From Vicugna vicugna (taxonomy: Eukaryota): DNA of 64,000 nucleotides. Shown here one piece after another: positions 1 through 64,000 of the stretch. Location: positions 3,051,370-3,115,369 of the forward strand of contig MU057744.1 of assembly GCA_013265495.1 (NCBI GenBank), given 5' to 3'. Numbering within the stretch: the first letter of the stretch is position 1; each line of letters starts with the position of its first letter. The notes below the pieces were generated by a model. It saw nothing but the letters and a program-made list of their open reading frames with translations, did not search any database and had not been told where the DNA came from. A program made the position numbers and the translations under genes.

Positions 1-159
1 AGGGAAGGATAGACAGATTAAAATTTGGGAGAAAATGTGCCCTTTAAGCAGAGCGTGTGACAGCACATTATTTCATGCATGTATGTAAGACTGTCTCCTG
101 AACAGTGAGATGTATGAAGGAGCAGAAATAGGTTTTCTAATTAAAACAAACCAAACCAA

Positions 160-441
160 ACCCTATGGTTACCAAAGGCAAAAGGGGTGGGAAGGGATAA
201 ACTGGGAATTTGGGATTAGCAGATACAAAGTACTGTATGTAAAATAGATAAACAGCAAGGTTCTACTGTATATATAGCACAGGGAACTATATTCAATATG
301 TTACAGCAACCTATAATGGAAGCGAATATGAAAAGGAATATATGTATGTATGTATGTGTGTGTGTGTGTAGCTTAATCACTGTGCTATACACCTGAAACC
401 GACACAGCATTCTAAATCAGCTATGCTTCAATGTAAAACAA
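160..441 (+). mobile_element. L1 3' end (artiodactyl-type), 5'-truncated, with an internal (TATG)n/(TG)n microsatellite
   Basis: Typical L1 3' UTR text: GGTTACCAAAGG...GGGATAAACTGGGAATTTGGGATTAGCAGATACAAA...TATAGCACAGGGAACTATATTCAATAT...TCACTGTGCTATACACCTGAAAC...CTTCAAT, then an A-rich end. Confidence 0.9.
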
Positions 442-485
442 CAGTTCACATGAACTGCAAATGAGAAAAAAGATGTTTACAGTGG

Positions 486-494
486 AATTACCTG
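486..494 (-). other. Candidate 5' splice donor (CAG|GTAATT; exon ends at 492) of a leftward, minus-strand first exon
   Basis: Donor-like motif located exactly where the CpG island ends on the left. Confidence 0.45.
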
Positions 495-1800
495 GACGTC
501 GCCCCCCCAGCCGGATGATGAGTCCACACCCACACTTCGCTGCGTCCAGCACACGAAGAGGACGCCCGGCGCTCAGGGAATTCAGGGCCTGCCCGGAACG
601 GGAGGGGACCTCGGATGGGCCCCGCCCGGGCCGGATCCCGCCCGCGCTCCTCCACTTGCCCAGGAACCAGCAGGGAAGGCGGGGGACTCCTCCGGATGAG
701 ACGTGAGCTGAGAGCCGTGACGGCAAAATGCCGTGTGATCTTGGCCAGGTCTTGGGCTGTGGAGGGGGAGCTGCTATTTGGAACCAAAGAGCCACAAGAA
801 GACATCATCCAGGCGCGGCTGCAGCCGCCAGGTAGACCTCGTGGGCCTGGAGGCCTCGAGCACTGCTCACGGCCTCGGGTCACGTCGGGTGCCGTTTCCG
901 GAGCCTGCCCGCACCTCGACCGCAGGCGAAGCATCCGGGCGCTGCCCGGCCGAGTGCGCAGCGCGTGCGCATGGGCAGCACGCCGGCCTCCTGTGCGCGT
1001 GCGCGAGCCCGGGTCGGCCTGCGCAGGGGCTGCTGGGAGCGGTCTGGAGGCGCTGGCCTCTGTCGAAAGCGGCGGAAGGCTCCAGAGCTGAGGCACGTTG
1101 TGGCCGCCGCCGCCTGCTGCCCAGTATCCGAAATAACGCGCCTCAGTGACTCCACCTGGGTCCGTGACGTGCGCACGTTCCCTCTGGGTCGTGCGTCAGA
1201 GGGGAGGGCGCTGTGGCTGCCCACTGCTGACTGCTGACGGGCGTCCAGCTGGGACGCCACTGTCTTTGGAAGCTTCAGACTCAACAACATAAACACGCTT
1301 AAGACCCTGTAGTGGCAGCCGAAGGGAACAGGCGAGCCGGAGGCTGGGGACCGGTGTCTGGGGAAGGTTCCGGAACGAGCGGAGGAGCAGCGGCGCTGGG
1401 GAGGCGGCCCGGCACAGCCGCGCGGCGCTGACGCGGCCCGCCGAGTCCCCGCGTGGAGGGCCGACGCCTCACGTTTCAGCGACGAACAGTGGCGGGGATC
1501 TCAGCGGGAAACGATCTGCAAAGCCGGGCGTCAGGCCCGTGGGCCCGTGCTGAGCGTCAGGGTGACGGGCGCGCGAAACTTGGAGGGGGCTGCATGCGAG
1601 TCCGTAACCGCCGAGCGCGCCCCGCTGAGAGCCCCCGGCGGGCCCCCCGCGTGCCCGCGCAGAGGCTGCCAGGGGCTCCGAGTCTCGGCGCGCGGTCCGT
1701 GCCTTGGCGTGGGCGGAGGACGACCGCGGACGCGCGTGGTGGAGCCTGACGGTGAGTGTAGGAGCCGGCTCCGTTGGCAAGTCGGTATCTTACTGTAAGG
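490..1800. promoter_or_regulatory. CpG island, probable bidirectional promoter
   Basis: Very high GC and CpG density against CpG-depleted flanks. NRF1-like GCGCGTGCGCA/TGCGCGTGCGC motifs (~955-1005), several CRE half-sites TGACG/CGTCA (e.g. ~1165, 1193, 1235, 1429, 1563) and ETS CCGGAA (~593, ~1370). Confidence 0.9.
1749..1757 (+). other. Candidate 5' splice donor (ACG|GTGAGT; exon ends at 1751) of a rightward, plus-strand first exon
   Basis: Near-consensus GTGAGT donor at the right edge of the CpG island, followed by a drop in GC content. Confidence 0.65.
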
Positions 1801-2254
1801 GCCTAAAAGCTCTGAGGATGTTTTTAAAAAATTCAAATTTTAACCCATTGTTTCTTTGAAGAAAAAATGCGCTACACTACATGTCATTCAGCGTATCTGG
1901 GACGAAAAGCTCGCCGTGCATCTGTGTCCTCGCTCCAAAGTGGGAAGTTCGTCAGACGCTGCCGGGTTACCAAGCTGAGAGCTTTCAGTGGAGCCCCAGT
2001 CACCAGGTCTTGCTTGAGGGGCCTTTCTTTCATATCTAATGTATTTTAAGTCCGTTTCATTTCTTTTTTCCCTTGAGCCCTGTGTTTCTAGAACCCCAGG
2101 CTCACACATTGAGTATGGCATTTGCCTTGTAAGAACACTTTCATACTATTTGTCAACTAAATTCTCAGGCTTCTTATGTTGCCCTTGGCTTTTGCTTGGG
2201 CCTAAGAAACCTATCCTATTGGGAAGATTTTTTTTTCCTATCCCTACCTTTTTA

Positions 2255-2409
2255 AAAAGAGTTTTATGTTTTATTTATCTTTGTATTATTACTTTATTTT
2301 GGTGGGGGAGTAATTGGGTTTATTTATTTTTGGAGGCGGTACTGGGAATTGAACTCGGGACTTCGTATACACTAAGCATGTGCTCTACCACTTGCGCTAT
2401 ACCCTCCCC
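2255..2409 (-). mobile_element. Camelid-type tRNA-derived SINE
   Basis: Reverse strand reads GGGGAGGGTATAGCGCAAGTGGTAGAGCACATGCTTAG...GAGTTCAATTCCCAGTACC (A and B boxes), then AAATAAATAAACCCAATTACTCCCCC and an A-rich tail. Confidence 0.9.
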
Positions 2410-5400
2410 ACCTGCATGGGTTTTCTTGTTTGGCAGTCTCAGCAGATTCCTGGCCTGGACCTGGTGTTGATACTTCTGAGACTTGTTGCCTAGAATCAAG
2501 GCATCAGCGTCACGGAAGTTAGTGACTACTGAGGGCAGGACCCTTGGTTAGGCCTGGGTAAAAGCCAGGGCTGTGAAAGAGGCCTTCACCTGGGCCTTTG
2601 GGTACCTTTGCAGCTTGACCTTGAACCGGAGAGATGCAGCCTCGCCTGGAATTGCTGGTGAGGCTGAGGAAGATGAGGGATCTTAATGTGAGCCGGTGAA
2701 CAACATACACTTTTTCAAGCTACAAGTTGCTGCGTGTGTGAAAAAGCATGCTTTAGGTTCCATCGGTGCATTGCTGTTCCCAAGCCTAGCAGGCATCTGA
2801 AGTCTCTTGTTCTGCGTTTCAGGCCCAGGAGGCAGGAATAACGTTGGGTTTATATGACTTCCCTCATGGTTTCAAGTTTGCTTTGATTGGATCCGTTACC
2901 TGAATTCTAACCTTGGCTTTGGTTTTCCAATTCCCAAAATGTACAGAGGACAGCATGGCTTGAGTCACCCACCATTCTATCTCAATGATTTATTCCTGGT
3001 TCTGACTGGGGGACTCGGTTACCAGAATTCTCTTGGCTAAAGCCATTCTTTTTCTGTGGCAGACAATCTCTGTTGAGATGCAGAATGTAGCTTCAGAATG
3101 AATACTTACGAGCTGTGACTGAGGGAGAGGGGCAGCTCTGTAAAGAGTGCATCCCACTATCTGGCCCCAGCGGTCACTGGTGGGGCTGGCAGCTGGTATT
3201 CTAATATCCATCAGGATGTTGGATGCTAATGGAATTCAGCAGATAACTGCCAGGAGGTCTGTAATCTTGTGGTTGGCCTCACTGTATGAATGCTCAGCTT
3301 AAGAGCAATCTGTGCTTGTGCACGCGTGGTGGGGGACTTCCTGTCTGAAGCCTTTATGAGGCCTTGTGCTTTAGGATCATTGCTCGCTTTGTATTTCTTA
3401 ATAATCTGCTTGGTATCAATTTATAGCCTAAAACCTACTTCCTCTAATATATAAGTAGAAAGGCCCTTCTTTTATTTGCATTTTAAATTATATTTTCCTT
3501 GCTTAAATGGGGAAGTCAGAGAGGGGCCTGGCGTAGAGACAGCGGCATGAAATGATGCGCTGAAGTACTGAATACCAAAGCAAGACTTGCTGCTGTTTTG
3601 AGCTCTGAGGTTGTCCTCTTTCTGCCCTAAGAGCGAGTATCCTGTCGCCCCAAGTGTTTACTGAAGTCTTCCTTCCTTAGTCAAGAGGAGCTGAAACATC
3701 AGCACCGAGGAATGCTTGCAGCATTTGTCTTTAACTCTGCTCTGACATTAATGGAAGTGCTGTCACTTCTGAAGATGAAAAAGCATTTGTTAAATTTGTA
3801 AATATTTTGACTCCAAAACTCACGTGAGGCATCTGTATACGCAAGGTACTAGGAAGCCATCATCTTTTTGAAAATACCCACTTGAGGTAACTGATTTCCA
3901 AGTCATAAATCATTTCCCTTCAAGACAAAACTAGGAAAGTATCAAAAGACACTCATGAAGACAGCCTTCTAAAAGTCTAGACTGGTAACGTGAAAAGAGG
4001 AAACCCCAACCTTGATATTTTCCGTGTTCTTTTGGCTGCCCTCCTTCCTCCTGTGCTTCCAGGAAACCAAGGCTTTTTCAGGTTTTGGAATCAAGAGTGT
4101 CCTGGCTTCTCAAATACTTGAAAGTAATTATGCATTCTAGCAGACAGCTTGGAAGTTGTAAGGGAGCCATTTCCATCTCAGTCTAAATGCATATCTTGCC
4201 TCTGTTGATGTATTCTGGTAGAAAGCTTCAGAATTCCCATAGTGGCTCCTGTCAGGTCTTAAGATAGTAATTCAGCTTGCTTTTCTTTCTTTGGTTTTCT
4301 TTCATTTATTAGGCTTCAGTGGTGACTTTTAAGTTTGCTTTACTTGGGTTCCATCTCTGGTACCCCTAGCATATTTCAGATGGCTGAGGTAGTCATAGAT
4401 TGCTAATTTTGTTACATTTTGGTTAAGTACCCCTTTAGTACTCTGCCACTTTAGGTATCTTTTGGTCTAGTAACAATTACCTTTCTTTATTTCTAGCATC
4501 CAGAAGTTAACCTGGTGCATTGACACTAATAATGGGTCTGTTTAACATTAAGGTTCAGAAATTAATTTTGTTTGTTCCCTAACTTTACCTGCTGCTGTCA
4601 TTTGAGAATGTTTAGTTCAGTAGCTCTCTGATACGGAATTGTGTTTTGAAGGGTGACTTAATTCGGCTCCCAGAGTCCACCACCCCAGGTCACATCCTAA
4701 CTCCTTGGATGCTCAGGGTCTGTGATGTTCCACTAAATTCTGTATTTATGCAGAGTTTTACTCCCAGGAATCTTTCTTTTATTAATAAAAGAATGAGATA
4801 GAATGAGATTTGATTGCTACATTTGCTCACCCACTGCTATTTGGCTGTGAAATTCCTTTGATAAGAATTGCAGCTTTTATAAAATGCAGGTGATGATAGC
4901 AATTTTGGGAGATTGTGAAAAGAAAACAGATATGCACGTAAGGCACTTATCACAGTGTTGTGCACACAGGTAGGCACATGGGTAACACTGATGATGATTT
5001 TACTCCTGCTAAGAAGGGACAGGGAGAAGCAAGGGCAGCGAGGCAGGGGAGAAGCAGCAGGAGGAGCAAACAGGAAGATAAAAGCAGGAGCATGTAATGG
5101 CTAAAATGAGCTTGTGCCGTGTGGGGAGGGTTTTCCCAGTATCTCCGCTGTAATTTACACAGTTCTCATCTTCAGTGCAATTATAAAGCATGATGAGAGA
5201 CTCTGAAGATTTTTTGTCCTCTTTTTTATTTTTCAGGAGATGCCCATAGGAACTGCTTCCCACTTTCTCATTGTTGGCTTTGTCCTAACTTTAGACCTTC
5301 TCTCTACATTAGCTCATCTCCCCCACGCCACTCCATCAGACAGCTCTGACTCTTGAGAGCACTTTATCCACAGCTTGTCCAATGTTGTTTCATCCCAATT

Positions 5401-7239
5401 AGATAGTATTGGCGTTAGATTTTAAATTTAAATAGAATTAGAGGCCACTGTGTTTTGTAAACTACATATGAAAAAATCCACTGACTATGTGTAGTTAATT
5501 TAACTTACCTTAGTTAAAATTAAGAGAAAAGAGTAACTAGAACATTATGAGAGCAAACGAAGAATAAACATAGCAGTTAATCTCCAGTCAACTATTCTTT
5601 AAGCTCTAATAGCCAACAAATGTAAACATTGAAATGACAGTTGCCTCAGTTCAAATACAAACGCACGTAGAATCTCCCTGATAGCAACATAACGCAAGCT
5701 TAGAAATATACCTCCTGCTTTGCTTCTTCCTGACCCTTTTTCACCAAGACTGATTCTTTTTGATTTATTATCTCCTACTTTACCACTGTGGCTATCAAAT
5801 ACAGTTACTAAAAAGGGTTAAGACTCGTGAAAAATAACTTTAGAGTCTTGGCAAAGAAAGAAAAAATGCTCTTCAAATAACCCTTCCAGTCATGGAAAAC
5901 CTAGCTCAAATGTGTATTTTCATTCAGAATATCACTTTTAGCCTGGGTTCTAACCGTTAGTTTACTCAGACCATGAATGTGTCAGGCGTGAAGCGCTGGG
6001 TGTAACCATTGTGTGGAGAAAAGCCACCCATTCCCACAGAAGGAGGTGCTTTGGATCTCCTGGTAACTAGGTTTCGTAGCTGTGCAATCAAGGTCACTTT
6101 CCTGCACCTTCTTTGAAAGAAGCTGCTTTTGATCAAGCAGAATTCTTTCAAAAAATTTTTGTGCCTTTGTTCTGTTACAATACATGAGAATAAAAGAACA
6201 TTAGTTGCTTGTGAGTGAGTGAACCTGATTAGAACTGCCTTCAGAGGAAAGTCTGGAGCTAAGATGAGCTGTGAGCTGGCTGTCCTCTGGCAGAGTTGCC
6301 CTCAGACAGCTGCCAGAACACAAATCAACACATCTTTGCGTCTCAACCGTGGCTCTTGTCAAACATTTTCACCCTTTGTTGGCCAGTAACTTTTGACACT
6401 ATTTTTGAGGTTCTGCTGAAGTAGCTCTCTCTCTCGTGTGTGTATGTGTATGTGTGTATGATATATATAGAACCTTTGTGTATCAGTGTTAGCATCGTAT
6501 GTTGATTGCTTATGCTAATTGGGAAACATTAAGGTTAAATCTATTTTAAGTAGAGTAGCTGATTTAAATGACTCCATTTCAAAGGACACTTCAATAATTC
6601 TTGTTTTTTAAATCTGCCTCTGAATGTTTCCATTCCCTATAGCAAAATAAATAAATGTACAAACAGCTCTTACTGAAACAACAGTGATATATTATTTTGT
6701 TGAGAGAAAAAATGAGATTTCAAATGTGGAAAGGGTCTAGGATGTTACCACTGCTTTTAGAAATGTATATACATTACCTGTTTTTTTTTTGAACAAGTTT
6801 GAATTCAGTGAAATTTGCACTTTCTCAAATAAATTGATGAATTTCAAATATGTTTCTTGCAATCACACAGTCTTAATGTACTTATCACACTACCTTCTAA
6901 GTTTTGTTAATCTACCTTACATGAATTTGCCTGTAATTTTAATGAGCCTATGTGTAACATTTTGTATTCTGCATTTATGTATACATTTTCCTGTATTAGC
7001 ATAAATTTCATACTTACTATAGTAACGATGCATAATACAAATTTGACAATATAACATCCCATAGGGTTGAACTGGTTCCCTTTTGTTCAGTTGTGATATT
7101 AATAATAGCAGTAATAATGACTACTGTTCATCAACTTTTTACACAGTAAGTATCCTGTTAACATCTTTTTTACAAAGTAGAGACCAAGCTTAGTTTGTTA
7201 TGTGGAAACACCTAGACTTTAGAATTTTATATATTTGGG

Positions 7240-7375
7240 TCTCTACTATCTGCGTGATGTTAGTCAAGAAAAAATTCCCTTCAATATTCTCCTCTGGAAA
7301 AAAATAAGAGTAATAATAGCTGGCTTGTAGGCTGTACCTACCACTGTCTGGCACATGGTAGGTGTTTAAGATGTG
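7240..7375 (+). mobile_element. MIR fragment
   Basis: Degraded MIR core and tail (…GTAATAATAGC…TGTCTGGCACATGGTAGGTGTTTAA). Confidence 0.5.
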
Positions 7376-8264
7376 CGGGAAGGGAAGACTGTTGTTGGTA
7401 AGTACTTCCAAAGATGATGTAACCAGGTGCATAAAATGAAGAGATACTATTTTGTGTATATTTCCAAATGGATTGCCAGAGTAATTAAGTGGTCAGTATC
7501 ACCAACAATGTGCTAAGTGGTTATTTTTTGTATGTCAAATTCTCGCCAAGTGTGTCTTTCCATCATTCTTCTTTTTTGTTCTTTAGTTATTCATTCAAAA
7601 ATAACAGAGCCTGTCGTGCACTGAGCATTTCTGAAGTCACTGACTCCAGGTTGCAACTGACATGAGGGTGGTGCTCTCTGACATTCAAAAGGCGTCAAAA
7701 GATTCGGTCAACATCTAGGCCAGTGAATGGGCAGAAGTGTGTGTGGAGTGTGTGTGCTTGTTTACATGTGTCTTCCCAAGAAGACCATAGTTGGTCATCT
7801 TGATATATCACGCATGTGAATAAGATACGGTCTCCTGCGAAAGACATATGTAAATAAATAATGACAGTATGAATCATAAAAATAGATTTATGGATAAAAT
7901 GTTATGGGCTTATATTTCTGCCTAGTGGATTAAAGATGGCTACAGAATCCAGTTCTGAATTAAGAAAATTTCTGAAGTGAAGGCCAACTTGGCAGTTACA
8001 TAGAGAAGGGCCCAAAGTTAAAAGACGCAGTGCACCCCTAGAAAGCAAGATGCAGGGTCTGGTGTGACAGTGCCGAAGGCCCCTGTGTGTCTGGCCACCC
8101 TCGTCCTGTAGCTGCAGTGACTGTGGTGGACGGTTAGTGTTGGAACAGGACGGTGAGAGAGTGAGCAGGGCCAGACCTGACAGAGCACAGGAACCTGGTA
8201 AGTGCCCTGTACCTTCCATGTGACAGGGACAAAATGCATATTTTGCTCCACAGCATTCAGAATA

Positions 8265-8365
8265 ACCCCATTTAAGAGGTGATGGGAATGAGGCTTTGCA
8301 TATAAAGGAACTTGCCCAAGGTCATACAGCAAGAAAATGGTGCAGCTGATATTCAGACCCAGTCT
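8265..8365 (-). mobile_element. MIR fragment
   Basis: CCCCATTTAAGAGGTGATGGGAATGAGGC…AACTTGCCCAAGGTCATACAGCAAG…ATTCAGACCCAG resembles the MIR core on the reverse strand. Confidence 0.75.
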
Positions 8366-9165
8366 TTGAGATCAGAACCCCTCTTCTCTTCACCAAAATG
8401 CAATTCATATCTAAATGGGAAACCACTTAAGTGTCTTTTCATTTATTTGGGTTTAATTAACTTCTCTGAAGAGAAATCTTTGGGATTTTATTCTGTGTTT
8501 ACTCAAACTTTATCAAAAGCACAAAGCAGATGTTCTATAAAACTTACTTCAACTTTCTTTGGTATCTTTCAAGCACCAATACTTCCTCTTCATCTATGGT
8601 TTCCTTGTGTTATGTAGCAGATTCTTTTTTATATAATCTTCGTGCTTTGTTTTGTTCTACTTCGTAACCCGTTTAGCCATCCTTAGGTGCAACCTGACCC
8701 ACTGGTGCCCTTATATAGGCTAGAAGGAGTATCTTTTAAACCTGCTTGGGGTTTCTCTGTTTGCTCGTATAATCTTCTTTTTCAGGTCTTTATCAGGAAA
8801 GCTGGTCACCTAAGTTACCTGTCATTCTGGTGGCAGGCACATATGGGGAGGGAATGAGACCTGGAGATTTCCTTCATGAGAATTTCATCCTGCCATATTG
8901 AAAAATGACACTTACCCTGGTGGCCAACTGTCTTTGTCCATCCTCACTGGCCCAGCCTGTGCCAAGCAGAGTGTTGCTAAATCCTTCTGGTGCTTCCTCC
9001 AGGGGAAAGTCCCACTGCCCCCAGAATAAGCCCTGCTGTACTCATTACATTGTCCCTGGGTCTGTGTAGGGAAGTGGATTCCCACCGCCTGCTTCCAGTC
9101 TGCCCTAAAGCACCCCCTCTCTCTAATATCATCCCCTCCAAATTGAGAACTAACAGTTCTCCAGA

Positions 9166-9405
9166 CAAGAAATCAGCCAATGATTTCTGTAAAGGGCCAC
9201 ATAATAAATATATTTTAGACTTTGCAAGTTATACTGTTTCTTTCGCAACCTCTCAACTCTACTCTTGTAGCAGGACAGCAGCCAGAAATGAATGGCTGTG
9301 GCTGTATTCCAATAAAACTTTATAGACTCTGAAATTTGAACCTCAAATAATTTACAATTATATGATTCTTTTGACTTTTTCCAGCGATTTAAAATTGTGA
9401 AAACC
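9166..9405 (+). mobile_element. MER58B (hAT-Charlie MITE), left part
   Basis: TTCTGTAAAGGGCCACATAATAAATATATTTTAGACTTTGC…CTCAACTCTAC…GGCTGTATTCCAATAAAACTTTAT…CTGAAATTTGAA…TTTAAAATTGTGAAAACC follows the MER58B consensus as recalled. Confidence 0.85.
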
Positions 9406-9521
9406 GAGGAGGGAGAGTGTCACTCAGTGGTAGAGCCCATGCTTAGCATGCATGAGGTCCTGGGTTCAACCCTCAGTCCCTCCATTACAGAAATAAATAA
9501 ATAAACCCAATTGCTTCCACC
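9406..9521 (+). mobile_element. Camelid-type tRNA-derived SINE (5' part of a chimeric insertion)
   Basis: CACTCAGTGGTAGAGCCCATGCTTAGCATGCATGAGGTCCTGGGTTCAACCCTCAG…AAATAAATAAATAAACCCAATTGCTTCCACC; homologous to the copy at 2255-2409. Confidence 0.9.
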
Positions 9522-9802
9522 TGAAACAGTCAAGTCCAGTGACTCCAGCACCCCCTGCTGAAGATGGAGTTTCAAAGTCTCAGAATCTACAAGTGAGAAA
9601 AAGGAAAATCCACCAAGTGCGGAACTGGGATGCTGACAGGACATTCCAAAGACTACTTGTCTGAAAACCAGGGGAGAAGCTCACTGAGAAGGGAGTAATT
9701 GTGCAGATTCGAGGAAACTCTCCTAGTGTCATGTTCGTATTACTGAAGGAGACAGCATTAAAGTTGATGAAATGTCAAAAACAAACAAACAGACAGACAA
9801 AC
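9522..9802 (+). pseudogene. Unidentified retroposed or transduced segment with a poly(A) signal and decayed A-tail
   Basis: ~255 bp not recognisable as a repeat, ATTAAA at 9757-9762, A-rich tail from 9777 (AAAAACAAACAAACAGACAGACAAAC); lies inside the same TSD pair as the SINE. Confidence 0.6.
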
Positions 9803-9871
9803 AGAAGTGTAAGAGCCATTCTTAGCTTGCAGGCTGCCCAAGCAGAGGGCCACAGTTTGCCAGCCCCTCTG
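9803..9871 (+). mobile_element. MER58B, right part
   Basis: TGTAAGAGCCATTCTTAGCTTGCAGGCTG…GGGCCACAGTTTGCCAGCCCCT resumes the consensus where the left part stopped and ends in the terminal inverted repeat. Confidence 0.8.
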
Positions 9872-10399
9872 CCCCACCCAGGCAGGGTGTGAGGCCCTCT
9901 CTTCCCTGGGGCACACCAGGGTCTTATCAGGGTCTCCCATCTGGCTGGAGCAGCATTTCCTGATTCCTTGTGATAGAGCCGTTTCTACCTGGAGTCTTTG
10001 CATTTCAATTTTCTCCTCTGTTGGTGGGTCCTTCCCCCTGGGGATCTGGCCTTAGGAAAGGTGGTTAGGTTTTGTTAGCCAGTATGTATCTGATCTAGTA
10101 GTGAAGATGGATTTTATTCATCTCTGCTCTGTCTGGAAAATGTGTTATTTTACCTTTTGCTCTTCTCCAGGATCCTCTTCAATTGAACTAAGTTAAACTG
10201 ACTACTGACCAGTTTGTAATCTTTGATTGAATATATTTGAACTTCATTTACATGATTTTTAGATTATTCTTTCTACTTTTTCCTCTTGAGATTGTGTTGC
10301 AAGCAGGAAGATAACTTTGGCCAGTAAATGAAAGGATTGACAAAACAAAGTGTGAATTGAGACAAAAAATATATGCCCAATCCTACTTTTGTTTTGGCT

Positions 10400-10540
10400 G
10401 TTTATTCATTTATTTACTCAGCGAATATTTGTATGTGCCAGGTACTGTATCCCAAAACAAGATCTCACTTTATATATTCACAAGCAAGGGTGAGGAGAAT
10501 ACCATGCTTGTCTTCTAGGGAACTACAGGGGAGACAGAAA
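10400..10540 (-). mobile_element. L2 3' fragment
   Basis: TTTATTCATTTATTTACTCAGCGAATATTTG TATGTGCCAGGTACTG resembles the reverse complement of the L2 3' terminus. Confidence 0.6.
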
Positions 10541-11140
10541 TACGTCTTTATATAATCCTCTTGACATCTGTTGTTCCTGTTGCAAGTCACATGGAGCACA
10601 AGTAAGCATGTGAAGAGGTGTGCGCTCTGCACACCCCACCTGACACGGATACACGTCCATGTGCGCAGACGGTAGAGCAGGACTCTGGGTCAGTTCTGCT
10701 CTGAGCCTTAAATGTTGTAAAGTGAGAGATTACCTACATCGCAGTTTTGTTGTCAAGACTAAATGAAATTTAATGCTATAATGCTCAGCACATAGCAGCC
10801 CCCCCCAAATTACATCAGAGTAAGTTAAATTTTTTTGTTTAGTTTTTTATTGATAAATGAATAGCCTTCCAGTAACATGAAACCAGTTTACTACTACATT
10901 TTTACTTTTTAATGGCTACATAATCAGTAACCACTAAATTTATTACTTCTTTACTGACTACACAGATGTTTCTGTGGCTGTACTGCTCAGTATATAGAAA
11001 ACAGAGGTGTGTAAATAAAAGCCTTTCCATTGGATTGGTTCTCTGACTTTTTTTGTAATGCTGCAGGTTAGAAAGATACTCTCGTGCAATTGCTATGAAA
11101 CGATGTTTGTTGACTGACCGTCATCTCTGTGTCTGTTTAG

Positions 11141-11248
11141 ATCTGAACCTGATGGCACTCACTGCACTGACCAGTTGCTCGGTGGCCTGCGGGCTGGCTG
11201 ACCTGTGCCCGCTCCCGTCATGACGTGCACCATTACGGCTCCTCACTA
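11141..11248 (+). other. Candidate internal exon (108 nt), probably 5' UTR or non-coding
   Basis: Branch-like CTGAC at 11114-11118, pyrimidine-rich tract, TTTAG acceptor ending at 11140, GC-rich body in AT-rich surroundings, donor CTA|GTAGGT. Confidence 0.4.
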
Positions 11249-11719
11249 GTAGGTGTTCTCTCTTCAATACCATTTATGTGGTTGTATGTTGAGAATTTCA
11301 CGGAATGTGCACTTATACTGAAAACGTGTTTGTGTTGCTGTTACGAAATATGGCTAGACCAGTCTGAGTACCAACCAATTGCAAGATGAAAGAGTACGTT
11401 TAGATGTATCCATTATGTATGTATGTGCATATTAATATGGTAATACATGTATGTCTGTATAGGAAGAACTTAGAGGTATAGCATTGTACCTCTCTTTTAA
11501 CAGAATAAGAAAAGTCCCTGGAAAATTCACTGTCTTTTGGTTCTTTAACATCATATAAAACTGGCAATGTAAGCCTGAAATTTTGACTTAGTTTAATGTT
11601 TTGGAACAGTTCAGTTTTATTGTAGTTTTACCTAGCGGGGTATCTGATACACTTCCACCTACAGGAGTATCCTAGGGTAATTGACATGGGATGCTTATGG
11701 TGTCATTGAAAGGTATTAT

Positions 11720-11885
11720 ACTCAGTGGCAGAGATCTTAATTTTAGTTCCAGCTCCAACATTAAGGGACCTGACTAGTCCCCTGAATCTCTAGGCCTCAG
11801 TTTCAATCATCTGCAGATGAGAAGAAGAATTTCTGTTTTACCTAATTCACAAGATGACTTTAAAGGACAAATGAGGTAATGAAAT
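11720..11885 (+). mobile_element. MIR
   Basis: CTGAATCTCTAGGCCTCAGTTTCAATCATCTGCAGATGAGAAG…TACCTAATTCACAAG…AAATGAGGTAAT. Confidence 0.7.
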
Positions 11886-12639
11886 ATGACAAGTAGGGAG
11901 CTGGAAAAAGAAGTCGTGACTGACTGCAATTTTCTTTTTAAATTGACTATTAGAGTTTAATCTTTTGTATGTTATTCACCTACGAGATACATGATAAGAT
12001 TATATTTAATTGTAATTCATGACCCAAATCTTTTATTATATTTGGGAAAGTTATGATTGAATGAAACATGAAAAAACACATCGCTCACACACACTGCACA
12101 CACAAACCTCCACCGACTGTGATAGTTACGCTTTTGCATCTGACCTCCAGAATATTAACTCTATTAGAGATTATTTTTAAGTGTTTCATACTTGGAGCAG
12201 ACAAGATACCCCAGATACTTTTTATGTATAGTTTAATTTCAGGATACTAAAGAAACAACGTAGAAACCTGATCAGATATTACCCATTCAGTTTAATATAT
12301 TACATTTTTTTGTTTATTGAAATCTTTTTAACACTTCATACGACCATTATCTTTAGCCAACAGAAAGTAGCTAGCCTGTTTAAAATAAAGGATGGAAAGT
12401 GAAAGTCTTGACAAATATATTTAGCAATATTCAGAAAGACTTTTCCAGTAAAATTTTTAAAAAATTTTGTAACCAGGCCAATGCAGTAACACTGGTTTGC
12501 AAATTCTATTCCAAAAATTAGATATGATTACCATTGACAAGGCAATGGTAATACACAAATCAAATTTTTGTATATAAGTGAAACAAAAATCTTAATAACT
12601 GGAAACATAATTATTTGCTGATATTGTAGCATAATTGTA

Positions 12640-12870
12640 ATTATGGTTGGAGGCTAGAGTTAGATTGCCTGGGGTTGCAACCCAGTTCCATCATTTTCCA
12701 GCTTTGCAGTGTGGGACAAGTCATTTAGCCCCTCTGTGCTGTAGTTCCCTCATCTGTGAAATGAGTCTGGGTGTAAAAGCACTTATCTCGTAAGGTTGTG
12801 TGAATTCCATGAGTTTGTGTGGCCGAGTGCTTGCAGTGCTGTGTGACGCTTAGTGGTAACCAGTCAGCAC
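12640..12870 (+). mobile_element. MIR
   Basis: GAGTTAGATTGCCTGGG…GGACAAGTCATTTAGCCCCTCTGTGCTGTAGTTCCCTCATCTGTGAAATG…ACTTATCTCGTAAGGTTGTGTG. Confidence 0.8.
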
Positions 12871-12899
12871 TAGTGATGACGACCCGCTGGATGAGCATG

Positions 12900-13090
12900 G
12901 GGTTATGGCGCTGCCCATAGATTTTGGAATCAGACAGCTGTACGTTCAAAACCATTATCAATTAGTGGTGAAACCTAAACAGTTACTGGACTTTTTGAAG
13001 TCTTAGTTTCTTAGAAATCGAATGGAAATAATTAAAATATACTCCGTAGTGCTTTTATTAGAATGATTTAACACAACGTCTAGCAAGAAG
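12900..13090 (+). mobile_element. Second, adjacent MIR fragment
   Basis: TTTGGAATCAGACAG…AGTTACTGGACTTTTTGAAGTCTTAGTTTC. Confidence 0.55.
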
Positions 13091-14969
13091 AGGTAGTGAT
13101 CACCTTCACTGGGAGTTGTGAAGGTATAATCTGTAATGCAAGGATAAAGTGACACAAATCAGAGGTTCTTTGGTTCTGAAAGTGTCTGCCATGTTTAAGG
13201 GGCTTTTAGAAATGTGCCCAATTACAAGATTTGCTTTGTTAGCTCCAGAATTTCAAAAAAGACAAATAATTTAAATCAAATTACAACTACAAATATAACA
13301 AATACGGCATCCTGATTTAAAAAGTAAAAATGACAGAAATCTATTGGTGTTTTTTAAGGTCCAACAGGGACTATCAGCTCATTATTCAGTTTGTTAGGAA
13401 GGATGAACTGTTACCACATTTAAAATGACTTTTTTTTTTTTCTGAAAAGAGAGAAGAAAGGAGATGGACGTGTAGAATATGCGTCACAAAACGATGGAGA
13501 GGGCGGGTCTGAACTTTGACTTCCGTAGTAGTGCACTCTGTCAGGCTGTATGCATGTTCTCATTATGAGAAATTTGAAGTGTTGTCTTTGGGCTCGTATT
13601 GGACAAAATTCAGTGGTTGGAATGGGTGGCGTTTTTTTCCCAAGTGAGCCAGGATTCGTTTCCGAGGAGGAAAGTACTGGTAATTTGGGGCCGTAACCCG
13701 AGAGTGAACTGCCTGCCTGCTGTGTATCTCTCAAAACAGAAGCCAGGTCTCTTCCCCTCACTGTGGGCTACAGACCACATGGAGCGGGGCAGTGCCCACT
13801 CAGTCCACCTCCGTCTCCGGCCAAGTCAGCAGCCGGTCTCTCTGGCTTGTCTGGATCTCAGTGTCGAGCATTACGGAGTGCTTCTCTGCACACTGCCTTT
13901 TATTCCTGTTGTTTACTTCTGCAGTAACGTAAGCTTTTCCAGAGTTTGTGTGTGACAAGGAAAGTCGTGGCTGTGGAGAAGGCTTTTGAGGGTAGGTTTT
14001 GGAGGTGGATTCTGAGGTGGGAGCCCACGAGCTGTGGACATGGGGTTAGGCTTGGCTGCCCCTCTTTGGGGCCCTGAGTGAGAGACGGCCATGGTGCTTA
14101 CTGTGTCCTGCTTCTCCGGGTCCCTGGAACATCTGTACTTCCGTTCTTCAAAGTGGCCGGCGTTCACATTTTGAACTCTCATGTTAGGGTTTAGGATGCA
14201 GGAAAAGAAAAAAACGGAGTCGTGGTGTTAGATGCTAGTCTGGAACAAACGGATGCTTGCATGTCCTTACTTATTTTCATGACAATTATGCATTTGTGAT
14301 GCTTATCTTAAAATGTATTTGTGACTTTAGAAGTCTCCTAAAGGAGTCTGACTTAGTCAGATATCAGTCTGATAACTTCGTTTAACAGTATGTCTAAAAA
14401 CTAGAGAGAAGTGACAGAGTTTGGAGGAGACATTGGGCATCTGGAACTGAAGTCCGCTGTCATCTGGAGAAGGAGATAGATGAGGCCTTTGTCAGTGGGA
14501 ATGTAAGAATGGGTGGACTTCGTCAGGCTGTCACTGTCAGTGTAACATAGTCATGGTAAGGAGCTCTGCATAAGCCTCAGCTTCACTGCTGTGAATGAGC
14601 AGGAGGTGTTCGGAGAGGAGCCTCTGCTGCAGTGACTCAGGTAGGCTCAGGTGGGTGGCGGATGCCCCAGAGAGCTTTATGCGGCCCCTCCCATCCATCT
14701 GCTGCAGGTCCCCTCCGCCTCTTGGCTGCCTGAGCCCCATGTGCAAGCACCTGGTCTCACCTATGTGACATCACAAACCTCCTCGTGTTTGCAGACGCTG
14801 CCTGTCAGGCTCTGACTCTTCCTTCCAGACTCATGGTACCTGCTCTGCCATTTGTCCTTAGTCCTCCTCTTACAGTCGACTCTTCCCTCCTTCCCTTTCA
14901 CCCCTTACTGTGCACACGCCTCTGTGATTGACCACGTTCACGCCTTTTGCAGGCATCAGTTTACATTTC

Positions 14970-15324
14970 TGTCCTAGTCCATTCCGGCTGCTAAAACACC
15001 CCCACTGAGTAGCTTGTAAACAACAGAAATTAATTCTTTAAGTTCTGGAAACTAGGAAATCCAAGATTAAACCCTGAAAGATTTGATATGGTGAGGGCCT
15101 GTTTCCTGGAAGGCCATATTTTGCTGTGTCTTCACGGTGTGCAAGTGGCAAAGGAGCTCTCTTGAGCCTCTTTTATGTTTCATAAGGGCACTAATCCCAT
15201 TCAGGAGAGCTCCACTCTCATGACCTCATAGTCACCTCCCAGAGGCCCACCTCCACAGACTCACACTGAGCATTAGGATTGAGCAAATGAATTGTGGGGT
15301 CACAGAAATGTTCAGCCTTTAACA
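14970..15324 (-). mobile_element. MLT1A/MLT1A0-like MaLR solo LTR
   Basis: TG…CA termini (TGTCCTAGTCCATTCCGGCTGCT…TTCAGCCTTTAACA), internal AAGGGCACTAATCCCATTCA…CTCATGACCT…CACCTCCCAGAGGCCCACCTCC, 5 bp TSD-like flanks ATTTC/GTTTC. Confidence 0.9.
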
Positions 15325-16744
15325 GTTTCCATTCTTCCTGTTACTTTCTTGTCTTATTGAGGGCAGTCCTTGTTTTACTCAAGTCCAGTCTTCTATTTCC
15401 AGTGTCTACTGCTCAAAAAATAGTTGCTGGTTAAACTAATGATTGAAACAGCAGTAGCCTCTTTCCTCAGATTGAACAGGAAATAATTGCATTTACCATG
15501 TCAAGACGATTTCTCTGAAATATCTTTCAAGATTGATATTAGCTTAAAATTGTTATTAACATAAGCCTGTAAAAAGTATAGCCAGAAAAATAAAAAGTGG
15601 CCAGTATAACATACCGTGATGGTTATGTCATTTTAAACATTTTTATCAAAAGTTAACAGGGACTTTGAAAATGTATAACGTACTCTACTGACTTCCTTAT
15701 TTATCATCAAGCATATTATTTTTAGAATAGCTTTTCAACAGTGATGAGAATTATTTGACCTCATCTGGACTGAGGTTAACTTGATTTCCTTCATGTAAAT
15801 TAGTAAGAAAAAAAAAAGTTCTTAAGGTTTTATTTTATTATATTAATTATATATAATACATATGACATGTATACATACGTATTTCATATGTTCATAGAAG
15901 ATATGTAATATTAATATAATTTGAGAAAGAAGAATGTATATATTAAGTGCAATTAAATGTTCTTAGTGCTGGTTTTTAATAAACAGAGGGAAAAAGAACT
16001 GAATCCCCCAAACCCTGCTAAGTCAATAAACAAAACCTTAGCTATATAGTCAACTGAAATTTTATCTGAAATTATTTCAGTAACTGTATATCAGTCAGAT
16101 GAGGACTTAACATTGTTTAAATTATTCTTGAATAGTACCATTTTTGCAGGAGAGACCATTAAGTCCACTAAATCAGCGTGGGAACACTGGCCCCTCATCT
16201 TTGTTACTCAGCGTACATCAGTCATGTCTGAGGCATCCGTAGGGGCTGCCTGGGTGGAGTTATGAGTAGCACAGGGAATTTCAAGCCATTCAGCATCGCA
16301 GGTAGCTGTAGAGAGTTAAGTGGAAAGCATTGGGCTAAGAAAGACATCCTTAGGAGAGCAAAACGGGCTGACAGGGTACTCCAGTTTTCAGTGCATGAGC
16401 TATTTTAGATCGACATGCTTCAAGCTAAAGGGGTGATGTTTGAATGAATCATATATTAATAATGTCCAGTTGTGTAAGCAGAACTATAATGGAGTGAAAT
16501 AGGTCTTGTCACAGTGTTAAAGCTTTGACATGCTCAGGTAGAGCATGCAGCAAGAATAATATATTCTTGAAAGCATTGGGCATTTTTAAAATTATGCCCA
16601 AAGGTAACCTTGACAAAATTCCAGGTTGTTTCCTCATAACTTTATAAATCTCTGTTTTATGTATTTGAAGATTACGATAACTTAGTGCCCATTTACTGGC
16701 ACTCCTTTTAGCTAAAGGACTTAAGAGTTGCATGTTGAAATATA

Positions 16745-16880
16745 ACAATAATAACGATAGTGGCCACCATCTACTACGGTAGTAACTGCGCAGTGGGTTT
16801 CACTGCCACCTCATCAGGTGATACTCACAGCAGCTCTGCAGGGACGGCATGGCAGTCTCCTTGTTACAGAGGTGGAGATG
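16745..16880 (-). mobile_element. MIR fragment
   Basis: ATAATAACGATAG…CTCACAGCAGCTCTGCAGGG…TCCTTGTTACAGAGGTGGA. Confidence 0.5.
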
Positions 16881-17781
16881 TGTAATGTGCAGGACACACT
16901 ATGGATGTGTATGCATGCTTATATAACCTGAATTTGTGACAGCCTCCACACTGCAGAGTGGTACATAATGTGGAGGCATGTAATATTTTGTATATGGAGC
17001 TAGAAAACCAGTTTTACTTTTGAAATAAAATTAGTGTTGGAAGTATAGCATGCGTCAAGTTTTAAGCTGTGCTTACTTGATATCCTGAAGAATAAATAGC
17101 TTATGAAATTGTAATAAAAGATTTCCCCTGGTATCCTTCTGTAGCAACTGGTAGGGATAAAAATGAGAATCTGTATCTCTGAAGGGCATGTCCTAAGTAG
17201 CAGATCTAGGCAGGTGTCTTTCAGGAGAACAGGTTAGCCATTTGTAAGGTTGAACAGTTTATCCTTAGAGTCAAATAATATCTTTACTTCACATGTTTCC
17301 TTAAGCCTTACTTTCGACACTACCAGGCAGTGTGAATGCCATGATGTGACTGCATCGTCCATGACTGCCTGACCCCACAAGGCGAAGATGAAGACGAAGG
17401 TCCTGGTCTTAGAAAGAGTCTTCTGTGCACCAGGCATCCCACCGGAGGCTCTCCGGGTAGCTCTCTCTTCCACACCATTAGTTAAGAAGAGTCTCTTGAT
17501 TCCTCTCACACTGAGTATCTGTATAATGGACAGATAACACTATTTACTGTCCATTAGGTATGTTTACCCAAACAAGGAAAATATAAATATAATACAGACA
17601 TGCCTAGGAAGCAGAGATGATTTTGAAGAAGCAGTGGTTTTAACACACATTGTTTACTAAAGAAGATAATTGTAATATTTTGAAGTCATTTGAAATGTAA
17701 AGGGATTAAATTACCTGAAAAGAAAATCATGTTTTACATAATCTTAGTTGAATACTTGAAGCTGGAGAACTCAGGGATTCC

Positions 17782-17900
17782 ATTTATTCATTCAGCAAAT
17801 ATTCATGGACCTCCTCCTTTGTAGTAGGCCCTGGACTGTGAACAGTAAACAGATTTCCGGGCCTCATAGAGTTTATATTTCTAGGTACCATTGGGGAGTG
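17782..17900 (-). mobile_element. L2 3' fragment
   Basis: ATTCATTCAGCAAATATTCATGGACCTCC…AGGCCCTGG…CCTCATAGAGTTTATATTTCTAG. Confidence 0.7.
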
Positions 17901-18240
17901 AGGGGAGGAGGTGTGGACAGAAAGGAAGTAGGGTATGTGTGTCTCTGCTTGTGTGTGGTGTGTGTATATGTGTATATACACACGTTTACATAGAGAGTGA
18001 TAGGTATCTCAGTAGAAGTATATAAAATAGGGATAAATTTAATTTTAAATAAAACCCACTTCTTTTTATAGCAAAAAGAATTCTTCCATTGAACTTTCTC
18101 TAAAGCATAGTATTAGATTACAAACTTTGAAATTTTTACTCACCAAAAGTTCATATTCTAATTTCCAGAAATGAAAATTTTGATAAAACATCTGTCATTG
18201 TTTTAAAATGGTCCATGTGTTTGCTTCTTTTCTTTTCTTT

Positions 18241-18949
18241 TTTTTTTTTTTATTGAAGTGTAGTCAGTTTACAATGTTGTGTCAATCTCTGGTGTGATAC
18301 CTCATTGTAGTTTTGACTTGCATTTCTTTGATAATTAGCGATATTGAGTGTGTTTTCATGTGTCCACTGGTCATTTGTATGTCTTTTTTGGAAAACTGCT
18401 TGTTTAGGTCTTCTGCTCATTTTTGGATTCGGTTGTTACTCTGTTCTGCACACTCCCAGCCACAGCCCAAGCCACACTCCAGCCCCTGAGTCTGCCTCTG
18501 CATAGTCAGCTCCAGTCCTCTCTCCGGGCTCGTCTGTGGAGTCTGAGCTCCAGCAGCCCTGCCTGGCCCAGCCCTGCTGGTTTGTGTTTTGGGTGAGCTA
18601 TCGCAGGGACCCTTTTTACTAGTTTCTCCCAGATCTGTCTGCCAATCCCCTGTTGCTTTCTCCTGCAAGCCTCAGACGCTCCCTTTCTGTCCTCCCTGCT
18701 GACCTCCTCACTGGAGAGGGGGTGTCCCAGAGTGAGCACGCTTTTGCTTCTGATTCCCTTTTTCTGTTTGTTTTTTCCTCCTACCCATTTTTGTGAGGAA
18801 TCTTCTTGCATTTCTTAAGTAAGAGGTATTCTGCCAAAGTTCAGTGGTTATTCTGTGTGAATTGTTCTGTCTGTGGGTGTAATTTTTGGTACATTCGTGG
18901 GAGAGGATGAGCTCTGCATCCTTCCACTCCACCATCTTGGCATCCCCCC
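18241..18949 (-). mobile_element. Internally deleted L1: 5' UTR (~18949-18438) + short late-ORF2 piece (~18437-18295) + extreme 3' end and poly(A)
   Basis: Minus strand begins GGGGGGATGCCAAGATGGTGGAGTGGAAGGATGCAGAGCTCATCCTCTCCCAC (L1 5' end with a YY1-type AAGATGG). It later encodes [47 protein letters not shown] (L1 ORF2p C-terminal region), then ends CACCAGAGATTGACACAACATTGTAAACTGACTACACTTCAATAAAAAAA. Confidence 0.88.
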
Positions 18950-19619
18950 ACTTTTCTTTATTCATGTTAAGAGTATTTGTAGGTGTTCCAGAATCTGTAG
19001 GAGGAATCCCTGAGGTTGTTTCACACAGCATCAGACTGCACTGAGTGCAGTAAGGGCTGATGGGGACAGAAAACTTGAATCCTGTGAGACCCAAAGAGGT
19101 CTCACAGCAATTTCTGTAGTTTTCTGTCCTGTGATGGAAGTTCAGGTCCTCTCTGTGTGAAGCACAGAATTACGCGGATGTGGTATGCTTGTATTACCTA
19201 ATTGCACAACAGTTGGTTGTGGAACCAGAGCCCCTGATTCCTGTGCGTTACTTAAGAAGACGTATAGTATGTGAGATATGTATGCACTTAGAGCCTCTGA
19301 CAAAAGGATCAGCTCAAAAATGGGAAAAACAAAGTGTCAGCCACGTATTGTGCTGAGCCAGTTTTCCAACTGGACAATGAGTCAATTGTTTTTCGTGATT
19401 TTTGGATACGGTATAATGACCTCTTTATTAAACTCAGCAAGTAAGTGGCTGTTAAACTGTTTATTTTGATTGCAGTGATAGATAAAGTAGCCCATTATTT
19501 TTGGAGAAGATGAAAAACATCATAAAAATGTATTCATTTAAAAATATTTATGCCTTTTCATGTTTGGAAACTTACCTACTTTTTAGGTTCTCTGAATACA
19601 TGGTTTGGGTAATTTTCTT

Positions 19620-19670
19620 TTCTTTTTTTTCAACATTTTTTTTATTGAATTATAGTCATTTGGGTTTATA
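19620..19670 (-). mobile_element. Extremely 5'-truncated L1 3' tip with 18 bp TSD
   Basis: Minus strand AATGACTATAATTCAATAAAAAAAATGTTGAAAAAAAA; flanking direct repeats GGTTTGGGTAATTTTCTT (19602-19619) and GGTTTGGGTAGTTTTCTT (19671-19688). Confidence 0.8.
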
Positions 19671-20676
19671 GGTTTGGGTAGTTTTCTTAAGTCAAGATCC
19701 TTCCACTTTCATGCCACTTTTGTAAAAAACATCAGTACTTGATACCCAGATGTTCTATAAAAGATTTTGCATTTGTTCTTAATTCATTTTTTATATTTAG
19801 CTTTTAAAAAAAATCTGGATTAAAAATGATGTCAAATCATAATGTCTAATGGCTTTTTGATGATGGGGCAAAAGAGGATTGACGTGGAGGAACACTGCTA
19901 GAGTTTCAGTGCTAATTTTGCCTTCTCCCACCACCTCATATAGGCAGCAAAAATAAATGTCTACCAAAGTAAAAATTGTTGACAAAGTAATTATTATTGG
20001 GTCCCCACCCTAGGTGCTAACAACCTGCAAAGTGTAGCACTCTAATAATAGTAGCTAAAACTGAATTTCAGATTGTGATACTCTGTATGCTAAGCCTGTT
20101 AAAGTACATTAAACAGATTTTGGTGAAGTCATAGGCTTCCTTATTTAAGCTGGGGATACATCTGCAGCTTCCTCAAGGAAGCAGCATGTAAGTTATAAGA
20201 CAGAGGTGGTAAGTTTAAGGCAAAGAAAAACCACTGTATGTGAAGAGTTCTAGGTTATTTGTTTATTTCAGTTTTTGTCATATCTCCTCTTGGAAATTTA
20301 ACACAAAGAAGGGCACACAGGAGAAGCAAATAACTATTAGTTGAATCAAATGATGCTTCTTATTAACTTAAAGAATCAATTACAAGCTAAGAATATATTA
20401 ATGAAAGTTTTTTTTTTTCCATCTAAAAAAGTAACTGGGTCATGGACTTTAATCTCATTCTTTCATTCATGTTTTGGGCTGAGGGACCCTCAAGGGCTGT
20501 GCAGAGTAAGGAAAAGACAATTAAGAGAAAGAGTCGTCTTCCTTTGTTCAAACCCTCTTCTGCCTGCTAATGAGGAAGGCAAAAAAGGCAACTTGATCAC
20601 GCTGTTCCTGATACCCACACTTCCTTGTTTAGCTGACTGCTGGATGAAATTTGTCTTTCTATCTAAGTTCTCTGTC

Positions 20677-20901
20677 AGTGTTGTGCAGACTTCAAGGGCG
20701 ACCTATGAATCAATCATAAAATCACTGTAGTAGGTTGCCATCAGAGTTTTAAAATGAAATACAATAAAATAAAAACTGAATGTATTCCAAATTATTTTGA
20801 TAAAGCCTTTGTTTCACTTATATTCGTGTATATATGTGTGTTTGGCTTACATGGTGGAATGTGTTTTTTTACTTGGGGGTCATAGTCAAAAGAAAACCAT
20901 T
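20677..20901. mobile_element. Old hAT-Charlie-type MITE (subfamily not assigned)
   Basis: CAGTGTT…AACCATTG terminal inverted similarity; internal TTTTAAAATGAAATACAATAAAAT…TTTGTTTCACTTATAT…TTACTTGGGGGTCATAGTCAAAA resembles mammalian MER-type hAT elements. Confidence 0.55.
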
Positions 20902-21639
20902 GTTATTAATCTAATCCCTGCACAGTCTTCTGAGCCCTTGTTTTCTTGAGTAATTTGTCCTTGTAACTCATTTTCAGATTCTTCACTTCCCTTACTCTTT
21001 CTGGCAGTTTAGACAGCCCCATAGTTTCTCAATTGCTCCATCTTTATTGCCAACTCTTAGTATAGTGATCACTGGAAGAAGTACTCACTAGATGTCTGTT
21101 GTCTGAAATAGTGAATTAATGGTATTCTAGAAAGAATTACAATTTTGTAAGTCTAAATATCAACGATTTATTAATGCCACCTTTTTTCTCTTCCCTTAAG
21201 CCCTATTGCCACCATGCAGTTGCTCTTTGCAATTTCTGAGTCATTTTCTAAGTTTCCTGGCCTCTTTCATCAAAATGAGCCACCAGCCTAGGTGACTGTA
21301 GAACAGGCTTCTTTACTGTGACTCCTGTCTGGCTCTGCAGTGTATGCGCAGACTGTTGTGTCAGCATTTGGGTGTCTGTCTGACTTCAGCATTGCTCCCT
21401 TCTGGCCTGTCATTGCCCTTGCCTTCAGGGTTCTGAATTCTGAATATTCTGAATATTTCACTCTGTGTAAATATCTCCCATAGGCATACTTCTTTGGCCT
21501 TGAGATCTAAACACATTTGAGTGAGAATGAAGTGCCCTGAAGTATCTGATTTCAGAGTATTCTCCAGATCTATCTAGCCACACCCTGTCGTGTGAACTTG
21601 GTTGGCATTCTCAGCTGTTACACACCTTACGGTCTTTGT

Positions 21640-21910
21640 GTACCTGGGCCAGTGGACTAGCCAGTGTTCTCCTCTTTGCCTAGAATGCCTTCACCTTCTG
21701 TTGTGCCTCAGGTAAGAATACTGAGTTCCCTGAGTCTGCTCCTCCACTGTCACTTACCAGGTATTTATAGAACTGAAATCCTTCACTGTCTGTGTGTTCA
21801 TCCTCCTGCCCCTGTTGGGCTCTGAGTTTCTCTTGCGTTTGTATTGGCAGTTCTCCCTTGTAACCCCTGACAGAACCTGTCAGTGCTGGGCCTTGGAGGA
21901 TGCTCAGTAA
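21640..21910 (+). mobile_element. L2 3' fragment
   Basis: CTTTGCCTAGAATGCCTTC…CTCTGAGTTTCTC…TTTGTATT…CAGTGCTGGGCCTTGGAGGATGCTCAGTAA. Confidence 0.55.
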
Positions 21911-23459
21911 GGATGCGCTGAGTGAGCTCTTGTCTCAGAGACGTCTAAGAAGTGCACCATTCCTCCTCCGCTGATGTGGCCTTCCCTCTCCCCTGTCCCC
22001 ACTAGACCGCTGGTACAGATTCCTGCTAGACTCGTAATACGTACGACACAATGTTCTCCATCACTCTTCCTTGCCCTTTCCTTCCCTAAGTCTGCAAGTT
22101 TTATAACCCGTGAAAAGGTCATGTAAGCAAAGCAGTTTGTCTACGTTATTCACAATCTATAGAAAGCCACTGATAGCCAACTGATGCTGTGAACATTTTA
22201 CATGGATTCACCAATTCATATGTCTGGTAAGGATACTCCTGCAGTGTATTTCCTAAAGGAGTGTTCTACTATGAGCTTGAATACTTAAACACTTAACATT
22301 TAAAATAAAATCTTGGGTTTCAGCTTAACCTTGACCTTAACCTTGACTTTGAATACCATTATATAACACATTTCCCCTAATTGTTTCATTACAATAAAAC
22401 ATTTTTAATTAAATGCCAGCAACTGATGTTTTACCTATTGCAACAGAATTTAACACCAAATTCAGAGGGGTTGATTTTCATAAATACAATATTTTCTTCA
22501 TAAGATTTCAGGGAAAGTTAGGTAGAATTTCAAGACACAGCACAGTGATTGGTTTAATTTGGTAAATAAGACTTACTGTTAGTTGCAAGAAACTAATTAA
22601 CATTTATTGTGCCTGGGTTAATTACATTGTTAGATTTCACTGGCTGGTCATGGGAATGGGTGTTTGATGAGGGAAGATACTGCATTAATTCCGTAACTGC
22701 AGATATATATCACTGTTCCGATGACTATGATATATCTCATCCACTCTTTCCCCCTTTTTGGCTTTGCAGAGCCCAGTTCTCACCCAATTGATCATTCCTG
22801 GTGTGGCACCCAAATCAGCCATTAAGGGGAAACCGAACACTTTGTGGCCTTATTCCACTTGTTTTGCAATTACTGCAGTAGGTGTCACATTGCATTTTTC
22901 CAAGTGAATTTAAAAGTAGACTTTGAGTGGGTAGATTAGGTATACCACTTATTCATAATAAAAGGTACAAATGGTGAAGTGTGGCACATTGTATGCAAAA
23001 TTCTCTGGACCAAAAATTTATATAGGCCAAGGACAGGAAAAAAAAACATACTGGGAAATTTCGTTTTGTAAAAAATATTAAACTATTGTATAATCAAAGT
23101 AATCAGAAATATATATTAATCCTCATAGTTCTTAGTTAATAAATTTACATTAATGTTACAAAATGAAATGTTGTTAAACTTTTTGCTAAGTCTTTCTTTT
23201 AGTACCTTTGGCTGTTTTATTGTAACTCAGAGGCTAACTGGTATTTTTAAAGACATTTGTTTTTATCACCATTTATTTTCCATAGTTTTATAAACCTGAA
23301 AATACAAAAAAAGATACAAAAAGTAATACAAATACCTTTAATCTTAACACTGAAAAACTCCAAAGTAACTCTTTTTCCATTCTTCAGTCATTCCTTCTTT
23401 CTTCATTCCCCACTTTCAAGTCATCTAAAAGTTTTACTGATCGGTCGTCAGAGCACATC

Positions 23460-24045
23460 CTGAATCTGCCCTTTCCTCCATCTCTTCCAGTACTGTCTGA
23501 TCCATCCGTCGTGCCTGGACTACTCCAGGTCATCCCTTCCCACCTGCTCTCCCACTTGCTCGCGGTCCTGTAAGGGCTTTCAGAATGCCTAATGAAATCT
23601 AAATCTCTTCTGTGGCTGTCAGGGCCCCTGTGACCATGAGCTGCTCTTGTTTCTCAGCCCCTCTCATCATCCTCCTCTTTCCCTTCTGTCTACCAAGCTG
23701 GCTTCCTTCTGCCAAAGTGGCTGACATGCTCTTCCTCACTCTCTAGGTGTCTCTTCCCTTTTGTTCAGGATTTGGTGGAAGTGACAGTTCTCCCAGTGGC
23801 TTCCTGCCCTCTGGGTGCAGAAGGAGCACTCCAGCCTCTCTAAGGCAGACCTCCATGTTCTGTTTCCCTCACATGTGTATGACTCCTTAAACACACACAC
23901 ACTGACTTGTTATATGTCTGTTCATCAGAATGTAAGCGCCATGCGAGCAGGAAAAAGCCTGGTCTTGTCACTCACAGCTCTGTCCCTAGAACCAGGAACA
24001 GTGCTTCCTATGTGGTAGGTGCTGGATATTTACTAAAGTAATGAA
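23460..24045 (+). mobile_element. L2 (L2a-like) 3' portion
   Basis: Pyrimidine-rich L2 body (TGAATCTGCCCTTTCCTCCATCTC…GCCTGGACTACTCC…AAATCTAAATCTCTT) ending AGAATGTAAGCGCCATGCGAGCAGG…CCTAGAACCAGGAACAGTGCTTCCTATGTGGTAGGTGCT…AATGAAT. Confidence 0.8.
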
Positions 24046-24089
24046 TACATCAGTGAAGATTTACTACTCAGGCAAAAGTTTCTGTGTTA

Positions 24090-24222
24090 GGGGCGGTAGG
24101 GTATGGCTCAGTGGCAGTGTGTTATTAGCATGCACGAGGTTCTGGGTTCAATCCCCAGGACTTCTATTAAAATAAAGAAAGGAAATTTTTAAAAATCCAA
24201 CCAAAAAATTTTAAAAAGAAAT
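24090..24222 (+). mobile_element. Camelid-type tRNA-derived SINE
   Basis: GGGTATGGCTCAGTGGCAG…TTAGCATGCACGAGGTTCTGGGTTCAATCCCCAGG, A-rich tail, degenerate TSD AAAGTTTCTGTGTTA / AAAGTCTCTCTTA. Confidence 0.9.
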
Positions 24223-24559
24223 GAAAGTCTCTCTTAAATTTTTTTTTGTTTTAATTTTTTTTGTCTGTTAATCTATAGTACTCATACCCCAAAATACCAG
24301 TTTTCCTGTCCACCAGCCATTATATGGCAGGACTAAGTTTACTGCGCTCTCTGCCCAGCATTTCATATGTAAATTTGTTTGTCAGTTCAGTGTACCATAT
24401 CAAGCAATTGTTTTAATTTTCATACTAGTGTCTACGTATGGGGTCAAAACATTTTGAAGTTTGAAAATCTTTTTCATCAGAAGCCACAGCCACTTCTGAC
24501 CCAGTCCATGTGGGCCACATGCCTCTGATGACTTCCTGGAGAAAAGGATAAAGGAAGTG

Positions 24560-24760
24560 GGGGCTCATTTATTGACATTCTGTTAGGGATCATCCTCATT
24601 ATTTGTTTATCATGTACGTACTTGCATTCTAATCATTCGATCCTCCTAACAGCCCTGTAGAAGGGGTATCATCCCTGTTTGTCAGATGAAAAGACAGCCC
24701 CTGAGATTTTGGTTCATGAAGAACTGAGATATGTACTCAAGTCTGTCTGGTGCCCAAACC
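24560..24760 (-). mobile_element. MIR
   Basis: GCTCATTTATTGAC…TCATTCGATCCTCCTAACAGCCCTGTAGAAGGGGTATCATCCCTGTTTGTCAGATGAAAAGAC. Confidence 0.75.
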
Positions 24761-26571
24761 CAAAAATGGTTAGTACACTATCATAAAAAGAAATGGTGTG
24801 TGTCTGTCATCCAAACTTCCTGAGACTTAATGATTAAGTTTAATGTAGATTCTGGATACTAGCATTCTATCCAGAGGATTTTTAAAAGAAATAAATGTCA
24901 TTCCTTTAGAAGATTTCCACAGACTCAAATACTTGTTTTACTCTGTAAAGGAAAGTTTCACAGGTAGTGAAATGAAGAGACTGGAAGTCATCATTTATAT
25001 AGGCGAAGAAACTAAATTGTTGTTGGAAATGTCTACAGACCTTTTATTTCTGCCATTAATATCCCATCATTATAATTTGTGCTGGTGGAATTTGTATTAT
25101 CTTGTAGAAATGCTTACAGCCTCATCAACTTGCTTACCTTCTCAAGAAGGGTAGTGTTTTCTTTAATCCGAGGTGGATTAAGGAGCTGCATGGAAAGAGA
25201 CTGGAAAGGGCCATCCAGGTGCAGATTCTCTCTCTTGTTTATATAATCAAAATTATGAATATTTATTTGTTTCTAAAAATAAGTAGATTATCACAGATGT
25301 GGCTTAACTGAAATGAGGAAGATGAGGTCAGCATAGAGCATGCATAAAATTGTGAGTTTCTCAGATAGCTAACTTAATAAGAGTTACTCGAATGTCATTA
25401 AAATAACCAATGTTGGGGAAAATGAGGAAGGTAGAAGAGAGAGGAATAGATTAAGCTCCAAAAAATAGAAACAAATTCTAATTACTTGTATACGAGTTCT
25501 CCAGACATATGACTGCCCTTTTCATTATTGCTGTTTTTTATCCAAAGCATTTAACAATGTACTACTTTAATAATTATAAAGAATTTCAAATGGGCTGATA
25601 GAATTTTTAGGTTTTTATACTATAGCATTGCTCAGTTTTAAGGCAGAGAGTCAAAATGTCAATGAAAAAGTTGTGTTTTGTGACTTTTTAAAAAATTGAT
25701 GGGAGACGGGCATAGTGAACTGAAAGTTCTCTTGTTTATGGTAACCCTGTGGATAGCTAGGTGGACATTTGACAAGAAGCTGTTTGTAGGAAGCTAATTT
25801 AAAGTGGAAACAAGTAGTTGGAAAAATGGGGAAATCCTGCTGGAAAAAGTGTGGCAAGCTCGCATCAAATAGGAGTGCTTGGGTAATTTACTGTTCTAGG
25901 AAATCCAGCAGCTGGTTTATCTGAAGCATTCTTCTTTTTCATGAGCAGTGGAACAAGGGCAGGAAATGATTCAAAATGCATGCTGACTTTCCTGTAGAAG
26001 GTTTCTGTAAACATTTAATAACAAAGAAGGATTTTTAGAAGCTTAATTCTTAGCCATTTCAGGAGCTCTTTAATGAGATAATGCATGTATTTCTAACTCT
26101 GGTTCCTTGGAAATTATTCTAGAATGAAGAAGTTCAAATAGAATGAAGAGGAAACAAATTTCTGCTTAAGCCATTCATTAAAAGTACACCATACTAAAAC
26201 GTAACACTTAGAATTAGTTTTACAGAATAATGAAGATTTTTAACCAAACATTTAGAAGATAATCCAAAGATCTAATGCAAAGTAGAATAGGTATAACATT
26301 TTATAAAACTACACTTAATTGTTCCAAGTAAACAGACAGTAGGACTGGTATAAACAGTAGTTAAAATCCTAAAGGATGCAAGAACTAGAATAGAGCAGAG
26401 GAGACATGCAGGTCACACCATGTGAAAACATACCGACAGAAAATCTGGAGAAAGATCTTAATGGAACTGATTACCTGGAAGCAGGATTATTATTATTACT
26501 TTTTAAAGTCATCCCAGGAGATTAAATGTAATCTTTTCATAAAGTCCCCATAAAGAAAGAAATTTCCTTCC

Positions 26572-26770
26572 TGGGGGCTAGAAGGTGGGGAAGACACAGA
26601 GGTGCTCATCAGAGGGCGCAGACACTCAGTTACAAGAGGAACACGTTCTGAGGGTCTAATGTACCACAGTAGGTAACAATAGTATATTTATTGCATATTT
26701 AAAATTTGCTGAGAGTAGATCTTAAGTGTTCTCATCACACAAAATAAAAGATAAAAGAAAAATGAAGAAA
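26572..26770 (+). mobile_element. L1 (L1MA-type) short 3' fragment with A-rich tail and probable TSD
   Basis: CAGTTACAAGAGGAACACGTTCTGAGGGTCTAATGTAC…AAAATTTGCTGAGAGTAGATCTTAAGTGTTCTCATCACACAAAA; flanks AAGAAATTTCCTT / AAAGATTTCCTT. Confidence 0.85.
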
Positions 26771-27126
26771 AAGATTTCCTTTTCCTTTTATTTTCTGTAG
26801 TGATAGAGAGAAATTAAATTCTTTATTTTATTCAAAATATTACCTAAGTATTTAAAACCATTTTCAATTCTCCTGGCTGCCAATAGAATTGTATTTCCTA
26901 AAATACCTATTGCAGTGTTTAGTTGCACTGCAGCTAATTATATTTTAAACAGAAATACATTTTCATCGGAAGTTTTGCCTTTGTCTTGTTCCAGAGTCAT
27001 TAAGAGGACATGGGTAGGCAAAAAAATATGTTAAAACCCTTTTTTAAAGGATATACATCCCTTGGTATCAGATTCTTCTTGAGTCTAAATTTTCTTTGGC
27101 CTGAGAGGAACGAAAATCAAATGCTG

Positions 27127-27598
27127 TGTATTAGTTGCCCCTATTTTAAAAATAAATTCAGACTTTATAGCTTAAATAGTACAAATTTATTGTCTCGCAT
27201 TTCTGGAGGGCAGAGTCCAAAATCAAGATGTTGATAGGGCCTCACTACCCCTGCAGGTTCCAGGCGAGAATCTGTTCCTTGACTTTTCCTGCTTCTGCTG
27301 GCTGCCGGTATTCCCGGGACTGTGGCCACGTCCCTGTGGTCTCTGTCCCCATCTTCACGTTACCTCTTCCTCTCTGGGGGTCAGATCTCCCTTTGCCTTC
27401 TTACACAAGTAGCACATTTAGGGCCCACTATTAATAAAGATAATCCAGGATAATCTCCCCATCTCAAGAGCCTAAATTTAACCATGTCCACGAAAACCCC
27501 TTCCCACACAAGGTAACATTTATAGGTTCCAGAGACTCAGGATTCCACCCTAATCCTCAGATTAGGTTATCTCCAGGGGGCATTATTCATCCTACTGA
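27127..27598 (-). mobile_element. MLT1C-like MaLR solo LTR
   Basis: TGTATTAGTT…AAATTTATTGTCTCGCATTTCTGGAGGGCAGAGTCCAAAATCAAG…GAGAATCTGTTCCTTG…ATTTAGGGCCCAC…GATAATCCAGGATAATCTCCCCATCTCAAGA…AAGGTAACATTTATAGGTTCCAG…ATTATTCATCCTAC. Confidence 0.9.
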
Positions 27599-30500
27599 AT
27601 GCTGCAACATGTAGTTTTTAAATCTGATACAGTTTGAGGAATATATTGGAATGTAGGTGTTAACTGGAGCTTTTAGTTAACTAAAACTAATCAAAGCTAC
27701 CATAACTGTAATAGTGCAAAATGGGAAATGTTTTGGGTGAAAATAAAATAGCTTTGTTTCTGTTACTTTTCACCCCCAGTATTTCATCTGTTCTCAATTA
27801 ATGACATCCTACTATAAAGCTCCATTGCTCTGTGCTAATTAAATACTGTAGAAATCAAGTTTTTAATGATTCAGTAAAAATTGATTTAATTTACTAAAAA
27901 TTTATTCTGCAAGGTTTCTTGTAAAGACAATTTACCTAAATGTCTGAATGACTAAAAGGAGACCTAAACAGTCTTTGTGATGTAGACTGGAGGTAGATTG
28001 GAATACTGCTGTTAGGCATTTTTAAATTTCCACAATTAGGTGAATAACTGTTTTGTTTTCTGGTGATAATTTTCCTCACATTCAGGCAGTTTGTTATTGT
28101 GGCTAAAGAAATTAAGAAGATAAAATAACAAGTTCTGATCTGGCTTTGTTTTAATAGCATGTCCAACTGAGAAAATGATACATGCTAAAGTACCATGTGG
28201 GCAAAACACTGTTTTCATTCCAAGCATCTTTAATTTTGATTCAGCTGCACATCCCCAAGAGCAGGCCAGGCTATAGATATTAATGTGAACCCGGAGATTA
28301 TGTCATTGTGTCTGTTATTATGGTAATCAGCTAAAGTGAATTACCAGTGTCCAGCAAGACATTACTGACTTTGCAGAGCATTCCACTAGCAATTTATCAT
28401 AGTAATGAGAGGTAGAAATGACAGGTTAATTCCTTAAGTGGTGGCAGTTATACCTGCTAATGGAAAGGGAGGCTGTGTTTATTAAAACATTATATCTTTT
28501 GTATCAGAGTTGTTCATCTTTACTTAGATGCCTAATTTCAGTTCCCTTGAGTCAAGTTCTTTTGTGCATGTTTATTACCTTTTAAGAATTCTTTGGACCC
28601 AGGTCAGTTGTTTACTTTTATACTAAATTGCTGCCAAATGTCATGGGACATTAATTCCCTTTGGGACATGAAGATTTCTCCTAGGAATGTAGATTGGAAG
28701 GAAACTTTGAGTTAAACGTTTGCAAGTCAGTATTGAGTTTTAGGCTCTTCAGCACTACCAGTCCCCCAGCCTTGCAGAACAGTAAAGGAAGGGTTATCCA
28801 CGAAGTGCAGCTTTCTCCAGGTAAACAAATACGATTCCTTTCACAAATCACAAATATATATGCTGTGTCTGGGTGTGAGTGTGTTCTCAGTGGTAGACTA
28901 AAAATTCTTTGCAAAAATGTACCAAATTTGTGTAGCGTTAAATTAACTAGGTCGAGATCTTTATTCCAGAATGACTAGAGGACCTTATTCTAAGAAAAGC
29001 ATCATTGTATTAGAATGATTGGAGTAGTCATATTCCGTAAGTGTCTCAGAAACCTAAATTGAATTCCTTGCTAAAACTTTTATGAGTGGCCTTTCTCAAG
29101 AGTAAGCAAAGTTGTAACTAGCCTATCAAAGGAATTCTCAAGAATGACTGGTGGGGGCTGTTCCACCTATCTGTGACCTCATTAAACTGGCAAGCTCTCT
29201 TCACGCATCTGCTCTCTAGTTTAAAACAAGAACTCGATAAAATCCGCCTTCTGATGTAATCGAGATCTTTCTTCTCTGTACAACGCAGGTATGCAGATAG
29301 AACTCATTTCCTTTCTGTCAACTCTGAACTGCTAGTTAGAGCACTTTCAGAATTGACTTTGAAGTGGTATTTGAGTGGTGTCTTACATACTGTTTGTTTG
29401 CTGGTAGGAACGGCCAGCCTCAAGCCACCACCGCCCCAGGTGAAGATTGCTTCTGTGAGTGGAGCTGAGTGTGAGGCCTCCATAGTATTGTGGAGGATGT
29501 GGGGCGTGTGATCTGGCTGTCTCCTGGGGGCGCTGGGAGGCCAACCCATCCCCGGCTTCACTTGCCCTGTTGGCATTTAAGGATGAAGCATGGGTAAGTG
29601 GTTAGAGTCTGGCCTGTTTCGGCAGAACCTAGTGGCTTTCCCTGGCTGAGACCCCATCTTTGGCAACTGCTGGTGGGTCCTCTCCAGCCCCCGAGGGGTC
29701 TTCAGTGTATCCCGCTGGGCTCCGACTAGGCTCTTTGCAGCCCTTGTCTCCCCTCTGTGATGGCCTGCGCTGAGAGGCTGCCCTGCAGCCCCTTCCGAGC
29801 CATCTCCGCCTCACTGGAGCAGAGGGAGGCCCGGATGTGGAACTTCCAGGGACTTGCCTGCCTGGTTGGCTTCCCCTTCTTGTGGCTGTACCCTAGGCTG
29901 ATGTGGGCAGCCTCTCCTGAGTCCAGGCTGGAGAAGGGGGACGCAGGCCCTGCTGTGCTGCTTTGTTCTCTCTTCTTTGGCCTACCTTCCCATCCCGTGG
30001 GCGGGGGAGAGACGGGCGGAATAGAGAGCACGCACCTCTCACCCTTGGCCTCCTCCCTTATCTCCTCTTCCCTGGCCTCCCCTCTTCTGCTGTCCCAGGA
30101 CCCTCAGAAGGACAGCTTTTCCTCGACCATGTGCTTCTTCTGGGCGCAAACCTCGTGATTCATCCCGGGGGAGGGTAGGGGCATGGTCCCCACTCGCGGG
30201 GCATCTGCAGTTCAGGTCCCTCTGCTTGGCTCTTGATAAATTAAAGGAAAAGGGACAGCACCTGGGATTCAGTAAGTCTTTTCTCTGTGTATCTGGCCTG
30301 GCTCTCAGTGTCTCCTGCTGAAGACGATCAAGTTCTTTCCATTTTGTGTCCAGAAAGACAAAGGTTACATTGAAACATAATCAAAGGAGAAAAACTAGAA
30401 TATGTTGGTTTAATATTTACGGTTACATTATCGCTACTGTGTGTGTGTGATGCACGTGCATGTAACGTAAGTGCACGCCTCTCAGTCGTCTGTGGGCCAC

Positions 30501-33500
30501 ATGACAGTAGGAAGGCTAGTTTGCTCTCAGTTGCGAGTATGGAAGTGCATACCTCATAGGTTGTCATTTACAGCGGTGAGCAGGGCTTGCACGTGGAGTG
30601 CCAGATACAGGCTTCAAGGGCTGTAATGATACAGGCCTCCTACTGACCCTTTTGACCTTGAGCAACTCATTGCACAGATCAACCCAGTTAACTCATCATA
30701 CAGTAACTTAGATGACTGCTAAGGAAAGCGATGAATGAATCTGTAATTATTTTAAACTTAAGAAATGTAAATACTGTGATATGCAGATTATTAGGAAATA
30801 CATCTACGCATTGACAGAAGGTTGGTAGTTGCGATCAATTTGTCAAACCTATGCCTTTGGCAAGTGATTGTATCTGTTGGGGTTTGAGAGGTCTACTCAT
30901 CTTCCCAGTATGAGTGTGAGGGGCTGATGTGGGTTTCGCAGTGTGGAGCCTCTGAAGGGATGGCGGGGGCTCCTGCGGGGCTGGAGTGTATTGGGGAGGG
31001 GCGGCCCCACTCCTCCCCGTCGGCCTGAGGGACTTGGGCTTCCAGGTGACTTCCGCAGGCTTGCAGTTTTCCCCATTGTGCGTTATTTGGCTGCTTTAAC
31101 TGAATCCTGAAGATTCCTCTAAATTTTGTGACCTTTTCCTTTCCTGGGAAATCAAAAGGGACATTTATATTTTACTATGTTGTAATAAGAACAATAAAAT
31201 GAAAGGTCCAAGGTGGTGCTTCTCAAAAGAAAAGGTCAGAAGCTCCCGTTCTCCCTGGGGAGGCAGTAGGGCTGTGGTGGGCGTGGGAAATCTCTTCCTT
31301 GTCTCTTTCACACTTGTCAGCAGTCTCAGATGGCACAGTGATTTGTGATTGGCCAGTTTGTCTTTGTACTCAAATCAAAGGCCTGCAGATCAGTGTTACT
31401 TATTTGAGGCTGAACATTGATCTGTTCATTGTTTCAAATAATTGATGGTTGAGGGCACTTTTCAAATAAAGATGGTGAAATAGTACAGGATATTCCTTCA
31501 AATCGTATCGTTTGCTCCAAAATGTGAGTTGGTTTAATGTGAAATAGACTTTGGAGAGAAGTGAGTGACTTAGAGGTCGTCGTAGGGAGTGGGGCACACT
31601 GATTTAGATTCTCTGAACTACTTGCTACCTTTGAGGTGGAGTAAAGATACTTTCATTCCCTTCTCTTCTACACAAACACTTGCTAACAAATAGAAGAATG
31701 AGAAATAAACTCAGCTGCATCTTCTCTGATACTAGGAGCTGTAAACAATTCTGAGTGAGTGGGAAGAGGAGCAGTGCTGGGTTAAATAGAGAGTTTTATG
31801 TGAAACTCTGAAGAGTGAACCTGAGCCCCTGGTACCAAACCTCCTTCTGTGTTGGGTACTGGAGACCACCCACTGCAGAGGGGGCTGGTGGGGCTTTATC
31901 TGGGTGAACTGAATCTACCCAGAGAAATGACCTAAAGATAATGACCATCGAGGGGCTGCCAGTTCAGACTCACAGTCCAGGTCTGCCATCTGTACCCGGA
32001 AGTGGGCAAGTGCTCTGCATGCCCCAGAACCTTCCGTCAGCTCGTTGGGGCTGACGGGGAGCAGACAGCCAAGGAGCACCAGCTGTTTGAGGGAAGCCTC
32101 TGGCGTAAGCATTCCAGGAACTTAGTGCAGAGGAAACTGCAGGGGAAAATTTTAACAAGGAACTGATACAAAAGCATTTCTCTCAATGAAAGGACAGAGT
32201 CTCCAGATTGGAGAGACACGTCATTGTCCTGCACTGGACGAATGGCGGTCCAGGCAGAGGTGTGTGGCTGTGACTGCCAGAGCAGCGTGGAGCCCTGGTC
32301 CTTGGCCCAGAGCAGCCTCAGACTCACGCCCTCCCTTACGCCTCTGGGACCACACCAGCCTGTTTGGGCAGGGTCGGGACAAAGCCACCGTCAGCTGCCC
32401 CTTGTTCCCACAGCAGCCTCCCTGTGGCCCCCACAGCTTTCTGCTTTGGACCTCTTTACTCTCGGGGGTTTCTGTCTCCCCGCTTCGTTACTCTCTCCTG
32501 CCCTGTCGGGGCAGCTCTGGCCCCGGATATGCCCACCTCCAGGTGAAAATGGTCAGAGCTCCAGCTCCTTTTCTCTTAACACTCATCGTACTGATTTGTG
32601 AGTGCAGACAGGTACGTGGGCCTTGGGAGTTGGCGTCTCTTTCCCCAGTTGAATTCAGCCTCTCCGTCCCGGTCAGTGCATCAGAGAGGGGCTGACTTTC
32701 TTCACTTTTTTCCCCAGAAGGAGAAGCTGTGCCACGTGCCGTCAGCTGCCGTTTAATTGTGAGATTGCCACGTGTCAGACACTACACTGAGCAGGGTACA
32801 CACAGTGTCTCTGTTACCCGTACATGCGTCCTGTAGGAAAAGTACAGTGCTCTTTGTTGTAACTTGGGTTTGATTGAAAGCTGCATTATCAGCCATCTGC
32901 CGCCCGAAGCCCTGTGAGTTGCCACCTGGGAGTCACGGTGCGCAGGGTACAGACGCAGCTGCTGGGGGGGTGCTCCTTTTCCCAGAGCGGTCTTGACCCC
33001 TGGGGATTTTCTACAGTGGCTGCTGAGGAATCCCTTGGCCATCTTGATGAGATGGAGAGGGGATTTCAGTGGATACGCTTTTCACAAATTCAGTCCTCTT
33101 TTTCAAGCACTTAGGTAGATAACAGATACTGCTAATATCAACCTGTCTGAAAATGACAAGCTTAAGCTGTTCCTAGGCTGTATATTAGTAAATTATTGTT
33201 AGAAATCTGATATTGATGAAGGTCATGTTGAATGAGATTTCCTAATTCAGTATAAACTGGCATCAGGATATGCACGTTTTCCTGCCGGGTTTCATCGTAA
33301 TTAATACTCATCAGCAAAGAGCAAACTCATAAATGTATATTTGTCTCCACTGCTCTTTTAAGCCATTTTATTTAAGTGATGACTTGTCTTCTCATTAGAT
33401 ATTTAATATGTCAAACCTTTGTTCTCAGCGGTGACTGGGGCTTTATACATCATTTTGATGCAGTGATGCTCCTCCAGTCAAACAGTTCAGAAAACGGTGC

Positions 33501-34869
33501 CTATGTTCCTGATGGATGTGATCTCGACATGTAATCCAGATGCAGACCCATTTATCAGATTTCTTTCAAGGTGATTACTTTATTTCAGAGAACAAATAAA
33601 ATCATGTTGTTAAGGATTCCACAAAACATGTCAAAAAGAAAAATGAGCCTGTATGCAGGTAGCCCTCTCTGGTCTGAGAATTTAGACCCCTGTTTTGAAT
33701 TTGGCTTTCACGTCCAATACTCTTTTCTCCTCTAAAACATTCTTACCTTCTGCTTCACTGAATGGGTGTTGTATCCTCTCCTGTTGCCCCCAGACTTGGA
33801 GGGGTTCTTTGGCATACCTGACCCTATGAGTCCCATGCAGAGTGTACTCCATGTGTGTGTGGAGGCCGCACAGAGCACAGATCCCTGTGTCTTTTCTCCA
33901 CTCCTCCCCCTCCCAGTTCAGGCTCATCTTCCCTTCCAGCACCTGCTCCCACAGCTGGTCAGGGCCAGTCCCCCCTCAGCCCTCACCTTCCCCTTTCGTC
34001 TCTGGTCTCTGCTTCTGCCCTTCCAGTGCTCTGCTGGGAGCTAACCAGGCGCTTTGACTGAGGGCCCTTTGTGTGAGGAAGATGAGAGATGAGGATCCTG
34101 AGCAGCAGCATCCTGAAGTCGACTCCAGAGAAGACCCTCTGTAGCGAGTGTCTCTGATTAACTTCACCTGAATGTGTCCTAGGAACAGCACTTGGTCCTG
34201 GGTTCCCTGGCACGTCCCAGGAGATTCTTCTCTCTGAGCCGTATTCTTCCCAAGGTGATCGCTACGTAGGAGAAGAACAAAACTGTAAATGCACAGGACC
34301 TGTGTTAAAAACGTTACACGAAATGCACACGGTCTCATATAGCAGCACATACAGGTCACCATAAGGCATGCCTTTCACTCCTTCAGCCCCTGCTGGCATC
34401 GCTCTGCTGGCGGGATCTCCTCTAGCTGGCCCTCACGCCTGGCAGATCTCTAGAGTCGTCCTGTTCTAAATAGTTTCACTGAGCTTTATTCAAAAGTGTT
34501 TCTCTGAGCTGAAATCCCATTTTATAGATATATTAATCTTGTATTTCTTTAATATCTTCCCTTTCTGACCCACAGATTACATGTAATCCTGTCCCCATAG
34601 CTTCCTCCTTCTGGACCGAGTCTTCCACACCAGGTGTCATCGTGCCCTGGAAAGGCTCCTAATTAGTTGTGCAGTTAGTGGTGGAGGTCAGATCTGATCT
34701 CTTGTCTCCTGGTCTGGTGCTGTTTGCACTCTACAAAGACGGCCCTGCTGTCGTCACGTCCAAAAGCAGCCCGCACTCACCTGGCAGTCCACCGAAAGTT
34801 AGTCTTTTATTTGCACACAGCTGTTTTAGTTGAGGGAAAGAGATATTTGATCAGCCTACGCCTTGTCCC

Positions 34870-35530
34870 ATTTTAGTGTGCTCTCAGCAGAGCAGCCAAA
34901 GTGATTCTGGTAAAACGTGCGTCAGGGCTTGCCGCGTGTCTGCCGTGTCCCTGTTGTGGCTCCCGTTGCACTCGGAGCCAGAGCCCTCTCAGTGTCTCGG
35001 GGTTGGCGTGGTTTGGGTGTTTTGTCCCATTGAGCCTCCTCTCCCGCTTCTGCTTTTCACTTCTCTCTGGCCCGTGGTCCTTGCTGGTCCTCATCCCTGC
35101 CTCACCAGCTTCCTCCCCGGGGCCCTTGCTCCAGCTCGTGGCCTGGAGCACTCTGCTCCGGATGCACCGGGCCAGGTCCTCCACCCACTCCCGGTCTTCG
35201 GTTAAGTCTCACGTCCTCTACCCGGCCTGCCCAGACTGGTCCTGTCGTGACCAGGCTGTCCCCCTCCTCCCCTGAACCCTCGACACTCACTTCCAGACAC
35301 TCTCAGCTTACTCTGTGTACTCTTTTTTGCCATGTTCTTATCACTTACTCGTGTTCCATAAAATTCACTTTTTTATTGGACTTATCTTCTGTTGTCTTAG
35401 TCCCTCTGCCATAATTTACATTCAATAAAGGCAATGACTTTCATCTTTATTATTTTTATGACCATCATCATCATCACCTGGGTGAACAATGCCTAGCATG
35501 TACTTAATGTTCAAAAAACATTTCTTGGGT
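34870..35530 (+). mobile_element. L2 3' portion
   Basis: CAGAGCAGCCAAAGTGATTCT…TGTGGCTCCCGTTGCACTC…GCCTGGAGCACTCT…GAACAATGCCTAGCATGTACTTAATGTTCAAAAAACATTTCTTG. Confidence 0.7.
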
Positions 35531-36516
35531 AGAAGTATTAATCCTACCCAGTGGACGATTTGGCCCTAATATTATCTGTAGAACAGAGGACACCATTCCA
35601 GAATTTACTAATGCTGATTTGATAGTGGCAGAAACTATGCCTTGATTCTTATGTAAAATAAGTATGTCAGTGTAATGAACTCTTTAAACCTTATAGGTCC
35701 CAAAAGAAGAACTGAAGGATTTAAATTAAAGAGTTTTTGTTCTGTTTTCCAACTGGGATACTACTTCCCTGGTTAACTTTCTCCTTTTAGGAAAACTGAT
35801 GTTAAACAAAGATTCTTCATGTTTATTACCACTCACCCGTTAAAATCCTCCGAGTAAGGCAGAACAGAAGCGGGTGACGGTTCCTCTTTTTGCCTGGAAG
35901 CCTGAATTGAGTGGGTGGTATTTCTTGCACTTCTCCTTAACCACGGGCACCGGTCTGCCGTGAATGCCGAGGGAGAAACTGCACGTCCTAGGAGAGCACG
36001 AGGCCAACCAGAATAGCTCCTGATGTTTTACTCCTGGCATCTTATGGGAGTCTCCGAGGAGAAACCGGAGTGTTTGCTGGCTTTCTGTGTTTTGGACTGG
36101 TTGCACCTCACCATATCTCACTTCCTAGAGAAAGTGGAGCTCCTTTGAGAGTGACAGTGGTTTGGCATCATGGCTCCTGGTTCAGGTCTGTGTCACCGGC
36201 GGTAGGCATGGGCTGCAAGTTCCGGGTGTTTAGTGGTATTTAGCAGAGGGATTCATCTTTTCCCCTAGGTTGAGCCAGTCATTGGGTTCATGATAAAGTC
36301 AGATCTCTTTGGCGGTAGGGAAAACTATAAAGAGCCAGGAAGACGTCTGGTCTGACCTTGTCTCTGGTCAGTGACGGCCACATACAGCCATCACTCAGGA
36401 CTTGAGCAGGACAGCTGTGTGGTGACACGCTGGGTCTGAACACGTGGGTGCATGCTCTCCCATGAGCTGCGTACATTTTTAGTATTTTGAGCACACACAT
36501 ACACATATGTATATTT

Positions 36517-36932
36517 AATTTTTTATTGTGGCAAAAACTGCGTCATTGAATTTACCATCTTAACTATTTCTAAGTGTATAGTTCAGTTATGTTAAGTATA
36601 TTCACACTGTTGTGCAATGAATCTCCAGAACTTTTTCATCTTGCAAAACCAAAGCTCTCTTTATTAAATGCAGCTCCTGTTCCCACCCCCCTACTCCAGC
36701 CCCTGGCACGCACATTCTACTTTCTATTTCTATGAATTTGACTCCCCTAGGCACCTCATATGAGTGGAATCAGACTTTTTTTGGTCTTATTTTGTCTTTA
36801 TTTGTCATTTTTGTGGCTGGCTTATTTTACTTAGCTTAATGTCCTTAAGGGCCATCCATGTTGTGGCACATGCCAGGATGTCCTTCCTTTTTAAAGCTGA
36901 ATAATATCTGATTGTGTGTGTATGCCCTTCAT
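36517..36932 (-). mobile_element. L1MB-type 3' end
   Basis: TTTTATTGTGGCAAAA…TTTACCATCTTAACTATTTCTAAGTGTATAGTTCAG…TCCAGAACTTTTTCATCTTGCAAAAC…ACCTCATATGAGTGGAATCA…TGGCTTATTTTACTTAGC. Confidence 0.9.
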
Positions 36933-38918
36933 TCTGTGTGGCTAGACCTCTTCCCCCATCCTGAGCCCCCCTCTCAGGCAGAGTTAATGGCATTTGTAAA
37001 CGAAGTGATGGTGCTTGAGAATACTCAGAAAGGGAGATCAGAGAGCTTTAGAACAGCTCCTGTTTGAAGTGAAGGCGAGGGAAGAAACTAGAGAGCAGTT
37101 TGGTTCACGAAGAGGGTGTGAAAATTCACCGTTTGGGCAGGTGCTATGGACTTGGGTGTTTCATCCTAGCAGAGAGACCCACAGCTCCTCTTTGTGTCAC
37201 TGGGAGGAACACATGTGGCGCCTGCAGACACGCACAAGCACAGTCCTTGTCAGTAAAGATTAAACACGTAGAGATTTCAGCTTTAAAGCTTGGCTACTTA
37301 TTTCCCCATATAAAAAGGCAAAAACAATTATCAAAAACAAGTTTAGAATTTTCAAGACCAATTGATGTCTTTAAGTTGAAAAGAAAATGCTGAAAACTTC
37401 GTCTGTTTGTGATTACTTCTCTAAAATTTGTAAAGGACCACACTCCAGAGGCTTCTAATGAATTGCTGACGAGGTGTCACTCTGGTCTGGCCTTTTCTTC
37501 CCCTCCCTCCCTTTCTTTTCTTTCTTTTGGTGTTTATTCACTGACAAAATTATACCATGACCTTTGTCCTTGTAATTTTAAAATGAAAAATTCTCCTCTG
37601 TTTGTTCAAATACATTTTAAAAATGTGATGGAGAATGAACTGTGCAGGAAAGATTCACAACGAGTGCAGCCCTACATGTGCAGTGAGGACAGCCGGCCTG
37701 GGTGGGCAGACCCGGGGCCTTCTCCTGCCGGGGCTGGATGGCATGTGTTCTCTCCTCCCCCTCGTGCTCGCAGAACGACGGCTTCTGCAGCTCTCACAGC
37801 TCTTCACTACGTGCACTTGGGTGTTGGAACCGTGATTACGAGAGGCTTCCCACTTTTGCATTGGTACCCATCCCATTGTAAAATTCTGCGTAAAAATAGT
37901 CATATTTCAATGTAACATCCTGAATGTTTTTCCTAATCTTTCTGTCAGATTTATGTGTTGGTTGCCATTTCAGATATGCCCAAGCCACGAATTATCTTGG
38001 AGGCAAGTCCTGTTTGCAGCATCCTCACTTCCCCTTTTGTTTGCCTTCCTCTAAAGTGACCATCATAGGCATTTCGATCCCGCATGGAAATCATTACTCT
38101 TCTAGCAAAACCCTGTTCATGAAGGAAATGACAGACTTATTAATGTGAAGACGTTAATATCTGGGAGCACTCATTATGTCCTTTCCCAAGGGGATGTGCT
38201 TTTCTCTAACCGTCAGTGCTATAAGCCTGAGGAACAGAGCACTAATGGTGAGATTTTAGGTGCCTACAGTGGACCAAGGGAATGAGATTCTTTTCTCTTG
38301 TCAGCTGTAGGCTCCTGAGTGCCCCGAAGCCATGTCACACAGATGATTGCCCTTCTGGTAGGCCAGCTAGGACTTCTGGCACCGTCCAGTAATTCACAGC
38401 CCATCTGTGTGTGAACTTACAGTAAATACACTCATGAATCTGTGTCATGTGGCTGTGCAGTTTCTTGTACAAGAAATGCTTCTATTTATTTTTATATTTT
38501 GTATATTACATTTCATATTTCTATATTTATGAGAAATTTTACTAAGTTTTGCAAAGATACATTACGTACATCTCAGTGATCTGCTTTTTCAGAAGACTTA
38601 CAAGTTGATCATGCACTTCATTGATATATTTAGCTCTAAGTAACTGGACTTTTCCAAAGGTCAAATGCATCAGTAAAGGTCAGAATTTACCACTGTGGTC
38701 AGCATTCAGAATTTTGTACTGCGGAATCTGAAGAACGTTCCGAAGGCAGCACTCTGCCATGTTTTAATCAGTGATACTGTCTTTGTCAGTAGTATATAGC
38801 CTCTTGGGCGACTATTCTGAAGATGACCTGACTTACCAGGATGTGGAGCTTGGAATGTGTTGGATTTTATAAAATGAATATGATTATCCTGGTTGAGCTC
38901 TTCATTAACCACTCTCTT

Positions 38919-39087
38919 CAGTGGCTCCCAAGCCTAGATGAATACCAAAACCACCTGACAAGCATTCTGCTCCAGGGCTCCGGCCGCCCCGTGCAGGGTC
39001 TCCAGGTCTCCCACCCACAGTGCGTAGTTGTTACTGGCCCCCAGGTGATTCTGTGGAGCCAGGTCAGCGCCTTTTGGTGAACCACTG
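38919..39087. mobile_element. MER5A-like hAT MITE
   Basis: Terminal inverted repeats CAGTGGCTCCCAA … TTGGTGAACCACTG; internal ACCACCTG and CCCAGGTGATTCTG. Confidence 0.7.
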
Positions 39088-39493
39088 GGCATCATTGCTC
39101 TCCAGAAAACTTGAGCAACCCCAGAGTTTCTCATTTCCCTTCTATTAAGTACCAAGATCCTATTAACTTTATAGTTTAAATATCGCACTGTCCCATTTTT
39201 ACATTTATTAACATGAATGTCTCACCATTTCTCTCAAATAAAGGAATTAGATTCTCTTCTGGCATAATTTTAGCATTTATTGCCTGTCTGTTGAATGAGT
39301 GAAAGAAATCATAACAAACCTTGTTGCAGGCCTTTCTGACCCCAGGTTTTATTATATTCCGCATTTCCCTAGCCTACCAGACTACCGACCCTACCAAGGA
39401 CAATAAAGAAGTCAGTTTGACGCACGCTGGCTTTGTTAAACCCTTGCTGGCTCTTAGGGGATCCCGAGCCTCTCTCCATGATGTCCGTGGCTT

Positions 39494-39584
39494 GGTGGGG
39501 GTGTAGCTCAGTGGTAGAGCTGCTGTTTAGGATGTACAAGGTCCTGGGTTCGATCCCCAGTACCTCCTTTAATTAATTAATTAA
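39494..39584 (+). mobile_element. Camelid-type tRNA-derived SINE, short, with a (TTAA)n tail
   Basis: GGGGGTGTAGCTCAGTGGTAGAGC…GGTCCTGGGTTCGATCCCCAGTACCTCC TTTAATTAATTAATTAA. Confidence 0.88.
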
Positions 39585-40104
39585 GTGATGTGCTAATTTA
39601 TTATGGAATCATTTCTGGAATATTAAACACATTAATCTCAATATTTGGAAATGCCCTTGCTTTCAGGAAATCAGAACAGTGTATTTCTTTTTCCAGAATA
39701 ATAGAAACTCTTGGTTTGTATATTGCTTGGAAGATATCCAGTCATAGAGACGTTTTCTTGTGGATTCTTTCAGTACCTATAAAGGTATTTCACCTGAGGC
39801 TAGGATGTTGGAATTCACTGAAAACAGGCCTGTGTAATCCCTGCATTCATGTAATGGAGTTTAGATTTCACCTTAGCAATCTTCATATTCACTCAGAAGC
39901 TCATTCTTCTTGACAGAGAAGACAAAAATATATTAAAAGTTGAAGAGTTTCATGTTTTCATCCAGTAACATAACTTCATTGCCCAAAAGCTGTAAATATG
40001 AGCTTATTTACTCCTAAAATAAATTTCTATTGCCCTTAATAATTGTTCACTTAAACATAATTTGAATTTTAGATTTTTTTAAAATGGTGTTACTTGCCCT
40101 TAGT

Positions 40105-40330
40105 AATAGTTAATACTTAGTACTCACTGCATGTCAGGTACTGCTGTAAGTATTTTATATACATATGTTAATTTATTAATTAATAATCTTCACAAAAACT
40201 GTGTGTGGTAGGCACCATTTTACAGAGGAGGAAACCAAGGCACAGAGAAGTTAAGTAATCTGTCTAGCATCCTTCAGCTCAAAGATATCTGAGTTAAGAC
40301 TTGAACTTAAGCAGTCTGGTTCCAACATTC
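40105..40330 (-). mobile_element. MIR
   Basis: AGTACTCACTGCATGTCAGGTACTG…CCATTTTACAGAGGAGGAAACCAAGGCACAGAGAAGTTAAGTAATCTG…TTGAACTTAAGCAGTCTGG. Confidence 0.85.
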
Positions 40331-41469
40331 TTAAACGCTGTGGCAGACTGTCACTTTACATAGCTGTATGGCCATCTGTCCATGTGCTTCATTCATAGCT
40401 TAATACTGTCCAGATGCAATGGAGAGTGCCTTAGGTATGCACGCTGATTCTGTCACTGAGAGAATTTATGAGTACACAGGTGGCATTACTTTCCTCTCAT
40501 GTTGTCCCGAGTCTTTTGAAACCAGACTGTACTATGCAGAAGATGTGCACACACCTCCACACGTGCAAGCGCACACCCAGGAACATGCACACCTAAGTTA
40601 CAAAGAAATGGACTAAGCATGTTCAGCTGAGTATTATTGTCAGATTCCACTTTTTTTTCTCTTTCAACTAAATTGTTAGTATGTCCTTATCTAACAAGGA
40701 AGGAAACTAAAATTCCTCCATGCTGTTCACACTTTTCAACTATTTATATAATCTTCTATTTTGGCAAATAGTTTAGCAACTGTTTATGCCTTGTTGGAAA
40801 GTCACTGTTTTTCTCACTCAACACAAGAAAAAACTGTTAAGTGATTGATTTGTGGTCCTTGATAGTACAGTCGAATGTTTCTGCTCTGATCTCCAGACCT
40901 AGTGTAGAATATCAACCAGTGCTCACTCCTGCCTGTTACCTGTATGTGGTTTTAGGTGTACCACTTTGCCAGTGTATGTACATACTCATATTAGTTACAC
41001 AGATGAATTATTAAGAAATGTGATCTTAACATGCAGGTGTTTTCAGTGAAAGAACTCCTTCCCACTGGTTTTTTGGAAGGAACATCACTCCGCTGTTGGC
41101 AGCAGAGGGTTCTTTAGTTCCAGGGCATCTGGCTACCCAGACGTATGCTGATTGGGTGATCCTCAGAGCACTTGACAGTGACCAAAGACATGACCCTTTA
41201 CACAGTCCTCAGAATACTCCAAAGCTGCATTTTGTCACCTTTTTTTTAATCCCCTCAAGACAGCTCTTGATGTTCATTTTAATTTAGGGTTTATTGTCAG
41301 GAAGTTACTGTATGAGCCATATAGTGCCACTACAGGCCCTGTACTCTTGTATGTATGGTTTTGTTTCCAAAATTGAATATTGATAAGTGAGGAGGAATAT
41401 GTTATAATAAAAGTTATCTTATTCAAATTTTAAAACATCTTGATAGAGTAGTTATTGTTATTCTTCTCT

Positions 41470-41575
41470 TTAGATGAAAAAAATCAAACCATACAGGGTG
41501 AGAACTTGTTTTAGGTCACACAGCTGTTAACAGCAAAGCTAGAATCCAAATCTAGGCCTGTCTGGTACCTGAGCT
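41470..41575 (-). mobile_element. MIR fragment
   Basis: TTTAGATGAAAAAA…AACTTGTTTTAGGTCACACAGCTGTTAA…AATCCAAATCTAGGCCTGTCTG. Confidence 0.65.
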
Positions 41576-41613
41576 CCATCTTCTCAGGAAGGTTACTGGC
41601 TGAGACTTGCCTC

Positions 41614-41677
41614 TGTGTGTGTGTGTGTGTGCGCGCGCGTGCGTGTGGTGTGGTGTGGTGTGTGCACCTGTGTGTGT
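41614..41677. repeat. (TG)n(CG)n compound microsatellite followed by (TGTGG)n
   Basis: TGTGTGTGTGTGTGTGTGCGCGCGCGTGCGTGTGGTGTGGTGTGGTGTGTG seen directly. Confidence 0.95.
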
Positions 41678-42699
41678 AAAATGCTTACGAAGTCTCCAGT
41701 GGGCAAGCATTTATTGAGGACCTGCAGAACCGAGCTCCCTGTGCTGGTCACTTTATGGGCACTGATACGGTTAGGGCCCCATCAAACTGGGTACGGTTTA
41801 CTGTGGGTAACTGTGTCAAGTGTTTGGAGATGACCAACACTGCACTAAGGTCCCATTTAATACTCAGCTGTCCTGAAAGGCAGGTTAAGTCCCCTTCTGA
41901 TGGATGATGAACTGGGGCTTAGAAGACTAAGGTGTCACTTAGCAAGTAAACGGAAGAGCCAGCGCTTGACCCTGGGTTTCCTGACTCCACAGCCTGTGTA
42001 TCTACCACTCTGCCAGTCTCAGAAAAACTAGGAGAAAAAGTTCGTACTTCCAACTGTATGAAGAGCAGAGAAAGTAAGTTCTGCAAATGATTTGTGGTAG
42101 CTTTCTTCTTATCCTTTTTCACCTCTGCCATAATGCTGCGACCATAATGTGAAAGAATACATACGAATGTCCAGTAGTCACAGGAATTTTCACCTGTCCG
42201 TTTTGCACACAGATGTCAGTAGTGAAGCTAAATTGTGTACCGAGGAAAGCCACAGCCGACGTGCTGGGGACTTAGGGTGTGCCTGGGTCGCGCTGCCTGC
42301 TGCCCTTGTGAATTTCCTCCCTGTGCTCTTGTTGTTGTGGCAGCTCCAATCCAAAGGTGACTCAGACTGCATTGAGAATTAGAGAACTTGCAGGCTTACT
42401 TTGTCTGCTAAAAACATTGTTTCTAATCTGTATTATCACCTCACTGGAAAAAACGAACCATTGTATAAAATGTGTCTGACTGTGGTGCTCGCCTTTTGAG
42501 TATTGTTTTACCACTAATACTACTGCAGTTTCCCACCTGTAGAAAAATTGTTGACTCAGGTGCCACATCTTCCAAGACATGGGCTTCTGAGAACCATACA
42601 CAGTGTGGCTTCAGTCACCAGCCGTGTGTTTGTGGCTTTCAGACGCTTTTCTGGCCAGCAGGGGTCTGCTGAGCTCTCGAATGGGACATCCCTCATGTG

Positions 42700-43260
42700 A
42701 CCATCCATCACCTGTCGTGTGCTCCAGGCATTTCAGTCATAACACCTTAAATCCATCTCTCCAGCCCCAGCCGAATCCACAGCGCCACGTTGTCACCTGA
42801 GTTACCAAACCAACCCCATAGCCAGCCCCTCCACCCCTCCACTAAGTCTCTCTCCACTCGAATCCCTTCTTTACACAACAACTAATGTGAACTCTCACAG
42901 TCACAGGGGGTCTTTCTGATGGGATCAGCTCCTCGGGGTCTGCCATGCGGATTAGATCCAGAGGCTTTAGCTTGCTTTGCGAGACTTCCTGATAGAATCC
43001 TGGCTGAGTGCTCCAGGCCCCGGGCCCTCTCTGCCCTGCAGCCGCACCTCGGTGCCTCTGGGTGAGCGCGCTCTTCGAACCAGGCCTCACAGTCACTGGC
43101 CCAGTGCTCTGGCTGACGTCCTCCCTGTCCCCATCAGCGAGGCGCTGCCCTCTGGACCAGGTGACTTCCCCAACCATCACTTGCTGCATGTCAGTGCTCA
43201 CTCAGGGTCTGTTTCCCTGGGAGAGTGGAATTCCATGAAGGCAGGCCACACATGCGAGTG
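42700..43260 (+). mobile_element. L2 fragment
   Basis: CAGCGCCACGTTGTCACCTGAGTTACC…TCCACTCGAATCCCTTCTTTACACA…GAGTGGAATTCCATGAAGGCAGG. Confidence 0.55.
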
Positions 43261-43444
43261 AGCCGTGTGGGGGGTCAGTGTGTTAACACTGCTTGTATAT
43301 TTTGTATTAAATATGCATATGTGCTTATAGCTTAATTATAAATGATCCACTGAGGACATAAAACATGAAAACAATCAAGTATATCAGCAGTCTCAAAAAT
43401 GTTTAGGTTTATTATTTACTAGCGCTAGGTAAGGAAAGAATACA

Positions 43445-43560
43445 TTAGTTCAACAAATACTTAGTAAATGCCTCTTCTGTGCCTGGAACTGTGCTAAATG
43501 GAAGCGATAGAAGGCACAGTCTGTCTTCAAAGCCCCAGACAACTTCGTTTGGAAGCTGGG
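43445..43560 (-). mobile_element. L2 3' fragment
   Basis: TTCAACAAATACTTAGTAAATGCCTCTTCTGTGCCTGGAACTGTGCTAAATG. Confidence 0.7.
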
Positions 43561-44404
43561 ACGCACACAGGAGGAGCTGTGGCCGCTCAGGCCGACTTTG
43601 TGTCGGGGTCCGTTCTTACTGGCTAGTTCCCTAGCTAGGAATCGCTGTGAAAGAAATTTTACTAAATTCAACTTGCTTTTCCTTCCATTTCTTCCTCCTT
43701 CACACCCATTCTCCCCAGCAGAAATGTAAGATTTATTTAATTCCCGTCGTTTGGCATCATGACAGCGTAAAGTCATCAGTGTACTCACCATAAGAGGACT
43801 TTGTTTTATTTTTTATCACCCAGCACATTTTTATTGTCAGAATGGTTACTAATCATTCATTTTTATTTACTCTAGCTGGGGAAGTTTTGCAAAAAATCTT
43901 GTGACTATTTAGAAAAAAATGCTTTAAATTATGGGTTCTCTCCTAGCCTGTTGACCAGTGAACACACCACAGACTCAAACCTCATGACTCCCTTAGATTA
44001 AACCTTGAGAAATAGACAAGACTGCTTCTCTCCTTGCCAGCTGGGGCTTCCTGTTTCCAGAGCCCCTCACCTCCTCCCAGACCAGGCTCAGCACCAGAAT
44101 GTCAGAGTCGGGTTCGACTGGAATAACCATCCTGAGCAACTGAGATAGAAGACAGAAATTCACGTGATTGGTGTCTATTTGAAAATCTTGGGCTCTTAGG
44201 ATATTTGTAGTGAGTTTCATTTTGTAGTTTTTTCAAAGCTATATTGATATCAGATATTTTAGAGGTGTTTTTAAGAACACAGGTAAGAAAAGAGAGCTGG
44301 GGTAAGGGTAAACACAAAATAGACTAAGAAAAATGCTGAGACATAAAAAATGAATTCTTTGGGAGCTGAGGAGACTAGCTAAAACTGTGTTGAGAACAGT
44401 CAGG

Positions 44405-44635
44405 GAGGGTTGGAATTGGAGGAATTCTCATTGGTATCCAGATTTTTGCCTTCCACAAAGGGCCAAGTGTGGTCATGTTCCTCTCCTCTGTGTAGGATGC
44501 CTTTGCCGTAATCCCCTTCAGGCTGCCAGTTTGAAAGGCATCCGTTGGTTGTGTGGACATCATGTCGACCAGCAGTGTATGTGCATTGTAGTTCCTGATG
44601 CTCCTGAAGCTCGTCAAGGCCTCAAATCCACATTT
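44405..44635 (-). mobile_element. Probable ancient RTE-clade LINE fragment (L4/MamRTE-like), C-terminal part of the ORF
   Basis: Minus-strand translation with one frameshift gives C-W-/-H-D-V-H-T-T-N-G-C-L-S-N-W-Q-P-E-G-D-x-x-x-G-x-x-x-R-G, which aligns by eye with the RTE motif R-W-x-G-H-V-V-R-M-x-x-x-R-L-P-K-x-L-L-Y-G-E-L-x-x-G-x-R-x-R-G. Confidence 0.5.
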
Positions 44636-47600
44636 ACTGAGGTATCAATATTGTAATTCTGAAGTCAAATTAATTTTGTGAACGTTTGCACTAGGTTCTG
44701 GTTGGAGTGATTCAAATAGGCCCATGACTTACAACTGTAAGAGATAAGAGTTCTTCATGAAGGCAACAAAATAAAATTTGAAGAAATAGCATGAATAATT
44801 ATTTGGAGATACAATGAATATATACATGAATCTACGCTTATCTTAGGACACACACTCGCCTTTGTAGAATGCAGTCAACGTTCAAGGACTTAGAATTTCC
44901 AGACTGTTATCCTTTAAGCATCTGTCTGAATAAGGGGCGGTTGCCCTTCCTCTGGGGATTATCCAGATGAGCTGTCTGGGAGGAAAAACAGGTACTCAGG
45001 ACCTTTATGAGAGTCAGCTAGCTGCTCAGGAGAAGAGGGTTTTCAGTCTGGTGAGGGTGGAGACAGATTTGAAGCTGAAGTCAGTAGGAGAAGATTTTGT
45101 TATGTCCAGTGTCCAATGTCCATGATGCCTTCATGGATCAGAACCCTTTAGGACCTGTGGTAGTTCAGGGAAGTTTAGGAGACACCTCACTTTTGATCAT
45201 CTTGTCATAAGAATCGCCCCTCTGCCTTTCCCTAAATAGCAGTACTCAGGAGTAAACACAGTGCTGACCGGACCCAGCGCAGCCTGTGTCTGAAGGTCGC
45301 AGTGAAGGTGCCGTAAATGCTTGACCCTTCTTTCTCAGGCTGGATCTTATGAATGCCAGTGAGGACTGGCGTCTCAGTGAGTCCTTGTGCTTTCAGGGAA
45401 GAGATGAGATCGAACCCTAACCGCCACGGCAGGATTAACTTGGTTTGCACACCAGGGCTGCCATCTACCAGATTTTTCACGGCGCAGCGGGAGAGAGGAA
45501 GGCGTGCGTGCTGATGTTGTGGACTTGCTGCCTCCCGGCCACTCTGCTGCCGTTTTTTCAGGCGGCTTTGCTCTGTAAGGTCGGGTTGATTTAGCATCCC
45601 CATTCAGAGATGATAGGGCTCCGGCCCAGGCCCGTAACCCTGAGAGCTCAGCTAGTCAGTCAGTCCTGATGCGCATCCCGGCCTGAAGGGCCACAGTCCC
45701 TCCACCTGCTGCCCCACCGCCACCTTTTCGAAGGATGTTTTTCTCTGCCTTGTTCTGCCTTAGGGAGCCTCTGATGTCTGTGAATTAATGTTGTAAACAC
45801 GTTTAAATTCTTCATAAAATAAGATGTGAGGCCAAACCGTCAGAGCTGACAGAAAGTTACATAGGTGTTTCTTGTCTCTGTCTCTCGGTGGATTTTAGCT
45901 GTGGAATTACACCAAAGCCTGTTAATATGTAACTGTGGTCCATGCAGCTGTAAAGGTCTTTATGTGAAAACTGCAGAGGTGAGCTTGGACTGCAGGCTAT
46001 TTTTTGGAGCATGGACATTTCTCATAGCTAATGTCAGGGCTTTGGATACTCATGAATCAAAACACAGACAGAAATAAAATTTTAGGCACTTCTTAGAACC
46101 GAAACTAAAGGCCAAAATATAAACCCCTTCTCGTCCTTCAACATGTGGAGGAGATTATTCTTAAATTCTCTGTTAATTTATTTGTGAAGCATTCAGGTGT
46201 TCCTTGAGAAACAGTTCAGTCTCTTCATTATATACATTCAGATGTTACAAAGCAGATATGTTCCACACTTCCTTTTTATTTCTGTGTGAAAATTATAACT
46301 TTGACATTAAGAGAAAAAAATGTGCTTTGAGGCTTAAGTTTTTTCAGTAAGTTAAAAGTATTTTCTTGCATTTTCTGTGATCTTTCCTGAGCTACAGCCA
46401 GTTCCAGGGTTGGTATTGGAAGTTTGGGGTACCAGTTTGTTGCCTCGTCTTCTTTTTAGGTTCCATTTGGTAGAGAGAAAGAGGAATGTTGAAGGTTTAG
46501 CTTTATTTAGGTGGTCCTGAATATTGGATCTCTTGATATGCAGGTGTTTTTGGTAAAGCTGGATCTGAAAACAGGGCTGGTGGAGAAATCTGGGCTCCTG
46601 TCAGTCCTCAGGGCTCTACCTTTTCATGCTTGTCCAGAAAGCTGAGTGCCCATCCCTCACCTGAGCCAGTGGAGGGTCGACCTCAGCTCTGCCTCACACA
46701 CATGGACCCTCTGGTAAGTGGGCCCTCAGCTTTAGTGCAGGCATGGGACGGAGCAGCCAGTGGGGTCCTGGTCCCTCCCTGCAGATGTGATGCTCCCATG
46801 GGGACAGGCACGTGCCTCCCGTCCCCACTCGAGGAGAGAGCTCTTCCGTCCCTTGTGTGACTGGGAACGCCCACGGAGGCTGGTCTCTCACCAGTCTTTT
46901 CATGCAGCTCCTTTTCTTTTGATGGAAAACATGGTGGAAAAGGGACTTAAGGTTGAAAGAGGTTCTCCTCCTCCCAGCCTCAAACACACACACCAGAAAC
47001 GGCTTTGCTTTTCATCAAGAGATTAGTTCATCTGCGTTGAAGCAGGGACGAGGGAAGCAGAGGGTCGCCCCTGCAGTATGCGGCAGGGTTAAGCCAGCTG
47101 TGCAGTTAGGGGTTAGGAGGTTGATAGGACTGTTTAAATTACCCGCAGACACTTCTAGTCTCTGTTTTATTTTTCTGTTTATCTGTCTGTCTCTCTGTCC
47201 TGATCTTCCTCCTTTCTCCATTTCTTTCCCCCCTAAACAGCAACAAAGTCATTTTTCTGGAGCTCAATTCAGGAATTATAGCCAAGGTTACAAAAGGCTG
47301 TTCTGGCAAAGAGAATCATCTTTGCCACATTCCTATGTAAAGAAATTTTCTCCTCTGCTAAGCAACAAAAGGAACTCCACAATTTCTTAAATTTTACAGA
47401 TCAGATGTAACAAATATACTTTTCTCACACATGCTAATTATACTCTTATTAGCCCAGTAAACAGACTTATGCAATCTGATTTACTTTTATTTAAGTACAA
47501 AGGTTTCTGAAATTTGGGTTTTGAACGTCCTGTTAGACCCGTAGATGAGCTACACATCTTTGTTCTCTGAATGCAAGTCATGTAGCATATTTTTAATTCT

Positions 47601-48110
47601 GTGTGAACACTGCATAAAAACTTTTGAATACATTATGCCATTTTCTAATTTTAAACAAACTTGATTTAAGCATGTATGCAGATTGATTCATTTGCTAGTC
47701 AGAATGCTACCCCTGCAGCTCTCAGGGGATAGATGAGCCTGGGGACAGTATTTATGAAATTGTAGTTTACAACACTGATCAGCCTTCACACTGTCCAGTT
47801 GGAGTAGAAGAGATATATCTGGAAGTGCCTCTTTACCATGTGGAAGTATTTTTATTACTGTTAACAAGGTGCCTGTCTTGAGAATGGATCTCCAGTGTGT
47901 CGTACACTGCATGGCATCTTGGAAAAGTTCAGCAAACAACTGTTACCTGAAAAAATGCTCATTTATTCAGTGTGTGACCATAATCAAGCCCCCACTAGAA
48001 TTTTCAGTTGTCTTTTCATTTTACATTTTTGGATGTTATATCACAGTGATCAAGTGCATAGTCGTCTTACTCCTGTGAATGAAAGATGATTTTGAAAATC
48101 TAAAGCAAAG

Positions 48111-48183
48111 TAAAAACAAACAAACAAAAAACAAACAACAACAAAAAACCAGCATTGAGACACTTCGAAAAAAGAAAAAAAAA
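48111..48183 (+). repeat. A-rich low-complexity tract, (CAAA)n-like
   Basis: TAAAAACAAACAAACAAAAAACAAACAACAACAAAAAACC…AAAAAAGAAAAAAAAA. Confidence 0.85.
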
Positions 48184-49139
48184 GTGTGTATATATATTTT
48201 TTCAACTGTCATGTGCCCAAGTGTCCTGCTTGTGGCAGAGGAGCCAGAGGCCAGCGTGCGTCGGTGCACAAACTGGAGAACGTGCCGCTCATAACAGCTC
48301 TTTACAAAAAGCTGTGACTCTTCAGCCATGGGAGGATGGGATGAGTCTGTGCACATACATACTATATTCACAAATGCCCAGACCACTTGGTAGGAAAGGC
48401 AGTTGGTTTATAAATCCATCTTAGACATCGAGGTTTCCCAAGAAAGCAAAACTGTTAACTTAGTAAGTTACTGAAACTTCATTATAAGTGAAAATTGAAA
48501 AATGTATTAACTTATGAAAGTCAATGTGCTGATTACAACGAGGAACCAAGTTTTGTATCTACTAAATCACTCAACTGAGTGAAAAGAGCCTCCTATGTGC
48601 ATAGACATCTCTCTGCCAAAGATAATTCAAGGTGCTAAGTGTAAGTACTGTTCATGAAAAAAATCATCTATTAGTGCATGAAAATTACATAAAACCGTAT
48701 TTCTGACTTTGCATCTGAAGGACTATACAAGTCTCCATTAAATGCATGACTTCAGAAGTAAGACCATTTCTTTACAAATGGCATACAGGGCCTTAGAGAT
48801 AAACATAAAATAATGGGATCTTTTACTTTTATATGAAAGCCCACATTTTAAGCATCACTGACTTTAAAAGTCTCTATTATTTAGGGTTTCTCTCTGAGGC
48901 AGCTGCAGTGTTTGTATGTAGATGTCTTGGACCTGAAATTACGGGTGTGACGGACCCACAACACTCAAGGCCACCTTCATAGATCACCTAGTCCATTGTC
49001 TGATCCGCCTCTCGCCATCCCCAGGAGGCTGAGGCGGTGGCCTCACCCTGTGGATCTGTAGCTCTGCCTGGAATGTCACAGATGCTGAAGGGTCTTGAGG
49101 AAATGACCGAATACCTTTTCTTCATGTTTTAACCTTCAG

Positions 49140-49380
49140 TTTATTCAGTGATTTATTAATTTAATCATTAAAATCAGTTAAATGTTCATTATATCCCTGG
49201 GGATGTAAGGACCAATAAGATAGGACTCTTATCCCCAAGGATTTCACAGTCCAGCAGGAAAAGAGGACAAATAAGCAAAGAAGGGCAGTGCACCTTACAG
49301 GTACTGTGATCTGCATCTGAAACGGGGTGTGTGCGGGACTCAGAGAAAAGGTGGCCAGTTCTCCTTGAGGCAGGGATGGA
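49140..49380 (-). mobile_element. L2 fragment
   Basis: CTGGGGATGTAAGGACCAATAAGATAGGACTCTTATCCCCAAGGATTTCACAGTCCAGCAGG. Confidence 0.6.
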
Positions 49381-49514
49381 AGTCTACTTCAAGGACTATT
49401 TTTTAGTCCTTTAAAAATAAACTGAAATTTTATAGTAAAAAAAAACAGGGGGTCTTGATAATTTTTTAAAAAGTAGAGACCAAAAAAATCTCCTAATATC
49501 TATTCTAGTTTCTC

Positions 49515-49620
49515 TGATCTTCCCACTAGGAAATTCTTTATATCTTACCCAAATTCTTCATGATGCATTTTTAACTTGAAGTTCCTTAGTTTCTCCAGGG
49601 AGGATAGAAAATAACCAATT
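49515..49620 (-). mobile_element. L3/CR1 fragment
   Basis: CACTAGGAAATTCTTTATATCTTACCCAAATTCTTCATGATGCA…GTTCCTTAGTTTCTCC resembles the reverse complement of the CR1/L3 3' ORF end. Confidence 0.45.
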
Positions 49621-52600
49621 GGTATCCCTTATTTAGCAATATGAATTTTTGGCAGTCTGAATTGCTGGATTAAAACCAAAAAGATTAAATATAACTGGAA
49701 TAAACATAAAACCCTATATTTAAATTTAAAATGTTATACATATAAAGATAAGAGAAGTGCAGTTTTACTTGGGGGAAAAAGGAGAAGAGGTCTGAGAATG
49801 TTAGTTGGCTGCAAACTTACATATAAGCCCGTTGTAGGATGTGGCGGCTAGAAACCTACCTCGGGCTCTTGCTGACTTACTGGAAACATCTCCACATGAC
49901 AGTCAGAGGTGTGCTTGCTGCGCTGGGCCCCTGGCCGAACTCCTGGAGAAATCTCGAGTTCCGCCCTGCGTGTCCACCTGTGCACGTCTCCTGGGGAAGA
50001 CACTCCGTGTGTGCTTCTCTGGACCAGCCCTGGCTCCGCCTTGTTCTTGGTTCCACCAGCTGCTGAGCCGCGCTCTCCCCGGCCCCTAACGGCTCTGCAT
50101 TGTTCAGACAGCCGGGAGCAGTCCTCTGACACCGAGTTGCTCTTCTCACCCCTCCTCAGGCCTCCTGTGAAGCCCTCCCGTTCCGGGCACCGCTGCTCTC
50201 ACCCCAGCCCAGATGGGGAGCTTTGGTTGTTGTAACTTCTCCTCTTTGCCTCTGCCCTTCTGACGCTCCCTGGTACCATGGCACCAGAGATGGGCTGACA
50301 GACCTCCCCGTCTGTCCTGTTCTGCTGTCTCTCCTGTTCAGGTCATAGCTAAGGTCACACCACCTAACATGCTAAAACAGGGACTTCACCTAACTATTTA
50401 GGAAGGGTTTGTTATTTTTTGTTTGTTTGTTTTCGTTTTTAAGTAAAAACTAGCAAAACTCACTGTGCATAAAGTCTTTGTTGAAAAAGAAAAGAAACAA
50501 GAAGATGACTCTGAATTAATATTTGGAACAGGAGTTTTCATAACCACTTAAATAACTGTGTGGGATGTTAACTGAAAGTTTAGAATAATTGAGTCCCTAA
50601 CAAGCGCGTTACTGGGGCCTTGTGTCTGAGAATGTAGCCAAGTAACACAATTTGAAGTTTAAGTAGAATTGCTGCAGATTTTCTGTCCTGAAAAACGAGC
50701 GTTCTGTCTGTTTCTGTGAGGAGGAGGGGTGCCGTTTTGACCCCCTCCTCCTTCTGGAGAGAAAATGCGCTCAGTGCAGCGGAAAGACAGCTGCCTCAGC
50801 TGAGGCCTGGGAGTCAAAGTTCAGAGCCCTGGATCCCTGCTTGAGAGCTCCGAGCTGGCAGAGCAAATGGGCCATATTTGCAGAGTGCCAGTCTTTTATT
50901 TTTCCTCTTGCAAGTTAGCATGCTTTCTGTGCCTGGCACTTTTTCACTGGACTTAGGACTTCTCACCGTGTCTTCACTAAAAATAGACGGAGTCTCTGAG
51001 GTGTGACACTGGTCCACTCCCTGCTGTCCCCAGATGCGGTGGCATGGCTGTATGGAGAATGGACGTTCGTCTTTGTATAGAAGGGTTGGGGCTTTTCCCT
51101 CAAAATTTAGCTAGTCTAGAAACATGCCCTTATAATCACTTGAGCATGAAGTGGTCTACCATGACTGACCTTAGAACTTCAGTATCCTTCTGCATCCACA
51201 GTTGCCCTGTCTTATTTCCTCAACAGAGATTGCCAGGTATTTTGTTTTTGTATTTTGTTTGTTTTTTAATCTTTATTCTAATGCCTGAAGGACCTGATTT
51301 CTCCGGTAGTTTCTAAAATTTGGGTGTCAGACCAACGTAATAATTAGATTCACTTGATTTATTTCTTACTTTAGAGCATTCCTTCTTAAAAAATAAAGCT
51401 CAAATATCGTATTTCATTTGGCTGAGATCAGTTCTGTGGTCTCTTTACTAGGCTTTCATAATGCAATATTGAGTTCATACCATCCAGAAAGACTATATTA
51501 ACTTACATTAAAAACTATAACTGTATTAATTTCAGCAGCTGCCCCCAAACGTTTCCCTTCTCCATTTCCAAGAATAGATGGCTAAATTTGTTTTTTTGTT
51601 TGTTTGCTTTTTTCATTTCCCCTTATATTTTACTGATTTCCCTTAAAGTATGTACTTATGGACCAACTCATAAACAGAAGAGCAATTTCAAATTTGTTGC
51701 CTATTTGTAACGTCACTTTAGAGAATATAGGCATTTTAAAAGTCAGGGTCAGATTTTCCCTGGAAGCACAACTTGAAGTCACTTGAGTTAAAAGATGAAT
51801 AATACCCTGAGTAGTTCTGGCTGGTGACTAGTCCAGTGAGGTAACATTTCTCAGCTAGAGGATTCATGTTAAGCCCTCAGTGAGTCCGAAGTTAAGCAGC
51901 ACAGCCACTGACAGAGACCTTCCTTCGGGGGACCAGAAGTCATTCCTGTAATGGCATGTGACTGCAGTCGATCAGCTGGCTATAAGCTGGTTCAAAAGCA
52001 GTCCCTAGCACCTGTAACCCTTATTTAAAAGCAATTGCTTTTAAGCCGTAATAAATCTCCAGAACTGTAATTATACCCTGATGTCCAGATCCACGGATAA
52101 GCAAGTTTATCATTTACTGCTTTACAAAACCACTTCACTTGTGCTCTTAGCTGTTTTCCGTATCAGTGGCATCTCTTTCCCCCTTTTAAACTGTATTAAT
52201 GATTATCATTGGGCTTGGGATGTATCAGAAAGTATTGTGAACCGTGTGAGTAGGTAGCCTTTCTCTCCCTTTTAATGTCCAAATCATTTTGCTAGGCATA
52301 AAGTATTTCTGTATTCTGTCTTTTGATACAATTTGACGTTATTAGTTTTAACCTTTGGAAATCAGAAGTGAAATACTTTTCAAACGACTCACTTGATTTA
52401 CAAGCAAGGGACTAAAACTGCATTTCTAAAACCAGCCAAATTTGATAAGCACAGTTGCACTAGTCGGGAGTTTGCTGACTTTTGTTTAAGGAGACTGAAA
52501 GTGATAGCAACAAAGCTATTCCCCAAATGGTTCATTTTCTATGTGTGGTATGTTATCGTGAGATGCATTGGCAGAGAAAACATTTTGCAAGATGTTTGTG

Positions 52601-55600
52601 TTTATAACAAGCACTGTCTGTATCTGAACAGGAATATCTTTAGTGTGAACATAGCAGTCATACTGTTGTACCTGTGGTTTCCTAACACCTGTGAGTTTAT
52701 TGTTATGGGATCAACTTGACGTTGGTGGAAAGGCTCGCATAAGTTCCAAGTCTGCTTAAGACTGTCTTCAGTGTTTCAAACTTTGATGGTATTTTGAGAA
52801 AGTGTAATTTCAGATACATTTGTGGCCATTTCTCAGCTTGATTAAAGTCTCATTATTTCATTTTTTTGAAGGCTAGAATTCCAGTTGCCTGCAGAAAACT
52901 GCCAGAGTGCACGATTAAAGTAGTTCAAGGAAGGAGGCAGTATTATTTTAATAACTGGAAGAGACTATGTTCTCAGAAGTATTTCCCATAGCTTAAGGAA
53001 TTGACATAGGCAACTTGACCTCTACTGTCTTAATCATTTATCTGTACTTTATTTGTATAATGCACAAAATCATTGGATTTATTTAAGTATTTGAAACTCA
53101 TGTATTTCCAAGATGTTTGTTATGTTAAAGCATTTCTCTAAGCCCAGTTCTTCAGGGTTGTGAGCATTGTAGGTAGTCACTGAAACTGTGTTTTATGTTT
53201 ATTTATTTGGGTGGAAGAGACTAGAATTTTCCTGAGACAAACAAATCTAAACCTACTTTAACCATTTTGCCGTAAGCTCCAGTGCTATTGGGAATTGGAT
53301 TATTCACCAGCGGAAAAATAGGTTCTGATATAAACATCGTTGTCAAATTGTAGTCCTGTTTTTCTATTTTATACTTGACTTCCTCAATTTTAGAGTTGAT
53401 TTTGAGAATACTGCAAGTTTTTGCAGACAGTCCCATAACTGGACACTGTTACACCACAGTCTTTCTTACTGTATGTTGTTACATGGTTACACTTAAGAGA
53501 CAGAACGTTGCCTGAAGCATACAGTGTCTTTGTACCAAGAATCAGTGTTAGTTCCTGCTTCTTAGTTTTAATTAGGGGGGGAAAGTCCACTTTCAAGTAC
53601 ATTTCACCTGAATGGGTTTGTAAAATTCAGAATTTAAAAAATTTGCTGTCCAGTGCTTCTTCCCTCTCTCGACTTTCACTAGACATTTGACATCTCCCGA
53701 AGTAAATCAATGCTGAGAAAACCCCTCTAGGAATGCCTTCTTTAAAGCTAGTAATTTTCCATCTCCTACTCTTTACAAGAAAAGCGTTTGCAAATCCTGG
53801 GACGTTTCACTTGTTCAGCAGTTGACACTTTAGGAACCTCCAACTCTGTGTAGGTGTTGAAGTAAATTTGAAACATGGAGGTGGAAGAAAAGCCATATGT
53901 CCCTAAAAGTTTTATTTTATTTTTTAAATGAAAGATGCTTCAAGTATGAAAGGAGAGACAGCAAGCAGCTCGTCCACAGGAAGAGTCCAGAGAGAGAGAG
54001 CCAGAGTAGAGCTTCTACTGTCTACAAAATTCTTAGCAAGAATAACATCATTGTTTTACATTGGAGACTATAGCAAATTTTACAAAACAGCCACATAACT
54101 ATGCAGTTACTTTTTGATGGATAGAAGAAATTATCAATGCTAATTGATCACCTGATGATATTTTATTTTAATTCATAAAGAAATTGATTAATTTTAAACC
54201 AGAGAGTGGACTCCAGCTCTAATCATCACATTTTGAGGAGAGATTTTTCTTGCAGCCGCATGGCTGCATCGTGGGCTCCCAGAGTGTGCAGCACTTTCTG
54301 AGGAAGCAGACGTACTCTCTGTGGATGATTTTGAAATAGGTTAATATTTAATGGACAGGAGTGCACAAAAATTTTTTTTCTTTGAGTATCTGCACATAAA
54401 TACAAATACTTTATATATTTGTTAGTGCTACACAAGTGACCCAACAATTTTTAATAAGATTCAGGGAACAGAAGCAAAAGAAATTTCATTTTTCTATGTG
54501 TTTCTATAGGGAGTGAAGGACAATCCAAGAACAAGAAACATTTCACAAAGAAAAACAATAGTTTTATTTTCCAAATAGCTCAGAGTTTAAGCAGAAGAAT
54601 CAAAATCAAAAGTGAAATAAATACATCTAAGTAAGTAACACTAAATTAAGCTAAAAGCTTTATGGGTGAAAATTCAATTATAATTCACTTCAACTTATGT
54701 TTTGGGACTATTCCTCTTTTTATATCATCCTACCATTTATTATCATCAAAACACATTTTTGTACAGTCCTACGAGCAGGGCCCTGGGGCTACAAGAAGGT
54801 ATGTGGTATTTTCTCTATCCTTCAGTGACTCCAGTCTGTTTTAACTTTCTGTGTTATGGAAAAATAATTGCACCTTTATTTTTGTTTCACTACCTTTATC
54901 GAGAGGGGAGTTGATTTCTGCAGGCTCACGTGGTACACAGTAGCAGTTACCAGAGGCTAACCGGTAGCAGCTACGGAGGAATCTTGTCCGGAGTGTGACA
55001 TGAACTCACAGTAATGACAGTAGTGCTACAAGTTTCTGCTCTCGTGGGCTTTGTCGTTGTGGTTCTTTTTCATGAAATCACTGCAAGTGAGCTTTCTCAT
55101 CATGAATTATTTCCAGTGCTACCCTTTGATTTCGTTAATCTCATGTTAACATTAGGCCTCACGACTGCTGGGTGGACCTGTGTTTATCCCGTTTATTCCC
55201 CCGGCCGTCCCGTGACCTCACTTCGAGCATACAGCCCTCATGCATTAGGATTTTCTTACCTCTGCTGTGGTTTTTGTTTTGTTACGTTTGGTTTTTTCCT
55301 ATGGGGAGCATTTCCTCTCTTCTTTAAAAGCCTGCGCTTTTGTGGACAGGACTGTGCCACAGTGTGTCTTGTGAGGGCACTAAGAAGAGAAAGGGCGGTT
55401 TGCTAGAGACTCCCCTCCTAAAACTGCAGCTCTGACAGTTGGGGCCTCTGACAACAGAGGTCCCTTGTGTGGTTCAGTGACAGTGCCTGGGGGCCGGCAG
55501 CTCTTTGGAGGACACTCTAGCAGAAGCTCGGCTTAGGCGTCCAGCCTTCCCGGTGCACTTCATTCCCATGCTTCGCCTCAGCAAGAGCCAGGGGCTCTGA

Positions 55601-56399
55601 AGGCGGAATCCCCAGTGACCGTCAGACAGGGGACTGGTGGGGTGGGCGAGGGCCCTCCTGCTCTGGGGGACGGGGCGGGAGGCCTCAGTCATCCTTGAGA
55701 CTGTGATTGTTGTGTTGTTGTTGTTTAGATTTCCCTGCCAGCAGAACAGAGGCTCCCAGTTGGATCTTTGTTGATTTAGAGAAAATCAGGGGCATGTTGT
55801 TTCCTGGCTCCCTTGAGCCTTGAGTGTGCCCTGAGAGACTCCCAGGTCCATTCTTTCATATTCTTGTGAAACTGGCGTAACGAAAAGGACTGGAGCTCAG
55901 GAGGCTCTGGTTCTGAGCCTGGGCTGCCACTTTGACTTCCTGTAAGGTGGGCCCAAATGCCTTCGTAACCGTCTTTGGATTGAAGTGATGTTCAGTCGAG
56001 TCTGCTACACCCATGCCCCCAGATTTAAAGGTGGGGTCACTGGGTTAAAAGCTCCTGATTAAGGATCAGACACGGCTGTGATGCAAGGACAGAGTCCCAG
56101 AGAACTCAGAGCAGGGTCTGTGCCCTAGACTCGTTTTGGGAAAGCACAGGAACAAAGGTTTCCATTTTACACTTTAATCGGCTCTCAGATTTTGAGCGGA
56201 TACAAACTGCTCTGAACTAATTTTTCCCTTTACACAACAAAGTGCTCCTAGCACGGGATAAACACAGGTCCACCCAGCAGTCGTGAGTCTCTCTTTTTTT
56301 CGAATTTGAGACTGTGGGCTATGAAGTCAGAACCCATGAGATTGTGGGCTAATCACGTCCTCCCCCAAGACCCAGTGCCGACCCAAAGAACACGGGGCC

Positions 56400-57173
56400 G
56401 GCTTCCCAGGCTGCCACCTCAGCTCCCGCACACCCTCTCACTTCAGCGCTTCCCCGGGTGCTCCCAGCTGCTCTCTCCTCCAGTGACCTCTCTCTGGGTG
56501 TCTTGTTCCTTCTCTGTGTCTCTCTCTCTTTTCTCCTTCCCACAGCGTACACTCAACTTTCTTCCCTGTGAAAAAGCTCCTTCCTCCGTCCTGCCGTCCA
56601 CGTGGACATTGCTCCCTACCTGCTCCCCCCGTCCCCTTGCCACAGGCCTCTTCCAAGTTTAGAGGGATGAACATTTCTTCGCCTCCCATTTTCAGCTCTG
56701 CCAACAGCAGTGAAGGTTCTGCCTTCTTCACCCAACACAGCTGCTCTTTCTCAGATAAGCAAAGACTGTCCAGGCCAGGTCACCTGGGCCCTGCTCTAAC
56801 CTCCTCCTGCCTGTCGTCTCAAGGCCCCACTGCACAACTCCCTCCTCCCGCAGTTTCTCCCACTTCTCGTCCTTTGTTCATCTCCTTGCAGGCTCCAGGC
56901 GGCTTTTCTTCCTCTCCAGGATCCTTAAACCTTAATAATTAATGTTCCACAGGTTTACTCCCCGGCCCTCTGCTTTTGTTTCCTGACACCATAGCCGAGG
57001 GCTTTCCATTCTTTCCCTTGGCTCTAACTTTGACCCGTTTGCTGGTTGTGCCCAAAGTTGATTTTCTACCCGTATGCTCTCCTGAGGCAGCATGAGACCC
57101 CAACCCAGTAACTTGCAGTACATGCCCCCAAGCTCCCCTCAGACATCACACATACACATAAGAGCTGACTTTC
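56400..57173 (+). mobile_element. Old L2 body, left part of a nested cluster
   Basis: Long pyrimidine-rich, L2-like sequence (CCTTCTTCACCCAA…TTCTCCCACTTCTCGTCC…GCTTTTCTTCCTCTCC…GCTGACTTTCCCC). Confidence 0.45.
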
Positions 57174-57189
57174 CCCTGAACCTACTTTT

Positions 57190-57952
57190 TTTCCCATTTT
57201 TTAAAATTGAAGTATAATCAGTTACAATGTGTCGATTTCTGATGTACGGCATAATGTTTCAGTCATACTTATGCATACATGTATTCCTTTTCATGTTCTT
57301 TTTCATTATAGGTTACTAAAGATATTGAATTAGTTGCCTGTGCTGTACAGTAGACACTTGTTGTTTGTCTGTTTTATGTATAGTAGTGTGTGTCTGCAAA
57401 TCTCGAACTCTCAGTTTATCCTTTCCCAGTCCCTTTTCCCCTGGTAACCATAAGTTTGTTTTCTGTGTCTGTGAGTCTGTTTCTGTTTTGTAAATAAGTT
57501 CATTTGTGTCTTTTTTTTTTTTTAGATTCCAAATGTGAGTGATGTCATATGATACTTTTCTTTCTCTTTCTGACTTACTTCACTTAGAATGATGATCTCC
57601 AGGTCCATCCATGTTGCTGCAAATGGCATTATTTCATTTTTTTTTTATAACTGAGTAATAGTCCATTGTATAAATATACCACAATTTCTTTATCCAGTCA
57701 TCTGCCGATGGACATTTGGGTCGTTTCCATATTTTGGCCATTGTAAGTAGTGCTGCTATGAACATTGGGGTGCATATATCTTTTTAGAGTTCCCTGTGGT
57801 TATATGCCCAGGAGTGGGATTGCTGGATCACATGGTAACTGTATTTTTAGTTTTTTGAGGAATCTCCATACTGTCCTCCATAGTGTCTGCACCAAACTAC
57901 ATTCCCACCAGCAGTGTAGGAGGGTTCCCTGTTCTCCACACCCTCTCCGGCA
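57190..57952 (-). mobile_element. L1 3' ~760 bp (artiodactyl/camelid type) with TSD
   Basis: ATTGAAGTATAATCAGTTACAATGTG…TTAGATTCCAAATGTGAGTGAT…AGGTCCATCCATGTTGCTGCAAATGGC…CCCAGGAGTGGGATTGCTGGATCA…ATTCCCACCAGCAGTGTAGGAGGG; TSD CCCTGAACCTACTTTT (57174-57189) / CCCTGACCCTACATTT (57953-57968). Confidence 0.95.
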
Positions 57953-58224
57953 CCCTGACCCTACATTTTAAAGTGAATTTCTTCTCCTGGTAAAAGCAGT
58001 GCCACCCGCCACCAAAACCAGGAGCCTCAAAGTTGTCTGAATACTTTCCTTGTGCCCTTTTCATATCCAGTTCAACACTAAGCCATAGTTAGCTTAGTGC
58101 TCAGATAATCTCTGGCACACTCCTCGCAGTCCTCCCCGCTGCTCCCTTTGCTCAGGCCCACATCATCTCAGCGCTGATGATGTCAGTGGCCCTCCGGAGA
58201 GTTAGTCGCCCTTGGCCACCCCAC

Positions 58225-58630
58225 CTGGTGTGTGCCGCACCCATCCTCCTGGGCTGAGCCCTGGGAAGCTGAAGCCCTGCAGGCCCTTCTTGAGCTAGGT
58301 CAAGGGGAGGCGCTGCAGGGGAAGGGAGGGCCAGGAGAGAGACTGGGTCCTTGTGCTTCTGGTTTGATTGCCTTTCTCTAGGGACACAGCTCCTCCAGGG
58401 AGGCCCTCCTTCCAGCCCCAGGTTCCTGCAGGCTCCAGTGTGGCTCCCTCCTGCCCTTTCTGCTTTGGGCCAGCGACAGATTTTCATTGTTACTGGTCTC
58501 TGGTACTCACCTCTGTTTTGTGGTTCTTTATCTCTGCTCACATTTCTGTGAATACCCCTTCGGTGAAGTGTCTTCTGTTAAACCCTTTGAGTCTGGCAAT
58601 CTGTTTCCTGCCAGGACTCAGACTCATGCA
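58225..58630 (+). mobile_element. ERVL LTR33-like solo LTR
   Basis: …GCTCCCTCCTGCCCTTTCTGCTTTGGG…TTGTTACTGGTCTCTGG…CTGCTCACATTTCTGTGAATACCCCTTC…TTTGAGTCTGGCAATCTGTTTCCTGCCAGGACTCAGACTCATGCA resembles the LTR33 3' end. Confidence 0.7.
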
Positions 58631-59894
58631 CCTTTTAACTAGTCTCGGTCTTTAGCTCTGTGTTTCTCCAATTCCTCCTCCAACCCTTACTGCAGAAGGA
58701 GCTTTTAAATGTAAATTTTTTGTCACCTATCTATTTAAGGCCCTGCAGCGATGTCTTTCACTCCAGAATGGGAATGAGGCTTCTGTGGCAAGCAATGTCC
58801 TCTGTGATTTGCAGCCTCCCCGGGTTTTCCCACCACCTGTCCCTTTTCAGGGTGGGCCTGATCACCTCTGAGCGCTGACAACCAAGTCCGCAGGGAAAGC
58901 CCTGCGTTCCGGACCTGGGAGACTAGAAGAACCCTGGCCCGGCGCTGCTTGATCTGCTGATTTGCTCCCCCAGGGCTGCCACCATGTGAACCCATAGGTA
59001 TTTTTTTCAGATTTTGTAGGTTAATATCCAAGAAAAGGAATGGAAATGAGAATGATTGCTTTTTTTTCCCAGTGGGTGGCTTTTTTTCTCAGAAGATGTA
59101 AAATTAGAAAAATTCCATTTTTCACAAAGACACGGAAGCTAAGAAAAGAGATATTAATTTCTGCTTTCTATCTTGCTTTCTTTCTTCTGTCTGTCTTTTC
59201 TCCCGTCTTCCTCTCTTTCTTAGCTCCATGTTTCATTTAGCATCAGTCTCTGGGCATGACATGCTTTCCCACATTATGTGAAGTGTACTTGGGGTTTTTA
59301 AACCCATCAGTTTAAATTATGCGTGTGAGAAAGGGGAGGAGAGATCTTTTGAAGCTCAGGGATAGGAGGCCAGAGCCATCTTTCTCACTTGAAGAACCAG
59401 TGGAGAGGAGTGTGTAGCTCCTCAAGTGGGTCTTCACATTTCGGGGAAGGCATTGATTTTCCTGTGGGAGTGAATCTCATGCTGGGACATTCCTTTCGCC
59501 AAGTCCCCCATCCTCCACTCACAGATCTTTTCCCGGTTAATCCATGGGGGTCTGGGCTGTTGGGTGATCGATGGGAGACTGAGGGAAGCAGGGACGGTGA
59601 GAGATGCAGGCACAAGGTAAGGACAGTGCTGGGTGGCTTCCTGGTCCGGAACACAAGCAGATGATTTCTGCGGCCTGACTGATCCCCTGTGACAGAAGAG
59701 GCTTTTAAACTACATTTTCTTCAAGGAAATGTCAATATGCAGGAAACCCTGGAGGTACTGAAGACCAGCGTGGGAAGGAATGGGAATGAGTTTAGAGCCA
59801 GATAAAGGGCATGTGTTCTAAAGAAACTTCGGGGCTTTCTACAGCTTTGTAGTCCTCCATCCACTTAGTGGGAAAAAATGGTAGGCTTATGAAA

Positions 59895-60000
59895 CCAAGA
59901 TGTGTGACATTGGACAAATTTTCCAAATTCTCTGAACCTCAGTCTTTTTCTGAAATAAGGGGGAATAGTCACCGCATGTACCTATTGTGATGACTCGATA
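59895..60000 (+). mobile_element. MIR fragment
   Basis: TGTGTGACATTGGACAAATTTTCCAAATTCTCTGAACCTCAGTCTTTTTCTGAAATAAGGGG. Confidence 0.7.
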
Positions 60001-60789
60001 CGGAAGGTAACCTAGAAACTCTCACAGGGCACGCAGCCTGAGTGCTCCTGGGTCAGGAACAGCTCCTGCTGCGTCCCTGGGCTGCTGTCATGGTGGTGAT
60101 TTAGATATTTCTGTGCTTTTCAGTGTCACCCACGTCTGTGCTTTTTGTGTTAATTCAGTCTCAGTCCATTTGCTTCTAGTTTTGCAGTGACTTCCACTGT
60201 GTTCACCTTCAGTTTAAAGCTTCCAGTGACTTGCTTTCTTCTCATAGGACCTTTAGTATATAAGTGCCCCAAATGCCTCTAAGTTGGCCCATTTTCTTTT
60301 TGAAAAATCATGTTTTGAGTAAGAAGAGTCACATCTGACTTTAAGATTATGATTTTATAATAAAAAAATTAATTTCAGTAACCACCCTGGACAGTTTTCG
60401 ATTTTGTTAGAGATGAAGTCTCCATTTAAGAGCATGAATTTTGGTGTGAAATGACAGCAGATTACTGGGAGTGTTTGCAATGCTGAACTAACACAAGTTT
60501 TCACTAGTGATGCATTGAGGTAGGAGAAAACGGATGATCTGTCTGCCCTGGGGTGCCGAGCCTGAACTCTAGAAAAATAGACAGAAGTGTTCGTCGATAG
60601 ATCTTTATGCAACAAAAAGGAGCACTTTAAATAACATGTAAACAGTAGATAACACATATTTTTGAATTAATGCTCAGTGTGCAAACATTTATTTATAAAG
60701 CCTAATGGAAGTGTGTCCATATAGGACTAGAAGCACGTTTCTAAACATCTGTGGGAAAAAAAATCATTTTTTGGAGCTGTTTGCAATGA

Positions 60790-61770
60790 TAGTGTAAGGA
60801 ACTTTCACCATTTCTGAGGGTACAGTTCAGTCGCATCAAGTACATACACGTTGTTGTGCAACTAGTCTGCAGAATTTTTCACTTTGCAAAACTGAGACCC
60901 TATACCTGTTAAACAGCACTTCCCCATTCCCGCCAGTCTTTGGTAATAACCATCATTCTGCTTTGTTTCTATATGTTGACTACTCTGCATATTTCATATA
61001 AGTGGAATCACGTTGTAGTTGCCTTTTTGTGACTGGCTAATTTCACTTAGCATGATGTCCTCAGGGCTCATACATGTTGTAACTTGTGTCCGAAGCTGAA
61101 TAGGCCACATGTGTGTGTGTCCACCACAGTCACTTATCCGTCATTTGTCGATGGACATTTGGGTGGCTTCCAGAACTCATGGCTGTTGTGTATAGTGTTG
61201 CTGTGAACATGGTGTGCAAATGTCTCTTTGAGATTCTGCTTTCAATGCTTTAGGATATATATACCCAGAAGTGGACTTGCTGGATCATGTGGCAGTTCTG
61301 TTTTTAATTATTTTTAAGAGCCTTCATACTGTTTTCCATAGTTGCAGCACCATTTTGTATTGCCACCAACAGTACACTTTTATTTCTCCACATCCTCAAC
61401 CACACCTGTTATTTTCTGTGTTTTTGATAGTGATCATCCTAGTGGGTGTGACTAGTATCTCACTGTGATTTTGATTTGCATTTCCTTAATGATTAGTGAC
61501 GTTGAACATCTTTCTGTCCGCTTATTGGCCATTTGTGTATCCTCTCTGGAGAAATGTGTCTTCTAGTCATTTGCCCATTTTTCAGTCAAGCTGTTTGTCT
61601 TTGTTGTTGTTGAGTTGCAGTAGTTCTTCACATTTTCTGGTTGTTAATCACCTGTCAGATGTATGATTTACAAATATTTTCCCTCATTCTGTGGGTTGCC
61701 TCTTCACTCTGTTGATTATGGTCTTTAATGCACAGTTTCAAATTTTGTTATAGTCCAATCTGTTTATCTT
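60790..61770 (-). mobile_element. L1MB-type element: ORF2 end plus 3' UTR, ~1 kb
   Basis: CACCATTTCTGAGGGTACAGTTCAG…TTTCATATAAGTGGAATCA…GATGGACATTTGGGTGGCTTCCA…ATACCCAGAAGTGG…TTTTGATTTGCATTTCCTTAATGATTAGTGACGTTGAACATCTTT…ACAAATATTTTCCCTCATTCTGTGGGTTGCC. Confidence 0.93.
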
Positions 61771-64000
61771 TTGGAATTAGTGTTTAATTTTTGTTTTTGT
61801 ATGTAATGAGTGAATATAGAGTCATATTCTATTAGATTTTTAGCTCATTATTGCTCTTTTTAATTATAGCAAAGAAGTAACATTGAAGTACTGAAATAGT
61901 CCCTTATCACAATAGGACATTTTAAAAAAAAAATGCTGCTTATTTTTATCTCAAGTTTTTTGTCAGGAATTCCTACAATTAAAGGCAAGAATTTAGACAA
62001 GTCAACTTTTTGGAATAGATAGATAAGGCAAGAATAAATAATAAAGCAGTATTTCAAGAATATCTGAGTTATTCCAAACAGATACTGTCACTATTGCTCC
62101 TGTTCGGTGACGGGCAAGTTCTTGTATCCTGTACCTTGGTGGCATGTGGCCGCCTTGGACAGCGTAGGCATGTGCTGTTTACAGATTACTCAGCACCAGA
62201 TTCTCACCTAGGGTTGTTCATGCAGTCTTTCCTACCTTTAGAAGGAAGTTGGCTCTAAAGTAAGCATGTATAGTCAAAGCCAAAGAGCTTTGAGTTTGAC
62301 TTTTTTTATGGCCAAGTAATTTTCAGTCTGGATCTAGAAACTGACCCTCTGCTTTACCAAAGTAAACAGATGAGTGGCTCGTGGGAAATAGCCTCCTATG
62401 ATTAATGCACAGGGGACTCACTGGGGACCTCAAAGTTACGTAAGCTGAGTTGTGGAACATGGGGGCTTCTTTTAACTTTATAAGTGTATTAAACAAAATT
62501 TTATACGCACATGTATACACAGACCCGGACACATGATGGACAGCTCATAGGTGTGATAAATTTCATAATAAAAAAGACTAGCTTTACATTAAATTCTGCT
62601 TGGAGTGAAGATGAATACTCTAAGTAATTTTCTGTAGCTTAGTCAGTTGCCACTGAGATAGTGGTTTATATCCCAAGTTCTATTTGATTTTCTTTAGTGA
62701 TATGAAGTTTCAGCCATGCAGTGAAAGATGCATTTTGATAAGAACAAGAAGATACGTACTTACATGTTAATGAAAGTGAAGAGGATTCATAAATTGTAGA
62801 TTTAAAAGTTGAAATATATTTTTAAAATACATTTTTAAAATTCAAAAAATTCCTCTCATTGGATAAATCCTTTTCCTTTTGAAATTAGACATCTTCTCTG
62901 TTGCTGAGTTTGAGATTTGAGGTGATGGATTAAGCGAAACATGGTAATTACTTACACTTTAAGAAGTAGCATCTCTTAGGTTGGAAGTTTTATAAAACTT
63001 TAAATGGGTTAGAAAACTTAGCCCTTCTGGGAAAACTGAAGCTGAATTTTTTTTCTTTTTAATGGACAAAAGCAACCTGGAAAAAAATCAAGTTTTAAAA
63101 TACAACTTCAGTATGTTGATTGCCATGATACTCATTCACTCCGTTCATTTCATCTACCCGCCTCCTGTACTTCCTGGGCCGGGTGACTTGTTGGATTCAT
63201 CTTCGCCTAGTTTTGGACAGGGCTGAAATGACTGAGGAATGGGGAGGTGCTCTGCAGTCTCTGACGACATGTCTGACAGTGTGCTTCTCTGAGATTTGCG
63301 TCTGGAGCCAAGTGATTCCTGGCCGGCTGTCTGCGCCTGAACCTTCAGCGGCTCAGGTGGCAGCCGTCCTCCAGTGAAGTGACAGACTGTGGGTCTCTAG
63401 GGCCTGGGGTCATTTTCTGAGTCTCACAAGTAATCTGAGAGAGGTAGGCCCAGCGTCAGTGTCATCTGGAGCATTTCAGCCTGAGAACTTTTAGATACTC
63501 TCTCTGTTCCTTCGGTCTAGGGGCTTGCAGGTACCTTTCCTCTGGAGTGCTGCTGCTGGGGAAGATGGTGCCAACTGACATTTTAAAATCTCTGTACCTT
63601 TTAAAGATTGTTAGACTACTTCTTGGCGGATTAACTGCTGAGTAATTTCTTTCTTAATTTATGACTGTATGAGTTAATTTCATTAATGACTTTATTTGCA
63701 ATCAGCATGCCCTATTTAACGGACAATATTTTATTAGAAAAATTTGATAATATATTTCTAAAGTTAGGATGAAACATCTATCTCATTAGGTCATTTATGG
63801 GTTGAGTTACGCTGGCTTTTATGTTAGGAAGAACTAGATGAGCTATCCGAAATTTAATCAGCTGACATTTTAAATATCCGTATGGTTGTATGGTCCAGAT
63901 AATATAAACAAGTGAGGAATTATTGTCACGTTCAAAGGTTTTCAGGCAAGAAGACTTTTCTGTATCTTGAGATCCAGATATATTCAAAATCCAGTCAAGC

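Follow-up and report, generated by a model that had tools for sequence, protein, structure and literature searches.

A single-copy SINE-TMEM202 retro-insertion in Vicugna vicugna, probably a chimeric retrogene

An old interspersed repeat in the genome of Vicugna vicugna is split by an insert in which a tRNA-derived SINE is followed, in the same orientation, by a stretch of coding-like sequence and a decayed A-tail. The locus raises the question of where the second part of this insert came from, and of whether both parts were brought in by one integration event or by two. We addressed it in a window of 64,000 nt (contig MU057744.1 of assembly GCA_013265495.1, positions 3,051,370 to 3,115,369), to which all positions below refer (Table 1). 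The retro-insertion of SINE and TMEM202 sequence is real, old and present in a single copy; it behaves as a chimeric retrogene would, and it probably is one.

Table 1. Features of the insert and of its target, in window coordinates
Feature	Position	Strand	Basis
Left arm of old interspersed MER58-type repeat (insertion target)	9147..9405	+	Genome matches and 29-copy consensus
Left copy of 15-bp target-site duplication, starting at TTT/AAAA	9391..9405	+	Consensus comparison, pattern count
Full-length tRNA-derived simple SINE, including first A's of tail	9406..9526	+	ARAGORN, 39-copy consensus, SINE-end comparison
Linker, first ~5 nt SINE-like, last ~7 nt unexplained	9522..9533	+	SINE-end, tail and TMEM202 comparisons
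5'-truncated coding copy of last TMEM202 exon, ~33 C-terminal codons	9534..9630	+	11/97 columns differ from source
TMEM202 3' UTR copy, ending at the inferred cleavage site	9631..9776	+	24/146 columns differ from source
Decayed poly(A) tail, 18/26 A, absent at source	9777..9802	+	Sequence and source comparison
Right copy of target-site duplication	9803..9817	+	Consensus comparison, pattern count
Right arm of MER58-type repeat	9818..9883	+	Local alignment to consensus positions 271-343, score 41

The target of the insertion can be reconstructed from its relatives. When the left flank was searched against the animal's own genome, all 40 scored candidates matched (the best 40 of 332), those other than the focal copy at 68-76% identity, and 29 of these matches, with the focal copy left out, provided a consensus. 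The window follows this consensus over 9147-9404 and takes it up again at 9804, in agreement with the first-pass annotation of this DNA, which had described the insert as splitting a repeat. We take that repeat to be MER58B, a MER58-type fossil of a DNA transposon. Around the insert a 15-mer is doubled, as AAAATTGTGAAAACC on the left and AGAAGTGTAAGAGCC on the right, and the same 15-mer is present once, directly 5' of ATTCTT-like sequence, in the 12 of 29 repeat copies that span the break (local score of at least 60). Mismatches between the two affect 5 of the 15 positions, but TGT (positions 6-8) and CC (positions 14-15) are shared. Of 127,970 positions in the window, only 7 carry a 15-mer of this TGT/CC pattern. 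Chance therefore does not explain the second copy, and the degenerate duplication of about 15 bp that had been read from the letters is real. It begins at TTT/AAAA (the slash marking the break), a TT/AAAA site of the endonuclease type.

The 5' part of the insert is a SINE, as first described, with a tRNA-Ala-like head recognized by ARAGORN at 9412-9484, and it spans the family consensus from the G-rich start into the first A's of the tail. The consensus was derived from 48 local hits, less the focal copy and 8 duplicates (39 copies), and is biased by the fact that 28 of its source loci were top matches to the focal copy; 14 of the 107 columns differ from it (13%, 95% interval 7-21%). The tRNA-like part is 12% diverged, at the median of 20 bystander rows that include the focal copy and duplicates (12.7%), and the median divergence of the 28 top matches is 8%. 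In the promoter, the A box (9420-9430) has two changes with respect to the family consensus and the B box core (9463-9472) is intact. The initial claim that the SINE ends at 9521 without an A-tail stands in one respect, in that a long tail is missing, but not in the other, for 9508-9526 matches the ends of other copies at up to 16/19 and the element thus reaches the first A's. At 9524-9533 the sequence has 6 A's in 10, within the range of 4 to 10 seen in 29 other copies. A search of the SINE 3' end for a long tail with an adjoining target-site copy gave none, and over the adjoining 90 nt the best candidate for a duplication of the SINE's own had a score of 10, no better than the chance-like hits obtained at other copies.

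The family to which this SINE belongs is abundant in the genome (at least 46 matches, with 2250 first-look candidates). SINEBase names vic-1 as a simple SINE of camels (PMC3531059), and the focal family is probably vic-1; the two are alike in consisting of a tRNA head plus tail and in being very abundant in a camelid genome. The portion of PMC8605555 that deals with camelid SINEs describes nearly all of them as MIRs and is of no help for this family. Rfam gave no match at 9391-9817, its sole match in the window being another copy of the SINE at 39497. That copy, reported by ARAGORN and Rfam as a tRNA-Pro (39497-39568), is 76% identical to the focal element and is no real tRNA gene, and further copies of the family lie at 2306-2392 (minus strand) and 24125-24180. 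Elsewhere in the genome, five tandem 158-bp units, each with a whole SINE, were seen at L031:1501-2240 (G000:C12065:5564153-5564889); they are identical in their printed parts and stem either from recent amplification in tandem or from an error of assembly. At L008:1400-1600 two SINEs stand head to tail, the second directly after the AAAT repeats of the first, as a nested or dimeric insertion, and three loci (L004, L007 and L009) share both the SINE and its flanks as parts of a segmental duplication.

Behind the SINE, the stretch 9522-9776 had been described as unique. This description does not hold, because 9534-9776 derives from TMEM202: it is an 86% copy of the last exon of this gene (35 of 243 columns differ), comprising C-terminal codons, 3' UTR and ATTAAA signal, and it lies wholly inside that exon. 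A genome search with 9522-9776 returned two candidates, and both matched: the locus itself and G000:C10346:15045868-15046114 on the minus strand (84% over query positions 13-255). The latter is a last exon preceded by an acceptor rich in pyrimidines. Over the matched 72%, its peptide shows 100% identity to TMEM202 of Vicugna pacos, and it is 94% identical to that of the dromedary. Among its protein matches 17 of 18 are named TMEM202 in the first place, the remaining one being so named by a second source, and a search with the alpaca TMEM202 protein found four coding exons at the source locus. On the opposite strand, a hexosaminidase-like gene begins at a distance of about 10 kb; in human, HEXA likewise adjoins TMEM202. 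Pfam matched 1 of 10 exon peptides, from the HEXA-like neighbour, and gave no match on the TMEM202 exon pieces. Upstream of the copied stretch, the source locus has a TMEM202 coding exon and no adjoining SINE.

The source region also holds features of its own. A diverged tandem paralogue of TMEM202 lies just downstream (L034:4365-7759; G000:C10346 about 15039500-15042900, minus strand), with four exon-like frames arranged as in TMEM202, 39% identity to residues 7-117, 23 of 51 identical residues in the next exon and a longer, acidic C-terminus. The genomic first coding exon of TMEM202 (L032:8692-8952, minus strand) agrees with the dromedary N-terminus, and the two alpaca protein records begin with a different short peptide, which is found some 9 kb upstream in a frame that falls in the first intron region of the neighbouring gene. 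The discrepancy reflects either an alternative first exon or a difference in annotation.

The comparison with the source accounts for what had been noticed in the copied segment. The earlier description gave it coding-like readings in two frames, and both peptides are the TMEM202 C-terminus, split over the two frames by a 4-nt deletion after 9580; the source stop codon reads GGA at 9628-9630. Likewise, the ATTAAA reported 14 nt ahead of a decayed A-tail is found at 9757-9762. Homology to the source ends at 9776, exactly where the A-tail of the window begins, and the source runs on into a U/GU-rich stretch that resembles a downstream element. The poly(A) is thus located at the polyadenylation site of the parent and is not encoded in parental DNA. 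That homology stops 14 nt after ATTAAA, at the start of the tail, identifies the template as a polyadenylated TMEM202 mRNA. Tmem202 is among 30 testis-enriched mouse genes with fertile knockouts in the account of PMC6735960, and this enrichment makes it plausible that the mRNA was available in the germ line. The copy has Pro at a position where the dromedary also has Pro and the alpaca has Gln, which, together with a divergence of 14%, would date the insertion to before the split between camels and the llama/alpaca lineage.

The first-pass annotation had offered three origins for such an insert: a template switch between SINE RNA and mRNA, a SINE read-through transcript and, if many copies existed, a composite SINE subfamily. 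The source locus agrees with the first, as the segment is the 3' end of an mRNA that no SINE adjoins at its place of origin. The other two would derive the insert from a master locus in which a SINE already preceded the TMEM202 sequence, by 3' transduction or as a member of a composite family, and we consider this very unlikely. It gains from the lack of a TTTT terminator before 10009, owing to which a Pol III transcript could cover the insert; the longest T run in 9406-9802 is 3, in agreement with the earlier remark that a TTTT run is missing. The longest T run in the source stretch is 2, however, and the lack of TTTT is simply inherited from there. In addition, the tail begins where the mRNA itself is polyadenylated, which indicates a Pol II transcript and speaks against SINE read-through, and at the source a coding exon occupies the place directly upstream in which transduction would require the element. 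Besides the search with 9522-9776, a source-side search of the genome (601 nt, the more sensitive direction) returned two candidates, again source and self. With the junction as query (40 matches among the best 40 of 1293 candidates), only the locus itself spans the junction, and a TMEM202 protein search gave 5 matches among 26 scored, namely the four exons of the gene and the neighbouring paralogue. These counts are lower bounds, since genome searches score the best candidates and copies could be missed. Still, one copy was found of what in a SINE family would be at least 100 interspersed ones, the SINEBase threshold (PMC3531059). A more speculative version would have the insert as the aborted birth of a composite SINE, in which the SINE RNA was joined to the mRNA fragment, possibly at the RNA level as in the case of U6, and which was endowed with a Pol III promoter and about 600 nt without TTTT, transcribed, and with diverged camelid daughters that the searches missed. 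We give this very little credence; if it were true, tRNA-SINE/mRNA chimeras would form a class that has yet to be catalogued and that would merit counting across the genome.

It remains to ask whether SINE and TMEM202 copy arrived together. The proposal of one integration event is likely on the whole, but the single outer duplication does not establish it, for a retrocopy nested in the A-tail of the SINE also leaves one such duplication. According to this second reading, a SINE was inserted first, generating the outer 15-bp duplication, and a 5'-truncated TMEM202 processed pseudogene was later inserted at a pyrimidine/purine step at the start of its short, decaying A-tail, duplicating 10-12 nt that would now form the linker on the left and the end of the tail on the right. 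A-tails are targets of L1, and L008 shows that members of this SINE family can receive a second insertion at their 3' end. We view nesting as a strong rival, though a less likely one than a single event. The sequence on which the choice turns is the linker, and the relative ages of the parts also bear on it.

Between the SINE body and the mRNA part lie 7-12 nt, and the fact that the parts are not directly joined weighs against a single event. So does the correspondence of 9524-9533 to the 3' tail at 8 of 10 ungapped positions (shuffled-linker P 0.02-0.03), as an inner duplication would produce, together with a gapped linker-tail score that is reached by 0/27 other tails. On the other hand, 12 of 29 unrelated SINE tail-starts also reach 8/10 against the focal tail, and the gapped score is reached by 5/27 other tail-starts and by 65/600 shuffles. 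A linker of 7-12 nt is also shorter than the length peak of 14-16 bp given for duplications of full-length L1 in Kojima 2010 (PMC2912911), which, with the absence of a separate duplication beside the SINE, supports a single event; according to the same source, short duplications are rare for truncated mRNA retrocopies. We also considered TMEM202 homology extending into the SINE end, which had a score of 22, a shuffle P of 0.004 and no equal among 32 other SINE ends when the test was unconditioned. With the SINE end held fixed, P rose to 0.05-0.17 and the same 5/6 hit was obtained from 15% of all 6-mers; read as TMEM202, moreover, 9508-9526 matches at only 9/19, against 16/19 for SINE ends, and the extension was rejected. 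The origin of the linker is hence uncertain among the stub of a decayed SINE tail, an inner target-site copy, untemplated bases and TMEM202 sequence ahead of a 12-nt deletion, with none of these options significant under proper nulls.

The ages of the parts are similarly balanced. The SINE is 13% from its consensus and the outer duplication differs at 5/15 positions, while the retrocopy is 16% from its source pairwise, or about 8% per lineage. Estimated separately, the SINE with the outer duplication appears older (0.157 per lineage) than the retrocopy (0.096), as nesting would have it, and a single age is put at 0.116. The difference, which taken at face value argues against one event, is not significant: the likelihood-ratio P for one age versus two is 0.13 with a neutral UTR, taken here as 25/147, one terminal column above the aligned 24/146, and 0.23-0.68 with UTR constraint. 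Either such constraint or errors in the consensus would mimic the pattern. The SINE and the retrocopy are not separable by age (P 0.13 at best), and the fact that one age fits SINE, outer duplication and UTR supports a single event. Linker and age estimates taken together do not choose between one event and nesting (P 0.05-0.2); nesting needs, in addition, that another rare event should have struck the very point where the tail begins.

The reverse order can be envisaged as well, with the retrocopy inserted first and the SINE entering later at the TT/AAAA of the left duplication, its tail and its own duplication having since been mostly deleted. The site conforms to the endonuclease consensus and would be regenerated, and by eye the first linker bases resemble the end of the left duplication. 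This order would nonetheless leave a tail and a third 15-bp copy ahead of the mRNA part, where there are only 12 nt and no such copy was found, and the SINE shows no sign of being younger than the retrocopy. We therefore regard it as highly improbable.

Our preferred reading, with a probability of roughly 0.55, is one L1-mediated event that produced a SINE/mRNA chimeric retrogene by template switching or RNA ligation. A full-length SINE at the 5' end, a truncated mRNA at the 3' end, a common orientation, one flanking repeat and poly(A) all support a chimeric retrogene. In this scenario, a single L1-driven integration would have taken place in an ancestral camelid germ line, starting with a nick at the TT/AAAA of the MER58-type fossil that is presumably the work of the L1 endonuclease. 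Reverse transcription would have been primed on the poly(A) of TMEM202 mRNA, in agreement with a tail that the source lacks, and would have proceeded some 243 nt into the last exon before moving on to SINE RNA and copying it from the beginning of the A-tail through to the 5' end. The template could have been exchanged by the reverse transcriptase or could already have been a ligated RNA, two routes that sequence cannot distinguish. Repair would then have left the observed 15-bp duplication around both parts. The L1 proteins may have been supplied in trans, in the male germ line, and the insert would later have decayed, as its frameshift, its damaged A box and the lack of daughter copies among the search results suggest. 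To judge from its sequence the insert is dead, with no sign of function.

The surroundings of the insert hint at a transcribed setting. A CpG-rich promoter-like region lies at 480-1800, about 7.6 kb upstream, with a strong plus-strand splice donor after 1751, and T exceeds A on the plus strand in 28 of 32 windows; on these grounds the insert may sit in sense orientation in an intron. Two crude exon scans and the open reading frame lists of the 40-kb flank identified no protein-coding host, and the CpG-rich region possibly precedes a lengthy first intron or belongs to a non-coding gene. Use of the ATTAAA as an intronic poly(A) site seems unlikely from the sequence, because the native downstream element was lost. 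The window also contains a perfect 35-bp inverted repeat (55158-55192 and 56253-56287), its arms about 1.1 kb apart.

Taken by itself, the insert has little importance, being a minor relic of a reverse-transcription accident whose kind is known. Nonetheless, it pins down the site at which camelid TMEM202 was ancestrally polyadenylated, and it is usable for the Camelidae as a shared-insertion marker. Should the single-event origin be true, the pair of tRNA-SINE and mRNA would join the partner pairs of L1-made chimeras. The literature on chimeric and nested retro-insertions that we surveyed covers U6/mRNA, Alu/L1, B2-U6-L1 and mRNA/L1 combinations, and none of the papers surveyed is devoted to tRNA-SINE/mRNA; this absence from the survey is no proof of novelty.

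The insert can be set against three known systems. It has the features of an L1-mediated processed pseudogene, namely a target-site duplication, a TT/AAAA site and poly(A) at the site of the parent. With the 5'-truncated pseudogenes made by L1 in trans that are treated in PMC2912911 it shares an mRNA 3' end with its own poly(A) signal, a duplication and an endonuclease site; it differs from them in that the copy falls within one exon, where intron loss cannot show, and in that it carries or abuts a SINE. The layout laid down for chimeric retrogenes in Gogvadze 2007 (PMC2104539) consists of a full-length 5' part, a 5'-truncated 3' part with poly(A), the same orientation, a direct join and one repeat. 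Here, the 5' part is a full-length copy of SINE RNA, the 3' part is the last 243 nt of TMEM202 mRNA with poly(A), and both are in sense on the plus strand; in place of the direct join there is the linker, and inside the outer 15-bp repeat there is its 8/10 resemblance to the tail. U6/mRNA chimeras (PMC4476161, PMC2104539, PMC6789731), as portrayed in these papers, are likewise made of a full-length Pol III RNA followed in the same orientation by a 5'-truncated mRNA, with poly(A), one duplication at an L1 endonuclease site and a single copy. The present insert departs from them in its tRNA-derived SINE as 5' partner, in its 7-12 nt linker and in being known from one genome. PMC4476161 holds U6/pseudogene chimeras to be established and treats one U6atac/Alu case without a duplication as two events. 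It also contains the suggestion that template switching may be largely limited to U6 and U6atac as 5' partners, which speaks against a single event here. In the account of Moldovan et al. (PMC6789731), U6 is ligated at the RNA level to L1 and non-L1 RNAs; the relevant text of PMC7488140 only restates the phenomenon. Finally, Law and Burns 2026 (PMC13174262) report 452 Alu/L1 chimeras with a full-length sense Alu, judged by paired presence across species. As in those chimeras, whose older members have eroded duplications, a full-length sense SINE stands here 5' of a truncated retrotranscript within one duplication, with the differences that the 3' partner is a cellular mRNA instead of L1 and that the insert has been read in one species.
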